DNA from: a virus
Taxonomy: Duplodnaviria; Heunggongvirae; Uroviricota; Caudoviricetes
Reading direction: 5' to 3' (one strand)
Virus record (IMG/VR): IMGVR_UViG_2737471820_000002
Length of the DNA stretch: 43,472 bases
Shown here: positions 1-43,472 of the stretch, one piece after another
How positions within the stretch are numbered: the first letter of the stretch is position 1
Layout: each line of letters begins with the position of its first letter
The notes under the pieces: model-generated
What the model saw: only the letters and a program-made list of their open reading frames with translations
Told to the model about the DNA's origin: nothing
The model's database searches: none
Translations under genes and position numbers: made by a program

Positions 1-1275
1 TTAATCACTCAACGTCTTTAATTCTTTGAGCAATTTAGCTTTATCATCATCATTTTTAATAGATGAGATAATCTTCTCAGTTAATGCTAACAATCTAACG
101 AACATTTCGTTTAGCTCTTCATCGTTAGGTGTTTCTATACCATGAAGTAAGTTATTTCTGATTCTTTTAAAATAGTTTAGTTCAAATGACTCTTCTCGCG
201 TCAGCACTCCGTCAGAAACCAATGGCTCAAATTTTGCGGTGAAGAATTTTTTGTGCTGGCGATTGTTTTGATTATGAATTAAAGAGACTGCTTTTTCTAG
301 TAAAATCCATGTTTTAACAAATGACTCAAACCCTGATACATCCTTATGTTCCCCAAGAGCACGTTTGAAATAACTTGAAAGTTTTAAATTACCTCCAACG
401 CTCTTGTATGAATCATTAATAAACATAAGAAGCAATTGATCTGTGATTGTTTCTTTTTCACTTTGATTAATTTTACGCAAATATTCAGAAAGTTCACTGA
501 CGCTTATGCTAGAATTACCCTTGAGATAATTAAATAAAATTTTAGTATCACCTAATTTAAGTTTGCTTATATAATTCTTATTTAGTGAGTTGGTTATAAA
601 ACTCGTTAACTCATATCTATTTGAAATATTATCTTTTTCTTTAGTTCTTTTTGCTATGGCTTTTTGAAGTCTTTCAAGAGCTATTTCGCCAGTAAGCACT
701 AATCCATTAATCTCATCTAGAATTGCAAGTTCCTCTTCAGATAAATCGCCTGCTAGAGGTTTGTAAACAAGGTCATGTTCGACTTCGGACCAGGCATGCA
801 TAAGAACCGATGCTACTTGAATCTCAAATAATGCACTTTCGTAACGCTTATTATTTTGGTTAGAGTTTTTCAAATTGACACGATAATGAGATGCCCAGTA
901 ACCAGAGAACCTTTTTTCAAATTTAGGTTTATAAGATGCTTCTGGAAAGTTTTTCTTTTTCCGGACATTAAATAAAAAATTAATAGTTTCATCAACTACT
1001 TCTCTATCTTTTGGAAAATATAAAGCTACTCGAACACCGGCCAGGTCGAAAATATCTTCATATATATTAGCAACATCTGCATATGCTGACTTTTCATTTC
1101 TTTGATTAAGTTTTTGTTCTAAGCGGTCTGGTCGCTTAGCTCTGAATGAAACTATGGCTTTAATCCCTCTCTTTTCCAATTCCTGCTCGAGCAAGCTTGA
1201 GCCTATTTTTGCCAACTCAGAATAGTAATCATACTGCTTGCTATATTGTTCTAAAAAATCTTTTATGACACTCAT
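1..1275 (-). CDS. RelA/SpoT-family nucleotidyltransferase fused to a C-terminal HEPN-like domain (toxSAS/CapRel-like candidate defence protein)
   Basis: N-terminal region has synthetase-type motifs (FRAKRPDRLEQKL, DIFDLAGVRVALYF, EIQVASVLMHAWSEVEHDLVYK); C-terminal region ends with RIRNNLLHG, matching the HEPN RNxxxH signature; AGGAG-type RBS about 13 nt upstream of the ATG; very AT-rich. Confidence 0.6.
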   Translation of the reverse strand: MSVIKDFLEQYSKQYDYYSELAKIGSSLLEQELEKRGIKAIVSFRAKRPDRLEQKLNQRNEKSAYADVANIYEDIFDLAGVRVALYFPKDREVVDETINFLFNVRKKKNFPEASYKPKFEKRFSGYWASHYRVNLKNSNQNNKRYESALFEIQVASVLMHAWSEVEHDLVYKPLAGDLSEEELAILDEINGLVLTGEIALERLQKAIAKRTKEKDNISNRYELTSFITNSLNKNYISKLKLGDTKILFNYLKGNSSISVSELSEYLRKINQSEKETITDQLLLMFINDSYKSVGGNLKLSSYFKRALGEHKDVSGFESFVKTWILLEKAVSLIHNQNNRQHKKFFTAKFEPLVSDGVLTREESFELNYFKRIRNNLLHGIETPNDEELNEMFVRLLALTEKIISSIKNDDDKAKLLKELKTLSD

Positions 1276-1655
1276 AGAGACTAACTACTCCTTGTATAAG
1301 AAGATTGAATCGAATGATAAAGAAACCTAACGAACTCTAGATGAATGGGTGATAGATTATCCACTTTTGGCACTGTGATAAAGCATTTTTCTGATGAGAT
1401 CTTCCTTGCAAATGAAACTATAACATACTTTGATTATTAATATTAAACAATAATTAATGGCTGTGTTTTTTCACCATAAGGATATCTGAAGATATGTCCG
1501 CTTCTGGCACATAGCAGACCAGAGACACTGGCGTAAAGCCATGGAGGATCGGTGGGAGGAGGTAAAAATCCTCTCATGCAAAAAATATGCAAAATCGATA
1601 ACAGTTGGAAATCATTCAATACTCGCACTATCGGAAGTTCACCAGCCAGTCGTAG

Positions 1656-1700
1656 CACGTTCTTGCATACGACGTGGCTACGGGTTTCGAGACCGACCCG
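1656..1700. repeat. Copy A of an imperfect direct repeat / hairpin element (core TTCTTGCATACGACG)
   Basis: agcacgttcttgcatacgacgtggctacggg sits inside an inverted repeat (cgtagc...gctacg); a second copy lies at 2670-2712. Confidence 0.4.
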
Positions 1701-1778
1701 ATCATCAAACGAAACATAAAATTAGCTCACCTTATGAGGAAAGGTATCTTTTTTCGCTATGTAAATTCAAAGGGTTAG

Positions 1779-2648
<870 letters not shown>

Positions 2649-2669
2649 GTCTTTAAGTGATAAGCATAA

Positions 2670-2712
2670 ACCGCAGCACGATCTTCTTGCATACGACGAG
2701 CCTGCGGTTTCA
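2670..2712. repeat. Copy B of the imperfect direct repeat / hairpin element
   Basis: gcagcacgatcttcttgcatacgacgagcctgcgg is flanked by inverted arms aaccgcag / ctgcggtt; it overlaps the stop codon of the invertase remnant. Confidence 0.4.
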
Positions 2713-2990
2713 TTTATCTCCGACCGGAAACTTCTTATACAGTGTCGATATACCAACATCATAGATGATCGCCACCTTCTGGCGAGGAACGCCTGATGCA
2801 ATTAATCGCCCGGCCTGCGCCCATTGTTCATCTGTTAGGTTTGGCCTACGGCTACCTATCCAACCTCCAGTGAGTGCTCAGCTAATCCCGCCTGCGTTCG
2901 CTCAACAATCATTTCCCTTTCCATTTTGTCCAATTGTTCCCAGTACATCATGGAGAGCCCCATTAGTGCTCTGGTATTAGTGATTTCTAA
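2710..2990 (-). pseudogene. Serine recombinase (Gin/Pin/Hin-type DNA invertase) C-terminal remnant, 5'-truncated and frameshifted
   Basis: Minus-strand translation gives ...LMGLSMMYWEQLDKMEREMIVERTQAGLAEHSLEVG* then, in another frame, GWIGSRRPNLTDEQWAQAGRLIASGVPRQKVAIIYDVGISTLYKKFPVGDK*, resembling the invertase C-terminal HTH (compare Hin/Gin ...EMERELIIERT...GGRPPKLT...QVALIYDV..STLYKK); no catalytic N-terminal domain is present. Confidence 0.55.
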
Positions 2991-3121
2991 TATTTGGAGT
3001 TTAGCAGATGGCACAACCCTGATTGTGTTCCCTTCAATTGATCTATTATTTTTATCAGTTATTTAGTATGCTTACCTTATCAATTAAAGTTTCATAATTA
3101 CAAAATTGGGTCAGTATATAA

Positions 3122-4213
3122 ATGAATAAAAGAAAAACGCTTTTCAATATACAAGCACTAAGGTTTATTGCTGCAGCTATGGTGGTTTTGGCACATGCCG
3201 AACTTGGACAATATGGCATTGGGAATATCGAAATCCTTGCATCTCTGGGAGGATTTGGCGTTATTATATTTTTCATAATTAGTGGGTTTATTATACCTTA
3301 CGTAGCATATGGTGGCTCTCAATCAGAAGGAGAATTCAAAATATCTGCAGGGAACTTTTTTATGCGAAGAGTAATAAGAATAATCCCGGTATATGCTTTA
3401 ATTACCGCCCTTTGCGTTCTATCAGCCTTCATAGTAAAACATTATATATCTTCCCCAACTCCACCTATTGCTTATTGGTGGCCCGAAACAAAAATCAGTC
3501 TTCAATGGTATCTTGAGAGTATTACATTCACTCACTGGCATCGCGATGCAATTCTAAGTATAGGTTGGACATTACAACTTGAATTTTTGTTTTATACTTC
3601 TTTTGCATTTTTTATTGCTATCAAATTATCAAGGTTAGAGTATATAGAGATCTTATTTTTAACTATATCCATAGTAGCTAATATTTTAACTTATCAAAAT
3701 AACAGCATCATATTCGAAATTCTTCCGTTCATGAAAACACTGGCAAGACCAGAAATGGTCGTATTTGCTATGGGTATGTTTATGTATCGATTATACTTAC
3801 TGGGCGCTATGTTAAAAAAAACAATTGCGCTTACAATATTAACTTTGTTTATTCCCACATTCTTATTATGTGAATACTTTAATATTACAACAAACATGGG
3901 GGGGGAATGGCATCGTCCTTTGATATGGGGGTTTTTCGCTTTTTATGGTGTCTGGGCAGCGTTGAGCCTTGAAGGTAAAATAAAACCGGCTAAACTTATT
4001 ATTTTCCTCGGTGATGCTTCATATAGTATATATTTGACGCATGGTTTGATTACAGCTTGGGTATCATATATGTTTGTGTCTTTCGGACTTATTGATTATT
4101 CCAATGTATTTCTATATATTGGAATATACTTTATAATAAGTTGTGCGCTTGGCAGCGTCATTCATATGTACATAGAAAAACCCATCGCAGAATTTTTAAA
4201 ACGTTTTGTTTGA
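3122..4213 (+). CDS. Acyltransferase family 3 membrane protein (OafA/Oac-like, candidate O-antigen acetylase)
   Basis: 363 aa polytopic hydrophobic protein, N-terminal FNIQALRFIAAAMVVLAHA typical of acyltransferase_3; AT-rich; sits where the alternate tail-fibre genes of a Mu-type invertible segment would be. Confidence 0.65.
   Translation: MNKRKTLFNIQALRFIAAAMVVLAHAELGQYGIGNIEILASLGGFGVIIFFIISGFIIPYVAYGGSQSEGEFKISAGNFFMRRVIRIIPVYALITALCVLSAFIVKHYISSPTPPIAYWWPETKISLQWYLESITFTHWHRDAILSIGWTLQLEFLFYTSFAFFIAIKLSRLEYIEILFLTISIVANILTYQNNSIIFEILPFMKTLARPEMVVFAMGMFMYRLYLLGAMLKKTIALTILTLFIPTFLLCEYFNITTNMGGEWHRPLIWGFFAFYGVWAALSLEGKIKPAKLIIFLGDASYSIYLTHGLITAWVSYMFVSFGLIDYSNVFLYIGIYFIISCALGSVIHMYIEKPIAEFLKRFV
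3898..3905 (+). repeat. G8 homopolymeric tract inside the acyltransferase ORF
   Basis: atgggggggggaatgg encodes M-G-G-E-W in frame; counted directly from the sequence. Confidence 0.9.
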
Positions 4214-4265
4214 CCAAATGGTCATAACTACCCCCCTTAAAATACGAAAGTAAATAATTAGAACA

Positions 4266-4292
4266 TGTGCTTTGAGTTAAACACTCAAAGCA
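4266..4292. terminator. Putative hairpin between the acyltransferase and tail-fibre-assembly genes
   Basis: gtgctttgag-ttaaaca-ctcaaagcac, 10-bp stem, followed by an A/T-rich tract; may act bidirectionally. Confidence 0.3.
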
Positions 4293-4441
4293 CAAAATAA
4301 AAAGCGCTGCCATTGTCTATTTTGCCCCTTCTCACGCTCGTTTTTTATTTTATAATAATACACCTCCAGTTACACTGTTGTAATTAAAAGCATGAATCAT
4401 CAATTAGTTCATCCCTTAATCTAACTCTTCCCCAAACGTTC

Positions 4442-5029
4442 CTATTCTGGTTCGGTGGGCCAGTTGATATTTGGCGCAAATGAAGTATCTATAGCCTGAA
4501 TGGCTTTTATGTACTGCACCCACGCAATCAGACTTTCCTTATCCCCATCACTGATGATGTCCAGTCGCAATTCTGTCTGCCAGAGACTTATTTTATCCTG
4601 CGCTTCAGCCAGTAACGCAGCCTTCTTCTGTTCAGCGGCTTCAACATCGGCAACGTGCTGTGCGTCAGTATCTGTTACCCACTTTTTGCCGTCCCACTTT
4701 TGATATGGTCCTGATGGCGCAACAGTTGTGTACCCCTTCCTGACTGGGCCGATATAATCTATAGTGGAAGATGAGGTATCATCGGTTGAATATACCGTTT
4801 CACCACGATGCTCTTCATCCTGTCGCCATCCGGTGCCCGTGAACATAAAAACCTTTCCATCAACCATTTCACCTGGATCAACATCTGTTGAATTACCCGG
4901 CATGCTGACGCCAGCGTTAATATATTCATCTGACCAGCCAGCATATTCCATGGTCACTGCATCGTAATAAAAACAACGAATATCACCGGCCTGCGTTGCC
5001 AGACCATTTTCATCAAAGACAGGTTTCAT
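4442..5029 (-). CDS. Tail fibre assembly protein (Tfa / Mu U-like)
   Basis: 195 aa immediately downstream of the tail fibre gene with a stop/start junction; typical Tfa position and composition. Confidence 0.65.
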   Translation of the reverse strand: MKPVFDENGLATQAGDIRCFYYDAVTMEYAGWSDEYINAGVSMPGNSTDVDPGEMVDGKVFMFTGTGWRQDEEHRGETVYSTDDTSSSTIDYIGPVRKGYTTVAPSGPYQKWDGKKWVTDTDAQHVADVEAAEQKKAALLAEAQDKISLWQTELRLDIISDGDKESLIAWVQYIKAIQAIDTSFAPNINWPTEPE

Positions 5030-6111
5030 TACTTTGCCCTCACCAGGAAATTGAATGCGATGTTGCGCGGTCGGTTCTCGTTTGCAATTGATACCGATGG
5101 GTCTTTTCCAGCGCTGAAGAGAATACTTTGAGCAACAGTGCTTCCGCCTGGCTGGAGGTTCGTTAAGTTTTGTGCCCCCCCAGAATAAAGCGCACCAGAA
5201 TTTGTAGTATTCCCAAAATATTGAACAAAACCGACTTCACCAGTGATATTTCGGATGGCATCCACCTGAGTACTCAGCAATGCCCTTCCTGAATCGACCC
5301 CACGACCATCATCCCAGATACGCGGGAATTCGCCTCGAGCTTCGGGAAGTGTAAGTCCAGGGAACACCTGTGCAAGTTTGGGGTATACCGCAGCAGAAAA
5401 TGACGCGCCGTTAAATTTTAAAAACACCATGTCAGACCATTCGCTTATGACCGTATTCGGCATTGCTGCGGAGGGCCAGAAGAATGGGACACCGATAGCT
5501 GGCGCACCAGACCCCATCCCCACATCTGCTGGCGTTGGCTTATATTTTTCAGAAAAGAGCTTATACTTCCAAATCGTAGTGTTGCCGGTTACAGCACGAA
5601 TGATTGGTGTTGCTCCAGCAGAATTTGCTAGCGGAAGATAAATCTGCACTCGTTGTTTTGATTCGGAATCATACAACAACGTTAGCACCATTCCGTAATC
5701 AATCCCAAAATCCGGGTCTGTATTACCGCCGTATGCATAAAAACCAGAACTTGTTGCGCTCGAAAGCAAGTTAATGTTAGAACCAGCGATATTTTTACCG
5801 ATACCCAGGTCCGTTAAATCAAGGTTTTCGAGAGCTGTTTTCACTGTGCCATCCGATTTGATATCACCAAACGGATTCTTGCGGCTTAACAGCAGAGCAC
5901 GAAGCGCGGTAAGCAACTGGTCGTTTCGCCCCTTCTCCAGGCTGGCACCGGATGCCTCCACCACGCTGCAGAGTTCTTCCTGCAACATATCAAAGTAATC
6001 ATCATCCAGATCGGTGGCAGGTGTGCCAGTCTGGGGGTTACCACGGGTAAAACCGTTCTTACCCGCGCCGAACTTATCCTTCTGCGCGGTTTTCGTGTCT
6101 ATACGATGCAT
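5029..6111 (-). CDS. Tail fibre protein (Mu S-like)
   Basis: 360 aa, Gly/Ser/Thr-rich, placed after the baseplate genes. Confidence 0.65.
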
Positions 6112-6114
6112 GGA

Positions 6115-6699
6115 TTACTCCGGATATTTAAAAATTACGTAGGTATGCGACGGGCAGAGTTTGTTAAGCACACATTCGACAACGGTGTCGCCCCAGATAC
6201 GCAGCGCGGAATCACAGGGATCGCCACATGTCATCCAGGTGGTGTTTGTGGCGGCTGGCATGTTGACCTGCCAGTAATACCGCCATTCCGGCGCATTCAC
6301 CGCGTCAGTACAGGCCGATGAGCAGGTGAACGTGCTTTTGTCGTATCGCGTGATGGTAGCGTCTGGTCTGCCCAGGGCAGCAAGCTGTGCAAGATAAAAA
6401 TTCTCGTTGATGCCGCCCGCCAGGTTAACCTTCGCATCCAGCCGCTGCTGACGCTGACGAAGGGTCTGTGTCCCTGCGGGAATACATTCATCCGGCAGAC
6501 CGCACAGACGCTCCCAGCGGTTTATCAGTTCAGTGGTGGTGCGCGGATCCAGCTCCCGCATCAGGGCATCCGCACGCTGATGAACGCGGGTTAATGACGG
6601 TGCCGCACCGGCAATCGCCGGATCGCTGGCTGACCACGCCGGACCGGGGGGCAACAGTGCCGACAACAGACGGATGTAATCATCGTTTGTCACGTCCAT
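6115..6699 (-). CDS. Mu gp48-like tail/baseplate protein (YmfQ/DUF2313-like)
   Basis: 194 aa in the gp48 position after baseplate J. Confidence 0.5.
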
Positions 6700-7748
6700 G
6701 AAATCGTCCCCAGTACCGCCAGTTCATTTTTTGCAATGGAGATATTGTCTGCCGGTGCAAGCAACTGATGGCTGTATTCCCCGTTCGCACCGGAAATCGC
6801 CTCACTGATACGCGATACCTTCAGTTCTCCCTGCGGATAACCATCACGCAGCAGGAACGAACGCAACTCCGCGGTGATGGCAGCCCGTATTTCCGGTGTG
6901 TCCGGCGTCACGCGGATATGAAAATCCACCGTATGTGCCACCGGCCTGAACACATACAAATCAGAACCTGCCACCGGGGCCAGTGGCCCGATATGTTGTC
7001 TTGCCGCCGTTTCCGTTGATTCTTCAGGAATGGGATTAATCAGGTCACTGCTGGCAATCATCACACCGACAGTTCCCGTTCCCATCCAGTGACGGTATGT
7101 CCATGCGCGGGTAATGCCGGGCACTTCTTTAGCCCAGACGACATAGTCCCCGTCAGCCCCGCCCTGCGGCGTCCAGTAATACCGCTCAATGACGCGGGCG
7201 CGCCACGTTTCCAGCTCTTCAGTATCAAATCCGCCTGTCAGGGTGTCAGCCACACCGGAAGACGGCAGACCATTCACCGGCGTGACCAGGATTAATGCCG
7301 TACCGTCGTCAGCGTTACCGACCGCGCCTGCATTTGAGCAGGCGATCGGCACGCGCAGGACACCACCGGAGCTGGTTGCATCGGCAGTTGCAGTATACTG
7401 AACCAGGTCATCGCGCTGAATAACACTCCCGGCGGTCACCTTCAGGCCATCGCTGACACCTTCCCAGCGCATATACCCGCTGGCAGCCGTGGCCCCCTTG
7501 CGCGGACACCGTTTCATCGCAGCATGTCGCGCCAGCCAGGACTCATCGCACAGGTCAGGCAGCATGTTCATTGCCAGATAATCGATGTACCCGTAAACCG
7601 TATGCAGCGCCGCCGCATACACCTTTGCCCGCACGTCTTCATCCATGCGCCGGAGCGTGTCGCTGACGTCCAGCCTGGCGAATAAATCGTTACGGAGCAT
7701 ACTGATATTTTCTGCCAGCGTCGGGCGCTGAAATTCACTGTCCGCCAT
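6690..7748 (-). CDS. Baseplate J-like protein (Mu gp47)
   Basis: 352 aa, in order within the baseplate module. Confidence 0.6.
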
Positions 7749-8163
7749 GCGTTATCGCACTCCACAGATCATCAAAAGAAATCATTACCGGTCCGTCACG
7801 ACGCCAGAGAGTGATACTGTTACCCAGTTCATTAATCCCGGTGCGGCGGATATCCAGATCAATACGGGACACCACGCCGTCATCAATCATCCATTGCAGG
7901 CATTCGCGGATATACCCCCTTACCGTCAGCACCAGCTGATTGGTCAGTTTGCTGCGCTGAAGCAGCCACAGCCGGGAGCCGTAACGGTCATTCTGTACCG
8001 CAGGCCAGGTATCCCCCCACCATCCCATCGGGACGTCGGCGTTGTCATCAGGCTCCGCCCGCCGCCAGGTAAACAGGGAAATCACCACGGCGCGGGTCAG
8101 CGGATCCAGCGGTGCGCTGGCGCAGGTGCGTTTACCGTTCACCGTCAGCCACAGTTCCATCAT
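7735..8163 (-). CDS. Mu gp46-like baseplate protein
   Basis: 142 aa between baseplate V and J. Confidence 0.5.
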   Translation of the reverse strand: MMELWLTVNGKRTCASAPLDPLTRAVVISLFTWRRAEPDDNADVPMGWWGDTWPAVQNDRYGSRLWLLQRSKLTNQLVLTVRGYIRECLQWMIDDGVVSRIDLDIRRTGINELGNSITLWRRDGPVMISFDDLWSAITHGGQ

Positions 8164-8708
8164 GCCTCCATCGCTTTATCAGGTTTGTCGGTGTTACTGC
8201 CCTGACCGTTCTCTCTGTGACGATGCCCGTTATAGGCAAGCCGCATCGCTGACATGGTGGTGCCGCCGGAGTCGCACAGGTCTTTCACCTGTCCTGTCAC
8301 TTCCAGGTCCATTTCAAAACGTGCTTTAGGTGAATTGCGAAACGTGATCGTTTTACCTGCACCGTCCACCACGATCCCCTCCCGGGTCAGCGTCACGGAC
8401 TGCCCCTGATCGTCATAGACAGCCACCTCACCCGTCTGCAGCCCTTTCAGGCGGTAGCGCCGGTCCGACACCGTAACAACCACCGCATGAGAACGGTCAC
8501 CATCCGGAAACAACACCACCGCTTCCGCACCGCTGTTTGCCCTTGCGGTAAAACCGTAGGGTTCAAGATGTTCAACCCCGGCTTTGGGTTCACCGGCAAT
8601 CAGGGACACATCCACGGTCTGACATTTCGTGGCGGCACTGATACTTTTCACCACTGCCCGCCCAATCAGGCCGAGGAGTTGTCGCTGCATGGCTTCAATC
8701 GTCCTCAT
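8160..8708 (-). CDS. Baseplate assembly protein V / spike (Mu gp45)
   Basis: 182 aa; overlaps its neighbours by 4 nt. Confidence 0.55.
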   Translation of the reverse strand: MRTIEAMQRQLLGLIGRAVVKSISAATKCQTVDVSLIAGEPKAGVEHLEPYGFTARANSGAEAVVLFPDGDRSHAVVVTVSDRRYRLKGLQTGEVAVYDDQGQSVTLTREGIVVDGAGKTITFRNSPKARFEMDLEVTGQVKDLCDSGGTTMSAMRLAYNGHRHRENGQGSNTDKPDKAMEA

Positions 8709-9787
8709 CAGAACGGGTCCTCCTGTACTCTGGCTTTTTTCTTTTTCCGCGCGCCGGGGGCTTCGGGTTCAGGCAGATAAGCATCAGGTGGGCCGACACG
8801 GATTTCCGTCAGGGTGCCGTTCTGGTCCTGAGTAAACGTGACTTCCGAGACAAGCAGTTCGGTATTGTCGAAACCACAGACCGGATCGAAGACAATCACC
8901 CGCTGGTTGGGCTGCCACAGCGTACCATTACCCTGTCGCCAGCCCTGCACCACATAGGTGGTTTCATCCGTCCGCGCCGCCCGTTGTCGGGCTTCAAAGT
9001 CAGCACGCGCAATACAGCCTGCCCCCGTAGCCTGCCCTGTCTGCCTGATATACATCGGACGGTAACGGGCAATAAATGCGTCCTCTGTGCGGGCCCGCAG
9101 CGCGGTGGTGGTGGCCTCACCGAAATCATCGTCGTTTCCGGCACGCTGCCCCGCCACCTGGTAAACAGAAAACCGCTCCCGGATACTCTTCTCCGTATCG
9201 CAGGAAAGGATGTTTTCCCCAAGTACCAGCGCGGTATGTGCCCGCGTTGAGCCAATACCGCCAATCACCAGCCTGCCGTGCGTGTCGTCATAAGCCAGCG
9301 CCTGCTGCTGACCGAGTATTTTGTTAATCACCTCGATCACCGTTTCACCGTGATCAGGCTGGACATCAGGAATAACACCCGACGGCGCACCGCTGTTCAC
9401 CACCTCAATGCCGAAGGGCGCAGCAAGCGCCTGCGCAATCTGTACCAGTGATCGTCCGTTAAACTGTGTCGGTTCGGCTGCACAGTCAATCAGGTCAGCG
9501 GTCAGACTGCGTCCGGCAATACCGGTGCTGACCGAACGGGCATCGTAACGAACGGGCGTCGCCTCCACCCAGCCGGTGATCACCAGCTCATCACCAATCA
9601 GCACTTCCACTTTTGAACCGTTTTTAATGCGCGGCTGAAGCGTGGTGATACCCTCATCTCCCGGCCACTGGCGAGTGATCTCCACACTGAAATCCCGCGC
9701 CAGCCGTTCAATACCGGCACCGATGCGCACCGATGTCCAGCCATTCCACTCCCGGCCATTTACCCGTAGCGTGACATTGTCGTTCAT
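8708..9787 (-). CDS. Baseplate hub / late control D-like tail protein (Mu gp44)
   Basis: 359 aa, position after the DNA circulation protein. Confidence 0.55.
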   Translation of the reverse strand: MNDNVTLRVNGREWNGWTSVRIGAGIERLARDFSVEITRQWPGDEGITTLQPRIKNGSKVEVLIGDELVITGWVEATPVRYDARSVSTGIAGRSLTADLIDCAAEPTQFNGRSLVQIAQALAAPFGIEVVNSGAPSGVIPDVQPDHGETVIEVINKILGQQQALAYDDTHGRLVIGGIGSTRAHTALVLGENILSCDTEKSIRERFSVYQVAGQRAGNDDDFGEATTTALRARTEDAFIARYRPMYIRQTGQATGAGCIARADFEARQRAARTDETTYVVQGWRQGNGTLWQPNQRVIVFDPVCGFDNTELLVSEVTFTQDQNGTLTEIRVGPPDAYLPEPEAPGARKKKKARVQEDPF

Positions 9788-11154
9788 TGCACTGGCACCT
9801 TCAGAGGGATCACCGGCACAAAGCCGGGATGCGTAATGGCATTACGCCGGATAATGTCCGCGTCACGCGCCGCGTTATCAAACCAGGTCGCAGCCAGCAC
9901 CAGCGCGGGTAAAACCTCATCCGGCGTGCGCTGAATGATCCGTGCAGACTGTTCAAGGCGCGTGTTGATATCCGCATTCAGATCTGCTTTCACCCGGCGC
10001 AGCGCCAGAAACAGCGCATCACTGGTTGTACGGGACAACTCCTTATCAATTGCCGTATTCAGTGTGTCGCGAATGTCGGTCAGTTCTTCCCACGTTGGCA
10101 GGTCAACCGTGTTTTTCACCGCCGGTGCATTGTTCAGTGCCGGATGCGTGACAGAAGGCCAGCCGGTGCTCTGCGCGGGTGTTGTTGACTGCCCCACTGT
10201 GGCATTCTGCATCACCGCGGAAGTTGTGGGCGCAGGCAATCGTGTGACGGCATACGCCGCTTCGCTGATTGCGGTCGTACGAAGGGTGCTGGCAACCACG
10301 TTACGCTGCTGCGTCGCCGTGGCGGTGGTTTTACTGTCCGTTTTCCAGACGCCGCGCGGTTGCAGATCGCTGCCGAGGCTGACACCGGAAAGCGTTTTGA
10401 TCATGGTGACCAGGTCGCTGGCGTTACCATAAAGGCGTTTCCCGGTACGCCACATTTTCTGCACCTGCTCAACGAAATTTTTGCCTGACGATGGCGGCGG
10501 CAGAAGTACCGAGATATCCCCCTGCAACAGCCTGGCGGCATCCGATACGGCAGAATCCACCACTTTCATCGCATCAGAAACATACCCAAGCATTGTGCTG
10601 ACATTACCGACGACGTCGTTCTGCACAAAATCCGCCACGCCATCGATACTGAAACCGCTGAAGCTGTCACTGATGCAGTCATCCAGTGCAGAACAGGATG
10701 ACATCAGCGTCTGCGCCGTCGCCGCACCTGATGTGGGGTAAGAGAGTTCTCCTGCTTCGACAAACTTCAGGTCAAAACGGACAATACGCCCTTCACTCTT
10801 CGATGTGCTGACCCGAACTTCCCCGTCAACACAGACTTTCAGCTCACCGTAAGTCGGATGGACAAGCGTGCCGGGACCGGGTTTATTCAGAGCGTCAATC
10901 AGGCGATCGCGCTGGTCAAAGCAGTCATCTCCCACCACATAAGCCGTGATGGACGGGCGGAAAGTGATTTTCCCCTGGTCCTCGGTATAGGGTTTGTCGC
11001 GGTTCGGGTATTCGTGCGTTTCCACACGACGGCCGGTTCCCGCACTTTCTTCTTCAACCTTAAACGGCACACCGCGAAATGACGCGTCCTGAAGTCTGTC
11101 TTTCCACGTCATATAAACTCCGTACATAAAAAATCCCACCGGAGTGGGACTCAT
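9784..11154 (-). CDS. Mu gp43-like DNA circulation protein
   Basis: 456 aa following the tape measure gene. Confidence 0.55.
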   Translation of the reverse strand: MSPTPVGFFMYGVYMTWKDRLQDASFRGVPFKVEEESAGTGRRVETHEYPNRDKPYTEDQGKITFRPSITAYVVGDDCFDQRDRLIDALNKPGPGTLVHPTYGELKVCVDGEVRVSTSKSEGRIVRFDLKFVEAGELSYPTSGAATAQTLMSSCSALDDCISDSFSGFSIDGVADFVQNDVVGNVSTMLGYVSDAMKVVDSAVSDAARLLQGDISVLLPPPSSGKNFVEQVQKMWRTGKRLYGNASDLVTMIKTLSGVSLGSDLQPRGVWKTDSKTTATATQQRNVVASTLRTTAISEAAYAVTRLPAPTTSAVMQNATVGQSTTPAQSTGWPSVTHPALNNAPAVKNTVDLPTWEELTDIRDTLNTAIDKELSRTTSDALFLALRRVKADLNADINTRLEQSARIIQRTPDEVLPALVLAATWFDNAARDADIIRRNAITHPGFVPVIPLKVPVQ

Positions 11155-11172
11155 TAACAGATTAATTTTTCA

Positions 11173-13008
11173 TTACCTGCCAAAGCGCGTATAGCCAACA
11201 TCATGGCTGACATCAAAACCGCTGGATCGCGTTTCCATAACCCGCATACCCGGAGGCGAATTCACAAAAGAGACCTTGATCTCCCCATCAACTTTTGGCG
11301 CAGAAGCTTTGTTAATCATGAAGGGATTCGGGCCTGTGGCATCGGAGGCGTTGTTTGACTGAGCCAGATCCACCGCCGGATAAGGTGTGTATCCCCGCGC
11401 CGGTATTCCCGTCCCATAAGCATCATAAGCACCCGCGCCCCACTGCGCAGAGTTAATGGCATCGACCGTGTCACCGGAACTGTCGGTAAACCACTCAATA
11501 ATTGGCTTCAGCTTGTCCCACATATCCTGAAACCACTTAACAACCGGCCCCCAGTTATTGATCACCATCCCCAGCGGCGACCAGGCAAAAACTTTCTTAA
11601 GGAGTTCCCAGCCAGCCTCAAAATAAGGACCAATGGTTTCCCAGAGTTTCTTAAAATAAGGTCCGACAACATCCCAGTTAGTGATAATTAATCCCGCAGC
11701 CAGGGCTATCGCCGTCGCAATCATGCCAATCGGCGTCATCGACATGATCCTGCTGACAATACTGATGGCACCGCCAACGCCCATCAATCCCAGTTTCAGA
11801 ATCGCAAGACCGGCAGCAAGCCCGACGACGCCGCGAATAACCCGGGGATTTTTATCCGCAAACTTCGTGAATTTCTCCCCCAACTCCCCCAGCCACTGCG
11901 TGATATTTTTAGCGTCACCAGAAAATGCGCCGCCAATAGCCGCAAGGCCGTTAGTTGCGGTCCCTGTCATTGCCTCCCACAGGTTGGACAGCGTACCAAG
12001 CTGTGCCTGAACACGTTTATTCAGGCTGGCCTGTTTATTCATCTTCTGCTGGATCTGATCGTAGCCATCCTTTCCTTTATCGATTAGTGCATTGACCACC
12101 TGAAGGGTTTCGGCATCATCACCAAATATTGCCTTAAGTACACCTGTTCGCTTAACGTCGGTCAGTTTTCGCAGCTTTGCCAGTTGCCTGAACATGTTAT
12201 CAAGACCGCCAAAACTTCCTTTGCCGTCAGTAAAATCGAGCTGTACCCCGAGTTTCTGGCGGGCCATAACTTTATTAACGTCCCTGATTTTCTTAACGCT
12301 TAATCCGGACTGGATAACTTTTCGCAGGGCATTACCTGCCGACTCCCCGTTCATCCCCATCTGATCCATCATGACGCTGATGGGGGCAAGGCTCTGTGCA
12401 GCCTGAAGACCGTCCTTGTTCACCATCTTCAGAACAGAACTGGTTTTAGTGAAGAAGGACAACATGTTGGTATCGTCAACGCCCAGATAAAACGCCTTCT
12501 GGATAGTGTCGAACAGCCCCATCATGTCTTCTGACGCCGTTCCGGTAGCATCCTGCATCTTTGCAGCAAACTCAGCAGCCGCTTCCGGTGTTTTTTTCAG
12601 TTGTACCGCAAGATAAGCTGTCGCTTTACCCACACCACCCAGAATGTTTTCTGCCGGGATCCCCTGACGCACCAGCATCTGCATCATGTTCTGGAAATCA
12701 GCCGTTGTACCGGGTAGCTGGTTACCCAGGCCAATAGCCAGTTTATTGATGTCCTGAAAGCTCTTTCCAACCTCGCCGTTCGCATCCATCATGGCGACTT
12801 TCAGCCCGGTGGCGGCGTTTTCCTGATCGGCATAAGATTTCAGGGAAAGCGTCAGACCCGCTGCCAGTCCGCCACCAAGCGCCAGCCCACCCTGTGACGC
12901 TTCTTCCGCCTGGCGTTTAAATCCCCGGATTTTCTTTTGCATTTTCGACAGCGCGGGAGAAAGCCTGTCGACACCGGTGATCAACGCCTTAAGCTCAAAT
13001 TCAGCCAT
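11173..13008 (-). CDS. Tail tape measure protein
   Basis: 611 aa, Gly/Ala-rich with a hydrophobic segment, downstream of the chaperone pair. Confidence 0.75.
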   Translation of the reverse strand: MAEFELKALITGVDRLSPALSKMQKKIRGFKRQAEEASQGGLALGGGLAAGLTLSLKSYADQENAATGLKVAMMDANGEVGKSFQDINKLAIGLGNQLPGTTADFQNMMQMLVRQGIPAENILGGVGKATAYLAVQLKKTPEAAAEFAAKMQDATGTASEDMMGLFDTIQKAFYLGVDDTNMLSFFTKTSSVLKMVNKDGLQAAQSLAPISVMMDQMGMNGESAGNALRKVIQSGLSVKKIRDVNKVMARQKLGVQLDFTDGKGSFGGLDNMFRQLAKLRKLTDVKRTGVLKAIFGDDAETLQVVNALIDKGKDGYDQIQQKMNKQASLNKRVQAQLGTLSNLWEAMTGTATNGLAAIGGAFSGDAKNITQWLGELGEKFTKFADKNPRVIRGVVGLAAGLAILKLGLMGVGGAISIVSRIMSMTPIGMIATAIALAAGLIITNWDVVGPYFKKLWETIGPYFEAGWELLKKVFAWSPLGMVINNWGPVVKWFQDMWDKLKPIIEWFTDSSGDTVDAINSAQWGAGAYDAYGTGIPARGYTPYPAVDLAQSNNASDATGPNPFMINKASAPKVDGEIKVSFVNSPPGMRVMETRSSGFDVSHDVGYTRFGR

Positions 13009-13183
13009 GTGTGCGTTTCTCCTGCTCTATCCTGTTTGCCTGACTGACCAGCAAGGGAATTTCACTGATCGGCATATTCAGCAATTCGAAGGGATTAATG
13101 CGCCAGTAGCTGGCGCAGTCAAAGAAGCGATCAGTGAGGTATTCAGCCGTCAGGCCTGGAGGAAAAAACCAGCCACAAGCCAC
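13001..13183 (-). other. -1 frameshift extension of the tail assembly chaperone (slippery site at 13162-13168)
   Basis: The overlapping -1 frame continues FFPPGLTAEYLTD... from the heptamer TTTTTTC (plus-strand gaaaaaa at 13162-13168); arrangement matches lambda G/GT and P2 E/E'. Confidence 0.55.
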
Positions 13184-13419
13184 GCCGCTGCATTCAGGTC
13201 TGCCGGAGACATCTGGTCGACAGAGCTTTGCGGCACTTTCGCCAGCCGCACAATGTATTTCGACACCACATGCGCCAGAAGTCTGACGGACTCATCCTGA
13301 TTCATCTGGTAGGGATACCCCAGCTCGCGGACATCCTTCCCGGTGGGTTCATCAAACTCCAGTACGGAGAGTGTCTCACCATGAGCGATAATCGGTTTCT
13401 TTAACTCAAGCTCTTTCAT
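13150..13419 (-). CDS. Tail assembly chaperone
   Basis: 89 aa between tail tube and tape measure; ends ...AGFFLQA* over a slippery T_TTT_TTC. Confidence 0.6.
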   Translation of the reverse strand: MKELELKKPIIAHGETLSVLEFDEPTGKDVRELGYPYQMNQDESVRLLAHVVSKYIVRLAKVPQSSVDQMSPADLNAAAWLVAGFFLQA

Positions 13420-13775
13420 TACTGGTAATCCCCTTCTTCACCGTGGAACTCAAGATCAACCGTGCCTTCTTCGGCATTATGGTTCGCTTCTCCGTGCAGC
13501 CAGGCGGACGACAGTACATAGACCTGACCGTTCGCCAGCTCGGCAGTGATGGTCATCTCATCAGACGAGGTGATTTTGCTCACCGGAAAATTCTTCGGCA
13601 CCTTGAAGGTCCCTTTGACATAAGGCGCACGGTGAGTTTCCTTGCGGTCCACTGAACCGTCCAGGCCGATGATGTCATCATTGACCGTCCTGTTCATGGG
13701 CACCTCAATGCCGCCGGTCAGCGATAGCTGCTGACCGTCAATTTTGAAATAACAGGTTCCCCCGATACGGGCCAT
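13419..13775 (-). CDS. Tail tube protein (Mu M-like)
   Basis: 118 aa directly downstream of the sheath gene. Confidence 0.65.
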   Translation of the reverse strand: MARIGGTCYFKIDGQQLSLTGGIEVPMNRTVNDDIIGLDGSVDRKETHRAPYVKGTFKVPKNFPVSKITSSDEMTITAELANGQVYVLSSAWLHGEANHNAEEGTVDLEFHGEEGDYQ

Positions 13776-15271
13776 TATGCAGACTCCTCTGAATACTGAA
13801 GACGGAACTGGTTAACCACGGCAAAGACACGCAACTGGTTAACATAGTCAGGCGGGAACAGCGTGTTCAGGCGGTTCGGATCGCTGGCATCACGCTCCAC
13901 AACCAGGTACTGCTTAAACAGTTCGTAGTTTTCCACGATCCCCGCACGCTCAAGCTGACGGTAGGTTGCCAGCAGTTCCCCTTTGATCACCGCCGGTGTG
14001 ACAATCGCCTGACCGGGACCAAAGCGGGTACCGTCGCTGGCAAGCTTGTGACGCCCGTACTTACTGGTAATGACGGATTTCAGTTTGCGCAGTACATACG
14101 CGCTGGTATGCAGTGTCTCACTGTCGAGGTAGCTGTTATCCGCAACCCCGTAAGCGTTTTTCCTGTACGTGGTGACATCACGCTGAATGCGCAGTACCCC
14201 GCTTTCGACATACGCCGTTGCCACGCCATGAGACAGCAGGGTCTGTTGTTCGGTCATCGTGAACCGTTTCCCCTTCGGCGCAGGCAGCATACCCACCAGC
14301 TCACCGGTCTGCGTGGGACGTGCCGGATCGTTGCGGATAAACACCGCTGCGCGGGCGGTACGGCTTGCCGCCAGCTCGTCGGCAGGCGTCTGGGTGTCTT
14401 TTTCGTACCCCGCCAGGGTAATGTGCTGCTGGTTAAACTGGTCACCTGCGGTCACCAGTTCTGACAGCGTGCCGATCTTTGCCGAATACACATGACCATA
14501 CAGCTGACGCGCATAGCTCCAGCGACCGCTGGTATCGTTCATCTCGGTCACCAGCGTGTTAACGGAGGCCGTGTCGTTGAACGGCAGGCCGATATAATCA
14601 AACGGCTCATCCGCCATTGCAGCCACCGCGCCGGTGAGAACAGGAGCGCCCGTTCCGGCGGTACCCGTCGCCACGGCAATCTGTACGCCCGCTGGCAGCA
14701 CTTCGCCCCCACCAAAGCCGTAGTAATTGAGGCTGACAGGAATTTCATTCCCGCAAAGCCCCTTATGACGCGCGGTCAGCGTGACAACACCAGCCGAAGA
14801 TGAAGCTGTAAACGGCAGAGTCGGAACGGCATTGATGGCATCTTTGATACTGCTGGCAATCGTCGTGACGTTATCGCCGTTGGTCACCGGAGCCTGCACG
14901 CGGGTACGTCCCACATAGACATTCACCGTGCCGCTTTCGGTTGCTTCCCCGGTCACCGTCAGCGTAACCGTTGCCGCCGCGCCTGTGGCTTCCGGAACGG
15001 CAATCACATACAGCTCACCAAACGGGTCGGTCTGGCGATAAGCCTCGACCATACGCGCCAGCTGACTTCCCGCACCACAAATCTGGCGTGCATAGTCTGC
15101 CGACGGCATCAGCACCAGACTGTTGGCAACAATCTCTGCACCGTTATTGGCATGACCAATCAGCAGCGATGCTCCGCTGTCCTGTGCAGTATTCGCCGCC
15201 TGGTTATCCATTTCCGCATAAAACAGCGGAACCAGCGTATTCGACGGAATGGTGTTAAAGCTTATCGTCAT
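13775..15271 (-). CDS. Contractile tail sheath protein (Mu L-like)
   Basis: 498 aa, the first large ORF of the tail module. Confidence 0.75.
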   Translation of the reverse strand: MTISFNTIPSNTLVPLFYAEMDNQAANTAQDSGASLLIGHANNGAEIVANSLVLMPSADYARQICGAGSQLARMVEAYRQTDPFGELYVIAVPEATGAAATVTLTVTGEATESGTVNVYVGRTRVQAPVTNGDNVTTIASSIKDAINAVPTLPFTASSSAGVVTLTARHKGLCGNEIPVSLNYYGFGGGEVLPAGVQIAVATGTAGTGAPVLTGAVAAMADEPFDYIGLPFNDTASVNTLVTEMNDTSGRWSYARQLYGHVYSAKIGTLSELVTAGDQFNQQHITLAGYEKDTQTPADELAASRTARAAVFIRNDPARPTQTGELVGMLPAPKGKRFTMTEQQTLLSHGVATAYVESGVLRIQRDVTTYRKNAYGVADNSYLDSETLHTSAYVLRKLKSVITSKYGRHKLASDGTRFGPGQAIVTPAVIKGELLATYRQLERAGIVENYELFKQYLVVERDASDPNRLNTLFPPDYVNQLRVFAVVNQFRLQYSEESA

Positions 15272-15433
15272 CGGTGTTCACCTTTTTATTCACGCGCCGG
15301 ATATCACCCGCTGCTTCACGGCGCAGCCAGTAGTTGTTCTCGTCAACATTTCGCCCTTCGGCGGGCAAAAGGTCACCGCGGGCAGGGTCAGGCACTGACC
15401 GCCCTTTAACAGGTTTCACAAACATGAAGATTC

Positions 15434-15994
15434 TCAGGAAGGAAGGGTTATTTCGGTGTGATGTTCGATATCGCCGTCAGGCCCGTTACCGGGATCGAGA
15501 TAATCAACATCAATCGCCAGCGTTCGCAGTTCATCCAGACTGTTCAGGTCATCCTGCTGGCGGGTATCGTCTTCGGTCAGCTCGCTGATGATCGAAAAAT
15601 CGAACTGATAAATCAGCTCATGACGATTCAGATCCAGCAGCGTGCCGCCGTCATAGTTAATCGGGTTACCGCACGCTTCCGGGTTCCAGCCCAGCAGGGC
15701 CTTAAAGAGCATCTGCCGGACATCGTCCACCACATCATACGAAGCAAACTGACCGCGCTCATCACGCCCGTTACTCAGTATGACAACTACGGAGAAGCCC
15801 TCTTTCAGCTCCTGCCAGTAGTCGGTCTGGCTTTTGTTTTCTCCCGGAGAATCATCACCCGGTACAACATATGCCGCCGGGAGTTTCAGCTTTCCGACCT
15901 CCGGCAGATTTTTGAACTGGGCCGCGCCTGCAACCCGGTTTTCAAAATACGGACAGCGGGCACGCAGTGCAGCAATAACAGGCGTCAGTTTCAT
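15434..15994 (-). CDS. Hypothetical virion protein (head-tail joining region)
   Basis: 186 aa acidic protein between head completion genes and sheath. Confidence 0.3.
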   Translation of the reverse strand: MKLTPVIAALRARCPYFENRVAGAAQFKNLPEVGKLKLPAAYVVPGDDSPGENKSQTDYWQELKEGFSVVVILSNGRDERGQFASYDVVDDVRQMLFKALLGWNPEACGNPINYDGGTLLDLNRHELIYQFDFSIISELTEDDTRQQDDLNSLDELRTLAIDVDYLDPGNGPDGDIEHHTEITLPS

Positions 15995-16521
15995 CTGTGT
16001 CGTCGCTCCGGCTTCAGTGATTTACGCAATTCCCGCGCCAGAAAATAGCGTGTCCAGCTGCGGTTCTTTTCAAGCGTTTCCACCATGAAGTTATTACGTG
16101 GAGCCAGTCGCCAGCCGCTGCCACCGGATGCACCACGATGATGGCTGCGACGACGCTTTGCCCCTCGCCTCACGCCATAGAACAAAAAAGCCGGATAAAA
16201 ATCACCGGTGATACGGCGGTTTCCCTCTCCATTACGCTGGTTAGGGGCTATACGTGCCATAAAACCAGGGCGATGTTTACTGGCTCTGGGTACCATGTAA
16301 CCAATCGAACGAGCCAGGCGTCCGGTCTGATAACCGGGGTTTTCACCCGGTGCCGACCGCGCACGGCGCATCACCAGCCGACGGGCATCACGCATATGAC
16401 GCTGACCAATCGTGACAAACGCCCGCCGGACACGGGCGCGGTTAAAGCGCATCTCCGCGGGCTGCTGAAAATCAACGTGCAAAAAGGAAGTCGTCATTGT
16501 TGCCTCCGTGACTCTGCCCAC
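15991..16521 (-). CDS. Putative head-tail joining protein (HK97 gp10-like, basic)
   Basis: 176 aa Arg-rich protein in the connector region. Confidence 0.35.
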   Translation of the reverse strand: MGRVTEATMTTSFLHVDFQQPAEMRFNRARVRRAFVTIGQRHMRDARRLVMRRARSAPGENPGYQTGRLARSIGYMVPRASKHRPGFMARIAPNQRNGEGNRRITGDFYPAFLFYGVRRGAKRRRSHHRGASGGSGWRLAPRNNFMVETLEKNRSWTRYFLARELRKSLKPERRHR

Positions 16522-16882
16522 ATTCGCCCAACTCCGTACACTCCAGCAGCAGAAAGCGCCGCGCCCCGTTCAGATCGCGCTGACGTTTCACCCGGTACAC
16601 ACTGTCACCGCAGACCACCTCATAATCAGCGGTGATCCCCCGGCGGTAACGAATGGTGATGTAATGGGTGATGGCGTCCCCGGTCTGCGCGGTTTCCTGC
16701 CAGGTGGTGGCACTGGTCTGGATAACCTTCGCCCATGTCCGGAACGTAACCGGGTATTGAGGCTCCACGCCAAAGTTATCCGCGGGCATATCCACCCGCT
16801 GGCGGATCAGGACGCGTTTATTCAGTTCACCGGGGTCCGGCAGAATGTAGGTTGCGCTGGTCTGCGCCTGACGAATTTTCAT
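16472..16882 (-). CDS. Head-tail adaptor / head closure protein
   Basis: 136 aa, follows the gp6-like connector. Confidence 0.4.
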   Translation of the reverse strand: MKIRQAQTSATYILPDPGELNKRVLIRQRVDMPADNFGVEPQYPVTFRTWAKVIQTSATTWQETAQTGDAITHYITIRYRRGITADYEVVCGDSVYRVKRQRDLNGARRFLLLECTELGECGQSHGGNNDDFLFAR

Positions 16883-17202
16883 TGCGGAAAGTACCTGTAC
16901 GGGCCGACAAGCCAGCCAAAACTCTGCGGCATGTCGAGTTTCTCCACTTCCGTAACCGACGAGCGGTTTTCGTAAAAATGGCTGATAAGCATCAGCATCC
17001 CCAGACGAATATCATCCGGCAGGTGCAGCCCGTCCGGATCGCTGTCCGGAATGGTTTCATCCGGTGCATAGAGCTTCCGGTTCAGATACGTTTCCGTCCG
17101 CTTTTGTGCCGCACAGGCCAGCAGTTGCAGATGGCGGTCATCAGCATCGAAATCCTCATCCAGCCGGAGTTGGGCTTTAATCTCTTCCATTGTCAGAAGC
17201 AT
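16879..17202 (-). CDS. Head-tail connector (gp6-like)
   Basis: 107 aa downstream of the major capsid gene. Confidence 0.45.
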   Translation of the reverse strand: MLLTMEEIKAQLRLDEDFDADDRHLQLLACAAQKRTETYLNRKLYAPDETIPDSDPDGLHLPDDIRLGMLMLISHFYENRSSVTEVEKLDMPQSFGWLVGPYRYFPQ

Positions 17203-17204
17203 AC

Positions 17205-17405
17205 TCAGCCCTCTTTACTGGTCGTGGCTTTTTTCTCTTTTGCCGCTTTACTGCTTTTTGCACTGGTTCCGCGCTCTGCTAACCCGGCCTGAAGTGCAAT
17301 CTCCTGCACCCGGGCAGGAAGCGCCCCGTCGTCATACTCACCGGCCCGAATGACCTCAACACGCATACCGTCCGGTGACCATTTCAGATCTTGTTTCAGG
17401 ATCAT
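17205..17405 (-). CDS. Hypothetical small protein with Lys/Ala/Ser-rich tail
   Basis: 66 aa immediately after the major capsid gene. Confidence 0.3.
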   Translation of the reverse strand: MILKQDLKWSPDGMRVEVIRAGEYDDGALPARVQEIALQAGLAERGTSAKSSKAAKEKKATTSKEG

Positions 17406-17454
17406 GATTCTTCACCCGTCAGAACAGGGGGCGCGGTTCCGCGCCCCTGAGTGA

Positions 17455-18660
17455 TTACGCCGCTGCAATCTTCAGCAGTTTGATGGCCTGCGAATCGACC
17501 AGCATCCCGCCGGTGCGCTTGGTGGTATAAAAACCGACAAACGGTTTATTGGTGTACGGGTCACGCAGAATGCGGGTGCCGATACGGTCAACGATGGTGT
17601 AACCCCGTTTGAAGTTACCAAATGCAATGGCTTTCGCATCAGCGGCGATATCCGGCATCTGTTCGTTTTCAGCGATACCGTAACCCGCCAGAGAGGACGG
17701 CTGCCCCAGTTCCAGCCCCGGACGCCACAGATAGTTACCCTCGGTGTCTTTCAGCAGACGGATGGCAAACAGGCTGTTGTTGTTCATCATGAACTTCGCG
17801 CCGGTGCGGTGTGCCTTACGCAGCGTGTAAATCAGTTTGATAATGGCGTCTGCGGTCACCGCAGTCGCGTCGCCGGATACAATATGCTGAAGTTTGCCGA
17901 ACGCCCGGACCTTATCGGTTTCATCAGTGGATTCATACGCCAGGAACCCTTTCGGCTTCTTGGTGCCATCGCCTGAGGTAAAGGCAATTTCTTCCTGTTC
18001 GGCAAATTCGGTTGCCAGCTCGCTGTTGATCCAGGCCTCCACGTTGAAAAAGGCATCGTCCAGCATTTTCTGGGTGGCCTGCGGGTTACCGTAGATTTCC
18101 CCCATGAGAGGTTCAATCAGCTCCAGTCTGGAGGTGGCAGTCTGGGATCGCGTATCCGTTTCCCCCACCCATCCGGAAGCCGTACCGCCCAGATTCACCA
18201 GTTTTTTGTAGTCGGAACCGCCAACGGTGATCACTGTGGCTTCCTGACGCATCACCACTTCATCTTTAAGCAGGTTGAGAATGTTGCGATCCAGCGCTTC
18301 CGGCACGGCGTAGCCACCGTCTTCATCGGTGCCCACCTGCAATGCCTTACGCTCCAGATCGCGCAGACCGTCTTCACGGCCTTTACGCAGGAAGCGCACA
18401 AACGCCTCTTTATGCTCGGTGGCCAGTTTATTTTGCGCACCACCTGCCGGACGTTTCAGCTCAAGCAGCTCTTTTTCAAGATCGCTTTTGAGGTTTTCCA
18501 GCTCGCTGAGTTTCCCGTTCAGGGTTTCCACCTGCCCGGCAAGTTTGCCTTTTTCCTGCTCAATCGCATCCACGCGCTTGTCGTTCTTTGCTTTGAAGTC
18601 GTCAAACTTCTGCTGCAGCTCCTGCGCGACCTGTTCCACATCTTTAATATCAACCGCCAT
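17455..18660 (-). CDS. Major capsid protein, HK97 family
   Basis: 401 aa with an N-terminal coiled-coil delta-like region, downstream of the prohead protease. Confidence 0.8.
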   Translation of the reverse strand: MAVDIKDVEQVAQELQQKFDDFKAKNDKRVDAIEQEKGKLAGQVETLNGKLSELENLKSDLEKELLELKRPAGGAQNKLATEHKEAFVRFLRKGREDGLRDLERKALQVGTDEDGGYAVPEALDRNILNLLKDEVVMRQEATVITVGGSDYKKLVNLGGTASGWVGETDTRSQTATSRLELIEPLMGEIYGNPQATQKMLDDAFFNVEAWINSELATEFAEQEEIAFTSGDGTKKPKGFLAYESTDETDKVRAFGKLQHIVSGDATAVTADAIIKLIYTLRKAHRTGAKFMMNNNSLFAIRLLKDTEGNYLWRPGLELGQPSSLAGYGIAENEQMPDIAADAKAIAFGNFKRGYTIVDRIGTRILRDPYTNKPFVGFYTTKRTGGMLVDSQAIKLLKIAAA

Positions 18661-18674
18661 CGTATTTCTCCTGA

Positions 18675-19361
18675 TTAGAAGTTCAGATTTTTCAGTGCAT
18701 TCAGTGCAGAGCCCACATCCTCAGCGTCGCGCAGGGACAGTGCGCCATAGCCCCCGGCCATGAATGCTTTGGCCTGGGTACGGGAGAGTCCGACATCACG
18801 CAGGACTCTTTCGATTTTTTTCTGTTCGGGGATTTCCCCGCGGGCCAGTGCGTTCTTGACGTCGCTGATCCGCGCCTCGTCGTTAGACGGGAACGTCACC
18901 AGGCTGACTTCCCAGAGGTCGATTTCTTTCAGCAGAAAGGCTTCTTTGCTCCGGTCGTATTCCCAGTCTTTCAGGACGTACCCAATAGAAAGGCCGGTTA
19001 ACGAACCGGCCTTCATGTGTGCATGTGCGCGTTTTGCGAGGGGATCATCATCAATAAGCAACCGTCCCCTGACGTAAAGCCCGACATCGTCTTCCTTCAT
19101 TTCGGTGTAAACACCGATGGGTTCATCCATGCGGTGCTGCCAGAGCAGCGCAGGTAACGCTTTTCTGTCACTCCACGCCCGCAGGGAAGCAGCAAATGCC
19201 CCGGACATCACCACATCATCGTGGCTGTCCTTTACACCAAAGACGGAGCCATACCCTTCAAACTCACCGGAGTCACTGACAGATTTCAGACTCAGCGGTA
19301 CATCAAGACGTTGTTTCGTCTGCATTGGCGTTATCCTTCTGCTTACCGGCTTTACTGCCAT
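18675..19361 (-). CDS. Prohead protease, HK97 family (start may be internal)
   Basis: 228 aa between portal and capsid; overlaps the portal 3' end so the true start is probably a downstream ATG. Confidence 0.7.
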   Translation of the reverse strand: MAVKPVSRRITPMQTKQRLDVPLSLKSVSDSGEFEGYGSVFGVKDSHDDVVMSGAFAASLRAWSDRKALPALLWQHRMDEPIGVYTEMKEDDVGLYVRGRLLIDDDPLAKRAHAHMKAGSLTGLSIGYVLKDWEYDRSKEAFLLKEIDLWEVSLVTFPSNDEARISDVKNALARGEIPEQKKIERVLRDVGLSRTQAKAFMAGGYGALSLRDAEDVGSALNALKNLNF

Positions 19362-20544
19362 CGGAGGGTTTCGTGGTCATGTTCATCGGTGTGAGATAGA
19401 CATCACCACCGGGACGCGGATTCATATCTTCCAGGTCGCGGCAGTCATTGGGAGAGTAAATTCCCCAGTTAATCCCGGTGGCGTAAGCTTCAAAACGGGA
19501 CTTCATATCCCCGCGCAGTAACGCCCCGGCGTTAAATTTGGCGTAATAAACGCCCTGCTTACTTTTTCGTACCAGTCCGGTGTTGATCCGCTGTTCGATG
19601 CGGGTCAGATACGGCACCAGTGAATAGTTGATAAATCCGAGCCCCAGTTCTTCGATATTGTTGAAGGTGGCGCGATCGGTGTTCTGCACCATGTGCAACG
19701 GTACCCGGAACAGACGACAGATTTCTTCAAGCTGAAACTTGCGGGTTTCCAGGAACTGGCTGTCCTCGGCGTTCAACGCCATCGACTTCCAGTCCAGCCC
19801 CATCTCAAGGATCATCGGGCGGTGAGCATTGCCAAGCCCGGTGTGACGCTCCTCAAAATCTTTCTTCAGGCGCTCATAAGCCTGATCTGACAGCGTCTGC
19901 TCTGTACGCAACACACCCGACGTCACCGCGCCATTGCTGAACAGTCTGGCCCCGTGCTCTTCGGTCGCAGCTGCCAGCGATATTGCCTCGCGGGCATAGG
20001 CGATGGGATTCAGCCCCACCAGTCCGTCCAGCGTCAGCGTACGCACATGCCAGATATCCTCCTGGCTCAGTACATCCGTGGAGCCATCCGGGAATGTGAC
20101 CTGATAGATCGGCTCCCAGCTACTGTTAAGCTTCGGTACCACACAGCCGGGATCGACGGGCAGCAGTTCAGCCACTTCGCCAAATGCTTTCACTTTGTAG
20201 GCGTAAAAGTTTCCCCGCAGGCACAGACAGGTGACCACCAGCTCCCAGAACTCCTGCGGCGTCATATAGCCATTGGGATGCGTGGAGATCAGCTTATGCA
20301 GACGTTCGCCAGTGGCTCTCTGCTTCAGGCTGCCGTTCAGGTGATACAGGTTGCAGGGCAACATCCCGACCGACTCCGCCAGCACCCTGACGCAGGAAAA
20401 AACCGCCGTCAGTCGCATGGCCCTCTGGCTGCTGATCTGCTTTCCGGTATAGGTGTCGTATGACAGCCCGATAGCATCCGCCAGCTCTGCTGGCGTGGTC
20501 ACCGGTGCGTCACTTTTTCGTTGAAATAATCCCGAAAAGAACAC
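19303..20544 (-). CDS. Portal protein, HK97 family
   Basis: 413 aa after the large terminase. Confidence 0.75.
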   Translation of the reverse strand: MFFSGLFQRKSDAPVTTPAELADAIGLSYDTYTGKQISSQRAMRLTAVFSCVRVLAESVGMLPCNLYHLNGSLKQRATGERLHKLISTHPNGYMTPQEFWELVVTCLCLRGNFYAYKVKAFGEVAELLPVDPGCVVPKLNSSWEPIYQVTFPDGSTDVLSQEDIWHVRTLTLDGLVGLNPIAYAREAISLAAATEEHGARLFSNGAVTSGVLRTEQTLSDQAYERLKKDFEERHTGLGNAHRPMILEMGLDWKSMALNAEDSQFLETRKFQLEEICRLFRVPLHMVQNTDRATFNNIEELGLGFINYSLVPYLTRIEQRINTGLVRKSKQGVYYAKFNAGALLRGDMKSRFEAYATGINWGIYSPNDCRDLEDMNPRPGGDVYLTPMNMTTKPSDGSKAGKQKDNANADETTS

Positions 20545-20726
20545 TATTTACCTCCACCAACAGACATCTGTGTACGGTCGAGATATCGCGCCACCAGCCA
20601 CGACCAGAACAGGCACAACGCCCCGGCAACAACAAACCCCGCAGGGGGATAAATCAGCCAGGCACCATACGCCAGCAAAAGCACCCCCAGCACGCCCACC
20701 AGAGGCGCGAGAATCAGCATGATCAT
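20544..20726 (-). CDS. Small membrane protein
   Basis: 60 aa, almost entirely hydrophobic, wedged between terminase and portal. Confidence 0.35.
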
Positions 20727-20737
20727 AATTACCTCAG

Positions 20738-22471
20738 TTAAAGCGAGCGGATCCCGTAGGACTCAATGTGATCAGACAGCGTGTCTTCTTTCTCGTACAG
20801 CATGGCTCTGCCAACCGCCATAATCAGCGCAACTGCACCGTCAATTTTGTTTTCCGCCTGCTCTTTGACGGGTTTCACCACATCATCGTTACCCGGCATG
20901 TTTTTGCCGACCACGTTGCCGATACACCAGGTCATGATGGGATTGCCGTCATGATGAAAACGTCCCGATTCAATCGCTGCTTCCAGCTCTTTCAGCGGAT
21001 CGGACATATTGGTGAAGTTCTGGAAGATAGTGACGGGATTCAGGTCTTCATCAGCAAGGTCATGTGACAGCCCGGTCGCCCCGAAGGGGTCGATGGGTGA
21101 CTCGCTGACCGGGCTGATTTTGTTCGCCGCTTTGGCCTCTTCGAGGATGTAGCGATAATCCACCTCTGCACCATCGGTAACGGTCAGGACGCCCATTTCC
21201 ACCCATTTCTGAAAGCGTTCGGCTGTCCGGCGATCTTCATTTTTCTCGACGCTGTACACCGTGTCATACGGTACCCAGAAACGCGGGGCCACACTGTAGT
21301 AATGCGTTTTACCGTCAATCTCGCGGGTATAAAGTCGCGCCATGCTGTTCATATCCAGTTTACGCGCCAGGTCAAAGGCCAGAATGCACGGCTGCCCCTC
21401 GAATTGCTCAAGAGTCAGTGATTTATCCTCGCAGCTCTGCCAGCTCACCAGGTTGAAATACGCCGAACGCGCCGACACCCAGATATTGAGGTGTTTTGTT
21501 TTAAAGACGTTTGCCAGACGGGCGTTATTTTTCGCACGCTGTTGCTGACTTAACAAAAACTCACGGTAAACCGACACCCCGATATTCGGGTTGGCTTTTT
21601 CCAGCACCTGTGGGTTGGTCCAGTCGTCACCTTCGTCAACGGTATAGATGATCCCGAACAGTTCATCGTTGGGTACCGAACCGTTGAGCATCTCGATAAC
21701 TTCCCGCCGTTTGTCGTAGCACGGCCCCTCAATGTTGTACCCGGCAGTAGTAATGGCCCACATCAGTGGCTGACGTCGCGCCCCCATCCCGGTAAGCATC
21801 GTGGTGTAAAGCGCATCGGTGGCGTGCTCGTGATATTCATCCACCACCGCACAGTGGGGTGATGATCCATCACCGGGGTTACCGATCAGCGGTTCAAACC
21901 GCGCGCCATCCTCCGGACGGTTCATGTTTGAGGCGTTAACCTCAATCCCGAACGCTTCCGTCAGCATGGGTGTGCGTTTACACATCAGTCGCGCCGGGCG
22001 AAAGACTTCCCACGCCTGTTTCTCTGTCGTGGCACCGGAATACACTTCCGCGCCAAACTCGTTATCACAGGCAAAACAATACAGGGCAACACCGGCAGAG
22101 ATTGCCGATTTGCCGTTCTTACGGGGGATTTCGGTATACACCTCACGGAAGCGGCGCAGCCGGGAGCCTTTATTGACCCAGCCAAACGCGCAGCAGATCA
22201 CAAAGAGCTGCCACGGCTCCAGCGTGATGGGCATCCTCTTAAATGCCCATTCACCCTTGGTGTGCGGCAATAGCTGAATAAATTTGGCGGCCCGTTCAGC
22301 CAGGTCCTTGTCGAAGCGGTAACGAAACGACTTACTTTTTTCCGCCATCAGGTCATCAAGATGGCGCTGGCAGGCCTGAATCACAAACTGGCAGGCCACA
22401 ATCTTTCCCCGCACGACATCACGGGCATACTGATTGGCAGCATTTACGTTGGGGTAAGATTTCCGGCTCAT
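20738..22471 (-). CDS. Terminase large subunit
   Basis: 577 aa; overlaps the small-subunit stop by 4 nt. Confidence 0.85.
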
Positions 22472-22971
22472 GATTCGATGATTTTCAGAAACGGGTTAGT
22501 GGCTTTCTTCTGCCCCGCCAGGCCTATCAGACGCTGGCGGCTGCTGGGGTCGAGTCCGAGCATTGCCCCCGTGCTGCTCATCTCGGACTCCTGTTCTTTC
22601 TTGGCGGTCAGCTCCGGGTTTTTGACCATACCGCCCATTGCACCGGTGATGGTGTTGCCCTGGCTGGCAATATTTTTCACGGCACGTCGCCAGAACTCAT
22701 AGGCCACGCACCACCGCTCAAGCACCGCGAGGTCAGTCACGCACAGCAGACCCTGACCGCAGAGTTCTTTGGTTGTCAGTTGCCACATGGTCGTGGCGAG
22801 AGGGAGATCTTCTTCAGCGAACCACTCCGGTGGCTCAACACCTTTGATGGGCGTAAAAACAGGTTCATCTTTATTCAGGGCTCGCTTGCCGGGGTTTCCG
22901 GCCAGCGCCTTGCGCGCCGTTGGCTTGGGGCGACGCCCGGAACGCCCCGCCGTTCCAGCCATATGCGGCAC
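22468..22971 (-). CDS. Terminase small subunit (P27 family)
   Basis: 167 aa with a basic N-terminus immediately upstream of the large subunit. Confidence 0.7.
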
Positions 22972-23087
22972 TCCTGGTTAAATTTCATTTTTCGCGGGTA
23001 TAAAAAAACGATGGGGCGGGCAGTCCGGAAGACGTCAGGCCGCAGGGATTTGACCCGCCCCTCCCCTCAGGCAGTTGAGAATTATTA

Positions 23088-23438
23088 TCACTTCAACCGT
23101 TCACGGGCCGTCTTCGCCTTATGACACGGCCAGCACAGGCTCTGCAGATTACTGTCGGCATCAGAGCCGCCATGCGCTTTAGGGATGATGTGATCAACGG
23201 TTTTCGCTTCACGCACCACACCGGCACGCAGGCACAACTGGCACAGTCCTTTGTCACGCTTCAACACACGCACGCGGATAACATCCCACTTCGAACCATA
23301 ACCGCGCTGATGACGGGATTGTCCTGGCTTGTATTGCTTCCAGCCTTCGCTTTTGTGGCTTTCACAATAGCCTGACGGGTCTGTGGTGGTATGGCGGCAG
23401 CCACGAACACGGCAGGCTTTTGGGATTCGTGATGGCAT
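23088..23438 (-). CDS. HNH endonuclease (terminase-associated); start chosen at internal ATG
   Basis: CxxC...HIIPKAHGGSDADSNLQSLCWPCH HNH motif; GGAG RBS precedes the ATG at 23438 (ORF-track start is 23537). Confidence 0.7.
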   Translation of the reverse strand: MPSRIPKACRVRGCRHTTTDPSGYCESHKSEGWKQYKPGQSRHQRGYGSKWDVIRVRVLKRDKGLCQLCLRAGVVREAKTVDHIIPKAHGGSDADSNLQSLCWPCHKAKTARERLK

Positions 23439-23558
23439 ATGTACTCCAATGAAGAAGCCACCGACATAGCCTCCTCCATTCATCGTGAAACTATTTTCAT
23501 CTACCCAGTAATGAATTCTTTGTAGAGTTGTGATCAATACAACTCACTAATGGAGAGG

Positions 23559-23580
23559 CTTGTCCAACACGTTGGACAAG
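23559..23580. other. Palindrome cttgtccaac-ac-gttggacaag next to the HNH/terminase genes (terminator or packaging-site candidate)
   Basis: 10-bp inverted arms with a 2-bp centre, read directly. Confidence 0.4.
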
Positions 23581-23660
23581 TTTCCTGTTTGATTTACTGG
23601 ACACTATAGAAGGACAGAATGCCTTCATCACTCGAATAACATCAATTAAGGAGGTTCAAC

Positions 23661-23783
23661 ATGTTTCATTCCACAAATCATCAGGCTGTAATTATGGCTG
23701 CATCAGCTTGTACCACAGACCTTTTCCGCTTCACTTTGAGCCTGATTCATTTCTACCTGACCGGCTCGCCTCTATCTTTTTAA
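23661..23783 (+). CDS. Hypothetical 40-aa protein upstream of bor
   Basis: Strong SD taaggagg 7 nt before the ATG; MFHSTNHQAVIMAASACTTDLFRFTLSLIHFYLTGSPLSF. Confidence 0.3.
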   Translation: MFHSTNHQAVIMAASACTTDLFRFTLSLIHFYLTGSPLSF

Positions 23784-23963
23784 TCCCCGCTTTATCCAAA
23801 TTGCATTGCCAGAATGCCGACAACAGACTGACATTCAAATCCTGACTACCTCCAATAGTCTGACCGTACACCTATATAGTTTTAATTTTCATCAATCCAT
23901 TTAACTATCGTTTAATTGTTGTCACATAGGATTCTGCCGTTTTTAACAATGCAGGATAATAAG

Positions 23964-24257
23964 ATGAAAAAAATGTTATTTTCTGCCGCTCTGGCAATGC
24001 TTATTACAGGATGTGCTCAACAGACGTTTACTGTTGGAAACAAACCGACAGCAGTAACACCAAAGGAAACCATCACCCATCATTTCTTCGTTTCGGGAAT
24101 TGGACAGGAGAAAACTGTTGATGCAGCCAAAATTTGTGGCGGCGCAGAAAATGTGGTTAAAACAGAAACCCAGCAAACATTCGTAAATGGATTGCTCGGT
24201 TTTATTACTTTAGGCATTTATACTCCGCTGGAAGCGCGGGTGTATTGCTCACAATAA
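23964..24257 (+). CDS. bor: Bor lipoprotein (serum-resistance family)
   Basis: MKKMLFSAALAMLITGCAQ lipobox and near-identity to lambda Bor; opposite strand to the lysis genes as in lambda. Confidence 0.85.
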   Translation: MKKMLFSAALAMLITGCAQQTFTVGNKPTAVTPKETITHHFFVSGIGQEKTVDAAKICGGAENVVKTETQQTFVNGLLGFITLGIYTPLEARVYCSQ

Positions 24258-24288
24258 TTGCATGAGTTGCCCATCGATATGGGCAGCG

Positions 24289-24750
24289 CTATCTGCACTG
24301 CTCATTAATATACTTCTGGGTTCCTTCCAGTTGTTTTTGCATAGTGATCAGCCTCTCTCTGAGGGTGAAATAATCCCGTTCAGCGGTGTCTGCCAGTCGG
24401 GGGGAGGCTGCATTATCCACGCCGGAGGCGGTGGTGGCTTCACGCACTGACTGACAGACTGCTTTGATGTGCAACCGACGACGACCAGCGGCAACATCAT
24501 CACGCAGAGCATCATTTTCAGCTTTCGCATCAGCTAACTCCTTCGTGTATTTTGAATCGAGCGCAGCAACATCACGCTGACGCATCTGCATGTCAGTAAT
24601 TGTCGAGTTCGCCAGCTTCAGTTCTCTGGCATTTTTGTCGCGCTGGGCTTTGTAGGTAATGGCGTTATCGCGGTAATGATTAACAGCCCATGACAAGCAA
24701 ACGATGATGCAGATAACCAGAGCGGAAATAATCGCGGTTACTCTGCTCAT
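24289..24750 (-). CDS. Rz: Rz i-spanin
   Basis: 153 aa with an N-terminal TM segment, directly after the endolysin gene. Confidence 0.8.
24348..24530 (-). CDS. Rz1: Rz1 o-spanin lipoprotein, embedded within Rz in another frame
   Basis: Lipobox LVVVGC and a proline-rich [13 protein letters not shown] segment. Confidence 0.75.
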
Positions 24751-25223
24751 ACCTCAATCTCTCTGACCGTTCCGCCTGCTTCTTTGAATTTTGCAATCAG
24801 GCTGTCAGCCTTATGCTCGAACTGACCGTAACCAGCGCCCGGCAACGAAGCCCAGATATTGCTGCAACGGTCGATAGCCTGACGAATATCACCACGATCA
24901 ATCATCGGTAAAGCGCCACGTTCTTTAATCTGCTGCAATGCCACAGCGTCCTGGCTTTTGGGGGAGAAGTCTTTCAAACCAAGCTGTTTACGGTAAGCAT
25001 CCCACCAACGTGAAAGAAGCTGGTAACGTCCGGCGGCTGTTGATTTGAGTTTGGGGTTTAGCGTGACAAGTTTGCGAGGGTGATCGGAGTAATCAGTAAA
25101 TAGCTCTCCGCCTACAATGACGTCATAACCATGATTTCTGGTTTTCTGCCGTCCGTTATCCGTTCCTTCTGACCATGCAACCATATCCAGGAAAGCTTTA
25201 CGCTGGGAATTTAGTACCTGCAT
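24747..25223 (-). CDS. R: Endolysin (lambda R-type lytic transglycosylase)
   Basis: Near-identical to lambda R over its length (…[33 protein letters not shown]…). Confidence 0.9.
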
Positions 25224-25226
25224 AAA

Positions 25227-25562
25227 TTACTCCTTCGAGCTACCAAACTTGTTACCGATTACTCTCATTGCAGCCCCACGAATAGCATCGACACCGATCA
25301 GCCCCACCCCACCACCAATGGCAATAGAAAGCGATTTAGGCCATCCGACATACTCAAGCGCGGATGCAAAGGTCAACGTCAGAGCGCCACATAGCAAAAT
25401 CTCGAGCGTTTTTCGCTTCCAGCCACCACCACCGCCAAAATAGGCGATGCGCAAACCAGCCATAACAATCGACATAATCACTGCGCCCAGCGGCGTATCT
25501 CCACGCCACCAGCTCTGAAACAACTCCAGCCAGTCCGGCCAGGTATTTGGGTTATGAGGCAT
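25227..25562 (-). CDS. Putative holin
   Basis: About 111 aa with hydrophobic segments immediately upstream of the endolysin; start taken at internal ATG 25562 to avoid overlap with the methyltransferase gene. Confidence 0.5.
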   Translation of the reverse strand: MPHNPNTWPDWLELFQSWWRGDTPLGAVIMSIVMAGLRIAYFGGGGGWKRKTLEILLCGALTLTFASALEYVGWPKSLSIAIGGGVGLIGVDAIRGAAMRVIGNKFGSSKE

Positions 25563-25638
25563 TTCGTCATCTCTCACCTCGCGATATTTGCGGGTGCTGT
25601 GTTGGAAATAAAAAGGCCACGCAACGTGGCCACCAGAA

Positions 25639-26691
25639 TTATTTCCCCACCAGTTCACTTACCTCTTTCACCGTCTGATTAAACCGCTCTGACTCAAGTT
25701 CAACACCTAACGCCCGACGCCCCAGCGCCATTGCCGCTTTTATTGTGGAACCGGATCCCATAAAGAAATCAGCAACCAGATCGCCTTGTCGACTACTGGC
25801 ACTGATTATTTGCCGGAGCATATCCGCGGGCTTCTCACACGGATGTTTACCCGGGTAGAACTGAACGGGTTTATGCGTCCAGACGTCGGTATAAGGCACG
25901 GAAACTGATACGGAGAAATAGCGCCGGAGAGTTTTAAACTCATCCAGCAATTCAGAATATTTGCGATTCAGTGAATCATAAGATGCCACCAGCTGGTGGT
26001 GTGGTTGTTCCAGTTGTTGTTCCTGAAATTTCTCTGCCGCTATACGGGAAAACAGTGCCTGCAACTTCCGGTAGTCAGCCTCATTCGGCAACTGCCACTG
26101 ACTGGCACCAAACCAGTGGGAAACCATATTTTTCTTACCAGTGGCTTCGGCAATCTGTTTTGCCGTTATACCCAGTTCGGCACGAGCATCCCTGAAATAC
26201 GAAATCAGCGGTGCCATTATGTGCTGTTTGAGTTGACTTTCTTTTGCCGCATAGCCGTCACTTTTGCCGCGATATGGTCCCTGGTAATGTTCAGCAAACA
26301 GAACGCGTTCTGTTGCGGGAAAATATGCGCGCAGACTTTCTTTATTACACCCGTTCCATCGTCCGGACGGCTTCGCCCAGATAATATGGTTAAGAACGTT
26401 GAAACGTTCACGCATCATGATCTCGATATCAGATGCGAGGCGATGTCCACAGAACAGGTAAAGGCTTCCGGCAGGTTTCAGCACCCGCCAGAACTGAGCC
26501 AGACAGTGGTCCAGCCACTTCAGGTAATCTTCGTCCCCTTTCCACTGATTGTCCCAACCGTTGGGTTTCACCTTGAAGTACGGCGGATCGGTAACAATCA
26601 GGTCAATGGAATCATCAGGCAGGGACTGAATAAAATGCAGGCAATCAGCGTTGATTAAATCAGCACTGTTTATTTTCACAGTATTTTTCAT
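25639..26691 (-). CDS. DNA methyltransferase (N6A/N4C class, DPPY motif)
   Basis: IVTDPPYF motif and C-terminal FFMGSGST SAM-binding motif. Confidence 0.75.
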   Translation of the reverse strand: MKNTVKINSADLINADCLHFIQSLPDDSIDLIVTDPPYFKVKPNGWDNQWKGDEDYLKWLDHCLAQFWRVLKPAGSLYLFCGHRLASDIEIMMRERFNVLNHIIWAKPSGRWNGCNKESLRAYFPATERVLFAEHYQGPYRGKSDGYAAKESQLKQHIMAPLISYFRDARAELGITAKQIAEATGKKNMVSHWFGASQWQLPNEADYRKLQALFSRIAAEKFQEQQLEQPHHQLVASYDSLNRKYSELLDEFKTLRRYFSVSVSVPYTDVWTHKPVQFYPGKHPCEKPADMLRQIISASSRQGDLVADFFMGSGSTIKAAMALGRRALGVELESERFNQTVKEVSELVGK

Positions 26692-26840
26692 GGATCAGTA
26701 AGCGTAACTCTGGTAGGCTCACTCTGCTTTTGCGCTAAAGCAGTGGGCCGTGGTTCGCTTGTGACCAGTAAGCATGAGCGAATGGCTGGCAGGTGCTACC
26801 AACACCCACCAGCCGCCCATTTTCACAAATTAAAAGCCCT

Positions 26841-27035
26841 TCATTGCTGAAGGCGTCTGTAACAGCCGAACTGGTAATCTGCCAGCCCCGCCATAACCAG
26901 CTGGGTCAGTATTAACTGACAGCGTTCGCGTGAAAGGTATGTGTTTTGTGCAATCTCCCCGACTGTTGCCGGTTTGCCGTTTAATTCATTAAAAACAACT
27001 TTCGCCGTTTCTGTCATATCTAGCTGTTTTAGCAT
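26841..27035 (-). CDS. Hypothetical small protein
   Basis: 64 aa ORF between the porin and the methyltransferase. Confidence 0.3.
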   Translation of the reverse strand: MLKQLDMTETAKVVFNELNGKPATVGEIAQNTYLSRERCQLILTQLVMAGLADYQFGCYRRLQQ

Positions 27036-27380
27036 GTCTTTTTACCTTCATGGTTAACATGACATACCAATAACTCTTGTCTAAAAAGCCAGCAAGATAA
27101 AAAGTCAGTATTCACAACCACCAGCGTGTTTACCGTACTGCACCAGGTTTACAGGTACAAAAAAACCAGCTCGACGGCGGGTTTAAGCTGTGTGACGAAG
27201 TAACCACTCTTAACAGCATAACCAATTTTTTACGTACGTAAACCACTGAATGATATTTATGAGAATGCTACCGAGTGTTCAAAACACCACCACAAATACA
27301 TAAGAAAACCTCAACAAATAATCAATAAATAATTTCAGACGTTATTTTTAGTTGATTTAAATTAAACTGCCGAATTATAG

Positions 27381-27389
27381 CCCCCCCCC
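27381..27389. repeat. C9 homopolymeric tract in the porin upstream region
   Basis: tatag-ccccccccc-ataaat, counted directly; about 225 bp upstream of the porin ATG. Confidence 0.9.
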
Positions 27390-27613
27390 ATAAATAACAG
27401 CCATTAATATAAATTAGCTAATAGATTTATTTTTGTTCAAATAAGAGCCATAAATAGGTTTCGATAGAAAAAGTTCAGATAAAAATAGAGATCTACTTCA
27501 CAAATTAAATGAGAAACTAAAACTTACATCTTGAAATAATCACATTGATTAGATGAATATTTATCGCGCAGTGACATCATTTTTTAATAATAGTTCAAAA
27601 AAAAGGGCTCACG

Positions 27614-28696
27614 ATGAAAAAATTAACAGTGGCAATTTCTGCTGTAGCTGCATCAGTACTGATGGCGATGTCTGCTCAGGCAGCTGAAATTTATAATAAA
27701 GACAGTAACAAGCTGGATCTGTACGGGAAAGTTAATGCTAAGCACTACTTCTCCTCTAATGATGCAGATGATGGTGATACTACTTATGCCCGTCTTGGCT
27801 TCAAAGGTGAAACCCAAATCAACGATCAACTGACTGGTTTCGGTCAGTGGGAATATGAATTCAAAGGCAACCGCGCTGAATCTCAAGGTTCCTCCAAAGA
27901 CAAAACCCGTCTTGCATTTGCAGGCCTGAAATTCGGTGACTACGGCTCAATCGATTACGGCCGTAACTACGGTGTAGCATACGACATCGGTGCGTGGACT
28001 GACGTTCTGCCAGAATTCGGTGGCGATACCTGGACCCAAACAGATGTATTCATGACTGGTCGCACCACAGGTGTTGCAACTTATCGTAACAACGACTTCT
28101 TTGGTCTGGTTGATGGCCTGAACTTTGCAGCTCAGTATCAGGGCAAAAATGACCGAAATGAAGTAACTGAAGCTAATGGCGATGGTTTCGGTTTCTCAAC
28201 TACTTATGAGTATGAAGGATTCGGCGTGGGTGCAACCTATGCTAAATCTGATCGCACTAATAATCAGGTTATCTACGGTAACAACGGTCTGAATGCTTCT
28301 GGTCAAAATGCTGAAGTATGGGCAGCTGGTCTGAAATATGATGCGAACAACATCTATCTGGCCACCACCTATTCTGAAACCCAGAACATGACTGTTTTTG
28401 GTAATAACCATATTGCCAACAAAGCACAAAACTTCGAAGCTGTTGCACAATATCAGTTCGACTTCGGCCTGCGTCCATCCGTTGCTTACCTGCACTCTAA
28501 AGGAAAAGACTTGGGTGTTTGGGGTGATCAGGACCTGGTTGAATATGTTGATGTAGGTGCAACCTATTACTTCAACAAAAATATGTCCACTTTTGTTGAC
28601 TACAAAATCAACCTGATTGATAAGAGCGATTTCACGAAAGCATCTGGCGTTGCTACCGATGATATCGTTGCTGTAGGTATGGTTTACCAGTTCTAA
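27614..28696 (+). CDS. Outer membrane porin (OmpC/NmpC/Lc family)
   Basis: Signal peptide [30 protein letters not shown]...LDLYGK start and C-terminal ...VGMVYQF beta-barrel signature; long AT-rich leader. Confidence 0.85.
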
Positions 28697-28832
28697 TTTG
28701 ATTACTAAAAGATATGTTGTGGGAGGCTTTGCCTCCCCAACATATAAGTGGCTCCCTCAAGCCACTTCCTTTAGAAGCACAACCTTGCTTCTAACTATAC
28801 AAACCTTCTGTTATATATTACCCTTTATTTTT

Positions 28833-28858
28833 GGGGGCGTTTCAACGCCCCATTTTTA
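28833..28858 (+). terminator. Rho-independent terminator downstream of the porin gene
   Basis: gggggcg-tttcaa-cgcccc followed by attttt. Confidence 0.6.
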
Positions 28859-28884
28859 ATAACTTTTAGTAAATAATTGGCGTA

Positions 28885-29268
28885 TTAATTAGAGTTATTA
28901 ACAACGATATCCATCTCTAACCGGATATCTAATGCCATTAACATCCCTTCAATTATGCCCTCAGCCTTTTGTAACCTTTTCCCGATATAACCATCAGAGC
29001 AGCAATGCTTACCTGCCAGTGACATGAATGTCATACCGACTATATAATAATCTACTAATAAATCGTGCAAATCGCTGTTGTTCTTTTTCAGACGGGCCAT
29101 GCACCCGCAAATGATCATCGCGTCATCGTCACAACATTGCGGGCGAGATTTTACTTTTGAAGGAATTAATCCCTTAAAACCGGCGGCAATGGACGACCAG
29201 GTCACATCTTCATGATTATTAGCCGCCCACGCTCCCCAACGCTCAAGAACCATCTGAATATCACGCAT
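28885..29268 (-). CDS. Q: Late antiterminator Q (phage 82 / DLP12 QuuD type)
   Basis: [22 protein letters not shown]... with a Cys cluster, matching DLP12 Q; start taken at the internal ATG. Confidence 0.75.
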
Positions 29269-29356
29269 CAACTTACTCCACAAAAATCAGACCAAAACGC
29301 CAATTACAAGCAAAAATCAACAAAACAGTATTAGTTGATTGTTATCTCTGACTTCA

Positions 29357-29476
29357 TACTCCTGCTCCTGTCAGGGTTTTGGCGTAACTCTTCAGTATTC
29401 GGTAATCGGTCAAAACAGAACCGGGGAAACGATATAAGCGCAGGCGCACCCAGCGGCGGCGAAGACGTTCTGCCAT
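29357..29476 (-). CDS. Small YlcG-like protein
   Basis: 39-aa ORF MAERLRRRWVRLRLYRFPGSVLTDYRILKSYAKTLTGAGV between rusA and Q, the YlcG position in DLP12; not in the ORF track (under 60 aa). Confidence 0.4.
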
Positions 29477-29490
29477 ATAAGACTCAAACA

Positions 29491-29853
29491 TCATTCATCT
29501 CCCAGTTCAGTGATGGTCAGTTCCAGCTTCCCACCTTTGGTAACAGGCATCTTCACAACGCGGTAATCAACGACCAGCTCATCATCCAGCCAGAAACCTG
29601 CTTTAGTGAGTGCGTCAAAAGCGGCTTTTTGCAGATTATCCAGGTCACGGCGACGGCGATCCGGCATGTGGCACTCAATGCGGATTTTCACAGGCATAGC
29701 CAGACCGATATCCAGCATTGAGCCTTTAATGATTCGGGCGACGTTATCGCGGTATGCCTGCCCTTCTGCGCTGATGTGCGTGCGCCCTCGATTATGGCGG
29801 TAGTAGCGGTTATTGCTCGGCGGCCAGGGTAGTGTGATGTGGTAAGTATTCAC
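29491..29853 (-). CDS. rusA: Holliday junction resolvase RusA
   Basis: [26 protein letters not shown]... near-identical to DLP12 RusA. Confidence 0.9.
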
Positions 29854-30140
29854 GCCTTAATTACCCCCTCTTTCAGCCAGATAACCTGCGTTCTCGCCAT
29901 ACCTTCCAGCGCGCATTCTTTTGCATATCCAGCGTCAACAAACTGCGTGCGGCGGTCGATTTCGTCGTGGCAGGCAGAACATGCAATGGTGGCAATCAGG
30001 TCTGGCGGTTTGATACCGGTACCGCACAATCCAGCCAGCCGGATATGTGCCAGTACAGACGTCTCAGAATTGCCATTACATACGCCAGGGATTCTTACCT
30101 GGCATTCCCGACCACGCGCTGCTTTTCTCAAATCAGCCAT
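29850..30140 (-). CDS. YbcO-like (DUF1364) putative nuclease
   Basis: [33 protein letters not shown]... with a Cys cluster; start at internal ATG 30140. Confidence 0.6.
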
Positions 30141-30303
30141 GATTCCTCCTTGCTGCCAGTCGCAACCATTTTTTATCAACCAGGCTAGCGGTATATCCGA
30201 GCAGTGTTGGTATTTCGGATGGCTTCAGCTCAGGCTTACGCTTACGACGATTAGATACTCTGTAGATGTGTCCGTTCATGACACGAATAAGCGGTGTAGC
30301 CAT
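30133..30303 (-). CDS. NinE-like small basic protein
   Basis: 56-aa [59 protein letters not shown], overlapping both neighbours; below the ORF-track threshold. Confidence 0.4.
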   Translation of the reverse strand: MATPLIRVMNGHIYRVSNRRKRKPELKPSEIPTLLGYTASLVDKKWLRLAARRNHG

Positions 30304-30758
30304 TACGCCTCCTGCTTGTCGCGGAGCAGCTGGAACTCGCAGCTCTGCGGAATAGTCAGGTGGCAGCCAATATTCATCGCCCAGGCTTCAACCTTACACA
30401 GGAAGACATACATCTCTCCGGTATCGAGATCGGAGGTATGACGTAATGACTGAATGGTGGTGATTTCACCGGTTACGACATCAACCAGTTCTTTGGTTTC
30501 ATAACCGAGATAAGTGTGTTTGAGAGCATCTTTTACCCAAGGTGGAGTGGCGAACGTTTTACCCCTGCTGATGAGGTATTCACTGATTTCGCTGTACCAC
30601 ATGTGGCTGAGTGCATTCTGGGAAAGACTGCGTCTCTCGCGCCACGGTTTAAGCACCATGCGAAAGCATTTGCCGTCCTCCAGATAAGGCTGGATCTGCT
30701 GACCGATAGCGGTGAAGTTACCACGATGCAATTTGATGCCATCTTGTAGGAGGTTCAC
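30303..30758 (-). CDS. YbcN-like (DUF1367) nin-region protein
   Basis: 151 aa starting [15 protein letters not shown]..., resembling DLP12 YbcN. Confidence 0.55.
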
Positions 30759-30947
30759 GATTCACCTCCGCAGAGGTCAAACGCTGGATGCAAAAAATCG
30801 CAGGTGCATTTCTGCATCTGTGACAGCAAAAGAGAGTTTAGATTGTATGTGCGCATAAACGTCCCCGTTTAGCGCAGAAGTCACCGATGTTGTTCAGGCT
30901 CCGGTGACATTATTATTGCTGGTTGATTATGGAAAATCAAAGGTAGA

Positions 30948-31430
30948 TTAATTTAATAATCCTTGGAGAAATCTCACGCACCACCTCAATAGTTGCGCTT
31001 GCTCTTGAGAATCAACAAAAAGATAAGCGTCTTTATTTCCGTGGAAAAGGTTATTTCTTATCCTTATAACTATCTTTAATACTGTAGACATGGTGTTTAG
31101 ATCTGTTGCTGCGTCATTTTGAAGTCCATTAACTATTCCCCGCCTATCTCTCTCTCGACCGACACAGAGGGCGTCAAGTCTTTCCTGCGCATCCCCATTC
31201 AAAATGTATCTCTGCTTAAAATCGTGAAAAAGTTCGTTGGGCACCTTTATCCCGGCGTCAAGTAACGTTCGCGCATAATTTAAACTGTCTTCCCCCTTAG
31301 CAAAGCCACCAAAAAAACTTTGCTCGACCCTAGGAAAAATCATGCAGAATTGAAGATAAACATCAATCAGTTCATCAGATGGAGGCTCCGATAAATTAAG
31401 TAACCGCTGCAGTCCTTCTGCACTTATCAT
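30948..31430 (-). CDS. HEPN-domain protein (predicted RNase toxin-like), gene 3 of the nin-region cassette
   Basis: 160 aa; C-terminal RIRNNLFHG matches the HEPN RNxxxH motif; AT-rich; start ATG overlaps the upstream small-ORF stop (ATGA). Confidence 0.55.
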
Positions 31431-31675
31431 TTTTCACCTTCCTGCTTAAGATGTCGAGGAGCGGATGCCTTGGGCAGCGCGATGCTCTGCTCGCGGTAAT
31501 GTCGTGGCCGCTCCAAAAAATAGTCCCGCAAATGCTCAGGCTGCTCACGCATCACCGCTTCGGCAATAACCGGTATATTAAGGCGCTCTTTGTAGGTAAC
31601 TCAGGAGACAGCAAGGTCAACGTTAACCTTCTCGCGCTCTTCTTGTGTTTTAGCGGCAATATTCCGCTTCGACAT
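31430..31675 (-). other. Small ORF interrupted by an in-frame TGA (24 + 56 codons), translationally coupled to the HEPN gene
   Basis: [87 protein letters not shown]; AGGAG lies upstream of the first ATG; an internal ATG at 31552 would give a 41-aa peptide. Confidence 0.3.
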
Positions 31676-31686
31676 GGCGTTACGTT

Positions 31687-32439
31687 TTACTCCTTTTTGG
31701 GTGCATACACGTTGTTTATCCGTTCAATATGAATAGTTACATCCGGGCTTTCTAAGAATAAGAAGTCAATCAAATGACCAATGAGAATGCAGGCATCATT
31801 AATAGAGGACCTTGTGACTTTAATCCCTCCATGACTGCCGTGATTCCCCAACCACTTTAACGCCATGAATGCATCTTTATTTGGTCCCAGTTTATCTGAA
31901 TAATTTGTGATTCTTTCATGCGTAGAAAGACGTATTATCTTGCCTTTAACTGTTTTCTCTCTTGGTACATCAAGACTATCAAGCATCATCTCCAGTATGG
32001 TTCTCATGGTGTTCACCGCTGAAGCTGGGTGCGAGGGGATCAGAGCTGATACTTCCGCCAAGAGATCAGCTATATCTTCAGGGCACTTTTCAGGAAACAG
32101 GAATAGAGGAAGTGGTGGATAGAAATACTTAGGACGGAAACCAGAAACATACCAACGCTCCGTCATTTCGTCATTGAAGCATTCTACAGCAACAACCTGC
32201 CCAGACAAAGCAACCTTCTCCTGGCAGGCTTGGCGGGTACAGCGCAGCACGCAACTGAATACTCCTCCCGACATTTCCTCATCAAACCATACTTCATCTC
32301 TAAACTGAGTTGTTGCGCTTGAATCAGTTTCTACAAAACTATCAGCGACAATCTCCAGTGTTTCATTCATACAGTTCGGGCAGCGCCAAGCTGGTGCGTC
32401 ATTTCGTTTAAACGTGGCATACAGTAATTTAGGATCCAT
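31687..32439 (-). CDS. Zinc-ribbon protein with C-terminal HEPN-like (possibly DUF4145-like) domain, gene 1 of the nin-region cassette
   Basis: 250 aa; N-terminal Cys cluster WRCPNC...SCVLRC...QAC; C-terminal KWLGNHGSHGG aligns with RIRNNLxHG but lacks the Arg; GGAG RBS 9 nt upstream; AT-rich. Confidence 0.45.
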   Translation of the reverse strand: MDPKLLYATFKRNDAPAWRCPNCMNETLEIVADSFVETDSSATTQFRDEVWFDEEMSGGVFSCVLRCTRQACQEKVALSGQVVAVECFNDEMTERWYVSGFRPKYFYPPLPLFLFPEKCPEDIADLLAEVSALIPSHPASAVNTMRTILEMMLDSLDVPREKTVKGKIIRLSTHERITNYSDKLGPNKDAFMALKWLGNHGSHGGIKVTRSSINDACILIGHLIDFLFLESPDVTIHIERINNVYAPKKE

Positions 32440-32727
32440 ATTTTTTTCTCCGTGCTTAACGTTTTTGGTTGCGTTAACACTCTATAGGATTTTGCAGCCT
32501 TTACTAGTTCATACCCAACCGGTCTTAGTAGGCATATTGAATTACAATCAGCTAATTAAGTTCCTCTACATCGAGGGTATAGTCGCATCAGCAACACGGA
32601 ACTCGCGCTCAAATTCTGCAAGATCCTGCTCAAGTGCAACGTAGTTTTCGCAACACAACCATGACGCCCTCAGCACTCTCTACCACATCGCAATGGCACG
32701 AATACCCACACACTCATAACGTTTCGC

Positions 32728-33021
32728 TTATACCCCTCCCCTCCCCCAAAACATCAATACCCGTTTCATCACGGCACTCTGGCGACACTCCTTGAAAATC
32801 AGGTTCGTGCTCACCTTTCCTTCCCGCTCCTCCCTGGTAGCGAACCGGTAATACACCGTTCGCCAGACCTTGCGATCAACGACCAGGATTCCTGCCCGTG
32901 CCATTTTGGCTGCTGCCTGATTGATGCTGGTTACAGTCACGCCTGTTGCCGCAGCTACATCCGGCGCGCAGAAAGTCCGGTGCGTTTTCAGGTAGTGAAG
33001 AATTGCCTCTTTGCCTGTCAT
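32728..33021 (-). CDS. ren: Ren protein
   Basis: MTGKEAILHYLKTHRTFCAPDVAAATGVTVTSINQAAAKMARAG... near-identical to lambda Ren. Confidence 0.85.
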   Translation of the reverse strand: MTGKEAILHYLKTHRTFCAPDVAAATGVTVTSINQAAAKMARAGILVVDRKVWRTVYYRFATREEREGKVSTNLIFKECRQSAVMKRVLMFWGRGGV

Positions 33022-33719
33022 ACACTGGCTCCTTTCAGTCCGAACTTAGCTTTGATTTCTGCGATCTTCGCCAGAGCCTGAGCCCGGTTAAGTGGTCTAC
33101 CGCCCATGACAGGAAGTTGTTTTACTGGTTCAGGTATCGCCTCACCACGATTAATTCGCGCGGTCATACAAGTCAGTTCATCGGCAGCCTTGCGCCGTAA
33201 TTCCGCATCAGTCAGCGCATTGGCCCGCATGTTCTGATACAGGTTGGTAACCAACCAGTAGTGCGCGTTTGATTTCCATGGATAAGACTCTGCATCCGGA
33301 TAAAGGCCACGCTTCCGGCAATACTCGTAAACCATATCAACCAGCTCGCTGGCGTTTGGCAGCCCGGCGTTAACGGATGCTTCTTCCCGGCACCAGGCGA
33401 CAAACTGCCCGGGTGATGGCAGGAATGGTCGATTCTGCCGACGGGCTACGCGCATTCCTGCGTTAACCTGTTCCATTGTGGTGATCCCGTTTTCCCGGAA
33501 AGCCAGAACCCACTGGCGGCGGATTTCGTTCAGTTCATTCTGGTCACGGTTAGCCAGGCTCGCCGGGAAAGTTGCCAGTAACTGGCTGAACACACCGTTG
33601 ATGATCTGCGCTACCTGCTGTACCTGCGGCTTTTCGTCGTACTGTTCCGGCATGTTGTTGGCGATCCGGCGCATCTGCTCACGGTCAAAGTTAACCATCT
33701 GTGCGGCGATGTTTTTCAT
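33018..33719 (-). CDS. P: Replication protein P (DnaB helicase loader)
   Basis: MKNIAAQMVNFDREQMRRIANNMPEQYDEKPQVQQVAQIING... near-identical to lambda P. Confidence 0.92.
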   Translation of the reverse strand: MKNIAAQMVNFDREQMRRIANNMPEQYDEKPQVQQVAQIINGVFSQLLATFPASLANRDQNELNEIRRQWVLAFRENGITTMEQVNAGMRVARRQNRPFLPSPGQFVAWCREEASVNAGLPNASELVDMVYEYCRKRGLYPDAESYPWKSNAHYWLVTNLYQNMRANALTDAELRRKAADELTCMTARINRGEAIPEPVKQLPVMGGRPLNRAQALAKIAEIKAKFGLKGASV

Positions 33720-34645
33720 AAATCCACCCCGTAAATCCAGTCAGTGTTTGTCAGGTCGAGTTTTGATTTTCCGGTTGTCACGCCAGCCTGTTGCTTGTTA
33801 CGGTTGATTTCGAGTTGGGTCCACTTGTCGCGGAGTTTGGCCGGACTCAGCACGTTACCGGACCAGAAGTTGTCCTGGCATGCCCAGCGGAACAGCACGC
33901 ACATGTCGCGGTGGTTACGTCCGTCACGTTCACGCATCAGGCGGATATCGTTAGCCCACCCTGCAATATTCGGTTTTCTGGCTGAGGGCGCGATGGTCTT
34001 CACCATGTTAAACATCCACTCTGCGGCGGTCAGGTCTTCTGCTGTCCCCCACTTGCTGCCGCTCTGAATTGCAGCATCCAGTTTCTCCAAAGGAAAGTCG
34101 TTTTCTGGCTGGTCAGAGGATTCGCCAGAATTCTCGGACGAAAAAGGTTTTATATTGTCTTTTGTTAGTTTGTCTTTTGTGTTTACCTGATTCGGGTAAA
34201 CGCCTTTACCTGATTTGGGTAAACTTTTCTTACCTGATTCAGGTAAATTTACCTCTTTCAGGTAAACTTTATTTTTCTTACCTGATTCGGGTAATGTTGA
34301 CCATTCACTGACCACATTATTAATGCCGATATTCCGCCCACTCTGAATAAAAATCCCACGCTTTACCAGAACACTTTTTGCAGCAGAACACTTGTGCGGC
34401 AATATCCCGGTCAACTCGGAAAGTTGCTCGTTGCTCACCCAATCCAGTTTTTTATTAAAGCCATATGTTTTGCGCATGACAGCCAGGAAGACCAGAAGCT
34501 GGTGCTGTGTTAATCCGGCCAGCATCACAGCTTCCAGCAACTCATTTGCAATGCGCGTATAACCATCATCGAGATCTGCCACGCGCGGCTCCTTTTGTGC
34601 CGCATCCGGCACTGGAAAATTGAATATCTCAGCAGTGTTTGCCAT
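33716..34645 (-). CDS. O: Replication initiator O
   Basis: MANTAEIFNF...VADLDDGY...RKTYGFNK resembles the lambda O N-terminus; iterons lie inside the gene; GGGAGG RBS; start at the internal ATG rather than 34735. Confidence 0.8.
   Translation of the reverse strand: MANTAEIFNFPVPDAAQKEPRVADLDDGYTRIANELLEAVMLAGLTQHQLLVFLAVMRKTYGFNKKLDWVSNEQLSELTGILPHKCSAAKSVLVKRGIFIQSGRNIGINNVVSEWSTLPESGKKNKVYLKEVNLPESGKKSLPKSGKGVYPNQVNTKDKLTKDNIKPFSSENSGESSDQPENDFPLEKLDAAIQSGSKWGTAEDLTAAEWMFNMVKTIAPSARKPNIAGWANDIRLMRERDGRNHRDMCVLFRWACQDNFWSGNVLSPAKLRDKWTQLEINRNKQQAGVTTGKSKLDLTNTDWIYGVDL
34182..34297. repeat. Replication origin iterons (5 copies of about 19 bp, TTACCTGATTCGGGTAAA-like) inside O, with an adjacent AT-rich tract
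   Basis: tttacctgattcgggtaaac / tttacctgatttgggtaaac / cttacctgattcaggtaaat / tttacctctttcaggtaaac / cttacctgattcgggtaatg, each with internal dyad symmetry; AT-rich stretch at 34141-34181. Confidence 0.75.
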
Positions 34646-34731
34646 AATTCCTCCCGCAATGAGTGTGTTACGATTTGCACCTGAAAGTCGGTTCTGTTCC
34701 AGCAGACCGGCTTTCGCCATTTCTGAACCTG

Positions 34732-35271
34732 TCATATCGCCCCCAGCATGGTAGTAACCATCGCCATCAATGGACCAGCCAGATCTGGGTCCACACGAAA
34801 CATCGACACAATACCTTCACTAATTTCCTTCAGTTTCTGGTGGCGTGGTGCGTTGAGAATGACAGCCTGTTTTGCCTCACTGAGTTCCTTTTCCATTTCA
34901 GCCAACCTAGCCATGAAGCTATCCTGCTCAACCAGGTAACCGCGATATTCCAGCGGTAGTACCGCCAGAATTGCCGGGGTCAGTTCACGCACATTATTTC
35001 GGTATTTTTCAGAATCGAATTTGTTATCGAGGAAGCGGAACAGCTTCTGGCGTGCACGGCTGACATCATCAGGGAAATCGATGGTGCCGCCGCCCTGCTC
35101 CCGATACTCATTCACAATGAGTGTGGCAACGACATCCTGATTATCTACAGCCGACCAGGCGCGGACGGCATCACGGATTTTTTCGTGGCCTGGCACCTGT
35201 TTTGTTTGAGAACGATTTATCACCGCAGTCGGGCTAAATCCGCTAGTCTGTTGGTATGTAAGTGGTTGCAT
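34732..35271 (-). CDS. CII-like regulatory protein (YdaT/CP76-type)
   Basis: 179 aa directly downstream of cro and upstream of O, the cII position; ATGA overlap with O. Confidence 0.45.
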   Translation of the reverse strand: MQPLTYQQTSGFSPTAVINRSQTKQVPGHEKIRDAVRAWSAVDNQDVVATLIVNEYREQGGGTIDFPDDVSRARQKLFRFLDNKFDSEKYRNNVRELTPAILAVLPLEYRGYLVEQDSFMARLAEMEKELSEAKQAVILNAPRHQKLKEISEGIVSMFRVDPDLAGPLMAMVTTMLGAI

Positions 35272-35340
35272 AATTGACTCCTTTAGTTTGAATTGACTGT
35301 TAAGTTGATTGCTTATTGTTAAAGAGCGTGAAATGGAAAT

Positions 35341-35571
35341 TTAAGCTGCATTCTTTTCGGTGTGTGGAAACAACTTCGGAAGATCCGGGCGAATCTGGTA
35401 TGCCTTCACTACTCCACCAGTAGCCGTAACAATGCTGCCGACATGTTCAGGGGATACCTTTGCTTTGTTGTGAAGCCACTTATAGACGGCCTGCTGTGAA
35501 ACTTCGCAAGCAGCGCCCAGTTTCTTTTGTGAACCAACGATATTGATCGCTGTTTTGATAGCTGGGTTCAT
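35341..35571 (-). CDS. cro: Cro-like repressor (YdaS-type HTH)
   Basis: 76 aa HTH protein (…QKKLGAACEVSQQAVYKWL…) divergent from cI. Confidence 0.65.
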   Translation of the reverse strand: MNPAIKTAINIVGSQKKLGAACEVSQQAVYKWLHNKAKVSPEHVGSIVTATGGVVKAYQIRPDLPKLFPHTEKNAA

Positions 35572-35609
35572 AACAACCTCCGTGGTTAATTTGAATCAAG
35601 ATTAAAACT

Positions 35610-35634
35610 ATGGTTGTTTTTAGTCAACAACCAT
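35610..35634. promoter_or_regulatory. Operator palindrome in the cI-cro intergenic region (oR candidate)
   Basis: ATGGTTGTT-tttagtc-AACAACCAT perfect 9-bp inverted arms; further GGTTGT/ACAAC half-sites at 35657-35689. Confidence 0.55.
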
Positions 35635-35675
35635 TTTCGTTTGATGGAATAAAACCTTGGTTGTACATTTGGACT

Positions 35676-36365
35676 ATGAAAACAACACTCTCAGAAAGAC
35701 TTAAAGAAGCCAGATTAGCGCGAGGCCTTACACAAAAGGCGCTTGGGGATTTGGTCGGGGTTAGCCAGGCTGCTATTCAGAAAATCGAAACAGGGAAAGC
35801 TAATCAAACAACTAAAATCGTGGAGATCGCGAACGCTTTGGGTGTGCGCGCAGAATGGTTATCTTCTGGCGTTGGAAATATGTCAGACAGTACAGTGCAA
35901 CCAATACAATCAACTGTCAGCCATTCCAAATACTTCAAGATTGACGTTCTTGATATAGAAGTCAGTGCTGGGCCGGGAGTCATCAACCGTGAGTTTGTAG
36001 AAGTTCTACGCTCGGTTGAGTACTCGTTTGACGATGCTCGTCACATGTTCGATGGTAGGAAGGCGGAAAATATCCGCATCATTAACGTGCGTGGTGACAG
36101 CATGTCAGGAACGATCGAACCAGGTGATCTGCTGTTCGTTGATATCACAGTTAAATCTTTCGACGGTGATGGTATCTATGCGTTTCTGTACGACGACACA
36201 GCCCATGTAAAGCGCCTGCAAATGATGAAGGATAAGCTGCTGGTCATCTCTGATAACAAAAGCTACTCACCGTGGGACCCGATCGAGAAAGACGAGATGA
36301 ACCGGGTGTTCATCTTCGGTAAGGTTATTGGGAGCATGCCGCAGACATATAGGAAGCATGGGTAG
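35676..36365 (+). CDS. cI: CI-type repressor (HTH plus S24 peptidase-like C-terminal domain)
   Basis: MKTTLSERLKEARLARGLTQKALGDLVGVSQAAIQKIE HTH; C-terminal region with GDSM...K motif typical of LexA/CI autocleavage; start at 35676 chosen over the ORF-track start at 35610. Confidence 0.8.
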   Translation: MKTTLSERLKEARLARGLTQKALGDLVGVSQAAIQKIETGKANQTTKIVEIANALGVRAEWLSSGVGNMSDSTVQPIQSTVSHSKYFKIDVLDIEVSAGPGVINREFVEVLRSVEYSFDDARHMFDGRKAENIRIINVRGDSMSGTIEPGDLLFVDITVKSFDGDGIYAFLYDDTAHVKRLQMMKDKLLVISDNKSYSPWDPIEKDEMNRVFIFGKVIGSMPQTYRKHG

Positions 36366-36486
36366 TACCAATTAAAAATTATCAACTGGGCATTGTGCTC
36401 ATTCAGTAAAGAACTAATTCCTATCTTTGCTCTAGGTAGTAATATTAAGCCACCGCAATAATATCTTTACCTAACGGCGTAAGAAT

Positions 36487-36513
36487 CCCGGTCACCGTGC
36501 CGGGTTTTCTTTT
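36487..36513 (+). terminator. Rho-independent terminator after cI
   Basis: cccgg-tcaccgtg-ccggg followed by ttttctttt. Confidence 0.6.
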
Positions 36514-36640
36514 GCCCTCCCCTCATCACACACACCGTTAAAAAAACCACCATAACCTCGCTTCAGTTATCGCTATGCGATTCAAGTCACAAAATAAATC
36601 CATCCTAAATACAACCAGTTATATCTAAAACAACCAATAA

Positions 36641-36690
36641 AACAACTTTTGTTGTTGACGATAAAACAACTATAGTTTTAAATAAATTCA
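36641..36690 (+). promoter_or_regulatory. Candidate pL/oL region: palindrome AACAAC-tttt-GTTGTT overlapping a TTGACG -35-like hexamer, with more ACAAC half-sites downstream
   Basis: aacaacttttgttgttgacg at 36641-36660; repeated caacaa/acaac motifs to 36700; -10 assignment uncertain. Confidence 0.4.
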
Positions 36691-36876
36691 TCGCAACAAC
36701 ACAACGATACGGCAACTACCTGATTCACCGTTGCGATGACCGCTTAGATCCGCAGTTTGAATTTCAGCAGGCTTCGGGGAGTGCGAGGGGTGAAACGGAC
36801 GCGTGAACGTCGGTGTGACCAGCTGAAATTAACTCAACATTTCATACCTTAGTCGCTTCAACGAGGCGGCTTAGTT

Positions 36877-37167
36877 ATGACAACCGGCGGCCATCCACCG
36901 CCTGAATACGCGCAGAAGTCTTTATATGTTCAGCAGCCCAGCTTACGGGCAGGAGTTTTTATGGTTCATCAACATTACGGAACGCAGACCGTTAATCGAG
37001 GTGCGGTCATGCCAGGAATGCTGGTCAAACACAAAGATGGTACCTGGACTGCATCAGCTAATTTACGCGGACGGCTTTATCTGCATCGCGGCATCGAGCG
37101 CACTTATACCCGTGATTTGCTCGTGGAAGTTTTTCTCGACGGACGCGGTAACGGCCTGAATCACTAA
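36877..37167 (+). CDS. Hypothetical early-left protein (kil/cIII position); start uncertain
   Basis: Only ORF of 60 aa or more between the pL region and gam; no recognisable N-like Arg-rich motif. Confidence 0.3.
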   Translation: MTTGGHPPPEYAQKSLYVQQPSLRAGVFMVHQHYGTQTVNRGAVMPGMLVKHKDGTWTASANLRGRLYLHRGIERTYTRDLLVEVFLDGRGNGLNH

Positions 37168-37243
37168 CCCCCCTTTCCTGTTTTCCTAATCAGCCTGGCA
37201 TTTCGCGGGCGATATTTTCACAGCCATTTTCAGGAGTTCAGCC

Positions 37244-37540
37244 ATGAACGCTTATTACATTCAGGATCGTCTTGAGGCTCAGAGCTGGGCGCGTCACTAC
37301 CAGCAGATCGCCCGTGAAGAGAAAAAGGCAGAACTGGCAGACGACATGGAAAAAGGCCTGCCCCAGCATTTGTTTGAATCGCTCTGCATCGATCATTTAC
37401 AACGCTGCGGGGCCAGCAAAAAAGCCATTACCCGTGCATTTGATGACGATGTTGAGTTTCAGGAGCGCATGGCAGAACACATCCGGTACATGGTTGAAAC
37501 CATTGCTCACCATCAGGTTGATATTGATTCAGAGGTATAA
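37244..37540 (+). CDS. gam: Gam (RecBCD inhibitor), short form
   Basis: [54 protein letters not shown]... near-identical to lambda GamS. Confidence 0.92.
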
Positions 37541-37545
37541 AACGG

Positions 37546-38331
37546 ATGAGTACAGCACTCGCAACGCTGGCTGGGAAGCTGGCTGAACGTGTCGGCATGG
37601 ATTCTGTCGACCCACAGGAACTGATCACCACTCTTCGCCAGACGGCATTTAAAGGTGATGCCAGCGATGCGCAGTTCATCGTATTGTTGATCGTCGCCAA
37701 CCAGTACGGCCTTAATCCGTGGACGAAAGAAATTTACGCCTTCCCTGACAAGCAGAACGGCATCGTTCCGGTGGTGGGCGTTGATGGCTGGTCCCGTATC
37801 ATCAATGAAAACCAGCAGTTTGATGGCATGGACTTTGAGCAGGACAATGAATCCTGCACATGCCGGATTTACCGCAAGGACCGTAATCATCCGATCTGCG
37901 TTACCGAGTGGATGGATGAATGCCGCCGCGAACCATTCAAAACCCGCGAAGGCAGAGAAATCACGGGGCCGTGGCAGTCGCATCCCAAACGGATGTTACG
38001 TCATAAAGCCATGATTCAGTGTGCCCGTCTGGCCTTCGGATTTGCTGGTATCTATGACAAGGATGAAGCCGAGCGCATTGTCGAAAATACCGCATACACT
38101 GCAGAACGTCAGCCGGAACGCGACATCACTCCGGTTAACGATGAAACCATGCAGGAGATTAACACTCTGCTGATTGCCCTGGATAAAACATGGGATGACG
38201 ACTTATTGCCGCTCTGTTCCCAGATATTTCGCCGCGACATTCGCGCATCGTCAGAACTGACACAGGCCGAAGCAGTGAAAGCTCTTGGATTCCTGAAACA
38301 GAAAGCCTCTGAACAGAAGGTGGCTGCATGA
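37546..38331 (+). CDS. bet: Bet (Red-beta single-strand annealing protein)
   Basis: 261 aa near-identical to lambda Bet. Confidence 0.92.
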
Positions 38332-39008
38332 CACCGGACATTATACTGCAGCGTACCGGGATCGACGTGAGAGCTGTCGAACAGGGGGATGATGCGTGGC
38401 ACAAATTACGGCTCGGCGTCATCACCGCTTCAGAAGTTCACAATGTGATAGCAAAACCCCGCTCCGGAAAGAAATGGCCTGACATGAAAATGTCCTACTT
38501 CCACACCCTGCTGGCTGAGGTTTGCACCGGTGTGGCTCCGGAAGTTAATGCTAAGGCGCTGGCCTGGGGAAAACAGTACGAGAACGACGCCAGAACCCTG
38601 TTTGAATTCACTTCCGGCGTGAATGTTACTGAATCCCCGATCATCTATCGCGACGAAAGTATGCGCACCGCCTGCTCTCCCGATGGTTTATGCAGTGACG
38701 GCAACGGCCTTGAGCTGAAATGCCCGTTTACCTCCCGGGATTTCATGAAGTTCCGGCTCGGTGGTTTCGAGGCCATAAAATCGGCTTACATGGCCCAGGT
38801 GCAATACAGCATGTGGGTGACGCGAAAAGATGCCTGGTACTTTTCCAACTATGACCCGCGTATGAAGCGTGAAGGCCTGCATTATGTCGTAGTTGAGCGG
38901 GATGAAAAGTACATGGCGAGTTTTGACGAGATGGTGCCGGAGTTCATCGAAAAAATGGACGAGGCACTGGCTGAAATTGGTTTTGTATTTGGGGAGCAAT
39001 GGCGATGA
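38328..39008 (+). CDS. exo: Lambda exonuclease (Red-alpha)
   Basis: 226 aa near-identical to lambda Exo. Confidence 0.92.
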
Positions 39009-39163
39009 AGCATCCTCGCGATAATATCCGGGTAGGCGCGATCACTTTCATCTACTCCGTTACAAAGCGAGGCTGGGTATTTCCCGGCCTTTCTGTTATC
39101 AGAAATCCACTGAAAGCACAGCGGCTGGCTGAGGAGATAAATAATAAACGGGGGGCTGTATGA
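39005..39163 (+). CDS. Small hypothetical protein, translationally coupled between exo and the methyltransferase
   Basis: 52-aa [55 protein letters not shown] with ATGA overlaps at both ends. Confidence 0.35.
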
Positions 39164-39717
39164 CTGATTTCACCGGAAGCAATACTCCTGCCGAACATCG
39201 CGACAGCTGGCGCACACCACCAGAGATTTTTGCTGCGCTTAATGCAGAGTTCGTTTTTCAACTTGATGCTGCAGCCAGCGAAAAAAACCGACTATGTCGG
39301 CTTTTTATCTCACAGGAGCAGAACACATTAACCACTTCATGGCCTGAAGCAATGGGATATGCCTCTGGTTATGTCTGGTTGAATCCACCATACAGCAATA
39401 TTTCCCCTTTTGTGAAAAAGGCAGCCACTGAAAACAAATTCAGTAGTGTGGGATGTGTAATGTTATTGCCTGCTGACACATCTGTCGGATGGTTTCATGA
39501 AGCGATACAAACCGCCAGTGAGGTCAGATTCATCACGGCAGGACGACTGGCATTTATTAACCCACTCACTGAGAAACCCGTCAGTGGAAATAATAAAGGC
39601 TCGATGCTCATTATCTGGCACCCATACCCCCGTACACACTGCCACTTTACGACCGTTGATCGTGGAGAGTTGATGGCGTTCGGCTCAAGGATTCTTGCCC
39701 GTCGGGAGGCTGCATGA
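39160..39717 (+). CDS. Phage Dam-type DNA N6-adenine methyltransferase
   Basis: NPPY motif (WLNPPYSN) and overall resemblance to the phage Dam family. Confidence 0.7.
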   Translation: MTDFTGSNTPAEHRDSWRTPPEIFAALNAEFVFQLDAAASEKNRLCRLFISQEQNTLTTSWPEAMGYASGYVWLNPPYSNISPFVKKAATENKFSSVGCVMLLPADTSVGWFHEAIQTASEVRFITAGRLAFINPLTEKPVSGNNKGSMLIIWHPYPRTHCHFTTVDRGELMAFGSRILARREAA

Positions 39718-39797
39718 CAACCACGGAATGCATTTTTCTGGCAGCGGGCTTCATATTCTGTGTGCTTATGCTTGCCGACATGGGACTTGTTCAATGA
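39714..39797 (+). CDS. 27-aa hydrophobic peptide
   Basis: MTTTECIFLAAGFIFCVLMLADMGLVQ; ATGA overlaps on both sides. Confidence 0.3.
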   Translation: MTTTECIFLAAGFIFCVLMLADMGLVQ

Positions 39798-40009
39798 CAC
39801 CTCAGCAGGAAAACGCCCTTCGCAGCATAGCCCGTCAGGCTAATTCTGAAATCAAAAAAGCCAGACAGCAGTTTCCGGATAAAAACGTCGATGACATTTG
39901 CCGTAGCGTACTGAAGAAGCACCGCGAAACGGTAACGCTGATGGGATTCACACCGACTCATTTAAGCCTGGCGATCGGCATGTTAAACGGCGTCTTTAAG
40001 GAGCGATGA
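39794..40009 (+). CDS. Hypothetical protein
   Basis: 71 aa starting MTPQQENALRSIARQ...; start chosen at internal ATG 39794. Confidence 0.4.
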   Translation: MTPQQENALRSIARQANSEIKKARQQFPDKNVDDICRSVLKKHRETVTLMGFTPTHLSLAIGMLNGVFKER

Positions 40010-40107
40010 ACATGAAAAGCAAAATCATCAGGGAGCTACAGGCTCCTTTTTTATTATTCGCATTCACCCTCAAGCGTATTAACCAACAATTCAGGGATTA
40101 ATGGAAG

Positions 40108-40326
40108 ATGGCAGACATCATTGATTCAGCATCAGAAATCGAAGAATTACAGCGCAATACAGCAATAAAAATGCGTCGTCTGAACCACCAGGTTATATCT
40201 GCCACTCATTGTTGTGAGTGTGGCGATCCCATAGATGAACGAAGACGCCTGGCCGTTCAGGGTTGTCGGACTTGTGCAAGTTGCCAGGAGGAGATCGAAC
40301 TTAAGAACAAACAATGGGGATTGTGA
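40108..40326 (+). CDS. TraR/DksA-family C4 zinc-finger protein
   Basis: CxxC...(17)...CxxC (CCECGDPIDERRRLAVQGCRTCASC) in a 72-aa protein. Confidence 0.7.
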   Translation: MADIIDSASEIEELQRNTAIKMRRLNHQVISATHCCECGDPIDERRRLAVQGCRTCASCQEEIELKNKQWGL

Positions 40327-40373
40327 TGGCCTCAAAGCAGCAAATTTCAACATCGTCCAACTGAGGTGTAAAA

Positions 40374-40652
40374 ATGTTCAGAATCATTTTTCCTAACACC
40401 TGGTACGTCGACCACCACGGCACTCCCTGCAAAATCCTGCGTTCTACCCACAACAAAGTTCACTACATCCGAAAAGGCAGAACATGTATCGCCAGCATGT
40501 TCCGCTTTAATCATGACTTTGAACCTGTGAATAAAGCTGATGCAGATCGGATATCAGAAGAGATCGAAACGGCAGAACACATTAAGAAGTTACGTGACAT
40601 GCGTTCAAAAAGCAGAGGTAACCATGGAATCATACAGCCTCACACTCGATGA
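40374..40652 (+). CDS. Hypothetical protein
   Basis: 92-aa ORF upstream of xis. Confidence 0.35.
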   Translation: MFRIIFPNTWYVDHHGTPCKILRSTHNKVHYIRKGRTCIASMFRFNHDFEPVNKADADRISEEIETAEHIKKLRDMRSKSRGNHGIIQPHTR

Positions 40653-40974
40653 GGCCTGTCAGTTTCTTAAGATATCCAGACCAACCGCCACCAACTGGAT
40701 ACGAACAGGCCGCCTACAGGCAACACGCAAAGACCCCACTAAACCAAAATCTCCTTACCTCACAACGCGACAAGCCTGCATTGCGGCGCTTCAGTCTCCG
40801 CTGCATACTATCAAGGTGAGCGCGGGTGATGGCATAACAGAGGAAAGAAAATGTCACTCTTCCGCAGAAGTGAAATATGGTACGCCAGTTTCACATTGCC
40901 GAACGGTAAAAGATTTAAACAGTCTCTTGGAACAAAGGACAAAAGGCAGGCGACAGAGCTCCATGACAAGCTAA
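40624..40974 (+). CDS. xis: Excisionase (AlpA/Xis-like HTH); 3' boundary uncertain
   Basis: [36 protein letters not shown] is an Xis-type HTH; overlaps the int 5' end as lambda xis does. Confidence 0.5.
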
Positions 40975-42014
40975 AGGCTGAAGCATGGCGGGTCAGCAAA
41001 CTTGGTGAAATACCTGATATGACGTTTGAGGAAGCGTGTGTCAGGTGGCTCGAAGAGAAAGCACATAAAAAATCACTGGACGATGACAAAAGCCGGATCG
41101 GATTCTGGCTTCAACATTTCGCAGGAATGCAACTAAGAGACATTACTGAATCAAAAATTTATTCAGCAATGCAGAAAATGACGAACCGGCGTCATGAGGA
41201 AAACTGGAAACTCAGGGCAGAAGCATGCAGAAAAAAAGGGAAACCTGTTCCAGAATACACGCCAAAACCAGCGTCCGTTGCAACGAAGGCTACGCATCTT
41301 TCATTTATAAAGGCCCTACTAAGAGCCGCAGAGCGTGAATGGAAAATGCTGGATAAGGCACCAATTATTAAAGTGCCTCAACCAAAGAATAAACGGATCC
41401 GCTGGCTGGAGCCCCATGAAGCACAAAGGCTGATTGATGAATGTCCGGAGCCATTAAAGTCTGTTGTTGAATTTGCACTGGCAACAGGCTTAAGACGCTC
41501 GAACATCATCAACCTTGAATGGCAACAAATAGATATGCAGCGCCGGGTGGCATGGATAAACCCGGAAGAGAGTAAATCAAACCGCGCAATTGGCGTTGCG
41601 CTGAATGATACTGCATGTCGCGTATTGAAAAAACAAATCGGGAATCATCACCGTTGGGTATTTGTGTACAAGGAAAGCTGTACCAAACCAGACGGAACGA
41701 AAGCGCCAACAGTAAGGAAGATGCGGTATGACGCAAACACAGCCTGGAAAGCGGCGCTGAGACGGGCTGGTATTGATGATTTCAGATTTCACGACTTGAG
41801 ACACACCTGGGCAAGTTGGCTGGTTCAAGCCGGAGTCCCGTTGTCAGTGTTACAGGAAATGGGAGGCTGGGAGTCTATCGAAATGGTTCGTCGATATGCT
41901 CACCTTGCACCTAATCACCTTACCGAACACGCACGGCAAATAGACTCGATCCTGAACCCATCGGTCCCAAATTTGTCCCAGTCAAAAAATAAGGAAGGTA
42001 CTAATGATGTGTAA
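40851..42014 (+). CDS. int: Tyrosine integrase
   Basis: 387 aa; C-terminal [10 protein letters not shown]...VRRYAH catalytic motifs; adjacent to the tRNA 3' end. Confidence 0.9.
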
Positions 42015-42028
42015 CTTATTGATTTTAA

Positions 42029-42104
42029 TGGTGCCGATAATAGGAGTCGAACCTACGACCTTCGCATTACGAATGCGCTGCTCTACCAACTGAGCTATAT
42101 CGGC
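42029..42104 (-). tRNA. thrW: tRNA-Thr (anticodon CGU)
   Basis: Minus-strand sequence GCCGATATAGCTCAGTTGGTAGAGCAGCGCATTCGTAATGCGAAGGTCGTAGGTTCGACTCCTATTATCGGCACCA has GTTCGA T-loop, anticodon CGT flanked by T and A, and 3' CCA. Confidence 0.85.
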
Positions 42105-42218
42105 CCTGAAAGGACATGTTCACGAACGTGAATCACGGTGGACAAGGTTAAAACTAACCGGGCGATGCGTCAATGGCCTTGTGAATCAAATGGCTACTTT
42201 TGCATCACCCGGTTTTAT

Positions 42219-43472
42219 TTACGCACGAATGGTGTAATCACCAATGCCGATCCACTTGTAAGTGGTCAGTGCTTCCAGCCCCATTGGGCCACGCGCGTGG
42301 AGTTTTTGTGTGCTTACCGCCACTTCCGCACCCAGACCAAACTGGCCGCCGTCGGTAAAACGCGTAGAGGCGTTAACGTAAACAGCGGACGAATCCACTT
42401 CGTTAACAAAACGCTGGGCGTTGCGCATATCGCGGGTCAGGATCGCATCGGAGTGTTGTGTGCCGTGTTCACGAATATGGGCGATGGCATCGTCAAGATC
42501 GCTGACGATTTTGACGTTCAAATCTAATGACAGAAACTCATCGTCATACTCTTCGGCTTTAACAGCAACCACCTTCGCAGGGCCTGCCTGCAACTGCGCC
42601 AGTGCAGCTGCATCTGCGTGTAATGTCACGCCGCTTTCCGCCATTTGTTTGCTTAATGCGGGCAGGAAGCTATCGGCGATGTTTTTATTCACCAGCAACG
42701 TTTCAACCGTATTACATGTGCTCGGACGCTGAGTTTTCGCGTTGACGATCACTTTTAATGCTTCAGCGATCTCTACACTTTCATCAACGTAAATATGGCA
42801 TACGCCTATACCACCTGTGATCACCGGGATTGTCGACTGTTCACGGCACAGTTTATGCAAACCAGCGCCACCACGCGGGATCAGCATGTCGATGTATTTA
42901 TCCATACGCAGCATTTCACTGACCAGCGCACGGTCAGGATTATCAATCGCCTGCACGGCACCCGCCGGTAAGCCGCAGGATTTCAGGGCGTCCTGAATCA
43001 CCGCCACCGTTGCAGCGTTAGTGCGACACGTTTCTTTGCCACCGCGCAGGATCACCGCATTACCGGTTTTCAGGCACAGCGAAGCGACATCAACCGTCAC
43101 GTTCGGGCGCGCTTCATAAATCACGCCAATAACCCCCAGCGGTACGCGACGACGCTCAAGACGCAGGCCGCTGTCCAGTACGCCGCCATCGATTACCTGC
43201 CCCACCGGATCGGCGAGGTTGCACACCTGACGTACATCGTCGGCAATGCCTTTCAGCCGTGCGGGCGTCAGTGCCAGACGGTCAAGCATCGCTTCGCTAA
43301 GGCCATTGGCTCGCGCGTCAGCAACATCCTGGGCGTTAGCGTTGAGGATGATTTCGCTTTGTGCTTCCAGTTCATCGGCGATTTTTTCCAGCACGCGATT
43401 TTTTTCGCGGCTGGAGAGTTGCGCTAATTTATACGAGGCTTGCTTCGCGGCAATGCCCATTTGTTCCAGCAT
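42219..43472 (-). CDS. proA: Gamma-glutamyl phosphate reductase
   Basis: 417 aa, complete, recognisable as E. coli ProA over its whole length. Confidence 0.95.

Follow-up and report, generated by a model that had tools for sequence, protein, structure and literature searches.

The window analyzed here, a 43,472-nucleotide stretch of DNA, holds an N-less lambdoid prophage integrated at the tRNA-Thr gene (thrW) beside proA. On its early-left side, the pL promoter and three oL operators are followed by a non-coding leader of about 270 nt and then by the genes kil, gam, bet and exo (Table 1). The end of cI at 36365 was confirmed by the ORF listing, by the Pfam domains and by RefSeq, where WP_000858975.1 shares the limits of the gene. 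Past cI, homology to phages PhiR47_2 and 4A7 begins at query position 42, within their gevA/ASCH coding sequence, the end of which lies 76 nt further on; relatives carry a two-gene GevT/GevA cargo between cI and oL, of which only the tail remains in this phage. The svsR sRNA of prophage NC-SV maps to the cI 3′ end, outside the pL leader. The initial annotation had placed a terminator and an operator/promoter-like cluster downstream of cI, and both were found: a terminator-like hairpin (36487–36504) followed by a T-run, and three oL repeats (36605–36617, 36637–36653 and 36661–36677) that mirror oR and accompany pL hexamers read directly from the sequence (−35 TTGACG at 36655–36660, 17 nt spacing, −10 TTAAAT at 36678–36683). 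Direct and inverted repeats are common to oL and oR, with positions 36663–36681 being 95% complementary to 35602–35620. The pL transcript probably starts near 36690; in relatives with other promoter/operator types, homology starts at 36690–36691.

Table 1 Features of the early-left region and its surroundings (positions in the window).
Feature	Coordinates	Strand	Evidence
rrn-type boxA, GCTCTTTAACAA	35316–35327	−	12/12 match
cro, YdaS-type helix-turn-helix, first pR gene	35341–35571	−	Pfam YdaS_toxin 4e-17, P22_Cro 8e-5; PHROG 35
cI repressor, 229 aa, HTH + S24 peptidase	35676–36365	+	Pfam Peptidase_S24, HTH_3
gevA/ASCH-domain gene, 3′-end remnant	36407–36482	+	Homology to PhiR47_2, 4A7
Intrinsic terminator of the immunity (cI) transcript	36487–36510	+	CCCGGTCACCGTGCCGGG then TTTTCTTTT
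oL operators and pL	36605–36683	+	Repeats shared with oR/pR; hexamers read directly
pL leader, 5′ part, non-coding, E. coli phage-specific	36691–36842	+	Conservation among leader variants
Arg-rich ORF, 31 aa, TTG start, containing GVKRTRERRCDQ (GVKRTRERR); rejected as a gene	36757–36852	+	ORF list
Leader cassette, 5′ half: H1, uORF start, H2	36843–36902	+	Covariance model R2, folding, covariation
Leader cassette, 3′ half: linker, GCGCAGAAGUCU, H3, kil Shine-Dalgarno	36903–36960	+	Alignment of 81 distinct cassettes
kil, predicted 68-aa KilR-type FtsZ inhibitor, first pL-operon gene	36961–37167	+	PHROG 294, NF008465, RefSeq WP_000233576.1
Junction: last 28 nt of lambda-type kil (37161–37188) and kil–gam spacer	37161–37243	+	98.8% identity to many Stx phages
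gam, bet, exo, tightly packed	37244–39008	+	Pfam Gam 2e-63; annotation of relatives
First convincing pL-strand intrinsic terminator	40030–40058	+	AGGGAGCTACAGGCTCCTT then TTTTATTATT

A single 96-aa ORF had been noticed between the immunity region and gam and described as being of unknown function, with a kil/cIII-type product as one suggestion; the suggestion proved apt and the description did not, as the ORF matches PHROG 294, ‘Kil protein for bacterial septation inhibition’, with an E value of 1.2e-38. A full-length alignment links residues 29–96 to the KilR model NF008465, named ‘FtsZ inhibitor protein’ (E 1.8e-17; residues 1–68 of the 68-aa form against profile positions 1–70 of 73), and the RefSeq annotation likewise gives the 68-aa form, starting at 36961. 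With 63 bits, the match stays below the curated cut-off of 92, so Kil is a relative, not an equivalog. The 96-aa ORF, which opens with an ATG at 36877 about 187 nt after the transcript start, is a composite in which a short upstream ORF (uORF) of 28 codons is fused by chance, in frame, to the 68-aa Kil, a predicted KilR-type cell-division inhibitor; proteins of this type block FtsZ ring formation and cause filamentation. The gene lies directly upstream of gam-bet-exo, a position that it also holds in HK225, KO-TP1 and other genera, and 80 IMG/VR contigs encode the protein at 100% identity; every kil polymorphism falls at codon position 3, a pattern that we do not count as evidence because the loci were chosen for 100% protein identity. 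As kil starts at 36961, the untranslated leader before it measures about 270 nt rather than the 190 bp without an ORF that had been described, a figure which fits the distance of about 187 nt to the ATG at 36877 and passes over an Arg-rich ORF inside it. In relatives, the annotators of this locus entered a 77-aa ORF in the wrong frame, a ‘Kil’ of 128 aa, a ‘membrane carboxypeptidase’ or else a ‘hypothetical protein’; the 77-aa ORF in another frame (36926–37159, annotated in PhiR34_1) was rejected as spurious for want of a family match in PHROGs. Identifying the 68-aa kil as the true gene at the locus corrects this recurrent annotation error.

Searches for an N gene, a nutL site and a put RNA on the early-left side were uniformly negative. 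Among all ORFs of at least 25 aa in 36366–37243, none matched an N family in Pfam, PHROGs or NCBIfam, and an Arg-rich motif screen of the whole window returned no early-left candidate besides the 31-aa ORF at 36757–36852. Between 36690 and 36960 there is no boxA within two mismatches of GCTCTTTAACAA or within one mismatch of CGCTCTTA, and neither boxA nor boxB was found in the pL leader. A covariance model (R1) of eight put RNAs (HK022 putL and putR, HK639 and five others) gives known putL sequences 93–97 bits and the divergent HK022 putR 56 bits; run over 34600–37400 with filters off, its best score was 5.8 bits, which leaves the immunity region without a put, and it had no match in the window or in relatives. 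Searching Rfam 15 at gathering thresholds over the whole window, and at E values up to 10 over 35200–37300, yielded only a tRNA and chance matches, with no DicF-like sRNA among them. The early-left region is without an N gene, a nutL site and a put RNA. The claim of the initial annotation that no recognisable N lies between the immunity region and gam is upheld by the absent N-family matches, and looking for nut-like boxA/boxB and put RNAs in the pL leader left it standing. Profile searches of the small ORFs likewise gave no N family, though they did assign a function to the 96-aa ORF, as Kil. The put-type RNA element that had been offered as a substitute is contradicted by the put model (at most 5.8 bits versus 56 bits for putR) and by Rfam.

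A divergent small N, also suggested earlier, would have to be the 31-aa ORF: an Arg-rich ORF does exist here, although no Arg-rich N-like protein is conserved as coding. Its KRTRERR resembles the N motifs of lambda (TRRRERR) and P22 (TRRHERR), its Arg codons fall on a CG-rich hairpin (GACGCGUGAACGUC) that would serve as boxB, and with CAG at codon 36850 (49 of 67 related sequences) it reads open into kil, which would thereby gain an Arg-rich N-terminal extension; PhiR47_2 is annotated with a 128-aa ‘Kil’. The same codon is the stop TAG in the other 18 of the 67, including the deposited genome of phage PhiR34_1. Frameshifting indels occur in six of the 67 (a 5-nt insertion in four, 1-nt indels in two), and 6 of 22 substitutions are synonymous, which equals the neutral expectation. 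No Shine-Dalgarno sequence precedes TTG 36757 or GTG 36783, the ORF has no family match in Pfam or PHROGs, and the leader lacks a boxA. The stop/sense polymorphism, the indels, the synonymous fraction and the missing Shine-Dalgarno rule the ORF out as a miniature N; this reading is largely refuted, and we give it very little credence.

Whether an antiterminator is called for at all depends on the terminators. A simple consensus search, blind to Rho-dependent sites, predicted no strong intrinsic terminator between pL and 40030, where the first convincing one separates an orf61-like gene from traR/DUF4222/xis/int. From this absence and the close packing of the ORFs, we infer that kil-gam-bet-exo need no phage antiterminator; the alternative antitermination mechanism that had been supposed is not required by this anatomy, in which a tL1-type terminator is also absent. 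Since the terminator at 40030 precedes traR-xis-int, pL transcripts would still have to read through it to express xis, unless a further promoter served that gene.

The lack of N could be read as decay, the prophage being defective and its N deleted. Both ends of the region bear marks of past deletions or replacements: the gevA remnant on one side and, on the other, a lambda-type kil remnant. In the Stx phage P27, the match begins 28 nt before the end of a 54-aa Kil coding sequence, downstream of N, and the Stx-phage segment from N to the lambda-type kil has been replaced here, leaving 28 nt of the old kil. However, cI, cro, O, P, Q, the lysis and structural genes and int are all intact in the window, and the leader–kil module is shared by plaque-forming phages and by 2238 of 5426 complete E. 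coli genomes (~40%). PhiR34_1, a complete phage genome with MG1655 as its recorded host, is 99.3% identical and has the same N-less arrangement, which is found at 96–99% identity among phage genomes deposited as complete: PhiR34_1, PhiR5_1, PhiR26_1, PhiR47_2, Turner, IdasGreatGrand, 4A7, 1W, 3W, D2 and Perceval. Decay is therefore highly improbable as the cause.

The 5′ part of the leader is 95–99% conserved in 47 variants, from the inferred +1 onward and behind at least four promoter/operator types. C is frequent and G scarce over its first ~50 nt. Similarity to other pL transcripts (phi80, HK225, HK639, HK022 and other genera) is confined to the first ~24 nt, and at 19/24 the match to the putL core falls short of significance. 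This part (~36691–36842) could be a new cis-acting antiterminator RNA, unrelated to put, that carries RNA polymerase through 40030 to xis/int and resists Rho. Its conservation behind different promoters, its very wide occurrence, its place in the slot that put holds in locus L115, directly before the same downstream cassette, and the real terminator before traR-xis-int would all suit such a role, as would the minimum free energy fold, in which an 11-bp helix closes two neighboring hairpins. The fold, however, is not more stable than those of shuffled sequences (z −0.11), and the predicted structure shifts with the sub-sequence that is folded. No compensatory changes were seen among homologues that, at 95–99% identity, are too similar for covariation testing. 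In an O157-type variant the first ~35 nt are replaced, and the put model stays at or below 5.8 bits. We consider an antiterminator RNA in this position improbable.

The 3′ 118 nt of the leader (36843–36960) behave differently and, judged by alignment and folding, constitute a conserved, mobile, covarying RNA cassette. Its first hairpin, H1 (36843–36879), buries the AUG of the uORF (36877) in an outer CAUA/UAUG helix and sequesters a conserved Shine-Dalgarno-like GAGG (36863–36866) in its 3′ arm. After H1, an invariant AUGACAACCGGCGGCCAUCCACCGCC encodes MTTGGHPPP and forms hairpin H2 (36886–36902); as H2 and the MTTGGHPPP codons were in the search pattern, their invariance is partly a product of the way in which loci were gathered. 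With covariance model R2, 36843–36902 reaches 88.3 bits (E 1e-20). The cassette of the window folds with a z of −4.14, and seven other sequence classes adopt the same shape (z −3.0 to −6.4). Across the alignment, 98.2% of cells are paired versus 85.2% when shuffled (0 of 500 as high). Of the 15 H1 pairs, 7 change on both sides, and the covariation score of 0.391 compares with 0.141 for shuffled alignments and at most 0.078 with the partners slid.

Downstream, the conserved GCGCAGAAGUCU (36910–36921) leads to hairpin H3, GCCC (36936–36939) pairing with GGGC (36947–36950), for which the variants GCCC/GGGC, GCGC/GCGC and GCC/GGC occur; H3 abuts the kil Shine-Dalgarno AGGAG (36951–36955). The uORF is kept open in two respects: i) none of 40 distinct linkers has a stop in its frame, whereas 13 and 22 have stops in the other two frames, and ii) its stops cluster 37–39 nt 5′ of the downstream AUG, or it reads on, as in this phage, where it continues in frame through the 3′ half into kil. 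The spacing of the uORF GAG(G) is conserved, which together with the stop-free frame lends indirect support to translation of the uORF. A divergent cassette (L196) keeps H1, the AUG and a 33-aa uORF while its peptide is unrelated. In other lambdoid phages, the cassette comes just behind a tL1-type terminator, with put or various small genes farther upstream; that terminator is directly 5′ of it in HK225, phi80, KO-TP1, ENT1, HK639 and most IMG/VR loci, and its hairpin is missing before the cassette in this window. The genes upstream of the cassette in other phages are very diverse, with none clearly N-like. A replacement for put or N is rejected as the function of the cassette, since 18 of 100 loci contain both it and put, and since it sits after the tL1 terminator. 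The cassette is absent from Rfam 15 and unannotated in RefSeq, no paper was found on its sequence or on the MTTGGHPPP peptide, and it is apparently previously undescribed.

Combining these elements, we favor as the probable explanation an early-left control region of an N-less prophage that needs no phage antiterminator and in which the leader sets the translation of Kil. Coupled translation would shield the early-left transcript from Rho, and the cassette would act at the level of translation: opening of H1 would let ribosomes start the uORF, and ribosomes at the uORF end, or reading in frame into kil, would melt H3, thereby setting the amount of toxic Kil and keeping ribosomes on the long leader. 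Against this explanation, the 187-nt untranslated, partly C-rich 5′ stretch is where Rho could act; nor does the explanation account for a 5′ leader so strongly conserved from +1 behind different promoters.

That same stretch raises the possibility that Rho-dependent attenuation is the main task of the long leader, which would silence toxic kil and leaky pL transcripts; whether Rho catches the polymerase would then depend on uORF translation, with H1 as its gate and PPP as a brake. The C-rich, G-poor first ~50 nt, the 187 nt without translation and a uORF that is open as far as the downstream ribosome-binding site are compatible with it; kilR of the Rac prophage, moreover, is reportedly silenced by Rho/NusG, in work of 2008 attributed to Cardinale and colleagues. 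BoxA-linked translation blocks can also promote Rho termination (PMC5725501). Neither a rut site nor a termination point is identifiable computationally, and attenuation is not the general role of the cassette, as in most other phages it follows a translated gene and not a long leader. We regard an attenuator as an unlikely main function, and one that overlaps the favored translational explanation without excluding it.

On the right arm, the boxA at 35316–35327 is the only exact 12/12 match in the window and also fits the consensus GYTCTTTAANA (PMC5725501). Situated between cro, whose stop is 14 nt away, and a ydaT/cII-like gene that starts 44 nt further on, it occupies the nutR position; the next 44 nt fold at −4.1 kcal/mol (z −0.14), with no stable boxB hairpin between cro and cII. 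It is kept in 27 related loci. This cro module is found only in six sequenced phages of the same immunity type, all N-less, and the boxA is absent in relatives with other cro modules, e.g. 4A7, so it is not the general solution of the family. The consensus scan placed no strong intrinsic terminator between cro and Q (28885–29283). The orphan boxA may recruit NusB/NusE and the host Nus complex, which would result either in a host-only, rrn-like Rho resistance toward Q or in tuning of ydaT translation.

Several known systems invite comparison with the locus. As in the N-nut systems of lambda, P22 and phi21, pL is followed by a first early-left function and then by kil-gam-bet-exo, and as in lambda a boxA stands just after cro at the nutR position, here closer to consensus than lambda's own; unlike them, the phage has no N gene and no Arg-rich protein, its pL leader lacks boxA and boxB, and its cro-proximal boxA lacks a boxB. 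With HK022 and HK639 it shares a lambdoid, N-less organization and a non-coding RNA from or near the pL +1, and in Salmonella phage UPF_BP1 a near-identical pL −10/operator sequence is joined directly to putL. In contrast to the put phages, the put model finds nothing on either operon here, and the leader has no significant put similarity, nor its 5′ part structural support. A put RNA of the HK022 type is a two-stem element of about 70 nt located downstream of pL and of cro, and mutations in the zinc-binding domain of the RNA polymerase beta' subunit block its antitermination. Kil is a homologue of the KilR of Rac, and in Qin dicBF a CI-type repressor governs a leftward operon whose toxic, FtsZ-directed inhibitor is made without N (PMC10448788), as is predicted here; the present family differs from Rac kilR and Qin dicBF in being viable, not cryptic, in having Kil as the first gene directly behind a conserved cassette, and in lacking a DicF-like sRNA. 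The boxA equals the rrn boxA bound up with NusB-NusE-SuhB in its 12/12 match and consensus fit, and a start codon follows within 50 nt, as with the boxA of suhB in its autoregulation (PMC5725501); neither a boxC nor a boxB-like hairpin could be recognised nearby, which sets it apart from rrn. Finally, leaders under uORF control include those of mgtA and mgtCBR, with proline-codon uORFs, and one with a small ORF that aborts translation (PMC8092293); the cassette resembles such leaders in having a short uORF with consecutive proline codons in a structured leader and a downstream ribosome-binding site adjoining a hairpin that uORF translation could open. It has no sequence relationship to them, and the cassette, with its putatively translated uORF, is phage-borne, mobile and placed before many unrelated genes.

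Two more far-reaching readings can be entertained tentatively: either the 5′ 150 nt are a new protein-independent antiterminator/anti-Rho RNA, or the cassette is a new mobile polyproline-uORF riboregulator, the latter being the better supported. If the first were true, the 5′ RNA would let a very common E. coli phage family do without N. If the second were, the cassette would gate translation of the first post-tL1 gene, which in many cases encodes the toxic Kil, across numerous lambdoid phages of Escherichia, Klebsiella, Enterobacter and Salmonella. The cassette offers a testable handle on the dosing of toxic early genes such as kil, and the orphan consensus boxA a simple test case for host-only Nus-factor control in a phage. 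The N/nut paradigm of lambda is often assumed for all lambdoid phages; as viable phages and ~40% of complete E. coli genomes carry a module without N or put, a large share of natural lambdoid prophages must run the early-left operon differently.

The interval between cI and gam (36366-37243) is part of a lambdoid prophage whose + strand runs in the pL direction; beyond int lies a tRNA-Thr adjoining proA. An arginine-rich 46-aa ORF (..AERLRRRWVRLR..) lies on the - strand between rusA and Q (29354-29494), where DLP12 has ylcG. A full-length Porin_1 general porin gene (27614-28696, + strand; E 4e-152) and a DNA methylase gene (25639-26691, - strand) lie between Q and the holin gene and are cargo in the late-operon leader region.

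Genes of the prophage, and sites of a second 5′-UTR block in compared phage loci (last five rows, numbered within each locus)
Feature	Coordinates	Strand	Remarks
P	33018-33719	-	
O	33716-34735	-	
YdaT-type 'cII-like' gene	34732-35271	-	
cro, YdaS-type	35341-35571	-	
cI	35676-36365	+	
gam	37244-37540	+	bet and exo next
Small genes, then TraR/DksA-like gene, xis-like gene, int		+	3′ of exo
int	40851-42014	+	
Q antiterminator	28885-29283		PF06530; controls late genes
Second 5′-UTR block, L005	2140-2185		
Second 5′-UTR block, L004	1760-1805		
Second 5′-UTR block, L004	1995-2020		
Second 5′-UTR block, L104	~1240-1285		
Second 5′-UTR block, L105	~1280-1320		

The terminator and the operator/promoter-like cluster that the initial annotation placed downstream of cI are both real. 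The former occupies 36487-36504 and is followed by a T-run; the latter comprises repeats at 36605-36617, 36637-36653 and 36661-36677, the third of which is 95% complementary to the oR site at 35602-35620. As read from the sequence, pL (TTGACG, 17 nt, TTAAAT; 36655-36683) mirrors pR. Because the homology of relatives with different promoter and operator sequences begins exactly at 36690-36691, we infer that the pL transcript starts at about this position. From there, 187 nt without a credible ORF extend to an ATG at 36877, in agreement with the ORF-free stretch of about 190 bp noted initially. Upstream, the cargo site that separates cI from oL (36366-36486) is empty; in relatives it holds a two-gene module annotated as GevT toxin and GevA (ASCH-domain) antitoxin, of which the window retains the last 76 nt of the second gene (36407-36482). 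The pL transcripts of the window (36686-36710) and of HK639, phiEt88, S9-5, phi80 and HK225, phages otherwise unrelated (loci L016, L017, L019, L004 and L005), open with a similar motif, (C/T)CATCGnAACnAnACAnCGA, which could act as a signal in the initial transcribed region or be a linker at a module boundary. In Salmonella phage UPF_BP1 (~270-300), a pL -10/operator sequence near-identical to that of the window (ACAACCATAGTTTTAAAT) is joined directly to putL RNA; one promoter type therefore serves put in one phage and an N-less leader in another.

No ORF in 36366-37243 matches an N family, as had been surmised from the lack of an evident Arg-rich protein. A single ORF (36757-36852, TTG start) encodes a stretch, ..GVKRTRERRCDQ.., resembling an arginine-rich motif, and its Arg codons coincide with a CG-rich hairpin. 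We rejected it as N, and with it the suggestion of a divergent small N: its TAG stop (36850) is CAG in 49 of 67 distinct related sequences, 5-nt insertions (4/67) and 1-nt indels (2/67) interrupt it, synonymous substitutions (6/22) equal the neutral expectation, and it lacks a Shine-Dalgarno sequence. Screening all window ORFs for Arg-rich stretches returned no early-left candidate, only YlcG-like and NinE-like peptides near Q. A search of the pL leader for boxA-like sequences, proposed initially as a check, found none, and the leader has no nutL. The proposed put-type RNA element (HK022-type antiterminator RNA) fared no better. A covariance model built from aligned putL, putR and put-like RNAs of HK022, HK639, phiEt88, CobraSix, S9-5, UPF_BP1 and PdC23 recovers HK022 putR, its most divergent member, at 56 bits, versus at most 5.8 bits anywhere in 34600-37400 with filters off; default filters gave no match in the window or related loci, and Rfam 15 gave none either. 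The absence of N, nutL and put is real.

The 96-aa ORF indeed exists, but its function is not obscure: it matches PHROG 294, 'Kil protein for bacterial septation inhibition' (E 1.2e-38), bearing out the kil half of the earlier kil/cIII-type guess. Position 1 of the NCBIfam Rac KilR profile ('FtsZ inhibitor protein', NF008465) aligns to residue 29, and the resulting 68-aa form aligns end to end (E 1.8e-17); at 63 bits, below the 92-bit cut-off, this protein is a KilR relative and not an equivalog. Its ATG at 36961 has a strong AGGAG 5 nt upstream, Kil homologues in HK225 and in various genera (Citrobacter, Kluyvera and Enterobacter among them) share this start residue, and in two genomes examined the RefSeq annotation is of the 68-aa protein (WP_000233576.1). 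GenBank phage records disagree on the locus, giving a 77-aa wrong-frame ORF, a 128-aa 'Kil' or a 'membrane carboxypeptidase'. Downstream, many Stx phages share 37161-37243 at 98.8% identity; in one of them, P27, homology begins with the final 28 nt of a lambda-type kil, itself downstream of N and two other genes. These homology limits imply that the N-to-kil segment was replaced in the window by the leader and a KilR-type kil. The last 28 nt of the lambda-type kil survive at 37161-37188, next to the KilR-type kil, and mark the recombination junction with the gam-bet-exo module.

Ahead of kil lies a leader RNA cassette. Window 36840-36902 matches unannotated spacer in HK225 (95%) and phi80 (85%), and an IMG/VR exact-pattern scan with an invariant 26-mer returned more than 120 loci, comparison of which defines the cassette: CAUAC, a variable hairpin H1, invariant AUGACAACCGGCGGCCAUCCACCGCC, a variable linker, conserved GCGCAGAAGUCUUGUAUUAAC(C)GUUC and a short hairpin H3, followed by the downstream gene's Shine-Dalgarno sequence and start. 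The invariance stems partly from how loci were collected, as H2 and the first nine codons of the upstream ORF (uORF) were in the search pattern. In H1, CAUA pairs with the UAUG of the uORF (MTTGGHPPP...), and the 3′ arm carries a conserved GAG(G) 10 nt before the uORF AUG, the hairpin masking both the Shine-Dalgarno sequence and the AUG of the uORF. Folded singly, eight H1 sequence classes adopt one common shape (z -3.0 to -6.4; window -4.14), and a model built on the cassette structure scores the window at 88.3 bits (36843-36902). In an alignment of 34 distinct sequences, fitted to the model itself, paired cells reach 98.2% versus 85.2% in shuffles (0/500 as high), both partners differ in 7 of the 15 H1 pairs, and the covariation score is 0.391, versus 0.141 for shuffles and no more than 0.078 when partners are slid. 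H3 variants are compensatory (GCCC/GGGC, GCGC/GCGC, GCC/GGC). G·U pairs within H1 assign the structure to RNA of the + strand. The independent assortment of H1, linker and H3 types suggests recombination within conserved cassette blocks.

Elsewhere, the cassette stands directly 3′ of the intrinsic terminator ending the preceding gene (HK225, phi80, KO-TP1, ENT1, HK639 and most IMG/VR loci), these terminators comprising several hairpin types with a T-run. The phi80 record names its terminator tL1A, with a putative nutL boxA and 'N' gene upstream; in that of HK639, a second terminator is annotated, made up of H2 and a T-run. The genes upstream vary widely, and those downstream encode Kil and at least eight unrelated small proteins. 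A put RNA lies upstream in 18 of 100 loci (immediately before the cassette in one, L115). With such diverse neighbours and coexisting put, the cassette is a portable leader for whichever gene comes first after tL1, and it does not replace N or put. The window type lacks the terminator hairpin and retains just ..CA(T/C)TTCATACC; its cassette abuts a 150-nt leader beginning at pL +1. The cassette (window 36843-36960; L004, L005, L016 and L104-L226 among compared loci) occurs in lambdoid phages of Escherichia, Klebsiella, Enterobacter and Salmonella. A second portable 5′-UTR block (AAAGCATTTCTCCCGCATCAGCGGGTAAC..AGAGGG..ATG; hairpin CCCGC-AUCA-GCGGG) precedes unrelated early-left genes and recurs in phi80, HK225, KO-TP1 and ENT1; it is absent from the window.

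Beyond MTTGGHPP(P), the uORF peptide is not conserved and the linker frame differs between phages. The uORF frame has stops in none of 40 distinct linkers, versus 13 and 22 for the other two frames. Of 81 distinct cassettes, 42 have a uORF that stops immediately 5′ of H3, 31-39 nt short of the downstream AUG (41 at 37-39 nt); in the others it finishes in the H3/Shine-Dalgarno region, overlaps the downstream start, reaches an out-of-frame stop within the downstream gene, or forms an in-frame fusion with that gene. Such a fusion to kil accounts for the 96-aa ORF of the window type, while in the type represented by locus L145 an out-of-frame 38-aa uORF precedes the same kil. In locus L196, a divergent second copy retains H1 and the AUG; its 33-aa uORF encodes an unrelated peptide, and H2 is missing. 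The open frame, the end positions and this copy lead us to favour a translated uORF. In one relative (IMG/VR contig 2531839584_000009), the kil ATG is ATT and the in-frame uORF-kil frame is still open; Kil could be made only in the long form, or the gene could be inactive.

The 5′ leader (36691-36842) is 95-99% conserved behind at least four promoter types and is found in 2238 of 5426 complete E. coli genomes. Its fold is unremarkable (z -0.11), the predicted structure varies with context, and no compensatory changes exist. Likeness to other pL transcripts (HK639, phi80, HK225) is confined to the first ~24 nt, and an O157-type variant has the first ~35 nt replaced. The first ~50 nt read as C-rich and G-poor, which would suit Rho loading.

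A + strand consensus scan found no strong intrinsic terminator from pL to 40030; the first lies at 40030-40058 (AGGGAGCTACAGGCTCCTT, then TTTTATTATT). As the kil-gam-bet-exo genes are also close-packed and tL1 is missing, the sequence fits an early-left operon that would need no phage antiterminator. This convincing terminator stands within the leftward operon, immediately ahead of the traR-like, DUF4222, xis-like and int genes, and expression of xis from pL would still require readthrough or a further promoter. The - strand scan likewise found no strong intrinsic terminator from cro to Q. A perfect (12/12) rrn-type boxA (GCTCTTTAACAA) lies on this strand at 35316-35327, 14 nt after cro and 44 nt before ydaT, with no hairpin or boxB beside it. 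Conserved in 27 related loci, it is tied to the window's cro module only (six sequenced phages, all N-less), and relatives with another cro, such as phage 4A7, lack it. A BoxA fitting GYTCTTTAANA less than 50 nt from a start codon can recruit the Nus complex and repress translation, as at suhB (PMC5725501), and in rrn operons such an element gives resistance to Rho; by analogy, either could be the role of the boxA here. In boxA's place, other-cro relatives carry a GCCGC-CUAAUCU-GCGGC hairpin without T-run in the cro-cII spacer (4A7 locus L003, 519-548, transcript sense), similar to the stems of tL1-type terminators found ahead of the cassette.

The cassette is present in 2301 complete E. coli genomes; none of the 12 records listed annotates a feature there, and we found no description of it in Rfam or the literature. 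New here are the covarying leader cassette (H1-uORF-H3) and an orphan boxA that fits the consensus, and within a modestly interesting overall finding the leader RNA is the chief remaining novelty. Lambdoid phages without N are already known in HK022 (PMC9378689) and phage LLS (PMC12315714). Decay was rejected as a cause, because near-identical phages such as PhiR34_1 (99.3% identity over 36366-37243) and Turner have been deposited with complete genomes; as a variant of the lambdoid early-left region, the arrangement is both common and viable.
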